Below the pieces are notes generated by a model, which was given only the letters and a program-made list of their open reading frames with translations, ran no database searches and was not told the DNA's origin. 61,813 bases of DNA, taken from Nitrosomonas sp. (GTDB lineage: Bacteria; Pseudomonadota; Gammaproteobacteria; Burkholderiales; Nitrosomonadaceae). The stretch is from positions 1-61,813 of the forward strand of contig JAJFJG010000063.1 of NCBI GenBank assembly GCA_021774265.1, given 5' to 3'. The position numbers were made by a program, and so were the translations under genes. Positions 1-61,813 of the stretch are shown here, piece after piece; positions within the stretch are counted from its first letter, which is position 1, and every line of letters starts with the position of its first letter.

Positions 1-1
1 T

Positions 2-1299
<1,298 letters not shown>

Positions 1300-1300
<1 letters not shown>

Positions 1301-1620
1301 TGAAACTATTGACTCTCTCACTTATTTCCTTAATTGCTGTATTGCAATACCAGCTGTGGTATGGCAAAGGCAACTGGATAACCGTATGGGATCTAGAAAA
1401 ACAAGTCAAAACAGAGCGCCAGGCCAACCGCAACCTTCAGAGCCGCAACACGGTACTAGAAGCCGAGGTTAACGATTTGAAACAAGGCTTTGATGCGATT
1501 GAAGAGAGAGCGCGTAGTGAACTAGGAATGGTTAAACAAGATGAAATATTTTTTCAAGTTTTAACCAATAATCAAGATGATCTTATTGATGTTAACGAAC
1601 TGGGTAAACTGTTAAGATAA
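1300..1620 (+). CDS. ftsB: cell division protein FtsB
   Basis: LQYQLWYGKG after a TM, coiled coil, IEERARSELGMVK; start overlaps eno stop (TAATG); conserved eno-ftsB synteny. Confidence 0.96.
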
Positions 1621-1652
1621 CTTGTTTACTCAGCTTGTTTAACTCCCAGCCC

Positions 1653-3164
1653 CTAGTTCAACTGATAAACCGCACGATATTTATTCTTCAAGTATTCAAT
1701 AAAATAATTAGGATTAAGTGCTTCACCCGTTACTCTTTGCACTAATTGCTGCGGCGTATAAAGTCTGCCTTGACTATGAATTTTCTCGTTTAACCAGCTT
1801 CTAATTGGGGCAAAGTTTCCCATCTCTATATTATTTTCAGTATCTGGCAGGTCATTCACCATGGTTCTATAAAATTGGCAAGCGTAGATTGCACCTAAGG
1901 TATAGGATGGAAAATAGCCAAAAGCACCGCCACTCCAATGAGAGTCTTGCAACACACCCAACGTATCTGTTGGTGGTTTAACACCCAGATACTTCATCAT
2001 CATCTCATTCCATATCTCAGGCAAATCATTAACTGCCATCGAGCCATCAAATAAACCTTTCTCAATCTCATAACGCAAAATGACATGCAATGGATAGGTT
2101 AGCTCATCCGCTTCCACTCGGATAAAACCAGGTTGACAAGTATTAATCGCTTGATAAAGTGACTCATCACTTTGACCTCGCAAATTGTCTGGAAATGAGG
2201 CGCTTATAGTTTCAAAATAATGCGAACAGAAAAACTTACTCTGCGCAACCATCCGCTCCCAAAATAGTGATTGCGATTCATGTATCCCCATTGTCAGTGA
2301 TTGAGACACCGGCAAATCGCGCCCTTCCAACATACGCCCCTGCTCATACAGCCCATGCCCTGTCTCATGAATTACCGCATACAACGACTCTATAAAATCA
2401 TCTTCCTTATAACGCGTTGTAATACGAACATCAGTTGGGTGACTACCACCACAAAATGGATGAACCGATACGTCCATGCGGCCGCGATCAAAATCAAAAC
2501 CGATGTCTTGACTGATTCTTCGCCCTAACGATTCTTGCTTAGCAACAGGAAACGTCCCTTTTAAAAAAGAAACATTCGGATGATATGAACCTTCCTTAAT
2601 TGATTGAATGAGCGGGATTAATTCCGTCTTCATATAATCAAATATCGGAGTGATTTCTGTCATTGTTGTCCCACGCTCGAAATTATCGATATTCGCATCA
2701 TAAGGGTTTAAGTTAGGGAAAGCACATTGTGCCCAGGCTTTTTTTAATTCAAGAAATTGCTTCAACACAGGCGCAAAGTCCAAAAATTTATTTTCTTCAC
2801 GGGCCTTGACCCAACTAATATGCGCCCGCGATCCTAGCGCTGCCATCTCCATTACTAATTGCTTAGGTATCTTTGTTTCCAAATCAAAATCACGTTGTGC
2901 CTCATGAATATTACAGCGCTGCGACGCATTGAAAGCGCAATCATCCTCTTCTTGCAGCCCAAACAAACATTCACCAAGTTGAGCATCAGTCATTCGCTCA
3001 TGAATCACACCCGCAAGCGCAGAAATTTGTTGCGCGCGTGCTTCCGAAGCGCCTGATGGCATAACAACCTCTTGATCCCAGCTCAAGGTAGACATCACAC
3101 CATTAAGATACGAAATCTCTTCTAATTTATTAATTAGATTTTGATAATTCTTATTTATTGTCAT
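1653..3164 (-). CDS. M32 family (carboxypeptidase Taq-like) metallocarboxypeptidase
   Basis: 503 aa; HETGH (HEXXH), HPF, DVRITTRY, HESQSL, IRVEADE, GYFPSY. Confidence 0.96.
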   Translation of the reverse strand: MTINKNYQNLINKLEEISYLNGVMSTLSWDQEVVMPSGASEARAQQISALAGVIHERMTDAQLGECLFGLQEEDDCAFNASQRCNIHEAQRDFDLETKIPKQLVMEMAALGSRAHISWVKAREENKFLDFAPVLKQFLELKKAWAQCAFPNLNPYDANIDNFERGTTMTEITPIFDYMKTELIPLIQSIKEGSYHPNVSFLKGTFPVAKQESLGRRISQDIGFDFDRGRMDVSVHPFCGGSHPTDVRITTRYKEDDFIESLYAVIHETGHGLYEQGRMLEGRDLPVSQSLTMGIHESQSLFWERMVAQSKFFCSHYFETISASFPDNLRGQSDESLYQAINTCQPGFIRVEADELTYPLHVILRYEIEKGLFDGSMAVNDLPEIWNEMMMKYLGVKPPTDTLGVLQDSHWSGGAFGYFPSYTLGAIYACQFYRTMVNDLPDTENNIEMGNFAPIRSWLNEKIHSQGRLYTPQQLVQRVTGEALNPNYFIEYLKNKYRAVYQLN

Positions 3165-3713
3165 ATTTATTTTTCCAAACTAATCATTCATTAATTGGAA
3201 CACTTTATAATGTTAGAGTGGCTATTAATATTTCATTTACATTTAACTTGAAATTTTACTTAAACTATACAATATGACCTGATGGGCCATTCTTCCGGAA
3301 ATTTACCCTTGTTTGTTTCGTGGAAAAATGTTCGTTCTGGTAAAATGACATCGACTCTATAGACATAGTACACATAGGTAGGCGCAGTTCACTGGTACAG
3401 CTATTAGGCAAAAATTGCAAGTAGCTGAGATACAAGCCTCCATAAATATTTTTCAGGAGATCGCGGCTGCACTTTAGTCTAACTGATATTTTCACAAGTA
3501 AGTATATGATCAATATGCAGTTAACATTATCGCCTCACATAAAATGTCATTTTACACCTGACAGTATCAGCACTAGTTCCACTAAATATAGGGAACTACC
3601 ATGGTATTTCTCACAAATGAACACATAGCGCATAGTATATGATTACCAATTACTCTTATACTATGCCTCCTAATTACACACTACAACTACATTTTTATGA
3701 AAAGGAAACCCAA

Positions 3714-4343
3714 GTGAATGCTCTGCATATTTGTGTTGTAAGACGGTTAGTCTACATAATCTCCTTATTATCAGTTTTTGCGCTGGGTGGCTGCACCACT
3801 TATCCGCTACTTTCAGACACTGATGAAATAGCAGCCCCACATGATTACCTTATCGGTCCAGGTGATAACGTCAACATCATTGTTTGGCGCAACCCTGAAA
3901 TCTCGATGTCGGTCCCTGTTCGTCCAGACGGAAAAATCACTACTCCTTTGGTTGAAGATTTATCAGCGAGCGGTAAAACTGCAACAATACTAGCTCGCGA
4001 CATTGAAGAAACCTTGTCCAAATATATTCAACAACCTGTCGTGACCGTTATTGTGACGCAATTTATTGGTCCCTATAGCGAACAAATTCGGGTTATTGGC
4101 GAAGCTGCGCAACCTCAAGCTTTGGCTTACCGAGAAGAAATGTCATTAATGGACGTTTTAATTGCTGTTGGCGGCATAACAGACTTTGCTGCAGGTAATC
4201 GAGCCAGAATTATAAGGAATATTAACGGCGAGCAACAGCAATTTAGAGTGCGCTTAAATGACCTAATAAGAGACGGTGATATTTCGGCCAATGTGCCCAT
4301 GGTTCAAGGTGATGTTCTTGTGATTCCTGAGAGCTTTTTCTAA
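3714..4343 (+). CDS. XrtA/PEP-CTERM system polysaccharide export lipoprotein (Wza-like)
   Basis: Lipobox LGGC, YLIGPGD...VRPDGKITTPLVED, SLBB-type C-terminus. GTG at 3714 with SD AAGGA preferred over ORF-track start 3639. Confidence 0.92.
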   Translation: MNALHICVVRRLVYIISLLSVFALGGCTTYPLLSDTDEIAAPHDYLIGPGDNVNIIVWRNPEISMSVPVRPDGKITTPLVEDLSASGKTATILARDIEETLSKYIQQPVVTVIVTQFIGPYSEQIRVIGEAAQPQALAYREEMSLMDVLIAVGGITDFAAGNRARIIRNINGEQQQFRVRLNDLIRDGDISANVPMVQGDVLVIPESFF

Positions 4344-4400
4344 TGACAATTTTTTTGTTCCGAGATAACTCATTTTATCCTTCAAAGGAGCATTTAAAAC

Positions 4401-5966
4401 ATGGATGAGTTAATCGCTCAACTGTATGTATATATTAAAGGTACTTGGAGGTATCGTTGGTTAGCAGTGACGCTTGCTTGGATCGTTGCTATAGCAGGAT
4501 GGGTCACTGTCTATAATTTACCCGATAATTATAAAGCATCGGCACGTATTTATGTTGATACACAAAATATTTTACAACCGTTAATGCAAGGCATGACGGT
4601 CACACCAAATGCGCAGCAACAAGTTTCCATTATAAGTCGAACTCTGATTAATCGCCCAAACCTTGAGCGTATCATGCGTATGGTTGATCTTGATATTACA
4701 GTTAACAATGAAACCGAAAGAGAAGAGCTGGTTACCGACCTAATGTCAGATATCCAATTAAATGCTGCGGGTGGAGACAATATTTTCACCATTTCAATTA
4801 ATAATGAAGACCCATTGCTCGCAAAAAACATTGTTCAATCACTATTAACCATTTTTGTCGAAGAAGGCTTGGATGGCAAAAGAGAAGACTCTTCATCTGC
4901 ACTGCGCTTCATTGACCAGCAAATTGCCGCATATGAAGCTAAGTTAATCGCAGCCGAAAAAGCTCTTACAGTCTTTAAGCAGGAGAATCTTGGATTATTA
5001 CCTGGGCAACAAGGCGGCGATTATTATTCACAATTAATTGAAGCAGGTGAAAATTTAAGAAGAGCGGAACTTGCGTTACGAGAGGGCGAACAAGCAAGAA
5101 AAGCCATAAAAAAACAAATAGCGGGCGATGAACCAATTTTTACTTTTGAGCCATTTAGTACAGAATCTGATGTCATTGTAGACATAGAAATTGATACGCG
5201 CATACAATCATTAAATGAAAATCTCGACACATTGAGACTAAACTTTACTGATCAACATCCTGACATCGTCTCAACCATACGCCTTATTGATCAATTGGAA
5301 AAACGCAAAAAAGAAGAAGCAAAACCCATATATCCCACTGGTGATCCTGGAAGAAATTACAGTCCTATGCTGCAACAGCTTAACGTCGCACTGGCTGAAG
5401 CTGAAGCTGTTGTTGCATCAATGCAAGCTAGGGTTGAAGAATATACTGCGCGTCATGAACACTTAAAAGCATTGAGTGTTGCAATACCTAAAGTAGAATC
5501 TGAGTTTACTCAACTAAACAGAGATTACAGCGCCAATAAAGCTAATTATGAGCAGTTACTTGAACGTCGCATCTCCGCTCAAATGTCTGGCGAGCTGACT
5601 TCAGCATCAGGTTTACTCTCATTTAGAATTGTTGACCCACCAACAGTACCAGACAAACCTGACGGCCCAAATCGACCGATATTTTTTAGTTTAGTTTTTC
5701 TAGCAGCCTTAGGTATTGGCATCGTTGTGGCATTTGTTATAAGCCAAATTCGTCCTGCTTTTTATAGTCAAAGTAATTTGCGTGAAGTTTCTGGATTGAC
5801 TGTGTTAGGCACAGTCCCCATGATTTGGACTGATTATGAACAAATTAAGCAAAGAAGGCGTCTCTATGCTTTTGGTTTTTCGTTGCTATGCCTTGCGGGC
5901 ATCTATACTTTTTTAATGATTTTTTTTGAAAAAATTGATTCTGCATTGTCTAGCTTGCCATTTTAA
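4401..5966 (+). CDS. XrtA system polysaccharide chain length determinant (Wzz/Wzc membrane part)
   Basis: 521 aa; N-terminal TM, long coiled-coil periplasmic region, FRIVDPPTVP..GPNR, C-terminal TMs; SD AAGGAG. Confidence 0.92.
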   Translation: MDELIAQLYVYIKGTWRYRWLAVTLAWIVAIAGWVTVYNLPDNYKASARIYVDTQNILQPLMQGMTVTPNAQQQVSIISRTLINRPNLERIMRMVDLDITVNNETEREELVTDLMSDIQLNAAGGDNIFTISINNEDPLLAKNIVQSLLTIFVEEGLDGKREDSSSALRFIDQQIAAYEAKLIAAEKALTVFKQENLGLLPGQQGGDYYSQLIEAGENLRRAELALREGEQARKAIKKQIAGDEPIFTFEPFSTESDVIVDIEIDTRIQSLNENLDTLRLNFTDQHPDIVSTIRLIDQLEKRKKEEAKPIYPTGDPGRNYSPMLQQLNVALAEAEAVVASMQARVEEYTARHEHLKALSVAIPKVESEFTQLNRDYSANKANYEQLLERRISAQMSGELTSASGLLSFRIVDPPTVPDKPDGPNRPIFFSLVFLAALGIGIVVAFVISQIRPAFYSQSNLREVSGLTVLGTVPMIWTDYEQIKQRRRLYAFGFSLLCLAGIYTFLMIFFEKIDSALSSLPF

Positions 5967-6035
5967 TTAAAATTTGAAATAAAATGGCATTATCAATAAA
6001 ACCTCGTTAACGTGGCTTAATAATTGGAGGAAAGT

Positions 6036-6944
6036 TTGAGTATCATTGAAAAGGCTGCTAATAAGCTTAGAAAGAGTGCTAATGCCAGTACAAAGCAACC
6101 CTCTACTAATGAGATTTCCACTAGCAAAGAAAAACAAGCACAACTTTCTCACGACGATAAGCCAGCTAAAATCATTATCAATCAGACGCTGTCACCACTC
6201 GTCCCTGAAACAGATCAGGTATTCATCGATCTCGACAAATTAAGTAAATTAGGCGTTGTAACGCCCGATCAAGGAAAAACCCAGATAGCCGAACAATTCA
6301 GGGTAATTAAACGTCCATTATTAACAAATGCATTTGCGGATCCTAAAATAATAAAGAAAGGCAACCTGATTATGGTTGCCAGCTCCTTGACTGGAGAAGG
6401 AAAAAGTTTTTGTTCGGTAAACTTAGCAATGAGCATTGCTTCTGAATTGGATCATAGAGTTTTATTGATTGACGCCGATGTCGCTCGACCATCAATACCC
6501 GGAATTCTTGGTTTTGGACAAAAAAAAGGCCTGCTGGATATTCTTCTTGATAAAAAGCTTGATATATCAGATGTCATGCTACAAACAAGTGTTGACAAAT
6601 TGACACTACTTACTGCAGGTGAAGAAAGACACTCACATGCCACCGAATTGCTTGCAGGTCACCGCATGGGACTATTGTTAGATGAATTGGCACAGCGTTA
6701 TCATGACCGAGTTGTGATCTTTGATTCTCCACCACTATTACTAACCAGTGAAGCGCGAGTTTTGGCTGCACGAATGGGTCAAATTGTCCTAGTAGTTGAA
6801 GCCGAACAGACAACTCAGCAAGCCGTTAAAGAAGCACTTAAGCAAATTGAATCTTGCACTTCAATTAACTTAATCTATAACAAAGCCAGAGCTTTTTCTG
6901 GAAAAGAATACTATGGTTATGGTTATGGGTATAATTATTCATGA
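6036..6944 (+). CDS. XrtA-associated BY-kinase (tyrosine autokinase)
   Basis: Walker A SSLTGEGKS, LIDAD, IFDSPP, C-terminal Tyr cluster YYGYGYGYNY. TTG at 6036 follows GGAGG and gives MSIIEKA (track start 6024 overlaps the SD). Confidence 0.93.
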   Translation: MSIIEKAANKLRKSANASTKQPSTNEISTSKEKQAQLSHDDKPAKIIINQTLSPLVPETDQVFIDLDKLSKLGVVTPDQGKTQIAEQFRVIKRPLLTNAFADPKIIKKGNLIMVASSLTGEGKSFCSVNLAMSIASELDHRVLLIDADVARPSIPGILGFGQKKGLLDILLDKKLDISDVMLQTSVDKLTLLTAGEERHSHATELLAGHRMGLLLDELAQRYHDRVVIFDSPPLLLTSEARVLAARMGQIVLVVEAEQTTQQAVKEALKQIESCTSINLIYNKARAFSGKEYYGYGYGYNYS

Positions 6945-8512
6945 AATGCCGTGGGTATAACACTAGCTATGATGATGTATTATCCAAAGCATGTTGTGCG
7001 CTGTTAATAATACTAGGGTCATCCTTTCCTGATACTTTTGCGGCTGAATGGAATTTCAACCCACGGTTAACTGTTAGCGAAACATATACTGACAATGTTC
7101 GATTAGGTGCTGCTGGAATTGGGGCTGGTGGATTTGGAGGATTTGGAGGTGTGGGCAACCAGCAAGGGGGCGATTTTATAACACAAATCAATCCTGGAAT
7201 ATTATTTACAGGTGTTGGGCGACGATTTAATTTAAGCACCGATTACACGATGAATAATCTAATTTTTGCTCAAAATAGCAACTTTAGCAGAATAAGACAT
7301 CAATTAAATGCTAATGCAACGACTGAGATAATTAAAGACTTTTTCTTTATTGATGGTACGGCTAGAAGAATGCAACAAAATGCATCTCTGATTGGCCCAC
7401 AAGCAGTTGACAACACAAATGTAACAGGAAATAGAATTGATTTAAGGACTTATAACATCAGCCCCTATTTGCGTTATCGTTTCAAACGTCTTGCTTCTAC
7501 TGAGTTGCGTTATACACGTGGAATCGTTGAGTCAAATTTACGAAATGGACTTAGAAATAGCCAGAGAGACAGTTATCAGTTTATGCTGAATAGTGGCAGT
7601 GCATTCAGAACACTGCAATGGGGTTTAAACTACAGTAAAAATATTATCCATTTTACACGCACCGATAGAGAAATTAAGATGGAGCGATCAATTGCAAACC
7701 TTCGTTACAACCTAACGTCGCAATTCGCTTTAACCGCAACAGGTGGATATGAAGATAACGATTTCGGTTCAGCCAGTAACCGTAACATGTCCGCACCATC
7801 CTGGACCATTGGTTTCTTTTGGGCGCCAACAACAAGAACCGAGATCGATCTTGCCGCCGGAAAAAGATTCTTCGGTGACACATACAGAGCTGAAGCTAAC
7901 CACCGTACGCGCTTAACCACATGGTCTGCGAGATATATCGAAGAAGTTACTACATTTAATCAACAAGCTGGTCTAGCTGGGGGCTTTGAGAACTTTGGGG
8001 GGATTGGAGGCCTTGGAGGCCTTGGGAGCCTTGATTCATTAGGTGCACTGAATAGCTTAAACAATGGACTTTTTCTACAGAAACGATTCAGTGCTTCTGT
8101 TAGTTTAAATGGCGTTAGAAACACACTGTCATTTAGAATTTTTAATTTATCTCGCAAGTCACTTTCATCTATAGATGATAACGTCGAGTTATTTGGGCTA
8201 GATAATGAAGAGGGGTTAGCTCTGGCGCAGCTAACCCGAAACATAAAACAAACAGGAGCCAATGCTAGATGGAATTACAAATTTAGTCCTCGCACTAACG
8301 CTTCTCTCGGTGCTAGTTTCGTAAAATTCAAGCTTGCAAGCTCTAATACAACAACTAACAATATGATATATGACGCAAGCTTAACAAGAAATCTCCAGTC
8401 CAACCTAACTGGAATATTAAGTTATCGGCGTATACAGCGGCAAGGCGGATCAAGCCAGTTTGGAAGTTTAAGCGCAAATTCTATTACCGCCTCTTTAAGA
8501 ATGGATTTTTAG
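6941..8512 (+). CDS. PEP-CTERM system-associated outer-membrane beta-barrel protein (TIGR03016-like)
   Basis: Signal peptide, PRLTVSETYTDNV motif, alternating beta-strand pattern, terminal Phe; position in the XrtA operon. Confidence 0.88.
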   Translation: MKCRGYNTSYDDVLSKACCALLIILGSSFPDTFAAEWNFNPRLTVSETYTDNVRLGAAGIGAGGFGGFGGVGNQQGGDFITQINPGILFTGVGRRFNLSTDYTMNNLIFAQNSNFSRIRHQLNANATTEIIKDFFFIDGTARRMQQNASLIGPQAVDNTNVTGNRIDLRTYNISPYLRYRFKRLASTELRYTRGIVESNLRNGLRNSQRDSYQFMLNSGSAFRTLQWGLNYSKNIIHFTRTDREIKMERSIANLRYNLTSQFALTATGGYEDNDFGSASNRNMSAPSWTIGFFWAPTTRTEIDLAAGKRFFGDTYRAEANHRTRLTTWSARYIEEVTTFNQQAGLAGGFENFGGIGGLGGLGSLDSLGALNSLNNGLFLQKRFSASVSLNGVRNTLSFRIFNLSRKSLSSIDDNVELFGLDNEEGLALAQLTRNIKQTGANARWNYKFSPRTNASLGASFVKFKLASSNTTTNNMIYDASLTRNLQSNLTGILSYRRIQRQGGSSQFGSLSANSITASLRMDF

Positions 8513-8522
8513 AAGGAAAATA

Positions 8523-9521
8523 ATGTACGAATCATATTATGGTCTGACTGCGAAACCATTCCAACTACAGCCTGATCCGAGTTTTTTCTTTGCCAGCAAA
8601 GGCCACAAACGTGCCATGGCCTATCTAGAATACGGCCTATCGCAAAGCGAGGGATTCATTATTATCACTGGAGAAGTTGGCGCAGGTAAAACCACACTCA
8701 TGCGCACGCTCTTTAAGAAACTGGAATCTGAAGAGATCATTTCCGCTCAGATTGTAAATACTTATCTGAATGCCGATGAAGTATTAAGGATGGTTGCAGC
8801 AGCATTTGGATTAAATATTGAAAATATAACTAAGGCTTCCCTATTACTTGAGCTGGAGAAATTTCTCCGTCAATGTGATCAACAAGGTAAACGCGCACTT
8901 TTAGTGGTTGATGAAGCACAAAATCTTTCAGCCGACACACTTGAACAGCTAAGGATGCTGTCTAACTATCAAACAGATAATAAACCACTCCTACAAACTT
9001 TTTTACTTGGCCAACCAGAATTTAGGCGGATATTATTAGGAAATAATATGCAACAACTACGCCAGCGCGTCATCGCCACCTATCATTTAGGTCCAATAGA
9101 CGTCTTGGAAACTAGAGCATATATTGAGCATCGTTTAAACACGGTTGGCTGGCGAGGTGATCCGATTATACAAGACGAGGCTTTTCCGCTTATACATGAA
9201 CATAGCGGCGGCATCCCACGTAAAATCAATACCCTCTGTGACCGTATGTTAATAATGGGTTACCTAGATGAACTGCACAGTTTTGGCGCCCATGAGGTGA
9301 GAGAAGTCATTCAGGATATTCAACAAGAATTTGATTCTTCAGATTTAAAGTTTGACGAACCTAACTTGCCTCCTAACACCAAAAATAATAACCTCAATGT
9401 TGAACAAATGGATGAGCGTCTCAATAAAATGGAGAAGTCCGTTATTTCTGTCTTAGATTTATTAAAACAGGTTCTATCACTATCCAGTGTAAAGAGCAGA
9501 ACAGAAAAAGACAAGTTATAG
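8523..9521 (+). CDS. XrtA/PEP-CTERM system-associated ExeA-like ATPase
   Basis: MYESYYGL..KPFQLQPDP, Walker A GEVGAGKT, Walker B VVDEAQ, GQPE, GIPRKIN. Confidence 0.93.
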   Translation: MYESYYGLTAKPFQLQPDPSFFFASKGHKRAMAYLEYGLSQSEGFIIITGEVGAGKTTLMRTLFKKLESEEIISAQIVNTYLNADEVLRMVAAAFGLNIENITKASLLLELEKFLRQCDQQGKRALLVVDEAQNLSADTLEQLRMLSNYQTDNKPLLQTFLLGQPEFRRILLGNNMQQLRQRVIATYHLGPIDVLETRAYIEHRLNTVGWRGDPIIQDEAFPLIHEHSGGIPRKINTLCDRMLIMGYLDELHSFGAHEVREVIQDIQQEFDSSDLKFDEPNLPPNTKNNNLNVEQMDERLNKMEKSVISVLDLLKQVLSLSSVKSRTEKDKL

Positions 9522-9557
9522 CGATTGTAATTCACAAATATTAAACCAAGAAAACAA

Positions 9558-10403
9558 ATGAAACCAATACGCAACGCCATGACAATTGATGTTGAAGACT
9601 ATTTCCAGGTTTCTGCCTTTGCATCCCATATTCCAAGAGAATCATGGGACTCTTTGCCATGTCGGGTTGAGAAAAATATAGATCGAATACTTATATTACT
9701 GGATGATAAACAAATAAAAGCTACTTTTTTCACTTTAGGTTGGATTGCCAAACGTTATCCATCAATGATAAAACGTATGGTAGAAAATGGACATGAGATT
9801 GCCAGTCATGGTTGGTCGCACTACAGAGTTACAGATCAACAACCTTCAGAATTTAAAGAAGACATTACGAAAAGTAAAGCATTACTAGAAGATATTAGTG
9901 GCCAGCCTGTATTAGGTTACCGCGCACCTAGCTTTTCCATTAACCACAACAATCTCTGGGCTTTAGAATTTCTCCAAGAAGCAGGGTACCAGTATAGCTC
10001 TAGCATCTATCCCGTACAGCATGATCATTATGGCATGCCAGATGCGCCACGTTTTAGTTTTCACCCACCAGAAGGCAAAGGCTTACTTGAGTTACCTATC
10101 ACAACAACACGACTATTTGGTCACAATGTCCCTGCTGGCGGCGGTGGTTATTTTCGCCTATGGCCTTACCCTGTTTCGCGTTGGTTCTTAAACAGAGTCA
10201 ATCAGATTGATACTCAACCCGCAATTTTCTATTTTCATCCATGGGAAATTGACTTTGAACAACCTCGCCAAGAAGGCATTAACTTAAAAACACGTTTTCG
10301 TCATTATCTAAATTTGCACCGAATGGAAGGAAGGCTCCGATCGTTAACCCATGATTTTAAATGGGGCCGTATGGATCATATTTTTTTAACACCAACTTCG
10401 TAA
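9558..10403 (+). CDS. XrtA system polysaccharide deacetylase (CE4-like)
   Basis: TIDVEDYFQV, HEIASHGWSH, GYRAPSFS, GGGYFRL, YFHPWEID. Confidence 0.93.
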   Translation: MKPIRNAMTIDVEDYFQVSAFASHIPRESWDSLPCRVEKNIDRILILLDDKQIKATFFTLGWIAKRYPSMIKRMVENGHEIASHGWSHYRVTDQQPSEFKEDITKSKALLEDISGQPVLGYRAPSFSINHNNLWALEFLQEAGYQYSSSIYPVQHDHYGMPDAPRFSFHPPEGKGLLELPITTTRLFGHNVPAGGGGYFRLWPYPVSRWFLNRVNQIDTQPAIFYFHPWEIDFEQPRQEGINLKTRFRHYLNLHRMEGRLRSLTHDFKWGRMDHIFLTPTS

Positions 10404-10417
10404 GCGCTTGCAATTTT

Positions 10418-11479
10418 ATGTCTAAAGATCTCAATGACTCCGTATTGATAACGCCACCATCCGTTCACTATATACAACCAGAAGATTATGAAAGATGGGA
10501 TCAATTCATTTCAAGTTGCCCAGATGCCACTTTTTTTCATCGTGCAGGCTGGCAAACAGTAATCGAGCGAGCCTTTGGGCATAAAACTTGGTTTCTTTAT
10601 GCTGAGCTGAATGGTGAAATTCTAGGTGTGCTTCCTTTAGCTGAGGTCAGAAGCGTTCTCTTTGGACACTCTCTGAGCGCACTCCCCTTCTGTGTCTATG
10701 GTGGTATTGCCGCAATTAACAAACAAGCCTGGCAAGCGCTTGATCAGGCCGCTCAGGCATTAGCCACACAATTAAATGTCGACTATCTAGAATACCGTAA
10801 TCGTGAAATAAAACATTCAGATTGGCCAACTAAAGATCTCTATGTCACTTTTCGTAAAGAGATTGACCCCGACGTGGAAAAAAATATGCAAGCAATTCCG
10901 CGCAAACAACGCGCCATGGTTCGCAAAGGGATTAAAGCTGAACTGCAAAGCGTTATTGACCAAGATATTGAACGTTTCTTCGTTGCATACGCAACAAGCG
11001 TCCATCGTTTGGGTACACCCGTTTTCTCTAAAAAGTATTTTCAATTACTCAAAGAGGTTTTTGCTGAAGACTGTGAATTAATGATTATTACTAAAGATGA
11101 CAAAACAGTTAGTAGTGTCATGAGTTTTTATTTCCGAGATGAAGTCTTACCTTATTACGGAGGTGGAACTGATAGCGCCAGAAACCTCGCGGCCAATGAC
11201 TTTATGTATTGGGAATTAATGCGCCGAGCCTGTGAAAAAGAATACAAAATTTTTGATTTTGGTCGAAGCAAACGTAATACAGGCTCTTTTAGTTTCAAAA
11301 AGAACTGGGGATTCGAACCACAACCACTGCATTATGAATACCAGCTCGTTAAAGCGAAGGAAATACCTGATCACAACCCTCTGAATCCTAAGTATCAGTT
11401 GTTTATTAAAGCCTGGCGAAAACTACCACTTTCTGTTGCTAATTTAGTTGGTCCCCATATTGTGAAGAACCTAGGCTAA
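10418..11479 (+). CDS. FemAB-family (GNAT-fold) XrtA/PEP-CTERM system-associated protein
   Basis: ATFFHRAGW, LPFCVYGG, RKQRAMVRKG, FDFGRSK..TGS..FKKNWGF. ATG 10418 preferred over track start 10361, which overlaps the previous gene. Confidence 0.9.
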   Translation: MSKDLNDSVLITPPSVHYIQPEDYERWDQFISSCPDATFFHRAGWQTVIERAFGHKTWFLYAELNGEILGVLPLAEVRSVLFGHSLSALPFCVYGGIAAINKQAWQALDQAAQALATQLNVDYLEYRNREIKHSDWPTKDLYVTFRKEIDPDVEKNMQAIPRKQRAMVRKGIKAELQSVIDQDIERFFVAYATSVHRLGTPVFSKKYFQLLKEVFAEDCELMIITKDDKTVSSVMSFYFRDEVLPYYGGGTDSARNLAANDFMYWELMRRACEKEYKIFDFGRSKRNTGSFSFKKNWGFEPQPLHYEYQLVKAKEIPDHNPLNPKYQLFIKAWRKLPLSVANLVGPHIVKNLG

Positions 11480-11480
11480 C

Positions 11481-12695
11481 ATGGAAGATATTCTTTATCT
11501 TACCCATCGAATTCCCTACCCACCAAACAAGGGCGACAAAATACGCTCTTACCATTTATTAAAACACTTGAGCCAAAACTATCACGTTCACCTTGGCACA
11601 TTTATTGATGATAAAGACGATTGGAAACACGTTGATAAAGTTAAAAGTCTCTGTGCTGAAGCTTATTTTGCAAGTCTCAATCCATTTGTTGCGCGGTTAC
11701 ATTGTCTACCCGCACTATTTACTCATGATCCGTTAACCTTAGCCTTTTATAAAAACAATCAGTTCCAAAATTGGGTCAATACACAGATTAAAACAAAAAC
11801 GATTCGAAAGATATTAATTTTCTCAGCTGCCATGGCGCAATTTGCACAACATCATTCCTCGTTACACCGCGTGATTGATCTTGTTGATATTGACTCAGAT
11901 AAATGGAGACAGTATGCAGAGACTAAAGCTTGGCCAAAAAGCTGGATTTACCAACGTGAATCAAAGTTATTGCTGGATTATGAGAAGAAAATAACACAAG
12001 AGTTCGATAGCACATGTTTTGTTTCAGAAAAAGAAGCCCATATCTTCCAACAGCTAACACCAGAAGATGCAAATAAAGTTACCTTTTTCAATAATGGTGT
12101 TGATACTGATTTTTTTACGCCAGACAGGGAATATAACAATCCATATCCCGATCAAACAGAAATCATTGTTTTTACAGGAGCAATGGATTACTGGGCAAAT
12201 ATAGATGCGGTTGAATGGTTCGCTAAAGAAATTTTTCCTAAAATTTCTGCGAGTCGACCAGATATACAGTTTTATATCGTCGGTAGTCGGCCTAGTGCTA
12301 AAGTTAAAGCACTAGCCTCTTTACCCAACATCACTGTCACTGGATTTGTTGAAGAGACAAGGCCCTATTTAGCTCATGCGTCTCTCATTGTAGCACCATT
12401 AAGAATTGCTAGAGGAATACAAAACAAAGTATTAGAGGCAATGTCCATGGGAAAGGTCGTTATCACGTCTCCACAAGCCTTAGAAGGCATCAATGCAACA
12501 CCTCAAAAAGAATTACTTGTTGCTACTGACGAGAATGCTTTCGCTCAACAGATTATCGCATCACTCCAATCAAGTAGCACTGCCTCCATTGGTCAAGCAG
12601 CTAGATCTTGTGTCTTATCTAACTACAGCTGGGAAAATAATTTAAAGCGTATTGACCAGTTACTATCCGGATCACTAAAAACCCAATCAATATGA
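11481..12695 (+). CDS. GT4 glycosyltransferase, PEP-CTERM/XrtA system (TIGR03087-like)
   Basis: HRIPYPPNKGDKIRS, DIDSDKWRQY, FTGAMDYWAN, RGIQNKVLEAM. Confidence 0.92.
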   Translation: MEDILYLTHRIPYPPNKGDKIRSYHLLKHLSQNYHVHLGTFIDDKDDWKHVDKVKSLCAEAYFASLNPFVARLHCLPALFTHDPLTLAFYKNNQFQNWVNTQIKTKTIRKILIFSAAMAQFAQHHSSLHRVIDLVDIDSDKWRQYAETKAWPKSWIYQRESKLLLDYEKKITQEFDSTCFVSEKEAHIFQQLTPEDANKVTFFNNGVDTDFFTPDREYNNPYPDQTEIIVFTGAMDYWANIDAVEWFAKEIFPKISASRPDIQFYIVGSRPSAKVKALASLPNITVTGFVEETRPYLAHASLIVAPLRIARGIQNKVLEAMSMGKVVITSPQALEGINATPQKELLVATDENAFAQQIIASLQSSSTASIGQAARSCVLSNYSWENNLKRIDQLLSGSLKTQSI

Positions 12696-14257
12696 ACACA
12701 CTGACTTCACTTAACCAATATGATGTGACAACTGATAATCATTTGAAGATAGCTTCTTTGATCACAATTATAGTTATCATGGGAATTCTTGGTATTTATT
12801 ATCAAACAACGTGGTCTATGGTTGCTACCTGGAATCGCTCAGAGACTTATGCGCATGGGTTTCTTATTCTGCCATTTAGTATTTATATGATATGGACACG
12901 ACGGCGACAATTACTATTACTTGATCACCAACCCAACTTTCTTGCTTTAATAGCGCTCTGCGGTCTTGGTTTCATATGGCTTATTGCTACACTGGCCAGT
13001 GTACAAATTGTAACACAATACATGTTGGTTGCCATAATACCCATTATTGTCTGGGCTATATTAGGTAACCACATATTAATAGCAACGGCTTTCCCATTAG
13101 TATATCTCTTCTTTGCCGTGCCATTTGGAGATGTACTGATACCACCACTCATTGATTTTACCGCTGACTTCACAGTACGCGCGCTTCAATTAACTGGGGT
13201 GCCCGTCTTTCGTGAAGGAACATTTTTCTCACTGCCGACAGGCAACTGGTCTGTCGTAGAAGCATGTAGCGGGCTGCGTTATCTCATTGCATCAGTCACC
13301 TTAGGCACACTGTATGCTTATCTGACATATTTTAGTTTTAAACGCCGAATTATTTTTATCATTCTATCGATAATCGTGCCCATTATTGCCAATGGCATTC
13401 GTGCTTATCTAATCGTAATGACAGGCCATTTAAGCGGGATGACATTAGCAGTCGGAGTAGATCATCTGATTTATGGCTGGATATTTTTTGGTTTTGTCAT
13501 GTTGTTATTATTTTGGATTGGTTCTTTCTGGCGTGAGGATGATGAAATAAAACAAGTTACACACACAAACAAAAACCACAATAAAACCAACACATCTTCA
13601 TCGCTTAACAGAACTTTATTAATGGCTTTCACTGTATTTTTTGTTGCTTTAATCTGGCCAATATCTGCCTCCTATATAGACAAACAAACAAAATTGAATG
13701 CAACTCACAAAATTGAAATAAACTATCCGCAAAAAGACTGGTCAGTTAATTCAAACCCAATGACTAATTGGGAACCTATTTATGTGGGTGAACCTACCAA
13801 ACTTTATAATAATTACCAACATAATAATAAAAGGGTTAGTCTTTTTATCACTTACTACCATAACCAACATCAAGGCAATGAACTCATTAGCTTTGGAAAT
13901 ATTTTGGTAAAAGAGCAAGATGACATCTGGCGCAATATCAATGAGACAACACGTACTGTTGTCATAAATTCACAAGAATTAAAAATTCGCCAAACACAAC
14001 TCCAATCAAGTTCTTCTAAACTACTAGTTTGGCGTTGGTACTGGCTTGATGATTTTGAAACAATCAGCCCTTATGTTGCTAAAGCACTACTCGCAAAAAG
14101 CATGCTATTTTCTAATAGTGACGGCGGTGCTGAGATAATACTGGCCAGTCATTATGAAAATTCGATAGATGAGGCTACTGAGGCCATGAATCAATTTTTA
14201 AGTGATTTGAAACCATCAATATTGGCTGGGCTACGTAAGGCAGAAGAGCCTTTCTAA
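12692..14257 (+). CDS. xrtA: exosortase A (EpsH) fused to a C-terminal EpsI domain
   Basis: Multi-TM; catalytic Cys (VVEACSGLRY), Arg (ANGIRAY), His (VDHLIYGW); periplasmic EpsI-like C-terminus (LVWRWYW). Confidence 0.95.
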   Translation: MNTLTSLNQYDVTTDNHLKIASLITIIVIMGILGIYYQTTWSMVATWNRSETYAHGFLILPFSIYMIWTRRRQLLLLDHQPNFLALIALCGLGFIWLIATLASVQIVTQYMLVAIIPIIVWAILGNHILIATAFPLVYLFFAVPFGDVLIPPLIDFTADFTVRALQLTGVPVFREGTFFSLPTGNWSVVEACSGLRYLIASVTLGTLYAYLTYFSFKRRIIFIILSIIVPIIANGIRAYLIVMTGHLSGMTLAVGVDHLIYGWIFFGFVMLLLFWIGSFWREDDEIKQVTHTNKNHNKTNTSSSLNRTLLMAFTVFFVALIWPISASYIDKQTKLNATHKIEINYPQKDWSVNSNPMTNWEPIYVGEPTKLYNNYQHNNKRVSLFITYYHNQHQGNELISFGNILVKEQDDIWRNINETTRTVVINSQELKIRQTQLQSSSSKLLVWRWYWLDDFETISPYVAKALLAKSMLFSNSDGGAEIILASHYENSIDEATEAMNQFLSDLKPSILAGLRKAEEPF

Positions 14258-15400
14258 ATGAAATCAAGAAAACCACCTCTTATTGTTCATGTTATCTATC
14301 ATCTTGATATTGGCGGTTTAGAAAACGGCTTGGTTAATCTTATTAATCATTTACCGTCTGATCGATACCGACACGCAATTATTTGTTTAAAAGGGTATAC
14401 CGATTTTTATCATCGGATAACCAGAAAAGATGTAAAAATAATTGCATTAAATAAAGAGGAAGGCCTTGACCCCAAGTTATATCTTAATCTTTTTAAAGCA
14501 CTACGTCAGTTAAAGCCTGATATTGTTCACACAAGAAATCTTGGGACAATGGAAGCACAACTTATCTCGGTTGTAGCTCGTGTGAAAGCACGGATACATG
14601 GGGAACATGGTCGAGACATGTTTGATCTTAATGGCGATAATCGCAAGTATAATTTACTACGTAAATTAATCAGCCCATTTATTAATCATTTCATCACTGT
14701 AAGTAAAGACCTCGAAACATGGTTAGTTAACACAATTGGTGTATCACCCAATAAAATCACACAAATTTACAATGGTGTTAATAATCGTCGTTTTCACACG
14801 AACCTAAAAAAATTTACTGAATTAGGTCCAACGGGTTTCTTTGATGAAAACACATTTGTTATTGGTAGCGTTGGAAGAATGGCTGCAGTAAAAAACTATC
14901 CAGCACTAGTTCGCGCTTTCATACAGACTCTTAAAAAACAGCCATCCGCTCGCAAGTATCTTCGTCTATTAATCGTCGGTGAAGGTATTACACGTAATGA
15001 GTGTGTAGCATTAGCAAAAAAAGAGAATATTGATAACCTTGTTTGGTTTCCTGGCGAAAGAACAGATATTCCGACACTCATGCAATCAATGGATTTGTTT
15101 GTATTACCCTCACTTGGGGAAGGCATCTCTAATACGATCCTAGAAGCAATGTCTTGTGGTTTACCTGTTGTAGCCACCAGTGTTGGCGGAAATGTCGAGC
15201 TAGTTAAAGAAGGGGTTACCGGAAGACTCATTGAGGCAGGCAATCTATCTGAAATGACGGAAGCTATATTAAATTATTACACCGACGCTCAATTAGTAAA
15301 AGATCATGGTGCAGCAGCACGCCAACAAATCGAGGCAAACTTTAGCATGGACGCAATGATGAAAGCCTATCTAAGCGTCTATGACAAAGTCTTACAATAA
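14258..15400 (+). CDS. GT4 glycosyltransferase, PEP-CTERM/XrtA system (TIGR03088-like)
   Basis: GGLENGLVNLIN, HGEHGRD, EGISNTILEAM (EX7E). Confidence 0.92.
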   Translation: MKSRKPPLIVHVIYHLDIGGLENGLVNLINHLPSDRYRHAIICLKGYTDFYHRITRKDVKIIALNKEEGLDPKLYLNLFKALRQLKPDIVHTRNLGTMEAQLISVVARVKARIHGEHGRDMFDLNGDNRKYNLLRKLISPFINHFITVSKDLETWLVNTIGVSPNKITQIYNGVNNRRFHTNLKKFTELGPTGFFDENTFVIGSVGRMAAVKNYPALVRAFIQTLKKQPSARKYLRLLIVGEGITRNECVALAKKENIDNLVWFPGERTDIPTLMQSMDLFVLPSLGEGISNTILEAMSCGLPVVATSVGGNVELVKEGVTGRLIEAGNLSEMTEAILNYYTDAQLVKDHGAAARQQIEANFSMDAMMKAYLSVYDKVLQ

Positions 15401-15465
15401 AAACCATATGCAAACCTCATTGAACTTACTTTCAGTGAAAATAATTTTAAAAAAGGAAAAATAAT

Positions 15466-17397
15466 ATGTGTGGAATTGTTGGTCTGTTTGATATGTACAA
15501 TAAAAATGAAATAGACAAACAACAGCTTGAACGCATGAATCAAACACAAGTTCATCGCGGACCCAACGAAGGTGACATCTATACTGAACCAGGTATTGGT
15601 TTGGGACATCGTCGTTTATCTATTATTGATGTGTCTAGTGGTCAGCAACCACTTTTTAACGAAGACGGCAGCGTTGTCGTTGTATTCAATGGTGAGATTT
15701 ATAATTTCAAGTTACTCGTTAATGAATTAACGGTTCTTGGCCATAAATTTCGTACGCACAGTGACACAGAGGTAATCGTACATGCTTGGGAAGAATGGGG
15801 TGAACGTTGTGTTGAACGTTTTCGCGGCATGTTCGCTTTTGGTTTATGGGATCGAAACCAAGAAACACTCTTTATGGCTCGAGATAGATTAGGCATAAAA
15901 CCATTTTACTATGCATTACTTGAGAATGGATCGTTTATTTTCTCATCTGAACTAAAAGCAATTCTAGCTCACGCTGGTTTTAATCGAGAAATGGACCCTC
16001 GTGCGATAGAAGATTACTTTTCTTACGGCTATATACCAGAACCAAAAACAATATTTAAACAAGCCAACAAACTTTCTCCCGGTTTTAGTTTGTCTGTACG
16101 TAGAGGGCAAACATCACTGCGACCTAAGCAATATTGGGACGTTCCATTTACACCACATGACACTATCAGTGAACAAGAAGCTCAAGAAGATTTAATCACT
16201 AGATTGCGCGATTCAGTCAATGTCCATTTAATGACAGAAGTGCCCCTTGGCGCATTCCTATCTGGCGGCGTCGATTCTAGTGCTGTCGTAGCAATGATGA
16301 GTGGTTTGATGGACGAACCCGTCAATACATGCTCTATCTCTTTTGGTGACCCAAAATTTAATGAGTCTTCCTATGCTCAGGAAATTGCTAATCGTTATCA
16401 AACCAAACATTACGTAGAGCAGGTTGGGCAAGACGATTTTGATCTAATTGACGAATTAGCTGCTTTATATGATGAACCTTTTGCTGACAGTTCAGCAATG
16501 CCTACTTACCGTGTCTGTGAGCTGGCAAAGAAAAAAGTAACAGTGGTCTTATCGGGTGATGGGGGCGATGAAAATTTGGCTGGATACCGTCGATATCGCT
16601 GGCAAATGTATGAGGAGAAAACTAGATCAATACTTTCGCACAAAATACGTAAACCACTATTTAGCTTATTAGGAAACCTTTACCCTAAGGCTGATTGGGC
16701 ACCTAAATTTTTGCGAGCAAAAGCAACCTTTGAAGCATTGGCTCGAGATTCCGTAGAAGGCTACTTCCATAGTGTTTCTATTATGGATAATAAAATGCGG
16801 CAACGCCTATTCACTCCTTCTTTCAAAAATGATTTACAAGAATATCACGCAATCGAGGTATTAAGAGAATACGCAAATCAATGCCCAGCAGAGGATCCAT
16901 TATCGCGTGTGCAATACATAGACATCAAGACATATCTTGTTGGAGACATTCTTACCAAGGTAGACAGAGCCAGTATGGCACATTCCTTAGAAGTCCGAGT
17001 ACCACTATTGGATCATGAATTAGTTGAGTGGGTTTCAGGATTGCCCGCTTCTCTTAAATTAAAAGGTACGGAAGGCAAGTACATATTCAAAAAATCACTA
17101 GAACCCTATCTTTCAAACAATATACTTTATCGAGACAAAATGGGGTTCTCCATTCCGATCGCAAGCTGGTTTAGAGGCGAGTTACGTGAACGATTGCGCA
17201 GAGCGATTCTAGGCCCGGTACTGGCTGAAACGGGCATATTTAACACTAAATTTCTCGAGGAAATGCTTGATCACCATCAATCAGGGAGAAGAGACTATAG
17301 CGCACCACTATGGACGCTATTAATGTTTGAGTCTTTTTTACGTAATACATACCACCTTGAAAAGCTAAACAATTCAACTGAACCTAAGGTTGCGTGA
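15466..17397 (+). CDS. XrtA/PEP-CTERM system amidotransferase (asparagine synthetase B-like)
   Basis: Ntn nucleophile MCG, HRRLSIID, NGEIYN, FLSGGVDSS, SGDGGDE, KVDRASMAHSLEVRVP; last gene of the EPS operon. Confidence 0.92.
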   Translation: MCGIVGLFDMYNKNEIDKQQLERMNQTQVHRGPNEGDIYTEPGIGLGHRRLSIIDVSSGQQPLFNEDGSVVVVFNGEIYNFKLLVNELTVLGHKFRTHSDTEVIVHAWEEWGERCVERFRGMFAFGLWDRNQETLFMARDRLGIKPFYYALLENGSFIFSSELKAILAHAGFNREMDPRAIEDYFSYGYIPEPKTIFKQANKLSPGFSLSVRRGQTSLRPKQYWDVPFTPHDTISEQEAQEDLITRLRDSVNVHLMTEVPLGAFLSGGVDSSAVVAMMSGLMDEPVNTCSISFGDPKFNESSYAQEIANRYQTKHYVEQVGQDDFDLIDELAALYDEPFADSSAMPTYRVCELAKKKVTVVLSGDGGDENLAGYRRYRWQMYEEKTRSILSHKIRKPLFSLLGNLYPKADWAPKFLRAKATFEALARDSVEGYFHSVSIMDNKMRQRLFTPSFKNDLQEYHAIEVLREYANQCPAEDPLSRVQYIDIKTYLVGDILTKVDRASMAHSLEVRVPLLDHELVEWVSGLPASLKLKGTEGKYIFKKSLEPYLSNNILYRDKMGFSIPIASWFRGELRERLRRAILGPVLAETGIFNTKFLEEMLDHHQSGRRDYSAPLWTLLMFESFLRNTYHLEKLNNSTEPKVA

Positions 17398-17441
17398 AAT
17401 TAACAAATAATTTACAAAACGAAAAAGCATCATTCAAACGC

Positions 17442-17478
17442 AAAATGGGAAAACCAAATTATTTGGCTTTCCCATTTT
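17442..17478. terminator. bidirectional intrinsic terminator between convergent EPS and DAB operons
   Basis: AAAATGGGAAA-ACCAAA-tta-TTTGGC-TTTCCCATTTT inverted repeat. Confidence 0.85.
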
Positions 17479-17496
17479 CATTGATCAATAAGCCGT

Positions 17497-18999
17497 TCAC
17501 TTGGGGAAAGGTATACGTGACAGCCAAGCTTGGGACGCTGCCTCATTAACACTCAAAATCATGTCTGGGAAGAAACCAAAAACTAGAACTAAAAATGCAG
17601 GCACGCAAAGTAATAGTAATTCGCGTTTTTGTAAATCTTGCGTTTGGAGAACATCGTTATGCTTAATCGGACCTAGAAAAGCACGACGCGTATATGACAG
17701 CATATAGGCAGCACCCAAAATAGCACCTGCCAACGCGGCAATTCCTAAGCCCGTATTTGCCGACAGAGCACCAACAATCATTAGGAATTCGGCGGGAAAG
17801 CCACTTGTACCTGGAATTCCAATACTGGCAAGTAGAAATAAGAAATACAAACAAGTCAGTTTAGGCATTACTTTAGCTAGACCACCTAAATGAATCACAT
17901 CAGTGCTGCCTAAACGGTGTTGAATAAACCCGGCGATAAGAATTAAAGCGCTGGCAATCAATGTAAAGTTAAGCATTTGAAATACTGCACCTTGAACACC
18001 TTGCAAATTGAGTGATGCAATACCAATTATAACCAATCCAACATGGCTGATACTGGCATATGCAAGTAAGCGTCTCAAGTTAGTTTGCCGCAAAGCTATC
18101 AAAGCACCATATACGAGTGTAATGGCACCCAGTATAGATAACATCCAAATAAATTCAACTGAGGCAGTTGGTGCCAACGGCATAGTAAATCGAAGAATGC
18201 CGTATAAACCAAGTTTCAGCCCCATCAATAAAGCAACAATATGAGTCGGTCCTTCCATTGCCGCTGCTGGCAACCATGTATGAAAAGGCACCAGCGGCGC
18301 CTTTACCGCAAAACCAAATAATAACAGCATGAATACAACAGTCTGCAAATTCTCATGTAATGGCGTTTCTAACAATACAGGCAAACTAAAAGACAAATCA
18401 TACGGTATGCTACCGCCTATCTGAAGAGCATGATTTGATGCCAGAATAATAATTGCTAATAATAATGGAACACCACCAAACAACATAAACAATGTGTATT
18501 TCATTGCGGCACTACGTCGTTGTGAACCGATACCCCACAGCCCAATCAGAAATAAAAATGGCGGCAACGTTAGTTCCCAGAACAAGAAAAATAACATCAT
18601 GTCTAAGGCACAAAAGACACCAATTGTTACAGCTTCAAGCGCCAATAATAATGAAAAATGAAAACGCGGGTTGTATTGTGTGGAGTTCCAACAAGCCAGC
18701 ATCGCAACAATTGTCAATAGGGCAGTCAATGGCAAAAATAGTATAGAAATACCATCAACACCAACAAGATATTCAATGTTTAATAGCGGAATCCACGCAT
18801 ATTGCTCCACTAACTGAAAATCAGCATTGGCGCTATCAAAAAACAGCAAGGCAAGAAGCGTTAGTAATAATTCAAAACTAGCAATACCCAGTGCAATTGT
18901 CTTGGCTTGTTTGGCATTACTGACAGCGCCTACCGCAATGGCACCAAATAAAGGGAGCAGAATAATAAGCGTTAATAGTGGAAAATTAATATCACTCAT
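17497..18999 (-). CDS. NuoM/MrpD-like proton-conducting membrane subunit (DAB-associated)
   Basis: 500 aa, highly hydrophobic; VGVDGIS, FWE, AVKAPLVPFHTWLP, LKLGLYG, AYASISH, PGTSGFPAE. Confidence 0.9.
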   Translation of the reverse strand: MSDINFPLLTLIILLPLFGAIAVGAVSNAKQAKTIALGIASFELLLTLLALLFFDSANADFQLVEQYAWIPLLNIEYLVGVDGISILFLPLTALLTIVAMLACWNSTQYNPRFHFSLLLALEAVTIGVFCALDMMLFFLFWELTLPPFLFLIGLWGIGSQRRSAAMKYTLFMLFGGVPLLLAIIILASNHALQIGGSIPYDLSFSLPVLLETPLHENLQTVVFMLLLFGFAVKAPLVPFHTWLPAAAMEGPTHIVALLMGLKLGLYGILRFTMPLAPTASVEFIWMLSILGAITLVYGALIALRQTNLRRLLAYASISHVGLVIIGIASLNLQGVQGAVFQMLNFTLIASALILIAGFIQHRLGSTDVIHLGGLAKVMPKLTCLYFLFLLASIGIPGTSGFPAEFLMIVGALSANTGLGIAALAGAILGAAYMLSYTRRAFLGPIKHNDVLQTQDLQKRELLLLCVPAFLVLVFGFFPDMILSVNEAASQAWLSRIPFPK

Positions 19000-20578
19000 C
19001 TTCGGTGTCCTTGGTATTAGTCAATACAGTGTCAGAATGTTGTTCATAATAGGATGACGAGTGCAATGCGCTCATCGGTGACACACCCTGATCTATAATA
19101 TGTATCCAGGGCGACGTGTTCAAGCCAACACTGATAATTAATGTACAAATGACAGCCGCAATTATACCTTCATTCTTAAGCGAAGGTGGCGTGCTGACTT
19201 TTGGAGAATATACAAAAGGGCCTTGAAAACGTATTGGCTCAGCAATAAAAATCTGTTGGAAAGCGCGTAGCAATAATGCCGCGGCTAAAACATTACCAAA
19301 AAGTATCGCTATAGAAACAATCCAACCAGAACCTTTAATTGTTCCTTCCACCAACAAGTGAATACCATCAAATCCAGGTGTTCCAGGCATAACCATTGTA
19401 CTCAACGCACAAACAACAAATAAAACGGCGATGGCAGCATTGGAATCAAACATGCCACCTAAACGTGGGATAAATGAAGTATGTGTTCGTTTATAAATCA
19501 TACCAATGACAAACAACATACCGGCTGTTGCAAGGCCAAAGGTGAGAGATAACAAAATGCTGCCTTCCATGCCGTAAGTGTTGAAATCAAAAACACCGAT
19601 AATCAGCATACCTGTTTGGCTGATCACAGCAAATGCAAGCAAGCGTCGAATATTGATTTGCATTAATGCTAATAATGCACCATAAAAAATACCAATTAGT
19701 CCAAGTATAATTACGAAATCAGTCCACTGTTCAGCAACTTCTGGCAAGAAAGGAATAACAAACCGAATAACGGCATAAATTCCAAGTTTTAGTCCAATTA
19801 AGAAAATACCTGCACTAGCAATCGTGCCTTGCTCTGCAAGTACCGGTAACCATCCATGAAATGGAAATAATGGCATACGGATGGCAAAACCAAAAAATAG
19901 CAGAGTAAAAATTAATGTCGCATATTCAAGTGCGGCATCACTATGCCGGAGCACAGTCCAGTCAAACGATACCGTATCACTTGATCCCATGACACCAAAC
20001 CCAAGCATCAAGAAACCACACAGAACCATTAACAAACCACTACCCCAATGTTGCAATAATAACGCAACAACCCAGCGTCGATTCTGTCCAGAACCACCAC
20101 GAATAGTCATTATTACAATAGGAACTAGCTCAAGTAGGCATGCAAGCCAGAATTGCAATGCATTCATAGCCGAGAACGCTGCAATTAGAATAGCTCCGTA
20201 TCCTAGTATGCAGGCAATTTGTATCCTATCTGAAGCACGCCGAGTCGTTAATGTATAAATTAACGCCACCAGCATTAGTATGGCCGTTAAGGGAATAAAT
20301 AAGATACTAGCGCCATCAACACCAACAGAATAGTTAAAAATTATATTCTGAAATTGTTCATACAATTGAATGCCGGGGCGGTCAGTTTCAAAAACAGACA
20401 GAAGATAAATGCTAAGTAAAATAGTTATTATTGTCGCGACAAATCCAGTACGCAACGCTAGAACTGCCGAAGGTAACAGCAAAACTATAAGCATTGCTAT
20501 TAGTGGGATCAGCGTTAATGTTGTTAATAACGGAAATGCCGCCGTTTCCGACCATAGGGTTATATTTACAGTATTCAT
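18992..20578 (-). CDS. divergent NuoM/MrpD-like membrane subunit (DAB-associated)
   Basis: VGVDGAS, FAIRMPLFPFHGWLP, LKLGIY, PGTPGFD. ATG 20578 with SD GAGGA preferred over track start 20602. Confidence 0.87.
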   Translation of the reverse strand: MNTVNITLWSETAAFPLLTTLTLIPLIAMLIVLLLPSAVLALRTGFVATIITILLSIYLLSVFETDRPGIQLYEQFQNIIFNYSVGVDGASILFIPLTAILMLVALIYTLTTRRASDRIQIACILGYGAILIAAFSAMNALQFWLACLLELVPIVIMTIRGGSGQNRRWVVALLLQHWGSGLLMVLCGFLMLGFGVMGSSDTVSFDWTVLRHSDAALEYATLIFTLLFFGFAIRMPLFPFHGWLPVLAEQGTIASAGIFLIGLKLGIYAVIRFVIPFLPEVAEQWTDFVIILGLIGIFYGALLALMQINIRRLLAFAVISQTGMLIIGVFDFNTYGMEGSILLSLTFGLATAGMLFVIGMIYKRTHTSFIPRLGGMFDSNAAIAVLFVVCALSTMVMPGTPGFDGIHLLVEGTIKGSGWIVSIAILFGNVLAAALLLRAFQQIFIAEPIRFQGPFVYSPKVSTPPSLKNEGIIAAVICTLIISVGLNTSPWIHIIDQGVSPMSALHSSSYYEQHSDTVLTNTKDTEDE

Positions 20579-20585
20579 CAAATCC

Positions 20586-22154
20586 TCAAATTGAAGACGC
20601 AAACATCAAAACCAGAAATACAAATAAAACAAGATAACGTGGTTTAAGTAGCAATTTCTCAAGTGTATTCGCAGCATGACCAAGTTGGCGACCAATATCA
20701 ACCATTCCTACACCAACACCACGTAGAACCAGTCGTTCTTCAAACCAACTCATGGCACTTGCCATCCATTCCAACAGCTTTCCTGCAAAACCTTTTCCCC
20801 TAGCCAATTTATTCAGCTCCAGATTAGGTTGTTCAGTCAAGGTCTTTTGTTCCAATTGCGCCAGTGATGAGATCGCCATAGCTGCCGATGTAGGTGTTCC
20901 CATCGCTCTATCAATTACTTTATTATCAAAATATTCCAAATCTCGGCCCAATCCGTTAATTGGTCTAACTAACGTACGATCAATGATTGGATCTAACCAA
21001 AAACGTTGTAACGAAGCAATATATAACCAACGTTGATTTGCAATACTTTTTGATATTGGTCTCATTGGGTTGCCATGCACATAGTGCAACAATGATGGCG
21101 CTGTCATTACCTGATAGCCTCTCACCACGGCATGCGCACATAAATGCCAAGTTGCTAACTCCCAAAACCCTAATCCACAAGCTAGAAACATTAAACCAAT
21201 CTGGCCAGTAATCGCAAAACATATTGAGCTTTTTACATCTGTCTGAGTTAACCCTACAATAAGGCTGTATATCGCAGTAAACAAGCCGACAATAATCAAC
21301 AACGCCATTGTTAAAGGTGCTTTTTCAATTATCGGTTGAAGTAAAATCACCAAAAAGACACCCGCATGGATCATAACTGCACCGTAAAACAATGCACTTG
21401 AAGGCGTCGGACCTTCCATTGCCCTTGCTAACCAAGGTGTAAAAGGTAACTGTGCAGACTTAGCTATCGCAGCCACAACAAAACACAAACTAATAACAGT
21501 CGCTGTTGGCATTGTTAGCTGCTCGGAAAAAGAATTTAAGTCACTCCAATTGACTGTCCCTACATAATAAAAAGATAAACCAATACCTAATAAAAATCCG
21601 GCATCACCAACACGGTTGGTAACAAAAACGCGTGTTGCATTAATCGTTGCAATAGGTCGATCATAGGCAAATAATATTAAGAAATATGAACATACTCCTG
21701 CAATCTCCCAGCCTATGAAAGTGCTTACAGCATTACCTGATAACACTATCAAAAGCATGGCAAAAGAAAACAAGCTCAGCGTAAAAAAGAAACGATGAAA
21801 TCCTGCTTCCTTATGTATGTAGTTAATTGAGAACCGAGTAATAATGACCAGAATAATAGAAAACAATAAAGCTGCAAAAACATTAAACCCACTTGAAATG
21901 AAATTTACTTCAATCTTCAGTAAGTCACTTGCAAGCCATTGCCCGACATAAAATGACCCCTTGTTCATTCCCAGCAAGTCAAAAATAAAAAGCGCAATTG
22001 ATAAAAAGCAAGAAACTACAATTGCATTTTTTGCAATAGAAACAGTCGTACTTTCTCCTTCTCTACCACTAATCTTGTCAAAAAAATGACCAAAACCAAT
22101 AATAATTGCAGCCAACAATGGTAGCAGAGGTATAAATACAGCCAGAAAATCCAT
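20586..22154 (-). CDS. dabB: DabB/NuoL-like membrane subunit of an inorganic carbon transporter
   Basis: 522 aa; FIGWE, NRVGDAG, AKSAQLPF.PWLARAMEGPTPSSA, QTDVKS (NuoL/MrpA type); begins 1 nt after the DabA stop. Confidence 0.85.
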   Translation of the reverse strand: MDFLAVFIPLLPLLAAIIIGFGHFFDKISGREGESTTVSIAKNAIVVSCFLSIALFIFDLLGMNKGSFYVGQWLASDLLKIEVNFISSGFNVFAALLFSIILVIITRFSINYIHKEAGFHRFFFTLSLFSFAMLLIVLSGNAVSTFIGWEIAGVCSYFLILFAYDRPIATINATRVFVTNRVGDAGFLLGIGLSFYYVGTVNWSDLNSFSEQLTMPTATVISLCFVVAAIAKSAQLPFTPWLARAMEGPTPSSALFYGAVMIHAGVFLVILLQPIIEKAPLTMALLIIVGLFTAIYSLIVGLTQTDVKSSICFAITGQIGLMFLACGLGFWELATWHLCAHAVVRGYQVMTAPSLLHYVHGNPMRPISKSIANQRWLYIASLQRFWLDPIIDRTLVRPINGLGRDLEYFDNKVIDRAMGTPTSAAMAISSLAQLEQKTLTEQPNLELNKLARGKGFAGKLLEWMASAMSWFEERLVLRGVGVGMVDIGRQLGHAANTLEKLLLKPRYLVLFVFLVLMFASSI

Positions 22155-22155
22155 C

Positions 22156-25100
22156 TTAAGCTCCTGTTAGATTTGGTTGTTTGACTAAGACAGGAGGCAA
22201 CGGATCATTCATATCTTGGAAGTATTCTGTGGATGTGTCGCATACTGGAATAACTTTATTTGTTGGCTGCCAAGGAACAAATCCCACACCACGCTCAAAT
22301 ACCGATATTTCGCCAGTTTCTGGATCTATAGCACTTAGCAACACCCAGCCACCACCAACTAGCTCTTGGATGCTTTCTTGCCGTCCATAAATTTCACCGA
22401 GCACTTCCGTCTTTGCCTCAACCAAGATCTGTAACCTTACTGGCTCATGAATCTCAACCATTTGTTTAGGCAAACCAGTTCTTAAGTCACTATTGGTACC
22501 TTCCATGACACCAAAAAGACCCGTAATATTATGCGGGATCTTAGTACTACACCCAAAACGTTCATTGTCAATTGTTGAGAAATAATACTCAAGATTAATA
22601 CCCGCACCAACAGGACCAACCGCTAGCAAAACGTTTTCTAAATATTTACCACCTGGATCCTGGGTAGCATCATAAGAGATCAGAAATGGTCGCCTATCCA
22701 GGAATATTCCTTGCGTCACAGAACGTCGTCCAACTATGGCCGAAGCATTTGTAGCGTGCCCATACTCTGGACGTACCTGACTTAAGTCATTAGAGCGCAG
22801 ATGTGCATGTTCAATCCCAGCCGCAGGGGTTTTAGGATTATTAGCCGAGAAAAATCGACGGCATCGCTCTTGAGCTGAGGCGTTTCTCCCTTCAATAAGA
22901 TCATCTCTGAGCTTTTCATAATTCAGCTTTAAAGCTTCGGGAACATCCTCGGTGTCATACCAAGTAACGACATCGCTACATGTGTCATGCTCTGCACCTA
23001 AAAACCAGGTATCCTCAGGAATTACAATACCTCTTTCAGCCAACATTTTTCGAATTACTGGACGATTGATCATTGCCGCAAACAGACGAGCATTAGGCCC
23101 GCCACGCTTTCCACTACACGCACCGCAGTCATGAGCTGCTTCGTGAGGATTATTCTGACTTGTCGACCCATGCGCCATTAAACTTACAATTTTTGAAAAC
23201 CCATAGGTTAAACCGGTATTACGCAGAAACCCTTCTAACCTGTCGACCTGCTCTACATCAGTAAATCCTAGACGTGGTTTAGTAGGAGTAGCCTCATTTT
23301 TCGCGTCTTCTTCAGAAGCTGTAAACAACAGTTCTGTAGGTACTTTTGCGTCTATCTTTTGCCGCATGGAATTATTAAATTGTATAAGCTGTTTAGGCAA
23401 AAAAGTTCTTCCCAACAAACCAACAAATACAGCAGGTGCTAAGACATCAATCATGGCATGAGAAATAATCAAACTACGTCGCAACGATTGATTCATTAAA
23501 TAAGCAAGCTTCTGGTAGAAATTGCGTCCTTTATTATGCGCATCCACAATTGTTTCAGTACCTTTTCTTGGCACTTCATCAACATTATGAGAGGGTACAA
23601 CTACGATTGGGCATAATGCCGTTCTATGGTGATCATCAAGACCTTTATAATTCATAGGTAGACCATAAAAGCCAGCAGCACCTAATGTTTCAATTCTTGG
23701 GTTAATCTCTTCTAATTGACGACGTATACTTTCTTCTCGCTCATCAATGCAAAACACAACCTGCGCTTCTGGTCGCTGGTCTCTTATAGCCCAACGACCT
23801 CGTTTAAGATTTGCATTAATCGCATGAAAAAAGTCTTCTCTATAATGATACTCATAAGCATAAAGCCAAACTTTACTACGTTCAGGTGCCCTAAATTTAT
23901 CGAGTATGCTCTGCATTTGCACCAAATCATTCTTGCACATATCTTGAATATCAGCTGCATTCAAACCTAAATGTTGGCACAAGCGAAAAAGTCGCCAACC
24001 TCTATTAAATACATCATGACCATCGCCATATTCTGCCATTGGGCTGAATTGCCACGTCCACATTAAATCAGCGAGATTCTTCCATTCATCTTGGTGCTGT
24101 CGTTCTGACCCTGTGCGTTGAATTAGATCTTTAGCCATCAGTGTCAAATACTCAGGTAATTTACCTTGATACAGCTGATTGCGAACCATGAACTCAGAGA
24201 GATTATTACGGAAATAATATTGTAATGTTCCTAATTTGGCACTTATTTTCCAATTATCATGGCAAGCTTGATCAAGCCATAATCGACCTACCGTTATACG
24301 GATAGCCAAATAATCTGCCAGATGCATCTCGGCATTATTATCGGTATGGTAACCTGGATTATGCTGTCGCCAGTTAATTAGTCCAGACCAACCAGGCATT
24401 TCCAATGCTAGTCCCTGCAGATAACCCTCCCACTTTTCCTCGGGCATTTCTAAGTACTGTAGTTGCTGAATAATGCAATCCACTGCATCTTCTGGTGATT
24501 CTGAGACAATACGTTGCCAATCAGGCAAATCGTGTAAAAACGAATTCACATCATATTGAACCGATAATCTCCAGGCTGCGTACAAACCAAGCTTACTACG
24601 CTCTGGCAATTGCCATGCTGCGACCCCCTCATCCATTGCTGACGCGCAGATACGGATCATTTGAGGGCGAACAGAATAGAGTATATCTGTACCACAAAGT
24701 GCCATAATCAATCCGCGTAATGTGATTTTATCGCCAATTTGTGCCATCATTGCATCAAGTTGGGCCTCAGCTTCTTGTTGCATTTTTTGATGAACAGACA
24801 CATAAACACCATCAGTCTGACTTGAATTAATTTTCTCTAGCCATTCTCTAGCATTTTCTTCCGACAAATCAAGCATATTTTCGGGATGCAGGTTTGACAA
24901 TTCAATGTCCAGTTTATCTAATATGCTGTCCCATAGCTGCTTAACAACTAGGCTCTGATCTGAAGATTGTGAAAGCATTCGCTTTCTAGGTTGTTCTGGC
25001 ACATCTTCCTGAATTTTCTCTAGCGCATTCAACTCTTCTACTTGCCAGCTAAGTTGGCTCCTTGTTACAGGCTGCAAATCATGCAGTAAAGCCACTTTAT

Positions 25101-25434
25101 AAATATCTTTACGTTCTATCGTTAATTTTTCAGAATGAAAAACAACATCATCTGCTTGTAACTCTTTCGCATGTGCTAATGATGCTAATAAATCTGCATC
25201 AGTAATTCTTCCCTGCTGATAAAGCGCTCTATTTTGTATCTCCGGCAAATAACCATAAGTCCCTGTCAATGCTTCATATTCTTCCAAAGCTTTTTCAAAA
25301 GGAAAACGTTGAAAACCATGAATGGTGTTGTGATGTACAAATTCATGGATCGGACCTTGCCCCGGCAGAACATGATCCAAATGATTCAATGCGGCAATAA
25401 TATGCTCACGTTGATCGTTAAATTCAGAAGTCAT
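22156..25434 (-). CDS. dabA: DabA (DUF2309/UPF0753) beta-carbonic-anhydrase-like subunit
   Basis: 1092 aa; LPGQGPI..FVHHNT, FCIDEREES (CxD), HGSTSQNNP...DCGAC (His, Cys zinc ligands), RPEYGHA, FLISYD, INLEYYFS, DLRTGLP.QMV..HEP.RL. Confidence 0.93.
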   Translation of the reverse strand: MTSEFNDQREHIIAALNHLDHVLPGQGPIHEFVHHNTIHGFQRFPFEKALEEYEALTGTYGYLPEIQNRALYQQGRITDADLLASLAHAKELQADDVVFHSEKLTIERKDIYKVALLHDLQPVTRSQLSWQVEELNALEKIQEDVPEQPRKRMLSQSSDQSLVVKQLWDSILDKLDIELSNLHPENMLDLSEENAREWLEKINSSQTDGVYVSVHQKMQQEAEAQLDAMMAQIGDKITLRGLIMALCGTDILYSVRPQMIRICASAMDEGVAAWQLPERSKLGLYAAWRLSVQYDVNSFLHDLPDWQRIVSESPEDAVDCIIQQLQYLEMPEEKWEGYLQGLALEMPGWSGLINWRQHNPGYHTDNNAEMHLADYLAIRITVGRLWLDQACHDNWKISAKLGTLQYYFRNNLSEFMVRNQLYQGKLPEYLTLMAKDLIQRTGSERQHQDEWKNLADLMWTWQFSPMAEYGDGHDVFNRGWRLFRLCQHLGLNAADIQDMCKNDLVQMQSILDKFRAPERSKVWLYAYEYHYREDFFHAINANLKRGRWAIRDQRPEAQVVFCIDEREESIRRQLEEINPRIETLGAAGFYGLPMNYKGLDDHHRTALCPIVVVPSHNVDEVPRKGTETIVDAHNKGRNFYQKLAYLMNQSLRRSLIISHAMIDVLAPAVFVGLLGRTFLPKQLIQFNNSMRQKIDAKVPTELLFTASEEDAKNEATPTKPRLGFTDVEQVDRLEGFLRNTGLTYGFSKIVSLMAHGSTSQNNPHEAAHDCGACSGKRGGPNARLFAAMINRPVIRKMLAERGIVIPEDTWFLGAEHDTCSDVVTWYDTEDVPEALKLNYEKLRDDLIEGRNASAQERCRRFFSANNPKTPAAGIEHAHLRSNDLSQVRPEYGHATNASAIVGRRSVTQGIFLDRRPFLISYDATQDPGGKYLENVLLAVGPVGAGINLEYYFSTIDNERFGCSTKIPHNITGLFGVMEGTNSDLRTGLPKQMVEIHEPVRLQILVEAKTEVLGEIYGRQESIQELVGGGWVLLSAIDPETGEISVFERGVGFVPWQPTNKVIPVCDTSTEYFQDMNDPLPPVLVKQPNLTGA

Positions 25435-25446
25435 AGAATCTCAATC

Positions 25447-26919
25447 CTATTGAATACGTAGTTTAATAATGTCATTCATTTGAGTAATAGTCGCCATTGA
25501 AAGGTCAATCAACGGTGCAGGCCACATACCAAATAACACTATTGCAAAAACTAACACACCAGCGGCAATTAGCTCGTTAATTCTCAAATCTTCAATATTG
25601 CGCATTTGCGGTTTTACTGGCCCAGTAAATAGCATCCCTATTGTACGCATCGCATATGCCGCACCAATAAGTATACTTAGACCAAGAAATACCATTAAGA
25701 AGCCCCACTCTTGAAAACCACCTATAAAAGCATGAAGTTCAGCAACAAAACCAACAGTCCCAGGTAATCCCATTGCCGCAAATAATGTAATTGTCATGAA
25801 TAAAGCAAAGCGAGGCATCACCTGAACTAAAGAGCTGTAATCCAAAATATTACGGGTTTGTGTTCGTTCATAAAGCAAGCCAACTAATAAAAACAATGCG
25901 CCAGCTATTAACCCATGAGCAGTCATTTGTATAACGGCTGCCGTCAAACCAGTAATGTTCAACGTTGCAATACCCAGCAGCACGATACCCATATGGCTCA
26001 CAGAGGAATAAGCCACCATCGCCTTGAGATCGGTTTGTCGCCAAGCTAACAACCCGCCGTAAATCATCCCAAATAATGCGAGGAAAACAAGTGCAGGCTG
26101 TAATGTCTGCGCCGCTTCTGGCAGCATAACAACTGCTCTGATTAATCCATAAGCGCCCATTTTCAACAAAATGCCTGACAGTAAAATACTAACGGGACTC
26201 GGTGCTTCCACATGCGCAAGAGGCAACCAACCATGCAATGGAAAAATCGGCATTTTGACACCAAAGCCAATCAGAAGTCCGATTAACACCCACACTTGTT
26301 CATCTTTCGGCATGCTTTGAGCAGCTATACTCATGGATGCCATCAATGTGCCGCCATGTGCTGGCATATATTGACTAATCGCTAGCAAGCTGATCAACAT
26401 AAAAATTGATCCACCCATAGTGTAAAGAACGAAGTTAAGACTTGCCACGTGTCGTCGCACACCACCCCATCTACCAATAAGGAAAAACAATGGTGCTAAA
26501 GTTACCTCCCAGAAGATATAAAACAGTGTCCAATCCTGCGAGAGAAACACACCCAGCATTCCAAATTCTAATAAAAGAATACTAATATAGTATCCTTTTA
26601 TTTTGTCAGTAATACTGAATGAAGCAAGTAACGCAATAGAAGTTAATAGCGTCGCTAAAACTAACATTGGTAGCGACAAACCATCTATTCCAAGCGCAAA
26701 AATAGTCCCTAGTTGGGGATTAAGTGAGTATTGCTGCTCAAATTGCAACCCACTAAATTGCAAGTCATAAATAGCAACCAGAAAACAACTAATCAGGAAA
26801 GCTATGGTTGCAAAAGAGTTTGCGATGAAACGTATTTGGCTAGTTTTATGGTGTGGCGTAACTGCTAGTACTAGAATACCTACAGCTGGCGTCAAAAGTA
26901 ATAAACTAAGTATCCCCAT
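25447..26919 (-). CDS. NuoM/MrpD-like proton-conducting membrane subunit (DAB-associated)
   Basis: 490 aa; LGIDGLS, FWE, VKMPIFPLHGWLPLAHVEAP, LLKMGAYG, AYSSVSHMG, PGTVGFVAE; ends 12 nt before dabA. Confidence 0.9.
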   Translation of the reverse strand: MGILSLLLLTPAVGILVLAVTPHHKTSQIRFIANSFATIAFLISCFLVAIYDLQFSGLQFEQQYSLNPQLGTIFALGIDGLSLPMLVLATLLTSIALLASFSITDKIKGYYISILLLEFGMLGVFLSQDWTLFYIFWEVTLAPLFFLIGRWGGVRRHVASLNFVLYTMGGSIFMLISLLAISQYMPAHGGTLMASMSIAAQSMPKDEQVWVLIGLLIGFGVKMPIFPLHGWLPLAHVEAPSPVSILLSGILLKMGAYGLIRAVVMLPEAAQTLQPALVFLALFGMIYGGLLAWRQTDLKAMVAYSSVSHMGIVLLGIATLNITGLTAAVIQMTAHGLIAGALFLLVGLLYERTQTRNILDYSSLVQVMPRFALFMTITLFAAMGLPGTVGFVAELHAFIGGFQEWGFLMVFLGLSILIGAAYAMRTIGMLFTGPVKPQMRNIEDLRINELIAAGVLVFAIVLFGMWPAPLIDLSMATITQMNDIIKLRIQ

Positions 26920-27080
26920 GGATGATTTACCTTTTTGCTAGAAACATTTGCTTGGCTTTAACAACCTGGGGAGTGCATTTATCAGGCATTGTTATTTTTT
27001 ATTTTTGAATTATTATTCTAAGTTACACAAACTTTTAATGATCGCGAGCAACATCTCGCAGTTAAGCTTAAGAATTTTTC

Positions 27081-27482
27081 TTATTCAGGTCGAACCAACA
27101 GAATGGAAGCTTTCACTTTGGAGACTAATTGCTCTGCAACTGACCCCATCACAAAGCGATCCAAACCACGACGATTGGCTGTTCCAACAACCACCAGATC
27201 TGCGCCCCATTCACTTGCAGCAACAGAGATTGATTCTGCAATACCAGCCGCTCCATACATAGCCTCAGCTGTTATTAATCGTGTTTCTACTGACAAAGCA
27301 TTCATTGATGCTTCAGCTTTCGCTAATACTTCAGCTGCAGATTGATTACCTTCGCTTTCATTACTTATCGCATGAACGATACAAATAGCTCCATTATACG
27401 AATTAGCTATATTTTGCGCCTCATTTAATGCGCCCTGAGATGTTTTCCCATCATCTACAGCAACCATGATTTTCTTATACAT
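27081..27482 (-). CDS. universal stress protein (UspA family)
   Basis: MYKKIMVAVD, ADLVVVGTANRRGLDRFVMGSVAE; ATG 27482 with SD AAGGA (track start 27524). Confidence 0.93.
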   Translation of the reverse strand: MYKKIMVAVDDGKTSQGALNEAQNIANSYNGAICIVHAISNESEGNQSAAEVLAKAEASMNALSVETRLITAEAMYGAAGIAESISVAASEWGADLVVVGTANRRGLDRFVMGSVAEQLVSKVKASILLVRPE

Positions 27483-27518
27483 ACAATCCATCCTTGTAAT
27501 TTTATATTTTATTACAAA

Positions 27519-27576
27519 TGTCAAAGCACAATGTTAAAACTATGTTAAAACTATGTTAAAAACTTGCACTTTGACA
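27519..27576 (-). repeat. 13-bp stem-loop enclosing three tandem 11-bp repeats
   Basis: ATGTTAAAACT x2 + ATGTTAAAA at 27531-27561, flanked by TGTCAAAGCACAA / TTGCACTTTGACA, which pair fully (two G:U) as minus-strand RNA. Confidence 0.8.
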
Positions 27577-27604
27577 AAAAGTAACATGAATAAAAACAAA
27601 CCAA

Positions 27605-28921
27605 TTAATCTATTGCAGTTTTGCTCTTTTCCTTAATATCATCAATATATCTCTTGACAATCGCTTTACCAGGCATGCTGTCATTCTTGTTATATACCAA
27701 GTAATGAACAATTCCATGAATCGCCATAGCAATTAACAAGCCTTCAAAAATGCCGACTTGAAATACTAATGCACCACACAAAATTGCCAGCATCAATGCA
27801 TAAGGACCATGATGAATCACGTGCCCAAGACCTGCTATCATTTTCCAGCCAGTAAACATCATAATTGCTGCTAGTGCAAATTTAGGCAAATAGTCTAAAT
27901 ACTGAACATTAAACACGAAGAAAGTAACCACGCCACCGACAATAATGACAGAGAACTTGGTCATTGCACCGGCCAGCCTGTTAGTGGTGCTTTTTGCCAA
28001 GCCGTCAAGGTTAGTCATACCACCAAAGAAGCTTGAACCCATGTTTGCAATCCAAATAGCCAACAAACTGTTGTTACTATTGCATTTGCGTTTCAACGGA
28101 TCGATCTTCTGAATCGCTGCATTACTCATTACCTGTTCAATCACATCGATAATCGCCAACATCGCACAGAAAAGTATCATATAAACCATCATCATGGCCG
28201 TGAACTCATCTGGTATTGGCAAACGGAAACTTAATGCCACGTCTTCCACGAAGATCATCGGAACTTCGACCAACTGCGCTATGATTACACCACCAATAAT
28301 TAAAACAAAATACGGAATAGCAGGTTTCGTATGTTGGAATTTCGAGAACAGGAATAAGAATATACCGAAACCAACACCCGATATCATTAGCATCTGCACC
28401 CTGGCCGCATTCCAGAATGCGTCAGCATCTTCTGAACCTACTGGTACTTCATAAGTCATTTCTGCAAATTTCAAAGCAATTTTCAATCCAATACCGGCCA
28501 GTAGACCCTCAACTAAATAAACTGGCACAGCTATTAGTAAGAATTTTTGCCAGTTAAAGTGCCATATTATCGCTTGCATTAAAGCTGTTAAGAAAATACA
28601 AAACGCCATGTTTTGAATGCCAAATGATGCAACACCCAAAGCCAATACTGGAGCAAGACCCGCCGCAATACCTGGGCACCCTACAAAATTGCCTGGTCTA
28701 AAGAAGGCATTAATCCAACCAACCAGACAAGCAAAAGCAACGGTCGCTAAACCTACCTTAATTGGATAATCTGACATCATAGCAATGCCAATTGACAACG
28801 GAATTGCCATAGCACCGGTAATTAATCCAGCAGCTACATCACGTGCTGCGTATTGCGACTGAAAAGCTGCAGAACCCGGTATCGTAACCGGTCCTGAGTC
28901 TTGTTGTGTTTGCGAAGTCAT
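27605..28921 (-). CDS. SulP/SLC26-family anion (probable bicarbonate) transporter lacking a STAS domain
   Basis: 438 aa; RDVAAGLITGAMAIPLSIGIA, GLLAGIG, ANMGSSFFGGM, LPKFALAAI; ends shortly after the last TM. Confidence 0.88.
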   Translation of the reverse strand: MTSQTQQDSGPVTIPGSAAFQSQYAARDVAAGLITGAMAIPLSIGIAMMSDYPIKVGLATVAFACLVGWINAFFRPGNFVGCPGIAAGLAPVLALGVASFGIQNMAFCIFLTALMQAIIWHFNWQKFLLIAVPVYLVEGLLAGIGLKIALKFAEMTYEVPVGSEDADAFWNAARVQMLMISGVGFGIFLFLFSKFQHTKPAIPYFVLIIGGVIIAQLVEVPMIFVEDVALSFRLPIPDEFTAMMMVYMILFCAMLAIIDVIEQVMSNAAIQKIDPLKRKCNSNNSLLAIWIANMGSSFFGGMTNLDGLAKSTTNRLAGAMTKFSVIIVGGVVTFFVFNVQYLDYLPKFALAAIMMFTGWKMIAGLGHVIHHGPYALMLAILCGALVFQVGIFEGLLIAMAIHGIVHYLVYNKNDSMPGKAIVKRYIDDIKEKSKTAID

Positions 28922-29115
28922 ACAACTATCTCCCTTTATTTTATATATATTTTGTAACTGTTCGGCCTAGCGGCGCTTGGCCAATATAAATTGATAAAAC
29001 CTGCACGTTTTTATATCTCACACGTTCTTTTTACCTCGTAGCCAAACAATTAAACCAGTTAGCTACGCAGATAAAACTGAACAATTACTACTTTTTATTT
29101 ATATCAAGCGGGAAA

Positions 29116-29151
29116 AATTTAACACAGCATACGTGAAGATTTCGTGAAGAT
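29116..29151 (-). promoter_or_regulatory. candidate promoter of the sulP-usp-dab cluster with an OmpR-type tandem repeat
   Basis: ATCTTCACG repeated with 11-bp period (29132-29151), followed 11 nt downstream by TAAATT preceded by TG. Confidence 0.45.
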
Positions 29152-29429
29152 GTAAAATTCCTAGCTGAATGTGTATTACTTTTATATAGTGAATAACCCT
29201 TTAGTAAGCAATACTTTAGCAAGCAACGGGGTATAAGAATTACATCTACAACCTTTGAATCTTAATACAATTCTTTAAGTAGTCGCTCCTAAAAAATGCC
29301 TAACGGATAACCCCTGCGAAAAATATATTTTTAAAATCTATCTGTCTGATAGAAACGCTAGTGTTTGTGCTCTATACTTCTACTGTTATATTCTGGTATT
29401 CATGTTTTTCTTCATAGAGGAAAAGTCAG

Positions 29430-30736
29430 AAAATAGCCACCAGTAGGTTAATGTGGTCATCTATTGCGCCTTTCAGATAGTTTTTTGCTAATCTGAAATC
29501 TGATGCTAAGTGGCCCTAAGTTGTCAATAATGTGTTCAATTACAGCCCTCCTTCTGCATAGTTTTCGCTTTTTTTCTTTATAGTAAGTATCTTTTTTATT
29601 GCTTTTTTCGACAGTATGACCTGTATTTTATTGACGCTTATTTATCATGACAAACTCGATCAAACACGCCCTGTTACGCAGCCTTGATGCTTAAACGTGG
29701 CTCAGTAATAGTGAGCTGTCATGTTATATTTTCAGGCAACAATAACAATCACGCCACTTGTCGCAGTACAGGCAATGGATGCCTTACTGCCATATTCATA
29801 TGGTTTTGTGATCTCTGCCTTTTGCGATGCAATATACATTGGGTTCGTGTATCAAATAGATTTTGTTCTTGCCTTTAGGCTTCAGGCTTAACACCCGCAT
29901 ATACAATATAAATTTGTTTATAATAATCAAACAGGTAATACTGAGACAACTCTTTTTATGAGTTTTCGAATCAACGTATGGATGATTGTTCTGGGGAGTC
30001 TCAATGCTTTCTTAGCCTTGGCTCTTTTCTTTACGTGACGAAAGTGTCGAATACTCAAGCGCAAGGACTTTACTTCCTTGACATAGGTGCGCCGATGCTA
30101 AAATCATGTGCTTTAGCAAACTTGTTTAAGCGGTTAATAATCTTAATAGCCAGCTTGCTATCCGTCGGGTAGGTGATGATTTCTCGTGAACGGTGGAGTC
30201 AATATTAACCGCATCTTCTAGCGCCAAGTCCCCATGCAAGCCAATAATCACCCTAGATAGATATCACCCCAATCCCTTCTACACCACTGTGTTTGCGCAA
30301 ATGCTAAGCTCTTTGCTGTGGTACGAAAGTTTCTGCCGAAACGCTTTCAGGCCACAAAAAGCCTGGTAATAAGGGTTGCGTTTCCAATGCAAAATAGCAA
30401 CTTCATCATTTAGATTTTTCAATTGTTTGAAAAACAATAGTTCTACCATTAAGCGTATCGGTTTGCTTGGAGCACCAATAGCCTCTTTGTAATAACTGAG
30501 ACTTTTGCAAAACCCTGATAGTTGAATAATTAATCCTTTGTAATCAATCTTCAAAAATCTTTAGCCAGGGCTTTTGCAAAAGTCTCTAACTAAGAAAGTT
30601 TCCTCAAAAGAATGCCTAGCTGAGGCTAAGGCTAGTTTGAACAGCGGATCATTGGGTCAAGCTGTAATAGCAAGTCTGTATCAAATAGATTTGCTTGATG
30701 GACAGAGCTCTTTGAGTGAGCAATTTCGCTAACCAT
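29430..30736 (-). pseudogene. IS5-family DDE transposase pseudogene (frameshifts, stops, MITE insertion)
   Basis: Fragments in different frames: GAPSKPIRLMV...NPYYQAFCG, NIDSTVHE..ITYPTDSKL, HEPNVYCIAKGRDHKPYEYGSK, RRRAVIEH, NYLKGAIDDHIN; 3' boundary approximate. Confidence 0.9.
30498..30586. mobile_element. 89-bp MITE nested in the IS5 transposase
   Basis: Perfect 15-bp inverted repeats GAGACTTTTGCAAAA / TTTTGCAAAAGTCTC; flanking 5-bp direct repeat TAACT (30493-30497, 30587-30591). Confidence 0.9.
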
Positions 30737-30843
30737 GTCGACTAGAAAACATAACATTATTTTACCGTTCCTGGTCGACATGACCAGCCAAAAAATAAGT
30801 ATTATTTTTTATAATCAGATACTTGAGATATTTTTAGGATCGA

Positions 30844-32277
30844 CTAGATAGAATTAACGGGCGGACGAATATGAGCAAAAATTACTGTGAAGGATGTGAA
30901 AGAACTTGGCTCACTAGTAACTTTAATTTGTAGTTTATTATTTTCTGCTGCTATTTTTACGATAGACAACCCAATACCACTCGATGATTTATTATGTAAC
31001 GCTGCTCGAGGAGAGTAAAAATATTCATTAAAAATTTTTGGTAGGTCTTTGCTTTCAATGCCAATACCATGATCTGTAATGGTAAGACTTGCTGTCGCAT
31101 TAACTTGATCGACAATAGACCTAACTTCTACTTTTGAATTATTATGAGAGTATGTAATTGCATTTGAAATAATATTTTCCAGAAGAATTTCTAATTGATC
31201 TGGAATACCATAATAAATGAAATTATCTGTTTTAATATCCAATGCAATTTGCCTTGCATTTGCAACAGGAATTAACTTATCAACACACTTTTGCAAAGTT
31301 TTGTTAATATCAATCGGTTCAAATGCAGCCGTGTCTAAGCAAGTTTCTTTTAATCGCTGCAATCGAAGTAAATCTAAAATAAGACCTGACATGCTTTTAG
31401 CACGCTGATCTATTTTCACTAATGTTTCTTTTGTTTCATCTGAGGCATCACCACAATAACCTGCATTAATCAGGTTTATCTTACTGCGAATAGCATCTAA
31501 TGGCGACTTCAACTGATGCGTCATTAGCACAGCATATTGGTCTTTTTCTTCTTGCGCCTGATTAATCTTTTTGTACGCATCAACGAGGTAATGCTCATGA
31601 GTATGTACAACAATTGAGAGCCTTGAAACTACATACCAGACAATTACAAACAAAATATCTAAAGCGATCATCCATAAAAACGTATTACTTCTATACTGAT
31701 ATTCTTCAGAAAAACTGTAAGCAAATTTAATCGTATTTTGTGCTGAAATTACTAAAGAACTTTCAAGTAATAAAATAACCGTGTACATGATACATACCAG
31801 CACCGTCACAAGGAAACTTTCTATTGTTGAAAAGAATATACAAGCTAAAGCAATATGTAGCACATAGAAAAATGAAGCGGGCGTGGCAGTACTACCAACA
31901 TAATGCACAACAGCTGACAAACAGATTAAATCAATTACAATTTGCACCCATAAATTAATGGTAGGCGAGTTAAACCTTCCTTCTTTACAGTAATTTAGTG
32001 CATATATATAGAAAATATTAGCCAGACTTAATACTAATATAATTACAATTGGCCAGTTCTGATGTTCCATCACACCAAATTGCATCAGCGTGTTTGGCAC
32101 AAAAATAGCAGAAGCTTTGAGTATCACTAAAGCACCGATTACCGCCCAGCGAAAGATAATAAACCAGCGAATATTACTGACAAGAATCTTATCACTTAGT
32201 TTTAACCCATTGCCTCTTATCCCAGGCAATGTCGTTTTATTTTTAGATTGATGCCAATCAAACTCAGAAGTGGCCAT
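30844..32277 (-). CDS. multi-TM sensor histidine kinase
   Basis: About 6 N-terminal TMs; H-box THQLKSPL, N-box ENIISNAITYS, DHGIG, SSGIGL. Confidence 0.92.
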   Translation of the reverse strand: MATSEFDWHQSKNKTTLPGIRGNGLKLSDKILVSNIRWFIIFRWAVIGALVILKASAIFVPNTLMQFGVMEHQNWPIVIILVLSLANIFYIYALNYCKEGRFNSPTINLWVQIVIDLICLSAVVHYVGSTATPASFFYVLHIALACIFFSTIESFLVTVLVCIMYTVILLLESSLVISAQNTIKFAYSFSEEYQYRSNTFLWMIALDILFVIVWYVVSRLSIVVHTHEHYLVDAYKKINQAQEEKDQYAVLMTHQLKSPLDAIRSKINLINAGYCGDASDETKETLVKIDQRAKSMSGLILDLLRLQRLKETCLDTAAFEPIDINKTLQKCVDKLIPVANARQIALDIKTDNFIYYGIPDQLEILLENIISNAITYSHNNSKVEVRSIVDQVNATASLTITDHGIGIESKDLPKIFNEYFYSPRAALHNKSSSGIGLSIVKIAAENNKLQIKVTSEPSSFTSFTVIFAHIRPPVNSI

Positions 32278-32283
32278 CGCGAT

Positions 32284-32682
32284 TTAAGCTGACTTTTCGG
32301 CAGATCCACTATTTTCTAAGCGATCACGAATGGTTTCTAATAAACTAATAGGTTCTACGGGCTTTTCAAGAATACACACCCATTCATACTCACCATCCTC
32401 AAAATATGGCTTAATCATGTCGCCCAAAGAAGTCAAGAAAATGGCTTGCATATTTGGAAATCGATTGTGAACGTGCGCATAAGTAGTGAGTCCGGCATCC
32501 ATAGACTCAACCATCACGTCAAGAATCGCCAAATCAGGCAAATTAGCGCTATCTTCTAATGCATCAATAAAATCTTGCATAGTGAGGTAACTTGTTACTT
32601 CATACCCATTTTTAGTCAAAATGCGCGCAACGGCATCTCTAATATCCGAATCATCGTCGACATGAGCAATTCTTCCTGTCAT
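32284..32682 (-). CDS. single-domain (CheY-like) response regulator
   Basis: HVDDD, LDVMV (phospho-Asp), FLTS, LEKP; no output domain; ATG 32682 with SD GGAGG (track start 32733). Confidence 0.9.
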   Translation of the reverse strand: MTGRIAHVDDDSDIRDAVARILTKNGYEVTSYLTMQDFIDALEDSANLPDLAILDVMVESMDAGLTTYAHVHNRFPNMQAIFLTSLGDMIKPYFEDGEYEWVCILEKPVEPISLLETIRDRLENSGSAEKSA

Positions 32683-32951
32683 ACGAACACCTCCCCTTAG
32701 TAATATTTTAATAATTGAGGCTTTAAATACCAATCTTTAATCAGCATATTATTCTAGTCAGAATAAGCAGCAACTCCCTTTATCTTGTTTACTTATCCCA
32801 GATTTTTTATCACTGTAGACACAAATAAATAACGGCAATACAACCTCACTTCTATTATTGTTATAAAAACAATATACACCTTGCGATTCCAACTGAGCAA
32901 GTAATTTCTTTGGGGAAACACGGTAAACCGCCTTTTTGCAAACATTCAAAC

Positions 32952-33707
32952 TCATGTCACAGTCACTGTGCGCGGCATCTCCCCCAATTCTTTGTCAGCT
33001 TTACGAATCACTGTCGCCAAGGTTCTTCGCGCCTCTCGTATTTCTTTACCTAAATGTAGCAAGGTGGCAACATCGACAGATCCCTGATATAAAAGTGATA
33101 ATAAATGCAATATTTTGATGCTACCTTCGGGTTGAATAGCATGAAGTAGTTCAGCTGGCGGCGAAAAGTCAACCGGATTAGTTATTGCTCGTATCGCTAT
33201 AAATGGAGCCTCGTATTTCGCCGCTACTTCCGCAATTGCGGCACTTTCCATATCGTAGGCACATGCGCCAGTGACAGCACCTAACTCCAATTTTGCTTTT
33301 GCTGACGCTAAAACCCCAGGACTTGTTGTCAGTGTACCGCCGACAATTGTCAGATGCGGCGGTAACAGTGCTTCTACACGGTCACGCCATTCAAGCGACA
33401 CAGGATAACTGAACAATCCCTCTTCATCATCTTGAGGAATTTTCCCCGCATGGATTGATTCTGGGAGAATCAAGTCTCCAGAGCTTAACTTTGGATCTAA
33501 TGCACCTGCTATACCAAAGCTGACTAATGATGTTACTCCTAGCTCCAGCAATTCAGTTGCAGCTGATCGAGCCGCATCATCGCCCATACCACTCAGCCAG
33601 ACCACGGATCCCTCTGCCAAACGTACAATTCGATTGTAAGGCATACGAAAGGAGGAAACACAACTCGCCTCCATACGAAGCGCTGTAATAATCCCTACGA
33701 CACTCAT
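32952..33707 (-). CDS. nucleoside phosphorylase family protein, HpnG-like (hopanoid-associated)
   Basis: GIITALRMEA, SGMG, VSFGIAGALDP.L..GDL, DMESAAIA, AIRAI. Confidence 0.75.
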   Translation of the reverse strand: MSVVGIITALRMEASCVSSFRMPYNRIVRLAEGSVVWLSGMGDDAARSAATELLELGVTSLVSFGIAGALDPKLSSGDLILPESIHAGKIPQDDEEGLFSYPVSLEWRDRVEALLPPHLTIVGGTLTTSPGVLASAKAKLELGAVTGACAYDMESAAIAEVAAKYEAPFIAIRAITNPVDFSPPAELLHAIQPEGSIKILHLLSLLYQGSVDVATLLHLGKEIREARRTLATVIRKADKELGEMPRTVTVT

Positions 33708-33914
33708 AACGCATCACTCATTGAAAAATTAATTAATGCTGCATGGCTAATGATGTGTGAGACGGTAAGCATATGAAGAAATTTCATTATCATTCTAGAA
33801 GCCTTTTTAATATTTATTTCGAATCAATGATTAATTCATAATGACATAAATTTTCCATCTAATCATGGCGAGTTTCATACAACTAAATTACAAGTTAAAG
33901 GATCTCCACTCTAT

Positions 33915-35192
33915 TTATTTTGGAAAAGTAATATGAAAGGTAGATCCACTACCCGGCACACTTTCAACTTCAATCAACCAAGCATAATGATTACAAATAC
34001 GCTTTACAATTGCCAATCCGATACCAAGACCCTGACCTCTAGCAGAACCACGAAAGAAACGTTCATACAATAACGGAAGATAAGCTGGCTCAATACCAAT
34101 ACCAGAATCTATAATAGATAGCCGGTTGTTACTAAACTCAACACGAACAAATCCGTTTTTAGTGTATTGAACTGCATTACGAAGTAAATTTATCAATATC
34201 GTATGCAGCGCTTGGCGGTTTAATATGACGATAACATCTGGTGTGATATTGACCTCAAATACTATATGTTTGCGTTGAATTTCACTTAACAATGGATCAA
34301 CAGCGTCATAAACACACTCTGTCATTGCAACTGGTTCAATAGCACCTAACGATTGCTCGCGCGCTAGAAACAGCAATGCTTGTAACTGCTCACCCATACG
34401 TACTGTAGCTGCTTCAATTCTATTAATGCGCACCCTTACTTTGTCTGGCAATTCAGGTTCTGCATTTAATAATTCACAACTCGTTAGAATTGCTGTGATT
34501 GGAGTACGAAGCTCGTGACTAATATTTGCGGTAAACTCCTGCTCTCGAAGTAGAATCTGTTGGATACGAAGTTGATAGTCATCTAAAGCACGTGCAAGCT
34601 GGGCAACCTCTTCATCCATTTCCGGATTATTAAGTATCATGCCCTTTGCATCTTCAGGGACAAGAAGCTTTACACGTTCAGCAAGATCAGTTACCTGCCT
34701 CACAAGCAGCCCGGCCAACATATACCCCACCACAAAGGCTATACCAACCACACCGATTAAAGAAAATAAAATTAGAAAACGTAATTCGCTTAAACGCTGT
34801 TGATGCAACGTTGTATGGTAAGCAATGAGGAATTTAATACCTTTGATGTGCCTAACTGAAACACGAATATCTTGATAATTATAATCAATTCTGTGGTAGT
34901 TATTATTTAAGCCACGCAAATAACCAGGCATTCGAAGCTCATCATCAAGATTGCGTATTACATAACTTTGCAGATTAGACCCGACTTGAGGGGTAAAATC
35001 GGCATGTTGCCGATGGAGATGGATCATATGATCCATCTCCATTTGGATGACTTGATCGATATGAGCTTCTTCCATATCATCAGACGCAAAATATAAACTA
35101 ATACCAAGTCCGGCTGTAATAAATATACAAAATGTTGCCAGTGCTAGCGCAACACGTAACCGAAGACCTTGCTCAATCTTGAATCTGGGCAC
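33915..35192 (-). CDS. sensor histidine kinase (ColS-like; 2 TM, HAMP)
   Basis: FTANISHELRTP, NLLRNA, DSGIG, GLGIGLAIV; overlaps the cognate regulator. Confidence 0.93.
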   Translation of the reverse strand: MPRFKIEQGLRLRVALALATFCIFITAGLGISLYFASDDMEEAHIDQVIQMEMDHMIHLHRQHADFTPQVGSNLQSYVIRNLDDELRMPGYLRGLNNNYHRIDYNYQDIRVSVRHIKGIKFLIAYHTTLHQQRLSELRFLILFSLIGVVGIAFVVGYMLAGLLVRQVTDLAERVKLLVPEDAKGMILNNPEMDEEVAQLARALDDYQLRIQQILLREQEFTANISHELRTPITAILTSCELLNAEPELPDKVRVRINRIEAATVRMGEQLQALLFLAREQSLGAIEPVAMTECVYDAVDPLLSEIQRKHIVFEVNITPDVIVILNRQALHTILINLLRNAVQYTKNGFVRVEFSNNRLSIIDSGIGIEPAYLPLLYERFFRGSARGQGLGIGLAIVKRICNHYAWLIEVESVPGSGSTFHITFPK

Positions 35193-35862
35193 GTGGAGTT
35201 AAGCAATAACCAAGACCGTGAATTGTTTCAATGGGATCATATCCACAGGCCTTCGTTAAGGTTCGTCTTAGCACATGCATGTGACTACGTAAGGTGTCAC
35301 TTGTTTCTTGCACACCTTCCCAAGCTTCCGACTCAAGTTCCTGGCGACTAAACACACGACCAGGTTCGCTCATCATAAGCGCCAATAAACGAATACATTT
35401 TGGGGGTAATTTAACGCCCTTGTCTGCAAAACGTATCGATAGCGTTTTAGGATCAAATGAAAGATCATCAACTTCCAATTTTCGGCTTGCCACCTTACCA
35501 CTGCGACGCTTGTGCATTGCCGTCAAACGCGCTTCAACTTCTTTTAGCGCAAATGGTTTGACCAAGTAATCATCAGCACCATGGTCAAACCCAGCCAACT
35601 TATCATCAAGCGTATCTCGTGCTGTTAACATCAAAACAGGCGTGTCATTCTGTGATTCTTCGCGTAGCTTACGGCATAGCGACAACCCATTAATTCCTGG
35701 CAGACCGATATCAAGCAAAATGCAATCAAAACGTTGAGACACTGCAAGGTGGAGTCCTTCAACACCATCTGCAGCCGCATCGACGCTGTGTCCACATGAT
35801 TCCAGAAAATCATACAAATTGGCAGCAATTGCCAAATCATCCTCAATAATTAGTATATGCAC
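35173..35862 (-). CDS. OmpR/PhoB-family response regulator (ColR-like)
   Basis: IIEDD, LLDIGLPG, MLTARD, GADDYLVKPF, winged-helix IETIHGLGY. Confidence 0.94.
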   Translation of the reverse strand: MHILIIEDDLAIAANLYDFLESCGHSVDAAADGVEGLHLAVSQRFDCILLDIGLPGINGLSLCRKLREESQNDTPVLMLTARDTLDDKLAGFDHGADDYLVKPFALKEVEARLTAMHKRRSGKVASRKLEVDDLSFDPKTLSIRFADKGVKLPPKCIRLLALMMSEPGRVFSRQELESEAWEGVQETSDTLRSHMHVLRRTLTKACGYDPIETIHGLGYCLTPRAQIQD

Positions 35863-35907
35863 AGCAATATATTGCTAAATTAACTTTGTTACGATTAATC
35901 TAGTTCT

Positions 35908-36969
35908 TTAATGAAATTGTCGACTAAATGAATGAACTGTTTCAACTAACGTAGTGACACTTTCAGGTGGTGTAAACTGAGAAATACCGTGGCCAAGGTT
36001 AAATACATGACCGTTACCACTACCAAAGCTGGTAAGCACTTTCTCAGTTTCTGCTTTGATAGTTTCAGGACCAGCAAATAGAACTAAAGGATCAATATTG
36101 CCTTGTAATGCTACTTTATCTCCTACACGACGACGTGCATCGCCAATATCAACTGTCCAATCAAGACCTATAGCATCGCAACCACTTTCTGCGATACGTT
36201 CTAACCATAACCCGCCACCTTTGGTGAATATAACATTCGGAATACGTGCGCCATCATGTTCACGTTTTAACCCTGACAAGATTTGCTCCATATAGCGCAA
36301 CGAGAATTCCTGATAAGCTTCGTGAGATAATGCACCACCCCAGGTATCAAATATCATCACCGCTTGCGCACCTGATTCAATTTGGGCATTCAAATAAGCG
36401 GACACGGCCTGTGCGTTAATATCAAGAATGTGATGTAGCAATTCTGGCCGTTGATACATCATGGTTTTTATCTGACGAAAATCAGAACTGCCGCGCCCTT
36501 CAATCATATAGCAAGCCAATGTAAACGGGCTTCCTGAAAAACCAATGAGCGGCACCTGGTTATCTAATGCTGTACGAATCGATGAAACCGCATTCATGAC
36601 ATAACGCAGGTCAGTATTCATGTCCGGAACTTTTAACGCACGAATTTCTTTTTCTTCACGTAATGGACGCTCAAATCTTGGCCCCTCCCCTTCAGAAAAG
36701 TAAAGTCCAAGACCCATCGCATCTGGAATTGTAAGAATGTCAGAAAACAGAATGGCCGCATCCAACGGATAGCGTGCCAAAGGTTGCATGGTAACTTCAG
36801 TTGCAAAATCGCGATTCTTACACAACGCAAGAAAATTACCCGCACGTGCACGCGTTTCATTATATTCAGCCAGATAGCGCCCTGCCTGACGCATGAGCCA
36901 TACAGGCGTATAGTCAACAGGCTGCCTTAGCAGTGCCCGTAGCAATGTATTATTTTTAGGTGTTGTCAT
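35908..36969 (-). CDS. hemE: uroporphyrinogen decarboxylase
   Basis: [35 protein letters not shown]. Confidence 0.98.
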
Positions 36970-37101
36970 TAAGAAACCTGTTAAATCATAAAATTTGATA
37001 ATGAATTTTTTTTATGTTAAAAATTCTTCACAAGACTGCTGATTTTATCAGTGATTGGCATTTACGTATATTGCCAATAAATTTTATCGTATTTATCCAA
37101 T

Positions 37102-38223
37102 TCACTCTTCTTCAATTGCAAACAAACGCTGATACTCCTTAATCGCATAGCGATCCGTCATTCCAGCAATATAATCAGCAATGGCTTGATGCTTTTCTTG
37201 CTGAAATTTTATTTGATGTTTATGCGGAAGAAGCTTGATATCGGCAGCAAAAACGTTGAACAATCGTTTAATCGTATGCTGTGCTTTACCACTCATACGC
37301 ACCACATGGTAGTGCCTGTATAGATTCTCACGCAGAAATTTTTTTAGCGTTTGTTGCTCTCTTTTAATCTTGTCACTAAAACCAATTAACGGTGGCAAAG
37401 AATGCACATCTGATAAATCCTTTAAGTGCACATCATTAATATTTTGGCTGCTTTGTGTGGTTAAATCGATGGCAAGGGTATTAATCATTCGACGGATGGT
37501 TTCATGAATCTTTCGTCGATCCGCCAAACCAGGATGCTGTTTTTCAACTTGCGCCAAATGGCGAGAAAAAATTTCAACATCTTCTAATTGCGACTGGGTA
37601 ATTAACCCCGAGCGTAGGCCATCGTCCACATCATGGTTATTGTAAGCTACTTCATCAGCTAAATTAGCCAACTGTGCTTCCAGCGAAGGTCGTTTACTTT
37701 CAATGAAGCGCGCGCCAACCTCTCCAAGTTTCCGTGCATTGACTTTAGTCACATGCTTCAATATTCCTTCACGCGTTTCAAAACAAAGATTTAGTCCATC
37801 AAATGTAGCGTAACGCTCTTCCAAAACATCAACTACTCGTAAAGATTGTAAATTATGTTCAAACCCTCCGTATTCCTTCATGCATTCATCTAACGCGTCC
37901 TGACCCGCATGACCAAAGGGTGTATGGCCTAAATCATGTGCTAGCGTAATGGCCTCCACCAAATCTTCATTCAGCTGCAGATTACGTGCAATAGAACGAC
38001 CAATTTGTGCAACTTCTAAACTATGTGTTAGTCGAGTGCGAAACAGATCCCCTTCGTGATTCACAAAGACCTGAGTTTTGTATTCTAGCCGGCGAAACGC
38101 ACTCGAATGTATAATTCGATCTCGGTCACGCTGAAACTCGCTACGTCCATTCGGTGGCGTTTCAATAACTCGACGTCCCCGAGAATTCGTCGATAATACT
38201 GCGTAGGGCGCCAAATTATTCAT
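37102..38223 (-). CDS. dgt: deoxyguanosinetriphosphate triphosphohydrolase
   Basis: [53 protein letters not shown]. Confidence 0.96.
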
Positions 38224-39883
38224 GTGTGCATGCGACTACCGTTTCAGTTAATGCGTCTAGTGGTATATCTGAATACATACTGGCTTCGCCGATTCGGTTG
38301 AGCAAAATAAAACGTATTTTTCCAGCGCTGACTTTTTTATCGAGCGACATCAATTCTAGATATTTCTCTGTCGAGAATTTTGGCGCAACAACAGGTAGGC
38401 CCGTTTCTATAAATATTTTACGAATACGAAACACATCCACTTCATCGATTAAGCCAAGCCGCTTAGACAATTCGGCTGCCATAATGATACCTGTCGCAAC
38501 CGCCTCACCATGTAACCAAACCCCATAACCCATGCCATTTTCAATAGCATGGCCAAAAGTATGTCCAAGGTTTAATAATGCACGCACACCATTTTCTTTT
38601 TCATCTGCCGCAACAATTTCAGCCTTCATTTCGCAACTACGGCGAATGGCTTCGTGTAAAACGCTGGGTTCTCTGTCTAGTAGTTGTTTCATATTCTGCT
38701 CTAGCCAATCAAAGAAGCTGAGATCCCGTATCAATCCATATTTAACAACTTCAGCAATGCCAGCACGCAGCTCTCTATCAGGCAGCGTATCCAATGTTGA
38801 ACTATCCGCCAGCACTAGCTTTGGCTGGTAAAACGCACCAATCATGTTTTTACCCTGCGGATGATTGATACCTGTTTTACCACCAACGGAGGAATCAACT
38901 TGTGCAAGCAATGTCGTGGGAATCTGAATAAATGGCACGCCTCGCAGGAATGAAGCCGCAGCAAAACCTGTCAAGTCACCAACCACACCACCACCCAACG
39001 CTACAATTGTCGTGTTTCGTTCACAACGGTGAGATAGCAATGCATCAAATATTTGATTCATGGTCTCCCAGTTCTTATAGGACTCCCCGTCTGGAAGAAT
39101 AACAGGAACAGACTCCACGCCATGACGACCAAGTGATTTACGTAATTTATCCAAATAAAGCGGTGCAACCGTCATATTACTAATAATTGCCACGCGTTTC
39201 TGTGAAAGATGCGGCAAAATCAGGTCAGCTTGGTTCAATAAATTATTGCCAATATGAATAGGGTAGCTGCGTTGTTCCAGTGAGTTTACTAAATCCACAG
39301 TAATCGTTTGCATCATTTCCTTTTTCTTCTTATAAACTACAAGCTGTTGCGCCAATTTATTAACAAGATTACGAACCCCCTGTGAACTACTATCTATGAC
39401 AAGATGCGCAGCTTCACGATAAAATTCATCACGTTCAGCGAGAAGTTGAGTTAATTTGGCATGTAGGTTCTTGGTTTGGAGTAAGGGACGGTTTTTATCA
39501 TGCCGAGTGCGACGCTGCAAATCAATTACCGCAGCGCGTAGATACACAACTGTTCCATGGCGTTTTAATAAATCACGATTATTTTCACTCAAAATAGCGC
39601 CACCACCTGTTGCGAGCACAACATTATCCATTTTTACCAGCTCTTGGAGCACTTCCGTTTCGCGTCTGCGGAAACCCGTTTCCCCTTCGATATCGAAGAT
39701 AACAGGAATCTTCACTCCCGTACGCTCTTGAATTTCATGGTCAGAATCTACAAATGTTTTCCCGGTGTAATTCGCCAAAGACCTACCAATGGTCGTTTTC
39801 CCTGAACCCATCATCCCAACCAGGAAAATATTACCGTTTCCTATTTGCATTTTTTTATTAGTATAAGACGATTCCATATTCAC
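38216..39883 (-). CDS. aroKB: bifunctional shikimate kinase / 3-dehydroquinate synthase
   Basis: N-part [18 protein letters not shown] (AroK); C-part [38 protein letters not shown] (AroB) in one frame; true start may be ATG 39850. Confidence 0.93.
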
Positions 39884-39942
39884 AATTGTAACGGAAATGC
39901 CTTTGGCTGAGCTGTTACAAACTCAAGTTATTCCATTTTCGA

Positions 39943-39982
39943 ATTTTTATTTTTTATTTTTTATTTTTTATTTTTTATTTTT
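39943..39982. repeat. heptanucleotide (ATTTTTT)n simple repeat over the RND stop codon
   Basis: A at 39949, 39956, 39963, 39970, 39977 (period 7), plus a 6-nt unit from 39943. Confidence 0.8.
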
Positions 39983-42900
39983 CTTATGATGCGTAACTAA
40001 CTTTGCCTTTTCATTGTTATTCCCATTTGCTGGCAATGCCGGTTCTTGCTTGCTGACAAACCAAGAGAAAAACATTGGAATAAATATCGTCGCAACAAAG
40101 GCTGCCATAATCATGCCACCAAATACGCCGGTACCCATTGATTGCCGTGCAGCTGAGCCAGCACCCGTTGCAATGACTAACGGCACGACACCTAAGATAA
40201 ACGCCAAAGATGTCATTACAATAGGACGAAAACGTAATTGTGCTGATTGAATTGCTGCTTGCTTAATTGACATACCCTCTTTTAATTTCTGGTTGGCAAA
40301 TTCCACTAACAAAATAGCATTTTTAGCCGCCAACCCAATCAGCGTCACCATACCTATTTGAAAATAAACATCATTCGGCATATCACGTAATAAAACAGCG
40401 ATAAGTGCACCAGCCATTGCAAAAGGCACGGCCATAATAACGGCTAAAGGTAATGCCCAGGTTTCAAATTGCGCGGCCAAAATAAGAAACACCATAATAA
40501 GAGCCAGTGTAAAAGCAAACAAAGCAGCAGAACCTAAGCTTTTTTCTTGAAATGCAGTGCCTGTCCAAGCAATTTGGTAACCTTCAGGTAAAGTTTGTGC
40601 GGCCACACGCTCAACTAACTCAAGCGCATCGCCCGAACTAACTCCTGCCTCACCTCGTCCTAGCAGTCTGGCCGATAACAAACCATTAAACCGCTCTAAT
40701 TGCTCTGCACCAACAACATGCTTAACGGTACTCAAGGCTGACAAAGGAATCATTGAACCGGATACAGAACGCACATAAACTTTACCCAAATCCTCTGGCT
40801 TCATCCGATAGGCGGATTCTGCCTGTAATTGCACACGGTAAGTTCGCCCTGATCGGTTGAAATCATTGACGTACAACGACCCCATCGTACTTTGCAATGC
40901 TGTGTAAATATCTGCGATAGCAATCCCTTGTGTAATAGCTTTAGCTTCATCGACTTCAACAAATAATTGTGGAATAGTTGGACGATAAAAAGTGTTAATA
41001 GATGCCAGTTTCGGCTCTTGTTTTAATGCGCTCATAAAATCATTCACGACAACCGATAATTGCAACGGATCAGAGCTCTCACGGCTTTGCACGTACAGCT
41101 CAAACCCTCCTGTACTGCCTAACCCACGAATAGCCGGCGGATTAAAAGCAACCACTAACCCGTCTGTTTGCTGCGAACCAATATTAGATAGCTTATCAAC
41201 CATATCTTCAGCCGTTGTTGTACGTTCTGACCAGTCAGTCATACGTAGAAACATGGTCGCCACATTAGTTTTGTTTCCGCCACCAATAAAGTCCAACCCA
41301 TTGACTGCAAACTGAAAAGCGACCGAAGGGTCTTTCTCCACCTCAGCACGCACAGCATCCATTGTATTTACGGTACGTGAAAGTGTCGCACTATCTGGCA
41401 ATATAACCGAAGTGATCACATATCCTTGATCTTCTGGTGGCACCAGACTATTTGGAATTAATTTTAATAAAATAAGGACGCCACCTATCAGTGCCACGAA
41501 TATGAACGAACTAATGACCTTATGGTGTAATGTCGAATTAACCATACCCACATAAAAACCACGCACATGGTCAAAACCACGATTAAAATACCTGAAGAAT
41601 GTTGCTTTATTATGGTTCGAATTAAGCAACATGGCACAGAGTGTGGGCGTCAGCGTTAATGCTACCACACCAGAGATAACACCCGCCACCGCGACAGTCA
41701 CTGCAAATTGGCGATATAACTCCCCCGCAATACCTCCCAAGAATGCCACCGGAACAAACACTGCAACCAACACTAACGTCATCGCGACAACCGCACTGGA
41801 CACCTGCTGCATGGCCTTGATAGCCGCATTAATCGGCGATAATTTCTCTTCGGAAATCAAACGTTCAATGTTTTCTAGCACTACAATCGCGTCATCAACC
41901 ACAATACCAATCGACAACACCATGGCAAACAGCGTCATAGTGTTTATCGAGTAACCTAACAGCCATAAACCCGCAAATGTTCCAATCAGTGAAATAGGTA
42001 CAGCGATAATCGGAATAAGAGTTGCACGCCAGCTTTGCAAGAAAACATAGACCACTAAAACGACCAGCAACATGGCTTCAGCCAATGTCTTGACGACCTC
42101 CCAAATTGAAGACTTTACAAAGTCACTGGTGTCGTAAGGAATGACATATTTAATACCCTCAGGAAATACTTGTTTCAGTTCCTCCATTTTGGATTTGATC
42201 GCAGCGGCAGTTTCCAACGCATTAGAGCCTGTTTGCAAAAAAATACCAATACCAACACCCGGCTCACCATTGAGTATGGTACGAATATCGTAATCTTGTG
42301 CACCCAGTTCAATACTGGCAACATCTTTTAAATACAACACACCACGCGCTCCATCTGCACGTAAAATAATATTGCCAAACTGCTCGGGTTCCAGTAACCG
42401 ACCTTTTGCAGTCACCGTGTAAACCAACTGTTGGTCTGCTAGTGCCGGTTCCTGGCCTATTTTTCCTGCGGCATACTGCGTATTTTGTGCTCGAATGGCC
42501 GCTGTAATGTCACCGGTTGTAATTCCCAATTGCGCCATACGGTCTGGGCGCAACCAAATACGCATAGCATAATCTTGTGCCCCAAAAATTCTGGCTTCAC
42601 CAACACCTGTTGTTCGCTTTAAATCATCAAGAAAATTATTAGTAATATAGTTACTAATGAAAAGCGGAGTATGCGCTTCATCACCAGAAGTCACAGCAAA
42701 AACCAGCAATAAATCATTTGCCCGCTTTTGTACGGTAACCCCCGTACGCCTCACTTCATCAGGTAAACGCGGCAATGCAATATTGAGCCGATTACTGACG
42801 TTGAATGTCGCCATATCAATATCAGTTCCAATTTCAAACGTCACCGTAATCGTTAATTGTCCACTAGAATCTGCGCTAGAACTAAAATATAGTAACCCTT

Positions 42901-43117
42901 CTATACCACTTAGATTTTCCTCTATGGGTGCGGCAACAGTCTTAATCAACGTTTCAGCACTGGCACCAGGAAAAGTGGCCGTGACACGAATTGTTGGTGG
43001 TGTAATGGGGGGATATTGCGCAACAGGTAGCTGAATGGCGGCAGCCAGACCAGCCAGCACAATAATAATAGACAGCACCGAAGCAAATATCGGTCTTGTT
43101 ATGAAGAATCGTGTCAT
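39968..43117 (-). CDS. HAE1-family RND efflux permease (AcrB/MexB-like)
   Basis: 1049 aa; FFITRPIFA, LPVAQYP, GIVVDDAIVVLEN, GLAAKNAIL, RFRPIVMTS. Confidence 0.96.
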   Translation of the reverse strand: MTRFFITRPIFASVLSIIIVLAGLAAAIQLPVAQYPPITPPTIRVTATFPGASAETLIKTVAAPIEENLSGIEGLLYFSSSADSSGQLTITVTFEIGTDIDMATFNVSNRLNIALPRLPDEVRRTGVTVQKRANDLLLVFAVTSGDEAHTPLFISNYITNNFLDDLKRTTGVGEARIFGAQDYAMRIWLRPDRMAQLGITTGDITAAIRAQNTQYAAGKIGQEPALADQQLVYTVTAKGRLLEPEQFGNIILRADGARGVLYLKDVASIELGAQDYDIRTILNGEPGVGIGIFLQTGSNALETAAAIKSKMEELKQVFPEGIKYVIPYDTSDFVKSSIWEVVKTLAEAMLLVVLVVYVFLQSWRATLIPIIAVPISLIGTFAGLWLLGYSINTMTLFAMVLSIGIVVDDAIVVLENIERLISEEKLSPINAAIKAMQQVSSAVVAMTLVLVAVFVPVAFLGGIAGELYRQFAVTVAVAGVISGVVALTLTPTLCAMLLNSNHNKATFFRYFNRGFDHVRGFYVGMVNSTLHHKVISSFIFVALIGGVLILLKLIPNSLVPPEDQGYVITSVILPDSATLSRTVNTMDAVRAEVEKDPSVAFQFAVNGLDFIGGGNKTNVATMFLRMTDWSERTTTAEDMVDKLSNIGSQQTDGLVVAFNPPAIRGLGSTGGFELYVQSRESSDPLQLSVVVNDFMSALKQEPKLASINTFYRPTIPQLFVEVDEAKAITQGIAIADIYTALQSTMGSLYVNDFNRSGRTYRVQLQAESAYRMKPEDLGKVYVRSVSGSMIPLSALSTVKHVVGAEQLERFNGLLSARLLGRGEAGVSSGDALELVERVAAQTLPEGYQIAWTGTAFQEKSLGSAALFAFTLALIMVFLILAAQFETWALPLAVIMAVPFAMAGALIAVLLRDMPNDVYFQIGMVTLIGLAAKNAILLVEFANQKLKEGMSIKQAAIQSAQLRFRPIVMTSLAFILGVVPLVIATGAGSAARQSMGTGVFGGMIMAAFVATIFIPMFFSWFVSKQEPALPANGNNNEKAKLVTHHKKNKK

Positions 43118-43191
43118 TTTATTATGCTTGAATTATCTTATTGAATAGGTATTTAAGATACATCATATTAATGCGACACGACTTTCATGCC

Positions 43192-44268
43192 TTATTTTAA
43201 TCTGATAATGTTATCGACAATCACTTTATCACCAGGGTTAAGCCCACCCAAGATAGTCCAATCGGTTCCAATCCACTCACCCACTTTCACAGGGCGTGGA
43301 GTTGCTTCGTTTTTTTCATTAACTACATAGACATACCGCCCCAAATCTGAAGTCAGGACTGCGAGCTGCGGCACAACAAATACCTTTTGCGATTCAATAG
43401 CTGCCACACGCACTCGAACAAACTGCCCAGGAAGTAAGCGCTGATTAACATTCTCAAACGTGGCTCTAAGTTGTTGTGTACCGAGTAACGGATCGATTTG
43501 GCTGGCTGCGAAATTGATTTCTCCCTTTTGCTCATATTCTGAACCGTCAGGTATGATCACAGATACATACTGAACATTTTTCTTTGTCATACGACCATCA
43601 AAACGACTCATCTCATTATCAGAAAAACTAAAACGCACCCAAATTGGAGATAACTGAGCAATGGAGGTCAATAAACTGTCATTTGCCGAAACCAACGAAC
43701 CTTCAGAAAATTGGGAACGCCCTGTAACACCTGCGACAGGTGCTGTTACTGTTGTATATGAAAGATTTAATTCTGCACGTTGCACACGAACCTTAGCGGT
43801 TTCTAGTGCAGCTTCTTCAACTGCAAGATCAGCAAAAGCAGCGTCATACATCCGCTCACTGACAAAATCTTCTGCAACTAACTGCTTCATCCGTTGTTCC
43901 TCACGTTTCATTCTTTCAACACGAACTTGCTGCTCATAATGCTGTGCTCGTAATTCTGACAACGTGTTCTTAAAGGGTACAGAATCAATCAGAAACAGCG
44001 GCTGACCAGCTTCTACAAATACACCTTCGTCATACAACCGTTTTTTAATAATTCCACCGACACGTGGGCGTATTTCAGTTTCTTTAGCGCCTTCCATTAA
44101 TGCAACAGTTTCTGCCGTAACAGGCAAAGTCACAGACTGAACCTGAATAGTACTTACACGCACAGCTTCTTCTGTCTTTTCGACTTCTCCCGGGTCATTT
44201 TGACCACAAGCAACGAGTACTATAGCAACCATAAGAAACTGTACTAAAACAATCAAATAATGATGCAT
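43192..44268 (-). CDS. RND efflux periplasmic adaptor (MFP) lipoprotein
   Basis: Lipobox VLVAC, EIRPRVGG, TVTAPVAG, LLPGQFVRV, GLNPGDKVIV. Confidence 0.94.
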   Translation of the reverse strand: MHHYLIVLVQFLMVAIVLVACGQNDPGEVEKTEEAVRVSTIQVQSVTLPVTAETVALMEGAKETEIRPRVGGIIKKRLYDEGVFVEAGQPLFLIDSVPFKNTLSELRAQHYEQQVRVERMKREEQRMKQLVAEDFVSERMYDAAFADLAVEEAALETAKVRVQRAELNLSYTTVTAPVAGVTGRSQFSEGSLVSANDSLLTSIAQLSPIWVRFSFSDNEMSRFDGRMTKKNVQYVSVIIPDGSEYEQKGEINFAASQIDPLLGTQQLRATFENVNQRLLPGQFVRVRVAAIESQKVFVVPQLAVLTSDLGRYVYVVNEKNEATPRPVKVGEWIGTDWTILGGLNPGDKVIVDNIIRLK

Positions 44269-44761
44269 TTAAAAATTTCTGCCTTTACACATAAAAATTA
44301 CCGCCCTATCGTCTAAAAATTCAGATTGTAACAATGAAAGTCGCGCACTTAATTATTTAATGCTGCCCACATAATCTGCGCCCAAATTACACATTAATTT
44401 GAAAGGCTATACTCTTTCATACATTTGACCCAACATTAATTACTCAGCTACGCCTTAAATGAAAAATCCATGAGTCTATTATGGAGTTCTGTATAATAAT
44501 TTATTAAACTGTCAAAATAACAGCCGTCAATAATGATTTTAAATACGTGTTATCAATAAACACCGCAATCTAGAGATAAATGAATTATTTAAAAGCTTGA
44601 TCAAATTTAAAACATAGCTTCACAATTATTTGACATGCCCAGGTAATATGATAAACCACATAATGCCTTGTTATTAAATATATTTATATAACAATATCGA
44701 TGACATCACTAAACGATAATGCATAAGCTAGCCTATTAGCTAGTCAAATTTAAAAGGTACT

Positions 44762-46486
44762 TTGAAAATGCCCATCAAAATATTAACAACCGTATTAGCT
44801 TATTTATGTATTGCCTGCATGGCAACTGCTCAAGCCTCTTTAAAACTCCCAAAAACAATAAAAGTAGACCCAGAAGCGTTGACTTCAGAACCCATGTGCG
44901 ACCCTAAAATTCCTGCTTCATGGCGTGAAGCTCAAGTAATCGAAGGTGTTCAAATTCGGGAGTCACAGCGCTGCAGCCCTGACAATCCATATTTAATCGC
45001 TGCTGCAGTAAAAGGAACCAACAATATTTCTATGGGCACACTCATGGAAACTGCGTTATCTCCTGACACGATTATCAAAACTGACGATATGGACGGCGAC
45101 GGCGATCCTGACCGCATCATTATCAAACTTGAAGTGATGGAACTCAACGGCCCTTCTCCAGACTTTGAGGGACTCATTCCTACGTTTGATATCGCTCCTG
45201 GTATTCAGCCTGGAGCATGGGTATTCGCGCCAAAGACAAGCGGCATGTCAACTGAAAACTTTGAGAGTGTCAGAGCAAATGCTTTATTACGCCTACCCTC
45301 CCCGGTTATTCGTGTTGAGCAAGGTGACATTGTACAAATCGTACTAGAAAACACCCATTACTTCCCACACACTATCCATTTACACGGCGTTGATCATCCT
45401 TTCTCACATCATGGATATGGGAATGATGGCCCCACACAAACCAGTGAAATGCACTTGATGCCAGGTGAGAAGCGCATTTATGAATTTCAAGCACGCCAGA
45501 CAGGCACCATGTTTTATCACTGTCATGTGCAAACCCATACGCACTTAGCTATGGGTCTTGTCGGCATGATCATTGTCGAAGAAAACCGACCTAATAACTG
45601 GCTACAAACTTTAAATGTTGGTGCTGGTGATGTAAGACACCCATCGGTAGCAATACAAGAAGAATTCGATCACGAATACGATTTGCACTATCACGCCATG
45701 GATAAAGAACTGCATGAAATCATTCAGAAATACAATGATCCTCGGCTTATTGCACGAGACATGAATCGGCGGTATGATTTGACCGACTCAACTGAAGATT
45801 ACTTTACTCTCAATGGATTGTCGTTCCCTTATACCTTAAGAGAATCAATGATAGTAGTCGAGCCGGATCAAAAAGTAAAATTACGCGTTCTTAATAGTGG
45901 TGGCGAACTACTGGCACTGCATTCACATGGTCATAAAGCCACAATCACTCATTATGATGGCATTGAACACAATCCTATCGCACAGATTACACGTGATGTT
46001 TTCGATCTAGCTCCTGCTCAACGCGTAGACCTGACTTTGAATACAACCAATGATGGATTACATAGTTATGATGCAGGTGTCTGGTTGTTTCACGATCATC
46101 GAGAAAAAGGAATTACCACCGATGGTATGAGTGAAGGCGGAAGTATTAGTGCAATTGCATACAAATCATTCCTGAATGAGATCGGCTTCCCTACAGGAAC
46201 TCATGCTGAAAGCCTCGATTCGTATTTTACTAAAGAGTTCTACCAGAGAAAATTGCCAATATGGCAAGACCTTGATGAAGTTGGCAGTTTGGGTGCACCT
46301 GCTGGTCGAAGCCGAATAGATAGCATTGACCCAGAAACACGCACAGATATCTTCAATCTTATCTATGGATTACTAGCTGGGCTTATCCTTTATCTATTAT
46401 TCGTTAAGCGTCAGCAAGCTATACAGATTGTGCTAAGTATGACTGCTAAGCTTAAAGGCTCAAAAGGGAGCGCAAACAATGAATAA
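44762..46486 (+). CDS. periplasmic two-domain multicopper oxidase-like protein with C-terminal membrane anchor
   Basis: Signal peptide; four HxH motifs (HLH, HCH, HSH, HDH); T1 Cys only in domain 1; hydrophobic segment IFNLIYGLLAGLILYLLFV then KR; start may be ATG 44768. Confidence 0.85.
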   Translation: MKMPIKILTTVLAYLCIACMATAQASLKLPKTIKVDPEALTSEPMCDPKIPASWREAQVIEGVQIRESQRCSPDNPYLIAAAVKGTNNISMGTLMETALSPDTIIKTDDMDGDGDPDRIIIKLEVMELNGPSPDFEGLIPTFDIAPGIQPGAWVFAPKTSGMSTENFESVRANALLRLPSPVIRVEQGDIVQIVLENTHYFPHTIHLHGVDHPFSHHGYGNDGPTQTSEMHLMPGEKRIYEFQARQTGTMFYHCHVQTHTHLAMGLVGMIIVEENRPNNWLQTLNVGAGDVRHPSVAIQEEFDHEYDLHYHAMDKELHEIIQKYNDPRLIARDMNRRYDLTDSTEDYFTLNGLSFPYTLRESMIVVEPDQKVKLRVLNSGGELLALHSHGHKATITHYDGIEHNPIAQITRDVFDLAPAQRVDLTLNTTNDGLHSYDAGVWLFHDHREKGITTDGMSEGGSISAIAYKSFLNEIGFPTGTHAESLDSYFTKEFYQRKLPIWQDLDEVGSLGAPAGRSRIDSIDPETRTDIFNLIYGLLAGLILYLLFVKRQQAIQIVLSMTAKLKGSKGSANNE

Positions 46487-47447
46487 GAATCTCAGTGTTT
46501 TATTCGCAGCCATTTTACTTGTCACCGTTCAAGCTCATGCGGAGACGAAAGCTGATGCTGAGGATCATAGTGACCACAATATTGATCACAGTATGCATAA
46601 CATGGATCACAGTGAACATGACATGGATCATAGCACTCATGATATGAGTCATGACCATGACATGTCACACCATGATGGCGACGATCATGGAATAGATGAC
46701 CCTGACCATGCGGGCCATGATGCTGAAGAAGATCATGCGGATCATTCTGCGCATGGTCATGGCCATCACCACATGGATGATAGTCATATCATGGATCATG
46801 AAGGTGGCATGATTATGGGACAGAACAAGGATAAACTACCCAGCAGTTGTGACAGCATCTCTGAAGAGATTGAAATCACAGTACATGCTGGCAAGAAACA
46901 TGCTCAGGAATTTCCTGGCACAACGTTTGCCTTTGACCAACGTGAGTGGCGCGTAAAACCATGCACAAAAATTACCTGGCACTTTGTTAATGATGATGAA
47001 GTACGTCATCAATTTATGATGCACGGACTACCTAGATATCTCTACCAAAATGGCATGTTTCATTTAGAGGTCACTGGACCAAAAAAGATTTCCGGCACCA
47101 TGATAGTTCCAGCTTCCGATGAAACCTACCTGGTCCATTGCGATATTTCTCAGCATATGGAGAAAGGTATGAAAGGACAACTCGTTGTCGGCAATGGCGG
47201 TGAAGATCTACCAAGTATTCCCGGATTCACACCTTATACATTCCCAGACACTTATCCACATGAAGATTTGCCGCAAGTTTCTGATAAAGACAATGAAGAC
47301 ACCATTATAGAGCAAGTAGCAGATTTTCTTGATTCCACACCATTTCTGTCAGGCATGCTGATTATTGGATTGCTGTTAGGCGCATTAATCGCTCCACTGA
47401 TTAGCCGAATAATGGCTTTAAGGAAAAAAGACGAAATCGCTGAATAA
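46479..47447 (+). CDS. His/Asp-rich cupredoxin (type 1 copper) protein with C-terminal membrane anchor
   Basis: Signal peptide (AHA), 79-residue His-rich tract, VRHQF...HCDISQHMEKGM (C-x4-H-x4-M), C-terminal TM + RKK; overlaps the MCO stop by 8 nt. Confidence 0.82.
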   Translation: MNKNLSVLFAAILLVTVQAHAETKADAEDHSDHNIDHSMHNMDHSEHDMDHSTHDMSHDHDMSHHDGDDHGIDDPDHAGHDAEEDHADHSAHGHGHHHMDDSHIMDHEGGMIMGQNKDKLPSSCDSISEEIEITVHAGKKHAQEFPGTTFAFDQREWRVKPCTKITWHFVNDDEVRHQFMMHGLPRYLYQNGMFHLEVTGPKKISGTMIVPASDETYLVHCDISQHMEKGMKGQLVVGNGGEDLPSIPGFTPYTFPDTYPHEDLPQVSDKDNEDTIIEQVADFLDSTPFLSGMLIIGLLLGALIAPLISRIMALRKKDEIAE

Positions 47448-47518
47448 AATTAACAAAAAAACTAATTTCTTCTAGATTAATAAATCAAATTCAGATAATA
47501 AATTAGCACTTATCACCC

Positions 47519-47558
47519 AAAAGCTTATCTATGCGTTAAAAAGCATAGATAAGCTTTT
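47519..47558 (+). terminator. intrinsic terminator after the copper-protein operon
   Basis: Perfect 16-bp stem AAAAGCTTATCTATGC / GCATAGATAAGCTTTT with T tract. Confidence 0.88.
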
Positions 47559-47602
47559 TCCCTTTTAAAAAAACATATTAGCGTTTATTTTCATCAAGCC
47601 AA

Positions 47603-47658
47603 ATATAGTTGACTAAATTCATCGGGTATTATATAGTTGAGTAAATTCATCGGGTATT
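47603..47658 (+). promoter_or_regulatory. two tandem type-1 IscR binding sites
   Basis: 28-bp direct repeat ATATAGTTGA(C/G)TAAATTCATCGGGTATT x2; each copy resembles the 25-bp IscR type-1 motif ATASYYGACTRWWWYAGTCRRSTAT; directly upstream of iscR. Confidence 0.85.
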
Positions 47659-47720
47659 TTTCATTTAAATCAAAATTTTTTGTAATTAACTCTACCCGAC
47701 TTTTCAGAGGGATTTTTAAA

Positions 47721-48224
47721 ATGCGATTAACAACAAAAGGAAGGTTTGCAGTCACTGCATTATTGGATCTTGCAATGCAAAAAGGTAACAGTCCAGTTAC
47801 GCTTTCTGATATCAGTCAACGACAAAAAATTTCACTATCTTATCTTGAACAATTATTTGCTAAACTCCGTCAATCTGAATTGGTTGGTAGTGTTCGTGGT
47901 CCAGGTGGTGGATATTGTCTCGCTAAACCATTGGATGAAGTATCGGTTGCAGATATAATTCTTGCCGTTGATGAGCCCATCGACACAACACAATGTGGCG
48001 GTAAGGAAAATTGTCTTAATGATAGCAAATGTATGACCCATGATTTATGGGCTAAACTTAATGATCTCATTTTCGATTATTTACGTGCAGTTACACTACA
48101 GCAATTGGTTGATGATCAATATATTAATATAGATGGCGACGTTGTTCCACTGTTTGATATACGCGCAGCCAATCGTGCTGCGACCAACACTACTACTACG
48201 ACCAATACTGTTAACCTAGCTTAA
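47721..48224 (+). CDS. iscR: Fe-S cluster assembly transcription regulator (Rrf2 family)
   Basis: MRLTTKGRFAV, ISLSYLEQLF, SVRGPGGGY, C-x5-C-x5-C-x2-H cluster ligands; ATG 47721 with SD GAGG (track start 47637 lies in the operator). Confidence 0.95.
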   Translation: MRLTTKGRFAVTALLDLAMQKGNSPVTLSDISQRQKISLSYLEQLFAKLRQSELVGSVRGPGGGYCLAKPLDEVSVADIILAVDEPIDTTQCGGKENCLNDSKCMTHDLWAKLNDLIFDYLRAVTLQQLVDDQYINIDGDVVPLFDIRAANRAATNTTTTTNTVNLA

Positions 48225-48397
48225 ATCACTAGATCAAGAATTGTCGTTCACTTGAACTTGATGTGAGTTAGCTTAATTTCCCTATATATGTTGTTGGATC
48301 CGGCCTAATATTATGTTCAATTTTTAAAGGCAAATTTGAACTTCTAAGATAGCCTGTTAATCAATCATCATTATGGACAATAATTGAGGTTTATACA

Positions 48398-48739
48398 GTG
48401 GGAATTACATTAACAGAAAGTGCAGCAAAACATATTCAGCAACAATTTGAAAAACGCGGCAAAGGAGTTGCTTTGCGCATCGGTATTAAGAAATCAGGTT
48501 GTTCTGGATTTAGCTATACATACGACTATGCGGATAACATAAATGAAAATGAAAAAATCTTTGAATCATGTAACACACGCATTATTGTTGACGCTGACAA
48601 TTTACCTTACTTAGACGGGTCTCAAATCGACTTTATCAAGAACGGTCTCAATAGTGCTTTTAAGTTTAACAATCCAAATATTGAGGACGCATGCGGTTGT
48701 GGCACAAGCGTTAGTTTTAAAGAGTCGGTAAGCACCTAA
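48398..48739 (+). CDS. iscA: A-type Fe-S carrier (IscA/SufA)
   Basis: GTG start; KKSGCSGFSY, FNNPN, CGCG. Confidence 0.9.
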   Translation: MGITLTESAAKHIQQQFEKRGKGVALRIGIKKSGCSGFSYTYDYADNINENEKIFESCNTRIIVDADNLPYLDGSQIDFIKNGLNSAFKFNNPNIEDACGCGTSVSFKESVST

Positions 48740-48857
48740 TTAAAAAATTTATAAAAAGATATCAGAAAATAAAAAGATATATTTAGCCTAAGTTAACAAG
48801 CGCATTGGCAAATTGAGTCTTAACTGAAAATCTCTAAAAGTTAAAGGAATAAACCAA

Positions 48858-50294
48858 ATGAGCACAGCTTTGCAAAATCTGGTTAATCAGCCGTACAAAC
48901 ATGGTTTCGTCACAGATATTGAATCAGACATTGCACCCAAAGGATTGAGTGAAGACACCATTCGACTGATTTCATCCAAAAAAAATGAACCAGAGTGGCT
49001 ACTTTCTTTTAGGTTAAAAGCCTACAATAAATGGCTAAGCATGAAAGAACCACACTGGCAAAATGTAACGCACAATAAAATTGATTTCCAAGAAATTAGC
49101 TATTATGCTGCGCCAAAGCCAAAGAAAAAACTTGCCAGTATGGATGAAGTTGATCCTGAATTACTGCGTACGTTTGAAAAATTGGGTGTACCTATGCATG
49201 AGCGAGCTGCATTGGCGGGTGTTGCTGTTGACGTTATTTTTGATAGTGTATCCGTTGCGACAACTTACAAAAAAAAATTAGCTGAAGTCGGCATCATCTT
49301 TTGCTCATTTTCTGAAGCAGTACAAGATCATCCTGAGTTAATAAAAAAATACCTTGGTACCGTTGTACCTGTCGGCGATAATTTTTACGCAGCACTTAAT
49401 TCCGCCGTATTTACCGACGGCTCATTTTGCTTCATCCCCAAGGGCGTTAAATGCCCTATGGACTTATCGACCTATTTTCGCATCAATACTGAAGAATCGG
49501 GTCAGTTCGAGCGCACCTTGATTGTTGCTGAGGAAGGCGCATCTGTCTCATATCTTGAAGGTTGTACAGCACCTCGTTTCGACACTAACCAATTACATGC
49601 AGCTGTCGTTGAATTAGTTGCATTGGATAATGCTGACATTAAATATTCAACCGTACAAAATTGGTACGCTGGAGATGAAGATGGTGTGGGTGGTATTTAT
49701 AACTTTGTGACTAAACGCGGTTTAGCTAAGGGTGTTAACTCACGCATTTCATGGACTCAAGTTGAAACAGGTTCTGCTGTTACCTGGAAATACCCATCCT
49801 GCATTTTACGCGGTGATAATTCAGTCGGCGAGTTCTATTCAGTTGCAGTTACCAACAATCACCAACAAGCTGACACTGGCACTAAAATGATACATATTGG
49901 AAAAAACACACGTAGCACTATTGTAAGCAAAGGCATCTCAGCAGGATATTCAAATAGTAGTTACCGTGGTTTGGTTAGAATCACACCCACTGCTGAGGGT
50001 GCGCGTAATTATTCACAATGTGATTCAATGTTAATCGGTGATCAATGTGGCGCTCATACTTTTCCTTATATTCAAGTGCAAAATAGTAGCGCCAAGGTTG
50101 AGCATGAAGCTTCAACATCTAAAATTGGTGAAGACCAATTATTTTACTTTTCACAGCGGGGTATTGACGCTGAAGAGGCAGTATCAATGATTATTAATGG
50201 CTTCTGTAAAGACGTATTTCAGCAGTTACCGATGGAATTTGCTGTTGAAGCTACTAAATTACTAAGTTTTAAGCTTGAGGGAAGTGTTGGATGA
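48858..50294 (+). CDS. sufB: Fe-S cluster assembly protein SufB
   Basis: [48 protein letters not shown]. Confidence 0.98.
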
Positions 50295-51085
50295 TTAATC
50301 AAAACAGCAAAATATTACTTGAAATACGTGGATTACACGCAACCATCAATAACGTTGAAGTTTTAAAAGGTATTGATCTCACTATTAAGAGTGGCGAGAT
50401 TCATGCCATTATGGGTATTAACGGATCAGGCAAAAGCACACTTGCCAAGGTATTAGCGGGTCACTCTGCCTATGAAGTTACCGCAGGTAATGTCTTATTT
50501 GAAGGAAAGGATTTATTTGAGCTAGCACCAGAAGAACGTGCGCGCGCAGGTATTTTTCTTGCTTTTCAATACCCCATTGAAATACCGGGTGTCGCGAACA
50601 ATCAATTTCTCAGATTGGCCTACAACACAGTGCAATCAGAGCGAGGCAAAGAAGAGTTGGATCCACTTGAGTTTGATGATTTTGTTCGTGAGAAAATGAA
50701 GCTACTTGAAATGAACCCAGACTTCTTAGATCGCAGTGTTAACGAAGGTTTCTCTGGCGGCGAAAAAAAACGTAATGAAATATTACAAATGGCATTACTT
50801 GAACCACGCATCAGTATTCTTGATGAAACTGATTCTGGCCTTGACATTGATGCGTTAAGAGTTGTCGCAAATGGCGTCAATCAAATCACCAATGCAGATA
50901 ACGCAACTTTGCTTGTTACACATTACCAACGTTTACTTGACTATATCGTGCCTGACTTTGTACATGTTATGGAAGCTGGCCGCATCATTAAAACAGGTGG
51001 AAAAGAACTTGCTTTAGAACTAGAAACTCGTGGCTATGATTGGGTAAGTAAAGAAAACAATATTCTCGCAGGAGCAGCATCATGA
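50291..51085 (+). CDS. sufC: Fe-S cluster assembly ATPase SufC
   Basis: [44 protein letters not shown]. Confidence 0.98.
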
Positions 51086-52389
51086 ATGGAGCTGTCCGTG
51101 ATGACTATCTCAGCCATTTACTCCAATCCTGGCACAAACCATCATCCAGTACCCTACCCTGGTTAAACCAGCTTCGAACCGAAGCGGTTGATTGTGTCAG
51201 CACACTGAGAGTACCCACGGCGAAAGATGAAGAATGGCGTTTCACCAACATCGCATCACTGACTAAGTTACCATTCCAAGAAGCGCATAATACATCAGAA
51301 TTCAGCCCAACAGATATTGAGCACTTTTATCTGCCTGAGGCGACAACTCGACTAGTTTTTGTTGATGGACAATATGCGCCTCAGTTATCAAATAACACTA
51401 ATGAAGACGATGTTATTGCTGGTAATTTATCAACATTGGCAAACAGCCACTCCGCGCAGATATCGCTGCATCTTGGACAGCACACTGATTTCAGAAATAA
51501 TGTATTTGCTGCACTTAATACTACCTTCCTTAAGGATAGTGCAGTTGTTATCATTCCACGTAACACGACTACCAACGCACCAATTCATTTATTATTTATC
51601 GCGACACAACAAGAAGTAACTAACTATCCACGTTGCTTGTTAATTGCTGAGCCCAATAGCCAAGCCGTCATAATTGAGGATTATGTCGCGCTACACAATT
51701 TAATTTATGTCACAAACTCAGTTACTGAAGTCAGTCTTGCTAATAATGCACACATCAATCACATTCGCATACAGCGCGATAGCGACAAAGCTTTTCACAT
51801 AGCAGATTGTTCTGTGTCACAAGAACGATCAAGCCATTATCAATCAATGAATGTTGCATTAGGTGCAAATATCTCCCGGCTTAGTCTAAATATTCATTTA
51901 GAAGATGAAGGTGCAGAATGCACAGTTGATGGTTTAGCGTTGATTAAAGGTCAGCAGCTTGCCGACACTCATACGTTTATCAATCATGCAAAACCTAACG
52001 GCACCAGCCGTCAATTACATAAATGTATTGTTGGTGGTGAAGCTCATGCGGTATTCAATGGTCGCATAATGGTTCGTCCAAATGCTCAGAGCACTGATTC
52101 CACTCAATCCAACCGGAATTTATTATTAACAAACAAAGCACAAGTTAATACAAAACCACAGCTTGAGATTTTTGCTGATGATGTGAAATGCGCGCATGGC
52201 GCAACTGTGGGTCAACTAGATAATGAAGAGATCTTTTATTTAAGAAGTCGTGGCTTTCCCGAGATTGATGCTCGCAATTTGCTAACTTACGCATTTGGCG
52301 CCGAGATTATTAATCGCGTCCCAGTAGCCTCACTAAAGAAACAACTTGAGCAAACAGTACTCAAGCATACTCAGAGTACTGCCTTATGA
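51082..52389 (+). CDS. sufD: Fe-S cluster assembly protein SufD
   Basis: [39 protein letters not shown]. Confidence 0.96.
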
Positions 52390-53645
52390 ACGTCATAAAT
52401 GCCACCGTGCCAACACCAGTACAAGCGGCTAGAGAAATAGAATCTTTTCGTAACGACTTCCCTATTCTTAAGCTCAAAATTAATGAGAAACCATTAATCT
52501 ATCTTGATAGCGCAGCGTCCAGCCAAATGCCGCAGGTCGTCATTGACCGGCTGGTGCAGTATCAAACATCGCAACACGCCAACATTAATCGCGCTGTTTA
52601 TGAGTTGTCTGAAATTGCCACATCTGAATATGAAGGGGCAAGACGCAAATTACAGCGCTTTATTAACGCACGTGAAGACCGTGAAGTAATTTTTACCAGT
52701 GGCACAACGGATTCGATCAATCTGGTCATGCATGGATATGGGCGTAAGTTCTTTAAAGCTAATGATGAAATAATCTTAACCACTCTAGAACACCATTCTA
52801 ATATCGTACCATGGCAAATGTTAGCTGATGAAACTGGCGCAAAAATACGTGTTGTCCCTGCCAACGAAGATGGTGAGCTCTTAATTGGTGAATATAAGAA
52901 ACTCTTTAATGAGCGAACTAAATTTGTCAGTTTAATCCATGTCTCAAATGCACTCGGCACAATTAACCCAGTTAAGGAAATGATCGCGATTGCACATGAG
53001 CATCAAGTTCCAGTACTGATTGATGGGGCACAGGCTGCGCCACATATGACTGTTGATGTTCAAGACTTAGACTGTGATTTTTATTGCTTTTCTGCGCATA
53101 AACTTTACGGACCAACTGGTGTTGGCATGTTGTATGGAAAAGCGAAATTGCTTGAATCAATGCAGCCCTTCAAAGGTGGCGGTGACATGATCGCATCCGT
53201 CACATTTGAAGAAACGCTTTACACTACCATTCCACACAAATTTGAGGCGGGAACACCACCTATCGCAGCCGCCATTGGATTTGGATCTGCCATTGATTAT
53301 TTATTATCGATTGGATTAGACAAAATCAGCGACTACGAGAATGAGTTACTTAATTACGCCACTGAACAAATAAATGATTTAGCTGGTGTACGCATTATTG
53401 GAACGGCCAAAAATAAAACTGGCGTTTTATCATTTGTTATTGATGGTATTCACCCTCACGACATTGGAACCTTATTAAATGAAGAAGGTATTGCTGTACG
53501 TACCGGTCACCACTGTGCTCAACCGATCATGCAACGTTATAACATACCAGCCACATCACGTGCTTCATTTGCGTTTTACAATAATAAAACTGAAGTTGAT
53601 GCTTTAATCAAAGGCATCCATTCCGTGCAAAAGGTTTTCTCATGA
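52386..53645 (+). CDS. sufS: cysteine desulfurase (group II)
   Basis: YLDSAASSQ, EHHSNIVPW, FSAHK (PLP Lys), RTGHHCAQP. Confidence 0.96.
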   Translation: MNVINATVPTPVQAAREIESFRNDFPILKLKINEKPLIYLDSAASSQMPQVVIDRLVQYQTSQHANINRAVYELSEIATSEYEGARRKLQRFINAREDREVIFTSGTTDSINLVMHGYGRKFFKANDEIILTTLEHHSNIVPWQMLADETGAKIRVVPANEDGELLIGEYKKLFNERTKFVSLIHVSNALGTINPVKEMIAIAHEHQVPVLIDGAQAAPHMTVDVQDLDCDFYCFSAHKLYGPTGVGMLYGKAKLLESMQPFKGGGDMIASVTFEETLYTTIPHKFEAGTPPIAAAIGFGSAIDYLLSIGLDKISDYENELLNYATEQINDLAGVRIIGTAKNKTGVLSFVIDGIHPHDIGTLLNEEGIAVRTGHHCAQPIMQRYNIPATSRASFAFYNNKTEVDALIKGIHSVQKVFS

Positions 53646-54127
53646 TAAATGCAAAATCACTTTATCAAGAGGTCATTCTTGACCACAACAGAAAGCCACG
53701 CAATTATGGTGCCCTAAATGAAGCCAGTCACCATGCAGTTGGTCACAACCCACTATGTGGAGATCGTTTAAATATTGAGTTTAATCTTGAAGGTCAGTAT
53801 ATTAACGAAATTGCATTTCAAGGTGAATCTTGCGCGATTTGTAAAGCTTCTGCTTCTATGATGACCACTGCGGTTAAAGGCAAAACATGTTTAGATGTCG
53901 AAACACTCATACAAGAATTTCGTGATATGGCAACGGGAAAGCTCAGTTTGGAAGACCCACATCACCTGGGTCGATTAACTATTTTCTCCAACATTAGAGA
54001 TCTGCCAACACGTGTTAAATGCGCGATTCTCCCATGGCACACACTACATGCCGCTCTTCATTCTGAAACAAGCACGTCTACCGAAGCAGAGAATGATCCA
54101 GTGCAATCTTCAACTGATACAGCCTAA
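53642..54127 (+). CDS. sufU: SUF system NifU-like sulfur-transfer protein
   Basis: LYQEVILDH, NPLCGD, CAICKASAS, RVKCAILPW. Confidence 0.93.
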   Translation: MINAKSLYQEVILDHNRKPRNYGALNEASHHAVGHNPLCGDRLNIEFNLEGQYINEIAFQGESCAICKASASMMTTAVKGKTCLDVETLIQEFRDMATGKLSLEDPHHLGRLTIFSNIRDLPTRVKCAILPWHTLHAALHSETSTSTEAENDPVQSSTDTA

Positions 54128-54234
54128 CTTAAGATTGCTAACTTTATAGACCTAGCCAAAAAATAGACAACAATTTCTTACTCGTTTCACAACTGCATAA
54201 CAATAATTGAACGATCAAGTTAACTGGATATTAA

Positions 54235-54795
54235 ATGCCTAAAATAGCCGACATAGAAGGAACACCCAACAAAAACGCACTGAAGTTCATACTCAAGGAA
54301 CCACTAACCTGGGGGGTCACGCATTCATATGATAATGCTGATGAAGCAAAGGATGACCCACTCGCATCAGCGCTTTTTGATATCGACCATATAACCAATG
54401 TGCTTTATATTGATAGCTGGATAACTGTCACACAGGATGGCGAAGCAAACTGGCAAGATTTAGCTCGAGAAGTCGCTGACCCTATACGTGCAGCGCCAGG
54501 TGCCACAGCTGAATCGAACAAAGCCGTCACCCAAGCAAATAAGGCTTTAGAGAACTTAAGTCCTGAGGATAAATTACGTCTTGAACGTATAAACATCATG
54601 CTGGATGAGGAAGTTCGTCCATTCCTACAAAGTGATGGTGGCGACCTCCATGTACTGAGTTTAGAAGGAGACATCCTCCGTATTCATTACCAAGGGGCAT
54701 GTGGCACTTGTCCAAGCTCTATAACAGGCACACTCAGAGGCATAGAGCAAATGTTAAAGTCAATAGAGCCCAGCATACAGGTTGTTGCAGACTAA
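54235..54795 (+). CDS. Nfu-type Fe-S carrier (Nfu N-terminal scaffold + NifU C-terminal domain)
   Basis: TPNKNALKF N-domain; VRPFLQSDGGD, GACGTCPSS (CxxC). Confidence 0.92.
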   Translation: MPKIADIEGTPNKNALKFILKEPLTWGVTHSYDNADEAKDDPLASALFDIDHITNVLYIDSWITVTQDGEANWQDLAREVADPIRAAPGATAESNKAVTQANKALENLSPEDKLRLERINIMLDEEVRPFLQSDGGDLHVLSLEGDILRIHYQGACGTCPSSITGTLRGIEQMLKSIEPSIQVVAD

Positions 54796-54988
54796 AAACT
54801 TAGCCTAAATGTTTAATAAAAAAGGTAATTTCCCGCCATTTTTTTAAAACCGGGCATTTCTATTTGATTCCAATATTAAATTGTTGGCACACAAGCCCCG
54901 AGAAATATTCCAAGGTTTCTCGTCAGCTAGATCGTCAATTTTCACTCAGTATTCTATCGAGAAAATAAACTTGCTCCGCGCGGAAAAC

Positions 54989-55036
54989 CACAAGAAATTT
55001 CAAGTTTAAGCATTGATAAACATGAAATTTCTTGTG
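54989..55036. terminator. long hairpin between convergent suf and MBOAT units
   Basis: CACAAGAAATTTCA-A-GTTTA / TAAAC-A-TGAAATTTCTTGTG; ends 6 nt from the stop of the minus-strand gene. Confidence 0.75.
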
Positions 55037-55042
55037 TCAATG

Positions 55043-56284
55043 TTACTGCACGAATCTGGCATAAAGATCTTTTAAACTGATGAACTCTGTATTATGCACT
55101 TTGACATATTTGTGCTGACGTTGCCGCAATTTCTCAAGGTGGACTTCAATCTCATCAGGTTGCAAGAGTGTGCCGACTTTCAATATTTCACAGTCCTCGC
55201 CGCCGACCATTCTATTGATCATCGCATTCCCAAGTTCACTGCGATAATGTCCTGGCTCCCAAAATCCCACCAAGGCTTTTCCGGCTTCTGACGGCGCAGG
55301 TGGTATAGAAAACTCGTCGAAATCATGAAAATCCCATACTTCGGCTTGGTGTTCTTCAGCTATCTCTGTTAACACGCGTTTCCATTCCTCCTTCATACTC
55401 CATTTACCAGAAAGCGCAATTAAATTAAGAAAATCGGCATGACGCGGATTAATAAACAAGGTTACCTGGATGTCATTCGAGATCGCAAGTACTAAAATTC
55501 TTCGCAGGGTCTCAAGTGGTTTCGACCAGCGCAGCCCATCTTGGAAAAGCACTCTCTGTTGAGACAGAAGTTCAGCTACTTCAAGATTCTTCTGAGTAAA
55601 GAAGACTTTCTGTCCTTCGATTGCAATCCCGCTTAAGAACTGACGGCCTGGGTTATGTCCATCTGGGTTAATTGTAGGAGCGTTTGGGTCGCCTTGAGAT
55701 AACACTGTACGGATAGAATCGATCGTTGCTTGCAACGAGAATAATGCTTTAAATCCATTTAATAGACGATGCCACTCAAAATATTGGTTGACATTTCCAT
55801 GGGCAAAAATTTGCAGATGTTCCAGGTCACGCTTTGGTGGATTCCATTGAATGGGATCAATGAGATCATCTTGTTGAACAAAGAACAAGAAATCAAGACC
55901 CAGAAATAGATGTTCAATTCGTCCTTGATGCACGGCATGTTGCAGGTTCCGGTAGTTCTCATACAGACCTGTACCAAGCATGGCCATATTGTATACAGGC
56001 TTCATTGCTTCGGGCCAACAATGATAGCTTGGATCTAACCCTAATTCAGGTCGTGAATTTCCGAGTATCAGCGTCCTAGGCTGCACATCTAGTATACGGT
56101 ATGGCTTACTGATGCGCTCTCGGGATTCGGCAACTGGCTTAGTTTGATTGATATCTTTTATCCGTGTATTCCCGAACATGTCGTACGGATCCACGAACCA
56201 GTTCCAACTTGCACAAACAGCCAATATCAAAAACGTAAAGCCAATTAACCATCGTATGTAAGAGCTTTGAGGGTCTTTACACAT
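55043..56284 (-). CDS. membrane-anchored SGNH-like protein, probable acyl-transfer partner of the MBOAT
   Basis: N-terminal TM ending NWFVDPY; ILGNSR (block I-like), YNMAMLG (block II-like), FWEPGHY (xxH block); 5 nt downstream of the MBOAT gene. Confidence 0.65.
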   Translation of the reverse strand: MCKDPQSSYIRWLIGFTFLILAVCASWNWFVDPYDMFGNTRIKDINQTKPVAESRERISKPYRILDVQPRTLILGNSRPELGLDPSYHCWPEAMKPVYNMAMLGTGLYENYRNLQHAVHQGRIEHLFLGLDFLFFVQQDDLIDPIQWNPPKRDLEHLQIFAHGNVNQYFEWHRLLNGFKALFSLQATIDSIRTVLSQGDPNAPTINPDGHNPGRQFLSGIAIEGQKVFFTQKNLEVAELLSQQRVLFQDGLRWSKPLETLRRILVLAISNDIQVTLFINPRHADFLNLIALSGKWSMKEEWKRVLTEIAEEHQAEVWDFHDFDEFSIPPAPSEAGKALVGFWEPGHYRSELGNAMINRMVGGEDCEILKVGTLLQPDEIEVHLEKLRQRQHKYVKVHNTEFISLKDLYARFVQ

Positions 56285-56289
56285 CGCGA

Positions 56290-57867
56290 TTAAAACTGAA
56301 AATATAAAAACTCAGAGATATTGGTCAACGCCAATATACCAAGTGCACAAACAATCGATACACAACCAGCAAAGAAAACACCTGGTTGCCAGCTGATACA
56401 ATTTATCCACCGAGAAAACGGTTGAATACTGTGTGCATCATTAGACTCATAGACCTTTAAGGCAGGTTCAAATTTTCGCATGAACTCTTGTGTGTTTGGC
56501 ATAATTAACACGATAGGAAACAATGTAAGTATCCAGAGATAAGTGCCAACAAACTTACTGCCACCGCCAAGATACGTTGTGATACCAATTGCGCCTAAGA
56601 GTTCTCCAAATACACCAAGTCTCGCGACAATATTATTGGGTAATGCAACGCCATTCATACCCAACATACCTTCCAATATAGCAATCGCACTCGAAAAGCT
56701 TGTGGCGCGAAAAAAAACCCACCCTATTACAACCGCAATAAATGTAATTAACCAAGCTAATGCACGCCAATATGACTTCCTCAGTATAGATACGGGGATA
56801 AAAACGCAACAAAACTTTTCCCATGCATGATTTATTATGAGATAGCAGCCATGCAGCCCTCCCCATATTACAAACGTCCAACCAGCACCATGCCATAACC
56901 CACCCAACAGCATTGTCGTCATTAGGTTACTGTACCTACGAATATTTCCATTCCGACTCCCCCCCAACGGAATGTAAAGATAATCGCGCAGAAATCTGGA
57001 TAGACTCATATGCCAGCGTCGCCAAAATTCGACAATACTCGTTGATTTGTAGGGTGAGTGAAAATTTAGTGGCAATCGAATACCGAAAAGACGAGCAGCA
57101 CCGATGGCCATATCAGAGTATCCGGAAAAATCAAAATAGAGTTGGAATGTATACGCAAGAGCACCGCCCCAAGCTTCAAAGAAAGTGAGCATATCTCCAT
57201 TCTCGGCCGCTTCAAATATTGGAGATGCGTGTAGCGCAGCGCCATCCGCCAACACGGTTTTCTTAAACAAACCGAGACTAAAGATCGTAAGACCGACTGC
57301 TATATTCATCAATTGCTTACGCGAAGAAAAACGTTGCATAAACTGCGGCATCATTTCGCGATGATGAACAATAGGTCCTGCTATTAATTGAGGAAAGAAC
57401 GTGACGAAAAGAGCATAATGCAAGAAACGGTACTCATCTGTGATCGCTCTGTACGAATCAACGAGATAAGCTATCTGCTGAAAAGTAAAAAATGAGATTG
57501 CAAGTGGCAAAACAATATCATCCAGTCTAAATCCTGTATCGCTAATTGCATTGATATTAGCAACCAAAAATCCCGCATATTTAAAATAGCCAAGAGTAGC
57601 AAGATTAAGCGTGATTCCCGTAATAAGATAGTATGAACCATAAACAGTAGATCGGTTTTTGCTGATGATGCGGCCAAAAATGAAATTTGCCGCCATTGAA
57701 GTGAGAATTAGTGGAAGGTAGTATGGATTCCACCAACCGTAGAAAAATAAAGATGCTATAACTAACCAGCTGAGCGCAATTTCTTGCCCCAGTCGCGCCA
57801 GCACAAAGTACATTATATATGCGATGGGCAGAAAGACGAAAATGAATTCGTAGGAATTAAATAGCAT
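56290..57867 (-). CDS. AlgI/DltB-like MBOAT O-acyltransferase
   Basis: MLFNSYEF, LPLAISFFTFQQIAY, FFPQLIAGPI, YFDFSGYSDMAIG, FWRRWHMSLS, GLWHGA, FLYFQF. Confidence 0.95.
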   Translation of the reverse strand: MLFNSYEFIFVFLPIAYIMYFVLARLGQEIALSWLVIASLFFYGWWNPYYLPLILTSMAANFIFGRIISKNRSTVYGSYYLITGITLNLATLGYFKYAGFLVANINAISDTGFRLDDIVLPLAISFFTFQQIAYLVDSYRAITDEYRFLHYALFVTFFPQLIAGPIVHHREMMPQFMQRFSSRKQLMNIAVGLTIFSLGLFKKTVLADGAALHASPIFEAAENGDMLTFFEAWGGALAYTFQLYFDFSGYSDMAIGAARLFGIRLPLNFHSPYKSTSIVEFWRRWHMSLSRFLRDYLYIPLGGSRNGNIRRYSNLMTTMLLGGLWHGAGWTFVIWGGLHGCYLIINHAWEKFCCVFIPVSILRKSYWRALAWLITFIAVVIGWVFFRATSFSSAIAILEGMLGMNGVALPNNIVARLGVFGELLGAIGITTYLGGGSKFVGTYLWILTLFPIVLIMPNTQEFMRKFEPALKVYESNDAHSIQPFSRWINCISWQPGVFFAGCVSIVCALGILALTNISEFLYFQF

Positions 57868-58154
57868 TGGTTTGCACTATTAGTCCTCTCAGCTCGAACC
57901 AAGCAGGGCACTTACTATTAATTTTCAGTTGTTCTTTTATTATGGATAAAATAGATCTACGATAAGAATATACGGTAAGCGTATAGGGAAACTTGAAGGT
58001 CATTTTCAAAAAATATAAATCTACTGGATGTTGGATGTACTGTCAAACTAAATGACGGAAACATAAGGAATAAATAAACTGTCAGGGTTTATAGCAAATG
58101 ATCTGCTAGAAACTATTGCATCTTATTTGACTGATGAGTAATAGTGATGATCCT

Positions 58155-58341
58155 TCAATTTGATATTTTAGAATACAGTTTAAACACCAAGCAAATATTT
58201 CGAAGCTTCTTTTCTGCCCCTTCATCAAATACCGATCTCCGATATTTCTCTGGAAAAATCAAGTGGCACATCAACACCGTCACATCATGACTTTTATGAA
58301 TATGCTCGATCATCATAATATTTTTGCAGCAAGCTGCGGGG
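58155..58341 (-). pseudogene. IS200/IS605-family tnpA 5' fragment with terminal hairpin
   Basis: From ATG 58316: EHIHKSHDVTVLMCHLIFPEKYRRSVFD...LRNICL resembles the TnpA N-terminus; truncated before the HUH motif; hairpin GCAGC-AA-GCTGC at 58326-58337. Confidence 0.78.
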
Positions 58342-58369
58342 CATAGAACCTCAAAAAATATAATAAACA

Positions 58370-59362
58370 TCAAACAACATCAACATTTCTGGCCATGTTA
58401 CGAGACATATGCAGCATAAACTTCAAATAATCACTGACCCAAGGCGTAAAGCGAGGTAGTTGATATAAGTCACAACCTTTCTTAGCCGCTCCCCACGTTG
58501 TAGTGCATGCTGCATCAAACCCTAGACCTTTAATTATTTCAATGTGGTTTGATAGGTAGTCTTGATTGGGCTTACCATTAGGGTATGCAAAAAGTCGTAC
58601 GGGTGAATTAATAATATGCTCAAGCGTTTCTTTATTTTCTGCAATTTCAGAATACGCAGCCTCATTAGTCAAGCGCGCCAAAATGGGATGGTTAGTCGTA
58701 TGCCCTCCAATGCCCATACCAGAACGATGTAATTTTAAAACCTGTTCGGATGTCATCATCAGATTACCCGGCAAGGAAACCGGAATGAGAGAACATAGCT
58801 GATCAATCTTCTGCTTTCTTATTTCAAATGGCAAATATTTAAGAGCATTTATTAATGAAAACAATGCCTCTCGACGTTGTGGCAACGTATTCATCTCATG
58901 TTTACCCAGGTCCATCTTGGTTAAATCGAGTAAATCAACAGGCACTCGTCGCATCCATTCAATTACGACATCATTCCACATAATGCCACCATTAATAAAT
59001 CCCGTCGCCACAAAAAATGTTGCCGATACACCATGTTTTTGAAGTATGGGAAGTGCTATTTCCTCATTATCAGCGTACCCATCATCAAACGTAATACAAG
59101 CTGCCCGACTCGGCAGCGTTCCATTTTGTATTCTTTGCACTGCTTCATGCAAAGGCAGAACATTAAAATTTTCAGAAAAATATTTTACTTGCAAGTCAAA
59201 ACTGGTCGCACTCGCGCTAATTCCAAGTAACTCATCATCCTCTTCCTGAACCCGATGATAAATAGAAATTGATAATCGCGCATTTTTTCCCGAAGGAGAA
59301 AGGCTTGAGGTAATCATTTTTAACGGAAACGACAATAAACTGCGATTTATAGATTCAGTCAT
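58370..59362 (-). CDS. polysaccharide deacetylase (CE4/NodB)
   Basis: IYHRV, ITFDDGYADN, ATFFV, GGHTTNHPIL, FAYPNG; ATG 59362 overlaps the upstream stop (track start 59437). Confidence 0.9.
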   Translation of the reverse strand: MTESINRSLLSFPLKMITSSLSPSGKNARLSISIYHRVQEEDDELLGISASATSFDLQVKYFSENFNVLPLHEAVQRIQNGTLPSRAACITFDDGYADNEEIALPILQKHGVSATFFVATGFINGGIMWNDVVIEWMRRVPVDLLDLTKMDLGKHEMNTLPQRREALFSLINALKYLPFEIRKQKIDQLCSLIPVSLPGNLMMTSEQVLKLHRSGMGIGGHTTNHPILARLTNEAAYSEIAENKETLEHIINSPVRLFAYPNGKPNQDYLSNHIEIIKGLGFDAACTTTWGAAKKGCDLYQLPRFTPWVSDYLKFMLHMSRNMARNVDVV

Positions 59363-60131
59363 TTGAAGAACGTTCTCCATGTAATATAAAGGCATGGCAA
59401 AACAGTGGGCCAGCAAATGGAACATAATTAAAAACACACTCAGCCAATCGATTTTCTACCAACCATTGATATTGACTCCATCGTGAAGGAAGTATTGGTA
59501 GCCAATAAAGTTTAATATTAATTAGTTTTGCGTTTCTCATTAACACCTTCATATTATGATGAGACTCGTACCGTAAATGCTTAGGGCGCCCACGAAACCA
59601 GCGCAAAAACCGCTCTGAGATATGTGGCAAACACCAACCATTCAACGCATCAACCCAAACCTGCCCACCGGGCCTCACAACATTCGACAGCTCCTGCGTC
59701 ACGGCCATAGAATCTTCAAGTGCTTGCGTAACACCAAAACATATAACACCATCACAACAGCCTCCTTTTATAGGAAGATGATTAACATCTGCCTTACACC
59801 AAGATACGCTATCATCTCCTCTCGCTTTCGCTTTTTGTAAAGAAAGCAACGAATAATCAGCACCTATCACTTTTGCTCCTTGACTCACCATAAACCTTGA
59901 ATAAGTGCCTGCGCCGCAACCTGCGTCCAACCACAATCCACTCTTAGTAGACGCCCTTTCCCATCGGGAAGTAAATTGACGTAGCCGCGTTGCAAGTCCA
60001 GTTGGAGACCAACCAGCAATACCAGCATCATCTTCAGAAAAAGTTGCAAACCCCTCAAATCTTTTTCGCCATGCCCTCTCAAATGAATTCGTCATCTGTT
60101 TCCTATTCATATTGTGATACCCTAAAAGCAT
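59355..60131 (-). CDS. class I SAM-dependent methyltransferase
   Basis: WLDAGCGAGT, GADYS, ADVNHLP, VRPGG; start could be a downstream Met. Confidence 0.88.
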   Translation of the reverse strand: MLLGYHNMNRKQMTNSFERAWRKRFEGFATFSEDDAGIAGWSPTGLATRLRQFTSRWERASTKSGLWLDAGCGAGTYSRFMVSQGAKVIGADYSLLSLQKAKARGDDSVSWCKADVNHLPIKGGCCDGVICFGVTQALEDSMAVTQELSNVVRPGGQVWVDALNGWCLPHISERFLRWFRGRPKHLRYESHHNMKVLMRNAKLINIKLYWLPILPSRWSQYQWLVENRLAECVFNYVPFAGPLFCHAFILHGERSSND

Positions 60132-60307
60132 TAAAAATTTCTAATTTCTTGTCCAATGAAAAATGGAAAATAATATCTCATTGCTCATTAACTCAGGTTT
60201 AATTGATGTTCACTTAACTATAATCCAAACACTGGAAAACCTTTTGGCTAATTGGCCTAACATAAGCTTGCTATTCAAAAAGCTCGCGCCTTAAATATTG
60301 AATAAAC

Positions 60308-60949
60308 TTGAACAAATGTCCGGTGTGCACACAAAATTCCTTACAAAAATTTTACCAGGATAAACAAAGAATTTTTTTACAATGCAACACCTGCAAATTA
60401 ATCAGTGTCCCTACCGAAAATCAGCTATCTCCCGCAGATGAAAAAGCACAATACGATAAACACCAAAACAATCCTGAAGATATAGGCTACAGGAAATTTT
60501 TATCGCGTGTTTTTGATCCACTCCTTAAGCAAATCTCACGAAACTCGCTTGGGCTTGATTTCGGATGCGGACCCGGTCCAACGATTTGTCACATGGCTAA
60601 CGAACATGGTATTAAGGTCTGCAATTATGACTTATATTATTTTAATCAACCAGAATTACTGGAAAGACAATATGATTTTATAACGATGACTGAAGTCATA
60701 GAACATATTGCAGATCCTAAATTACTGTTCGTCAAACTCGACACTCTACTTAAACGGGAAGGTCTCCTTGCCATTATGACTAAACGCGTAATGGATATTC
60801 AAGCATTTAGCAACTGGCACTACAAGAATGACCCGACTCATATTTGTTTTTATTCGATCAAAACTTTTGAATGGATAGCGCTCAAATTAGAATGGCGGCT
60901 TGAAGTTATTGATAAAGATGTTATTTTTCTTCACAAAGATAATCACTAA
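60308..60949 (+). CDS. class I SAM-dependent methyltransferase with N-terminal zinc ribbon
   Basis: CPVC...CNTC, GLDFGCGPGP, TEVIEH, WHYKNDPTHICF; TTG start. Confidence 0.88.
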   Translation: MNKCPVCTQNSLQKFYQDKQRIFLQCNTCKLISVPTENQLSPADEKAQYDKHQNNPEDIGYRKFLSRVFDPLLKQISRNSLGLDFGCGPGPTICHMANEHGIKVCNYDLYYFNQPELLERQYDFITMTEVIEHIADPKLLFVKLDTLLKREGLLAIMTKRVMDIQAFSNWHYKNDPTHICFYSIKTFEWIALKLEWRLEVIDKDVIFLHKDNH

Positions 60950-61138
60950 TTTCTTTTTATAAACCCTTATATTTTTCAAAAAACTATTCTATCTATCTAT
61001 AAAGAATTCCATCATATGTGAAAATTGTATTTTATGATTTTCAGGTATAATGAATTGGTTTATATACTTAAGTAATAAGATTAAACGTTTTAGAATTAAT
61101 TAATTTTCGTCACAGAACGGAAAGGGAGATAAAAATAA

Positions 61139-61609
61139 ATGAATATAAAGTTAGTTGCTTTTTTATTATTAGCGTTAGTAATGTCATGGTCGGCTGTAGC
61201 CTCAGCATCTGATGAGGCCACAGAAAATGGGGCTAAAGAAGTTGTTGCTGAAGAGGTTGCGGAAGAATCATCTGAGCCATTGGTTTCAGGCATTGGTTGG
61301 CAGCTTATTCGCTCCGTAGAGCTAGGTAGTTCAGGTAAGTTTGTCAATATGGTACTTATTGAACAAGGCCGACAGGCAGATAAAACTATCTATAGTTCCG
61401 CTCTTAACCGACTGTGCCGTGATGAAAAAGAATTTTGTCGAGTCAGATTCTGGATGCAAGAACGATTCATTCCTGAAAAAGCTTCCATGACCACAGTACA
61501 GTATCAGCATTTACTCGCTGACCACTTGTTTAACCGTGAAGCCGGTATCCATCAAATAGAATATGCTTGCTCAGTTGATCCAACTAGCGATAGCTGTATA
61601 GCTCACTAA
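61139..61609 (+). CDS. secreted hypothetical protein
   Basis: 156 aa; signal peptide (ASA), acidic linker, four Cys; SD GGAG; no family recognised. Confidence 0.75.
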   Translation: MNIKLVAFLLLALVMSWSAVASASDEATENGAKEVVAEEVAEESSEPLVSGIGWQLIRSVELGSSGKFVNMVLIEQGRQADKTIYSSALNRLCRDEKEFCRVRFWMQERFIPEKASMTTVQYQHLLADHLFNREAGIHQIEYACSVDPTSDSCIAH

Positions 61610-61623
61610 CCAACAAGTAATTT

Positions 61624-61655
61624 ACCCCTAATCGTCCATTTGAACGATTAGGGGT
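61624..61655. terminator. hairpin terminator between convergent genes
   Basis: ACCCCTAATCGT / ACGATTAGGGGT perfect 12-bp stem. Confidence 0.82.
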
Positions 61656-61680
61656 TAGAACAACACCCACCCATTAACAA

Positions 61681-61813
61681 CTAAATATGTAGCGCCCGTT
61701 TATCCACAGCCAAAGCTGCCTCATGTAGCGTTTCCGATAATGATGGATGTGCATGAATAATTCTAGCCAAGTCTTCGCTGCTTGCTGAAAATGCCATGGC
61801 CACAACCGCTTCA
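61681..61813 (-). CDS. lpdA: dihydrolipoamide dehydrogenase, 3' end (partial, runs off the window)
   Basis: Manual translation [43 protein letters not shown] with the HPxxxE active-site motif. Confidence 0.93.

Follow-up and report, generated by a model that had tools for sequence, protein, structure and literature searches.

The C-terminal tail of the NuoL-like protein DabB, encoded in a 61,813-nucleotide stretch of DNA from Nitrosomonas sp. (the window; contig JAJFJG010000063.1), is a true homologue of the lateral helix HL and of the terminal transmembrane segment (TM) 16 of NuoL. It consists of a NuoL-type HL with one extra unit and of a terminal TM, and it probably straps three NuoM-like subunits (M1, M2 and M3) into one row. 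The established parts of this picture are the HL/TM16 homology, the extra unit, the loss of TM12–15 from DabB, the co-occurrence of the NuoM-like genes and the DabB–M2 fusions. No other sequence evidence speaks as strongly for the three NuoM-like proteins being true subunits, and the tail also yields a prediction of their order. Operons of this five-gene type are widespread, the full set being present in 27 of 60 DabA regions from a 401-genome sample of the phylum (two with a frameshifted gene).

Table 1. Features of the dab locus and of the DabB chain (positions in the window)
Feature	Position	Strand	Remarks
SulP-like gene	27605-28921	minus	
M1, NuoM-like	25447..26919	minus	every central-axis residue retained
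dabA	22156..25434	minus	PF10070, 1092 aa; beta-CA-type motifs intact at residues 561, 754, 761
dabB, NuoL-like subunit	20586..22154	minus	522 aa; PF00361, PF00662; TM1-11, without TM12-15, HL tail and terminal TM
M2, NuoM-like but altered	18992..20602	minus	no acid at canonical TM5/TM12 column, TM7 Lys replaced by Arg
M3, NuoM-like	17497..18999	minus	every central-axis residue retained
DabB core TM1-11, residues 1-358	21081..22154	minus	E150, R181, D184, K232, H263, H337, H341, R345
TM5 Glu150, ion-pair residue near subunit interface	21705..21707	minus	
HL unit A, residues 384-418, acidic bead D410	20901..21005	minus	superimposes on first half of NuoL HL
Variable linker, residues 420-454	20793..20897	minus	low pLDDT; degenerate repeat around E435
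HL unit B, residues 455-481, bead E472	20712..20792	minus	extra unit relative to canonical NuoL
HL unit C, residues 482-504, bead E499	20643..20711	minus	
Terminal TM, residues 505-522	20589..20642	minus	equivalent of NuoL TM16

The minus-strand gene order is SulP-like gene, Usp gene, M1, dabA, dabB, M2 and M3 (Table 1), with 12 bases between M1 and dabA and 1 base between dabA and dabB; the probable start of M2 is the ATG at 20578, after a Shine–Dalgarno-like GAGGA overlapping the dabB stop. The nearest named relatives are Nitrosomonas records with 94% and 76% identity. A PF10070 DabA with a Cys/Asp/His/Cys site adjoins a PF00361 gene, as in DAB/DAC/MpsAB systems, and inorganic carbon accumulation by DabA–DabB driven by proton motive force is predicted from this homology. 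M1 (467 bits) and M3 (475 bits) exceed the TIGR01972 cut-off for NuoM of 263.8 bits and M2 (262.7 bits) falls narrowly below it, while DabB, at 279.5 bits, stays under the NuoL cut-off of 556. DabB is not the complex I subunit NuoL: it has neither sixteen TMs nor the distal Lys of TM12, and it does not lie in a nuo operon. Redox-arm genes are absent from the locus. That the NuoM-like genes are displaced complex I genes was rejected, as the genome's own nuoL and nuoN were located on other contigs (C85 and C158, respectively); nuoM was not found in this genome and probably falls in a contig break.

In the surroundings of the operon, the SulP-like (438 aa) and Usp pair (27081-28921) is duplicated elsewhere in the genome (G000:C193:4844-6658; 78% and 62% identical), and SulP genes adjoin many related loci. 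A short ORF (30279-30554) that, by eye, resembles a transposase fragment separates the SulP gene from genes for a histidine kinase and a response regulator (30844-32733). Residue 893 of DabA is His in the NuoM-associated lineage (67 of 76 motif matches; Pro in 4), and the equivalent residue in DAB1/DAB2 is Leu (5 matches, with a pattern that missed most DAB2-type DabA). This Leu has been proposed to disfavour bicarbonate binding, and the His may give back the hydrogen-bond donor of ordinary beta-CAs.

The antiporter core of DabB is shortened. Its sequence can be matched to solved NuoL chains as far as about residue 361; a weak match sets in again shortly before their HL. An AlphaFold2 model from an 84-sequence alignment (pLDDT 84) has 11 core TMs, and its residues 1-411 superimpose on residues 1-562 of E. 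coli NuoL (400 aligned residues, 2.5 Å, Z 40.6-41.3); the fold search with this model scarcely tests residues past 436, and the best 50 matches listed in either fold search with DabB include no DAB structure. According to match and model, DabB lacks NuoL TM12–15 (about 150 residues), so that TM11 runs almost directly into HL. The tail thus follows the antiporter core, as the original prediction had it, but this core is not complete. Relatives of 680-830 residues retain TM12–15 and bear the same tail behind them, which fixes the homology of the DabB tail. As a substitute for the lost helices, M1 was considered and rejected, the two features being uncorrelated: DabBs with one partner lack both TM12–15 and M1, and those with four partners have M1 together with the full TM set.

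The three tail segments that had been singled out are present in the 522-residue ORF (residues 383-419, 460-481 and 487-507; 20898-21008, 20712-20777 and 20634-20696), followed by a single hydrophobic stretch at about residues 505-522. Their supposed amphipathic character is clear for A (hydrophobic moment up to 0.69) and C (up to 0.60), but only modest for B (0.2-0.35). In the model, the tail forms helices at residues 384-418, 456-477, 483-503 and 505-521, units B and C being separated by a Gly-rich break; the linker, of pLDDT below 50, contains a further helix (424-440) of low confidence. The amphipathic helix begins at the cytoplasmic surface of the NuoL-like core (2.5 Å, Z about 41), where unit A overlays the start of the NuoL HL, and the single terminal TM matches TM16, which bears out the proposed lateral-helix character. 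From this overlay, the first tail helix is predicted to run along the membrane; the distal tail would lie on the NuoM-like chains.

The tail has not merely been kept from NuoL. Measured from the same anchor, it comprises 139 residues, as against 79 in the NuoL of the same genome and 79-83 in five complex-I NuoL proteins; DabB thus exceeds its own-genome counterpart by one unit of 26-27 residues plus the linker, with three HL units versus the two of own-genome and canonical NuoL. Units A, B and C resemble each other in profile–profile comparison (A~B, B~C and A~C at 4.3, 3.6 and 3.7 SD above column shuffles, a control that loses helical periodicity, so that part of this signal is generic amphipathicity) and in hhalign (probabilities of 35%, 50% and 4%; E 4e-4, 2e-4 and 0.012). 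The suggestion of internal repeats is made solid by the relatives L105, L095, L098 and L109, which carry plain tandem copies of 26 residues. Across 84 sequences, down to 29% identity, W386, P398, G419, G455, E472, E499 and P505 are at least 90% conserved. The W386–D410 spacing is 24 in 83 of 83 homologues and the E472–E499 spacing 27 in 80 of 83, the latter matching the D595–Q622 spacing of 27 in the own-genome NuoL. The G419–G455 stretch ranges from 4 to 68 residues in 82 homologues and is nearly absent in P0141; given its variable length and low pLDDT, the linker was rejected as a component of the strap.

Two-gene and five-gene loci were compared in a sample of 401 genomes from the phylum, 63 of which yielded a DabA; 60 regions were taken together with loci L001-L004, leaving aside the window's own genome, contig-edge fragments (G030, G090:C313, G118) and one sub-threshold match. 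Regions L053, L067 and L094 have no DabB in view, L053 carrying DabA with no DabB within 7 kb. Among the 30 loci of DabB–DabA order, two of them DAB1-type with a DabC-like gene, none of 32 DabBs matches a distal-tail HMM (E ≤ 10), the C-terminal TM is absent from all 32 and the TM5 Glu occurs in none. In DabA–DabB order, the distal tail is found in 29 of 31 (once in a frameshifted second ORF) and the TM5 Glu in 31 of 31. All 29 tail-bearing loci of this order have M2 and M3 downstream; 27 have M1 upstream, and in the other two the contig ends first. In L088 and L092, the two without a distal tail, the single NuoM-like partner is either degenerate or a fused half. Had two-gene DabBs borne the same tail, the original prediction would have fallen; it survives this comparison. 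The locus in the window lies outside the DAB1 and DAB2 subtypes in its gene order (dabA–dabB), in its separate branch and in the His at the DabA position for the bicarbonate hydrogen bond. The DabB of L092 (9535-11418), from the window's own genus, has a short tail and is extended at its C-terminus by a part similar to the second half of NuoM; P0197, P0222, P0224, P0215 and P0263 show the same DabC-like arrangement in one chain.

Further one- and four-partner operons came from 587 metagenome loci, which were ranked against a query with a long tail; the best 80 were taken and are thus not a random sample. HL units were counted in a hand-picked subset of 65 proteins (shuffles give 0.2-0.8 units) with a profile trained on three-partner tails, which makes the counts circular for that group, and weak on NuoL, where it detects only 0-3 units in six complex-I proteins. 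Tails without a full-length partner have 0 units in 13 of 16 cases, those with one partner 1 unit in 5 of 7, those with three partners 3 units in 16 of 21 and 4 in the other five, and eleven tails with four partners 3-7 units at a spacing of 26-27 residues (in L104, L105 and L109 the upstream partner lies off the contig and is assumed). On the DabB tree, each architecture forms one clade or grade (6 changes for 7 labels, quick tree), so that the trend amounts to about four independent states rather than 60 loci. Across no more than some four clades, and with exceptions, unit number follows the number of partner genes (0, 1, 3, 4 or more). In the quick, midpoint-rooted tree, four-partner forms branch first, and three- and one-partner forms both lack TM12–15; with this rooting, the topology suggests a stepwise reduction.

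The exceptions deserve to be listed. Four-partner tails often hold more units (5-7) than there are partner genes. L095 combines DabA–DabB and a seven-unit tail with no NuoM-like gene within 6.1 kb downstream, L118 has a DabB–M2 fusion and no M3 within 6.3 kb, and L147 has DabB–M2–M3 and no DabA within 7.8 kb. In L144, L150 and L151, a complex-I-type NuoL carries a third unit, with no visible partners beyond NuoM and NuoN (tail of 103 residues in L150 and L151). Nine loci (L098, L099, L100, L107, L110-L114) are six-gene operons of the type SulP–M1–DabA (about 1300 aa)–DabB (780-800 aa, full TMs)–M2–M3–M4; their M4 resembles MrpD/NuoN and has a Lys in TM12, and their DabB has 3-7 HL units.

Such surplus units would be explained if the units were real straps whose count is untied to gene number, one or more NuoM-like subunits being present in several copies in arms of varying length. 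The 3-7 regularly spaced units of the four-partner loci fit this idea, as does the weaker fourth unit in the linker of 5 of the 21 three-partner tails; this fourth unit, however, is missing in short-linker members and falls in a region of pLDDT below 50, and four-partner L105 has exactly four units, precisely 26 residues apart and without a linker. An arm of this kind is considered very unlikely.

If each partner takes one unit, the next question is the order of the row, on which M2 and its fusions bear. M2 is fused to DabB in relatives: DabB–tail–M2 fusions occur at six loci (L116-L119, L121, L122) and in two database proteins (P0124, P0133), the loci and P0124 being 67-99% identical to one another and P0133 46-47%. 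Apart from the divergent P0133, each has about 10-16 residues linking the terminal TM to the first TM of M2. Among 848 candidates, no protein longer than DabB was found with its region 330-522, in a search insensitive enough to miss the known fusions. At a rise of 1.5 Å per residue, a 26-residue helical unit spans about 40 Å. Since the linker is only 10-16 residues long, a straight tail could not run two subunits beyond M2 and still be joined to it; M2 would be the last spanned subunit, unless the tail forms a hairpin. In complex I, TM16 lies close to the N-terminal helices of the last subunit that HL spans, and the TM5 side faces away from NuoL. M2 lacks the canonical TM5 Glu in 36 of 36 sequences (E, Q or H follows two residues on), and its TM7 Lys is replaced by Arg, again in 36 of 36; in TM12, D-x-x-H replaces the canonical Glu. 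With the E, Q or H after the TM5 column and the D-x-x-H, M2 is not merely inert. M3 keeps the four axis charges in 36 of 36, and M1 does so wherever the column is covered; both retain the equivalents of E144/K234/K265/H322/E407, residues whose roles are taken from PMC9271201. The canonical TM5 Glu is likewise missing from the product of the gene that directly follows dabB, both in one-partner loci (9 of 9) and in four-partner loci (9 of 9). From the fusions, with which these residues are consistent, M2 likely caps the far end of the row, and the order would be DabB–(M1, M3)–M2, which differs from the gene order.

The row might instead follow the genes, DabB–M2–M3 corresponding to NuoL–M–N, with a tail that spans two subunits or hairpins back to M2 and with M1 elsewhere, for example on the face opened by the loss of TM12–15. 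Gene order itself, the joining of DabB to M2 in the fusions, the Gly-rich break between B and C in the DabB model and the existence of three-unit NuoL proteins with two visible partners all agree with such a row. However, M1 does not behave as a replacement for the lost TMs, the fusion linker is too short for a tail extending beyond M2, and M2 is without the canonical TM12 Glu, a residue that one would expect to be retained in a neighbour of DabB. The AlphaFold2 model of the L117 tail–M2 fusion (pTM 0.83; tail pLDDT 42-78, with a misaligned TM in the tail-only alignment rows) likewise gives B and C as one continuous, unbroken helix (residues 87-135, pLDDT 61-76). We regard the gene-order row as unlikely. 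A complex prediction of M2 (22-505), M3 (5-452) and the tail (455-522), run without controls, scored 0.01 versus a mark of 0.32 and weighs neither for nor against any of these arrangements.

A more radical alternative denies the strap altogether: the tail would be a relic of a NuoL ancestor or a dock for DabA or SulP, and the NuoM-like proteins a separate, co-regulated antiporter. The DabB lineage indeed branches nearer to complex-I NuoL than the DabBs of DAB1 and DAB2 do, and L095, L118 and L147 uncouple tail, partners and DabA from one another. A relic, however, would hardly keep the seven tail positions so strictly conserved, the tail is shorter in the one-partner clade, DabB–NuoM fusions are seen in both short-tail and long-tail groups, and the tight spacing of M1, dabA and dabB argues against separate systems. 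This alternative is accordingly rated very unlikely, and the claim that the NuoM-like proteins are true stacked subunits gains support from gene co-occurrence, the DabB–M2 fusions, the TM5 Glu and the unit-number trend.

In the preferred strap, one HL unit would serve each NuoM-like subunit: unit A would cover the immediate neighbour of DabB, unit B the middle subunit, and unit C with the terminal TM would lie on M2 at the far end, while the linker between A and B would loop out. HL would thereby hold a linear arm DabB–(M1, M3)–M2, with DabA placed on DabB as it is in solved DABs (PMC13684180, available in part). A DabB devoid of TM12 would have no distal-Lys exit of its own; as the exit is lost and E150 is kept, protons may enter sideways along the charged axis of M1 and M3, and several antiporter modules would drive one-way CO2 hydration by DabA. 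Extended to the whole family, this would give a third DAB lineage of redox-free arms of two, four or five antiporter modules with one carbonic-anhydrase head, in which the number of HL units sets the length, M2 is the distal cap and DabB, lacking an exit half-channel, is fed sideways via the stacked NuoM-like subunits. We put this forward tentatively, as a possibility about which doubt prevails. If true, it would provide a natural length series in which lateral “NuoL-only” coupling in complex I could be tested with no redox arm present, as well as a CO2 pump whose H+/CO2 ratio is tunable. In any case, the family offers a simple, redox-free setting for adding or removing HL units and antiporter modules, and it bears on the coupling of modules by HL and the charged axis in complex I as well as on the proton force that DAB spends per CO2.

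Parts of this picture are already known from the available portions of the literature, namely the operon type (COGNAT 2017, PMC5700660) and the match of HL length to subunit number in MBH, MBS, complex I and 2M. Our literature search, limited to main texts, returned no account of the DabB tail, the unit series, the fusions or the loss of TM12–15 and no experimental study of the five-gene operon.

Among known systems, the closest likeness of the DabB tail is HL plus TM16 of NuoL/Nqo12 (e.g., PDB 7p7l_L, with equivalents in MrpA and MbsH'), from which DabB differs by the absence of TM12–15, one extra unit, a variable linker, the lack of redox-arm genes and DabA as partner. The HL extension of 2M complex I is credited in PMC9040806 to Chadwick 2018. 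As far as the available texts go, 2M complex I (Nitrospira) and Complex_I_3 of Ca. Manganitrophaceae combine an HL insertion with extra subunits, as DabB does with one extra unit of 26-27 residues and three partner genes; yet they are quinone oxidoreductases, whereas the DabB system is not a complex I and has the beta-CA-like DabA as its catalytic head. In MBH, MBS and complex I, the length of HL corresponds to the number of subunits (PMC7684303, in the part available), and 26-residue HL insertions accompany extra pumping subunits, although Yu et al. also describe them in complex I forms besides the expanded one (both PMC9040806, in the part available).

The operon type was seen earlier as “clade C” of COG3002/COG1009 (COGNAT 2017, PMC5700660), with ybcC (dabA) upstream of a nuoL homologue and NuoM and sulfate-permease genes near, and the several membrane genes were taken there to suggest the translocation of several ions; the available text offers gene maps, with no tail, subunit order or experiment. 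DAB2 of Halothiobacillus neapolitanus (DabA2–DabB2, PDB 9rd0) shares with our locus the DabA zinc-site motifs adjoining a NuoL-like subunit, and 9rd0_B matches DabB residues 60-360 (E 7e-32), TM1–11 being conserved. The solved DabB2 comprises 15 TMs; its HL is only short, and Ile occupies the position of the TM5 Glu (bioRxiv 10.64898/2026.03.13.711513, available in part), in agreement with DabBs of DabB–DabA order having neither tail nor TM5 Glu. The DAB2 order is dabB–dabA without NuoM-like partners, in contrast to dabA–dabB with three of them here. In DAB1 (DabABC, Thermocrinis albus), a third membrane subunit, DabC, is required and can be aligned with those helices of NuoM that adjoin NuoL (PMC13684180, in part); this DabC, however, is half-size and, in the text available, devoid of proton residues, while the Nitrosomonas operon has three full-length partners, two of them with intact axis residues.

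What the first reader, a model, noticed from the sequence alone, without database searches (positions are those of the whole stretch)
44762..47447. Membrane-anchored two-domain multicopper oxidase paired with an anchored cupredoxin
Seen: a two-gene unit (8-nt overlap, own terminator); both proteins have signal peptides and C-terminal TMs. The oxidase has four HxH motifs (trinuclear-cluster ligands) and a T1 site only in domain 1 (HDH replaces HCH in domain 2). In HCHVQTHTHLAMGL the H-x3-G-x axial position is Leu. Known: this is the type C 2dMCO pattern, usually small and soluble, and a non-coordinating axial residue goes with higher T1 potential. Inference: a dedicated periplasmic electron-transfer module for metal or nitrogen-oxide chemistry, with the cupredoxin as redox partner. 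The substrate is unknown.
Basis: partly seen in the sequence, partly recalled or inferred. Interest (0 to 1): 0.75.

Follow-up and report, generated by a model that had tools for sequence, protein, structure and literature searches.

The report
Copper oxidase pair tracking copper monooxygenases
Two adjacent Nitrosomonas genes encode a predicted membrane-tethered copper oxidase and a histidine-rich blue-copper partner; in the genomes sampled the pair occurs almost only in bacteria that carry an ammonia- or methane-type copper monooxygenase, often right behind its genes, so it likely oxidises and buffers copper for that enzyme.

Summary
In detail: an overlapping two-gene unit encodes a type C two-domain multicopper oxidase (T1 site in domain 1 only, Leu at the axial position by alignment) and a T1 cupredoxin, each with a signal peptide and C-terminal helix. 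Axial Leu is ordinary in this branch. The new point is distribution. The oxidase is in 83/106 Nitrosomonas-genus genomes and 195/201 Methylococcales. In Binatia all 39 carriers (of 251) have pmoB, 36 within 3 kb, and none of 197 pmoB-negative genomes carries it. In a blind class sample 13 of 14 carriers have pmoB. It does not track HAO, and 49 genomes of sister genera lack it, so it is not the core NO oxidase. A PmoD-like gene often precedes it; relatives fuse oxidase, cupredoxin and CusF; His/Met ligands flank both T1 sites; the likely Methylococcus orthologue is expressed with pMMO. Best reading (about 0.5): a periplasmic Cu(I) oxidase and buffer serving the monooxygenase. Main rival (0.2): hydroxylamine detoxification like Nmar_1354. 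No activity or binding is shown. The scan reported this pair on six other windows, and the PmoD-oxidase adjacency is partly in print.

The parts
44768..46486 (+). Type C two-domain multicopper oxidase, 572 aa from the ATG (574 aa from the TTG at 44762)
44768..44836 (+). Predicted Sec-type signal peptide of the oxidase (ends AQA; no twin-arginine motif)
   Evidence: sequence; hydropathy; not run through a predictor
44837..45112 (+). N-terminal extension with invariant C44 and C69 (likely disulfide) and DxDGDGDPD at residues 107-115 (likely Ca-binding loop; motif meaning recalled)
45356..45385 (+). His197 (candidate substrate-metal ligand, four before the T1 His), T1 His201, cluster His204 and His206
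45518..45559 (+). H251-C252-H253, T1 His259, conserved Met262, axial-position Leu264
45920..45934 (+). Domain 2 cluster His385 and His387 (plus His389); T1 His position absent
46091..46099 (+). H442-D443-H444: no T1 cysteine in domain 2
46349..46405 (+). Predicted C-terminal membrane helix of the oxidase
46479..47447 (+). Partner cupredoxin, 322 aa, overlapping the oxidase stop by 8 nt
46560..46817 (+). Disordered His/Asp/Met-rich tail (24 His) ending in a conserved Met-rich motif M105-M113
46848..47195 (+). Cupredoxin domain: T1 ligands H177, C221, H226, M231; extra conserved H182 and H220; invariant C124 and C162
47340..47414 (+). Predicted C-terminal membrane helix of the cupredoxin
47519..47558 (+). 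Intrinsic-terminator-like hairpin closing the unit

Best explanation
The pair is likely a membrane-tethered periplasmic Cu(I) oxidase and copper buffer that would serve the host's copper membrane monooxygenase (AMO in Nitrosomonas). Shown: both proteins carry complete copper-ligand sets, are kept together, and track the monooxygenase across lineages. Inferred from family knowledge: the oxidase forms a trimer whose trinuclear clusters reduce O2 to water. Inferred: Cu(I) is caught by the His/Met-rich segments of the cupredoxin and by His197/Met262 beside the oxidase T1 site; electrons pass through the cupredoxin T1 and oxidase T1 to O2. Most speculative: the Cu(II) is handed to PmoD/AmoD- or CopC-type carriers and on to the monooxygenase, which also keeps toxic Cu(I) low in a copper-hungry periplasm.
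For: Co-occurrence with pmoB: 39 of 39 carriers among 251 Binatia-class genomes, 0 of 197 pmoB-negative ones, 36 of 39 within 3 kb; 13 of 14 carriers in a 400-genome class sample; 195 of 201 Methylococcales. A PmoD-like gene lies in 39 of 54 non-Nitrosomonas loci, directly upstream in 37, and is fused to the oxidase in P0121. Oxidase and cupredoxin are fused in 7 representatives, three of which also carry CusF copper-chaperone domains, as do two metagenome fusions. His at -4 from the T1 His in 145 of 145, Met before Gly-Leu in 143 of 145; CueO binds its substrate copper through Asp439 and Met441 (PMC6155172 passage; T1 His443 numbering recalled). The cupredoxin has 2-5 Met in a 14-residue motif in 136 of 137 and a median of 25 His in its tail in Nitrosomonas, the layout of the copper-buffering cupredoxin CopI (PMC13308877 abstract). 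In Methylococcus capsulatus Bath, MCA2129 and its pmoD neighbour MCA2130 fall 2.4- and 3.9-fold in copper-limited sMMO cells while pmoB falls 7-fold and CopC rises 16.8-fold (PMC4831470).
Against: No activity, metal binding or protein contact is shown. In this window and in all 26 Nitrosomonas loci there is no amo or amoD-like neighbour. The pair is dispensable: 23 of 105 same-genus genomes and 49 of 49 in three sister genera lack it, as do 15 of 54 pmoB-positive Binatia. CopC does not replace it, being present in 101 of 105. His(-4) and the Met are also common outside the family (25 and 29 of about 41). The long His tail is Nitrosomonas-specific (median 3 His elsewhere). CusF fusions belong to a sister subclade whose hosts were not checked for a monooxygenase. 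MCA2129 is taken as an orthologue from length, architecture and synteny, not from an alignment. Expression with pMMO fits the rivals equally well. One carrier (G970) and two non-Methylococcales-labelled MAGs had no pmoB match.
Confidence: 0.5

Rival explanations
1. The pair removes hydroxylamine, which every copper monooxygenase makes from ammonia, by oxidising it to HNO with O2, as the archaeal enzyme Nmar_1354 does; the cupredoxin replaces that enzyme's pendant domain.
For: Same architecture in split form: Nmar_1354 is a two-domain oxidase with a pendant T1 cupredoxin (PMC11761707) and 9CCK is the third-best fold match (Z 19.2, rmsd 3.9, 248 aligned). 37 of 39 Binatia carriers have no HAO-family match, so they lack the usual sink. 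Expression with pMMO fits.
Against: Nmar_1354 is slow on NH2OH (KM 22 mM) and has Met at both T1 sites; it is only a distant sequence match (E about 3e-11). In Nitrosomonas the reaction would waste the energy substrate. It does not explain the PmoD link, CusF fusions or His/Met tail, or haloarchaeal fusions such as Natrinema P0125 (lack of a monooxygenase there is recalled, not tested).
Confidence: 0.2
2. The pair is an uncoupled electron sink: the cupredoxin takes electrons from cytochrome c, quinol or PmoD and the oxidase passes them to O2, poising the redox state around the monooxygenase or re-oxidising its copper sites.
For: Classical Met-axial T1 in the cupredoxin and Leu-axial T1 in the oxidase give a plausible downhill path (potentials inferred). 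Terminal-oxidase genes lie nearby in a few loci (L070, L147, L170). A distant relative carries a fused cytochrome c (P0140).
Against: No cytochrome gene is a conserved neighbour. It wastes reducing power in energy-limited cells. It leaves the His/Met segments and CusF fusions unexplained.
Confidence: 0.15
3. It is plain copper-resistance equipment (CueO- or CopI-like Cu(I) detoxification) that copper-rich cells happen to keep, with no role in loading the monooxygenase.
For: The same His/Met features; higher expression with copper in M. capsulatus; no amo linkage in Nitrosomonas.
Against: Near-absence from bacteria without the monooxygenase (1 of 385; 0 of 197) and its place directly behind pmoB. 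No cop or cus genes are conserved neighbours, and the adjacent RND pump passes the multidrug cut-off, not the CusA one. It forms a clade apart from the CopA-like oxidases.
Confidence: 0.07
4. It is a ferroxidase or manganese oxidase; the iscR-suf operon next door would point to iron.
For: iscR-suf follows in this window. Fet3p and ceruloplasmin are among the sequence matches. One source names a homologue 'manganese oxidase'.
Against: iscR follows in only 5 Nitrosomonas loci (L001, L004, L064, L066, L085). No iron permease is a recurring neighbour. The conserved residues next to T1 are His and Met, not carboxylates.
Confidence: 0.05
5. It is the sought NO oxidase that completes ammonia oxidation after HAO.
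For: The cupredoxin keeps His at the H-x4-H and H-C positions that bind the catalytic copper in nitrite reductase (role recalled).
Against: Missing from 72 of 154 other family genomes; present in HAO-less Binatia. A N. ureae-only 'copper oxidase' that is probably the orthologue makes up 0.019% of the proteome against 0.93% for HAO and 2.27% for nitrosocyanin (PMC5960693; identity not verified).
Confidence: 0.03

Closest known systems
Type C two-domain multicopper oxidases: mgLAC (PDB 2ZWN), Nitrosomonas europaea blue copper oxidase (3G5W), 3GDC
   Same: Two cupredoxin domains, T1 only in domain 1, HDH in domain 2, eight cluster His; best sequence matches (E 1e-29, 7e-29) and best fold matches (Z 21.0 and 20.4).
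   Different: About 250 residues longer: N-terminal Cys/Asp-rich extension, helical insert in domain 2, C-terminal anchor; Leu in place of Met at the axial position; dedicated partner gene; a separate clade from the nirK-cluster enzymes.
Nmar_1354 (MCO4, PDB 9CCK) of Nitrosopumilus maritimus
   Same: Two-domain oxidase plus an extra T1 cupredoxin, in an ammonia oxidiser; fold Z 19.2.
   Different: Fused rather than split; Met axial at both sites; described as a lineage unique to archaeal ammonia oxidisers; only a distant sequence match.
CueO cuprous oxidase of Escherichia coli
   Same: Works-like analogy: Met/His-rich copper-collecting region beside a T1 site feeding a trinuclear cluster.
   Different: CueO is a soluble three-domain monomer; here the metal-rich region is on a separate anchored protein. 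NCBIfam CueO score 39 against a cut-off of 525.
CopI of Rubrivivax gelatinosus
   Same: [quoted passage not shown]
   Different: No oxidase partner or membrane anchor is described in that abstract; sequence homology was not tested.
PmoD/AmoD and CopCD accessory genes of pmo/amo operons
   Same: Membrane-anchored periplasmic copper proteins linked to the monooxygenase; PmoD-next-to-oxidase neighbourhoods are listed by Fisher et al. 2018 (PMC6189053).
   Different: This module has an O2-reducing centre; in the passages and tables read, it is only named as a neighbour and never assayed.

Membership tests
Type C two-domain multicopper oxidase | Two cupredoxin domains | tested here: met
Type C two-domain multicopper oxidase | T1 ligands in domain 1 only | tested here: met
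   H201, C252, H259; D443 and L382 in domain 2
Type C two-domain multicopper oxidase | Eight His of the trinuclear cluster | tested here: met
   invariant in 50 of 50 aligned members
Type C two-domain multicopper oxidase | Homotrimer with clusters between subunits | not tested
Type C two-domain multicopper oxidase | O2-reducing oxidase activity | not testable with these tools
   needs purified protein
Blue copper oxidase of the nirK cluster (3G5W type) | Same clade, Met axial ligand, NsrR/cytochrome c/nirK neighbourhood | tested here: not met
   L020-L022 and L029 form their own clade with NsrR-like and cytochrome c neighbours; this genome's NirK is on another contig
CueO / CopA copper-resistance oxidases | Three domains or T1 in the last domain; curated HMM cut-off | tested here: not met
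   scores 39 and 53 against cut-offs 525 and 479; separate clade
CueO / CopA copper-resistance oxidases | Neighbouring copper export genes | tested here: not met
   adjacent RND is multidrug type; no recurring cop/cus neighbour
CueO / CopA copper-resistance oxidases | Cuprous oxidase activity | not testable with these tools
   needs assay
MCO4 (Nmar_1354) | Two-domain oxidase with pendant T1 cupredoxin in one chain | tested here: not met
   split here; fused in 7 relatives
MCO4 (Nmar_1354) | Shared clade | tested here: inconclusive
   no MCO4 sequence was in the trees; phmmer E about 3e-11
MCO4 (Nmar_1354) | NH2OH oxidation to HNO | not testable with these tools
   needs assay
Copper nitrite reductase NirK | Mononuclear T2 site and curated HMM cut-off | tested here: not met
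   full trinuclear ligand set; score 46 against 296
Single-domain T1 cupredoxin | Cupredoxin fold with His-Cys-His-Met | tested here: met
   confident model over the domain; Z 11.9 to 4HCF, 11.7 to auracyanin B; H/M ligands in 132 of 136
CopI-like cupredoxin | Sequence homology to CopI | not tested
   resemblance of layout only
Copper membrane monooxygenase accessory proteins | Co-occurrence with the monooxygenase | tested here: met
Copper membrane monooxygenase accessory proteins | Position in or beside the operon | tested here: inconclusive
   met in 36 of 39 Binatia carriers; not met in this window or in 26 Nitrosomonas loci
Copper membrane monooxygenase accessory proteins | Loss impairs monooxygenase-dependent growth | not testable with these tools
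   needs a knockout

The most novel reading that the evidence does not exclude
PmoD, this oxidase and its cupredoxin form a conserved three-protein copper-loading machine for pMMO/AMO, one of the missing maturation factors. The cupredoxin would be a detached catalytic domain: it keeps His182 and His220, the nitrite-reductase-type ligands joined to its T1 site by a His-Cys bridge, so it could bind and oxidise a substrate copper there and pass the electron to the oxidase.
Probability: 0.2. Interest if true: 0.82.

Novelty: new variant of a known kind. Interest (0 to 1): 0.56.

Why it matters
How pMMO and AMO obtain their copper, and which accessory proteins they need for full activity, is open (PMC6189053, PMC13058606 passages). 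Here is an O2-reducing copper enzyme with a dedicated partner that is almost universal in gammaproteobacterial methanotrophs, sits directly behind pmoB in Binatia, and is kept by most Nitrosomonas. It has a probable locus in a tractable model strain (MCA2129). One deletion and one Cu(I)-versus-NH2OH assay would separate the two leading readings. Either answer bears on methane and ammonia oxidation: copper supply to the enzyme, or a new route to N2O.

Tried and rejected
Oxidase model too weak to show the axial residue (mean pLDDT 62), and no coordinates are returned. Foldseek 'pdb' search never got a slot; VIA-align was used. RNA runs: no RNA holder listed. No relative in viral contigs and none in plasmids for P0125 at E 1e-30. 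Idea that the pair replaces CopC: rejected. Idea that D305-H307-H309 is an invariant extra metal site tied to the partner: rejected, since H309 is often Gln in paired loci too. Idea that 'solo' oxidases lost the partner: rejected, as all 9 genomes hold a cupredoxin elsewhere. iscR-suf link to iron: not conserved. Sigma-70 scan gave 13 sites against 11.7 expected. Transfer from Methylococcales into Nitrosomonas: the tree nests them (99/98 with L043; AU p 0.0005), but without L073 and L078 the test no longer rejects the alternative (p 0.08); groups were named after seeing and no Nitrosococcus sequence was identified in the set, so this stays a lead. amoA and hao were not found in this assembly; a 31-residue amoB end at a contig edge suggests collapsed repeats. 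Lawton 2009 and El Sheikh 2008 were not held; anything about them is recalled. Atlas search for the 255-aa neighbour did not complete. PMC4688376 and PMC6769254 passages had nothing on this family. Alphaproteobacterial methanotrophs, comammox Nitrospira and haloarchaea were not surveyed by genome.
Full report
1. Observation. The two ORFs, their 8-nt overlap and the closing hairpin are real. Homologues start at the ATG at 44768, so I number on the 572-aa form. Pfam finds multicopper-oxidase domains; no NCBIfam family reaches its cut-off. The nearest solved proteins are the type C enzymes 2ZWN and 3G5W by sequence and 2ZWN, 3GDC and 9CCK by fold of a weak model (pLDDT 62; Z 21.0, 20.4, 19.2). 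T1 ligands are H201, C252, H259; cluster ligands are H204, H206, H251, H253, H385, H387, H442, H444, invariant in 50 of 50. Leu264 takes the place of the Gly-Met methionine in 143 of 145 members, with Met in the other 2. Leu there is common in this branch: 46 Leu, 26 Met among the 72 of 150 representatives that have the motif.

2. The partner. The second protein folds confidently as a cupredoxin over residues 110-250, with a disordered N-terminal tail and a C-terminal helix. Its T1 ligands are H177, C221, H226, M231. It also keeps H182 (128 of 136) and H220 (135 of 136), which match the H-x4-H and H-C pattern of nitrite reductase domain 1 (their role there is recalled). A Met-rich motif precedes the domain in 136 of 137. 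The long His tail is a Nitrosomonas trait: median 25 His in 42 sequences against 3 in 44 others.

3. Host and pairing. Homologue names place the window in Nitrosomonas. amoA and hao are not in this assembly, but an amoB end sits at a contig edge, four AmoD-like ORFs are present, and two complete same-genus genomes have three hao copies each. The cupredoxin follows the oxidase in 16 of 16 relative loci that have downstream DNA and in 69 of 80 loci kept from 198 confirmed in a capped genome scan. Of the 11 without it, 4 end in or just after the oxidase. In the 9 genomes checked among these 11 a cupredoxin lies elsewhere, mostly in a pmoD-cupredoxin-VTT cluster. Five oxidase-negative genomes also lack the cupredoxin. 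Seven representatives fuse the two (P0123, P0124, P0125, P0131, P0136, P0137, P0138), among them Natrinema P0125. P0136-P0138 add CusF domains, and P0121 fuses a PmoD-like domain to the oxidase.

4. Distribution. Family: 82 of 105 same-genus genomes plus this one, 0 of 49 in three other genera (the unpublished G152 is one of the 49). Order of a Methylomicrobium genome: 195 of 201. Class of a Binatia genome: oxidase in 39 of 251, pmoB in 54; all 39 have pmoB, 36 within 3 kb, and 0 of 197 pmoB-negative genomes have the oxidase. The window's own class, drawn evenly: oxidase 14 of 400, pmoB 15 of 400, both 13; G970 has the oxidase only, G918 and G923 pmoB only; one genome was not scored; the unpublished G690 is one of the 13. 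Of 54 non-Nitrosomonas loci, 6 with pmoB in the locus were left out; 38 of the other 48 genomes have pmoB, and 8 of the 10 misses are MAGs labelled Methylococcales. Kin are not independent, so these counts stand for a handful of lineages. HAO does not explain the pattern: 37 of 39 Binatia carriers have no match and 2 have weak partial ones. A PmoD-like gene lies in 39 of 54 non-Nitrosomonas loci and 0 of 26 Nitrosomonas loci. Its name rests on a weak match to 6CPD (E 0.085), its place after pmoB and its two Cys. In Nitrosomonas the conserved neighbour is a divergent multidrug-type RND pair (22 of 26).

5. Tree. The family is one clade (51 rows, SH-aLRT 99, quick tree), apart from nirK-cluster blue copper oxidases and CopA-like oxidases. 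Nitrosomonas sequences nest among Methylococcales ones, but the test of that nesting depends on which rows are kept (p 0.0005 and 0.08).

6. Literature seen. PMC6189053 (passages; supplement rows 1-17 of 29 for one term): some PmoD classes lie near multicopper oxidases, and 560-590-aa oxidases with one or two membrane helices sit next to pmoD in Methylococcus (MCA2129), Methylocaldum, Methylomarinum, Cycloclasticus and verrucomicrobial strains. PMC6688271 (passages) notes the MCA2130-oxidase adjacency. PMC4831470 (passages, Table S1 part 2): MCA2129 -2.35 and MCA2130 -3.94 in sMMO cells, pmoB about -7, CopC +16.8, MopE +16.4. So the unit goes with pMMO and against the copper-scavenging genes. 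PMC5960693 (passages, supplement): a N. ureae-only copper oxidase at 0.019% of the proteome, identity with P0073 not verified. PMC11761707 (parts 1-2 of 5): Nmar_1354. PMC6155172 (passages): CueO substrate-copper ligands. PMC13308877 (abstract): CopI. PMC13058606 (passages): the 2026 AMO review mentions multicopper oxidases only for archaea. Searches listed no paper that characterises the oxidase-cupredoxin pair; subscription papers are mostly not held, and older work on MCA2129/MCA2130 may discuss it.

7. Mechanism. Shown: ligand sets, pairing, fusions, distribution. Inferred: trimer and O2 reduction (family knowledge), Cu(I) as substrate (soft His/Met ligands beside both T1 sites, CusF and PmoD partners), electron flow from cupredoxin to oxidase. 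Speculative: delivery of Cu(II) to the monooxygenase. I put this at 0.5, hydroxylamine detoxification at 0.2, an electron sink at 0.15, plain copper resistance at 0.07, iron or manganese oxidation at 0.05, and NO oxidase at 0.03. The copper reading was first put to me by earlier notes of this scan; I had favoured small-molecule chemistry. The counts above are my own tests of it.

8. Verdict. A member of the type C two-domain oxidases on every feature I could test, in a distinct anchored, partner-coupled variant that is probably an accessory of copper monooxygenases. It is not a CueO, CopA, NirK or blue-copper-oxidase orthologue. Interest 0.56: uncharacterised and testable on an open question, but built from known parts, partly noted in print and dispensable in many ammonia oxidisers.

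Noticed in passing
L090:561-2805; P0127; P0128: Degenerate paralogues (L090 is labelled Methylohalobius) have lost the T1 Cys and most cluster His yet stay full length; the cupredoxin after L090 also lacks its T1 motif. They may be pseudo-enzymes.
   Followed up: partly
G000:C176:4646-6289 (-): A CueO-like three-domain oxidase of this genome reads HYH where HCH is expected, so its T1 cysteine is missing.
   Followed up: no
G000:C203:10813-11898 (-): A second small two-domain oxidase with HSH in domain 1 and HCH in domain 2, on a long branch.
   Followed up: no
window 38216-39883 (-): One 555-aa ORF appears to join shikimate kinase and dehydroquinate synthase (read from the sequence); similar long ORFs recur in Nitrosomonas loci.
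   Followed up: no
window 39968-44268 (-): Multidrug-type RND permease and adaptor without an adjacent outer-membrane gene, divergent from the oxidase in 22 of 26 Nitrosomonas loci.
   Followed up: partly
window 47721-54127 (+): iscR followed by a suf-type operon; adjacent to the pair in only 5 Nitrosomonas loci.
   Followed up: yes
L031-L041, L107, L111-L120: In Methylococcales the cupredoxin is followed by a ~140-aa VTT/DedA-like protein (25 of 80 loci) and a ~255-aa protein with no Pfam or NCBIfam match (15 loci); candidates for a membrane copper carrier.
   Followed up: partly
L111-L121: Some Methylococcales genomes have moved the oxidase out of the pmoD-cupredoxin cluster, and many carry a second oxidase-cupredoxin pair.
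   Followed up: partly
L069, L071, L123-L142: In Binatia the unit reads pmoCAB, pmoD-like, oxidase, cupredoxin, then often a PQQ dehydrogenase or a luciferase-like monooxygenase.
   Followed up: partly
P0122-P0125, P0133: Archaeal-looking members, one named Natrinema and others named PGF-CTERM proteins, fuse oxidase and cupredoxin; host monooxygenase content not checked.
   Followed up: partly
L070:9118, L074:9193: In the N. eutropha lineage the pair sits at another locus, upstream of a gene with a cytochrome oxidase subunit II domain.
   Followed up: no
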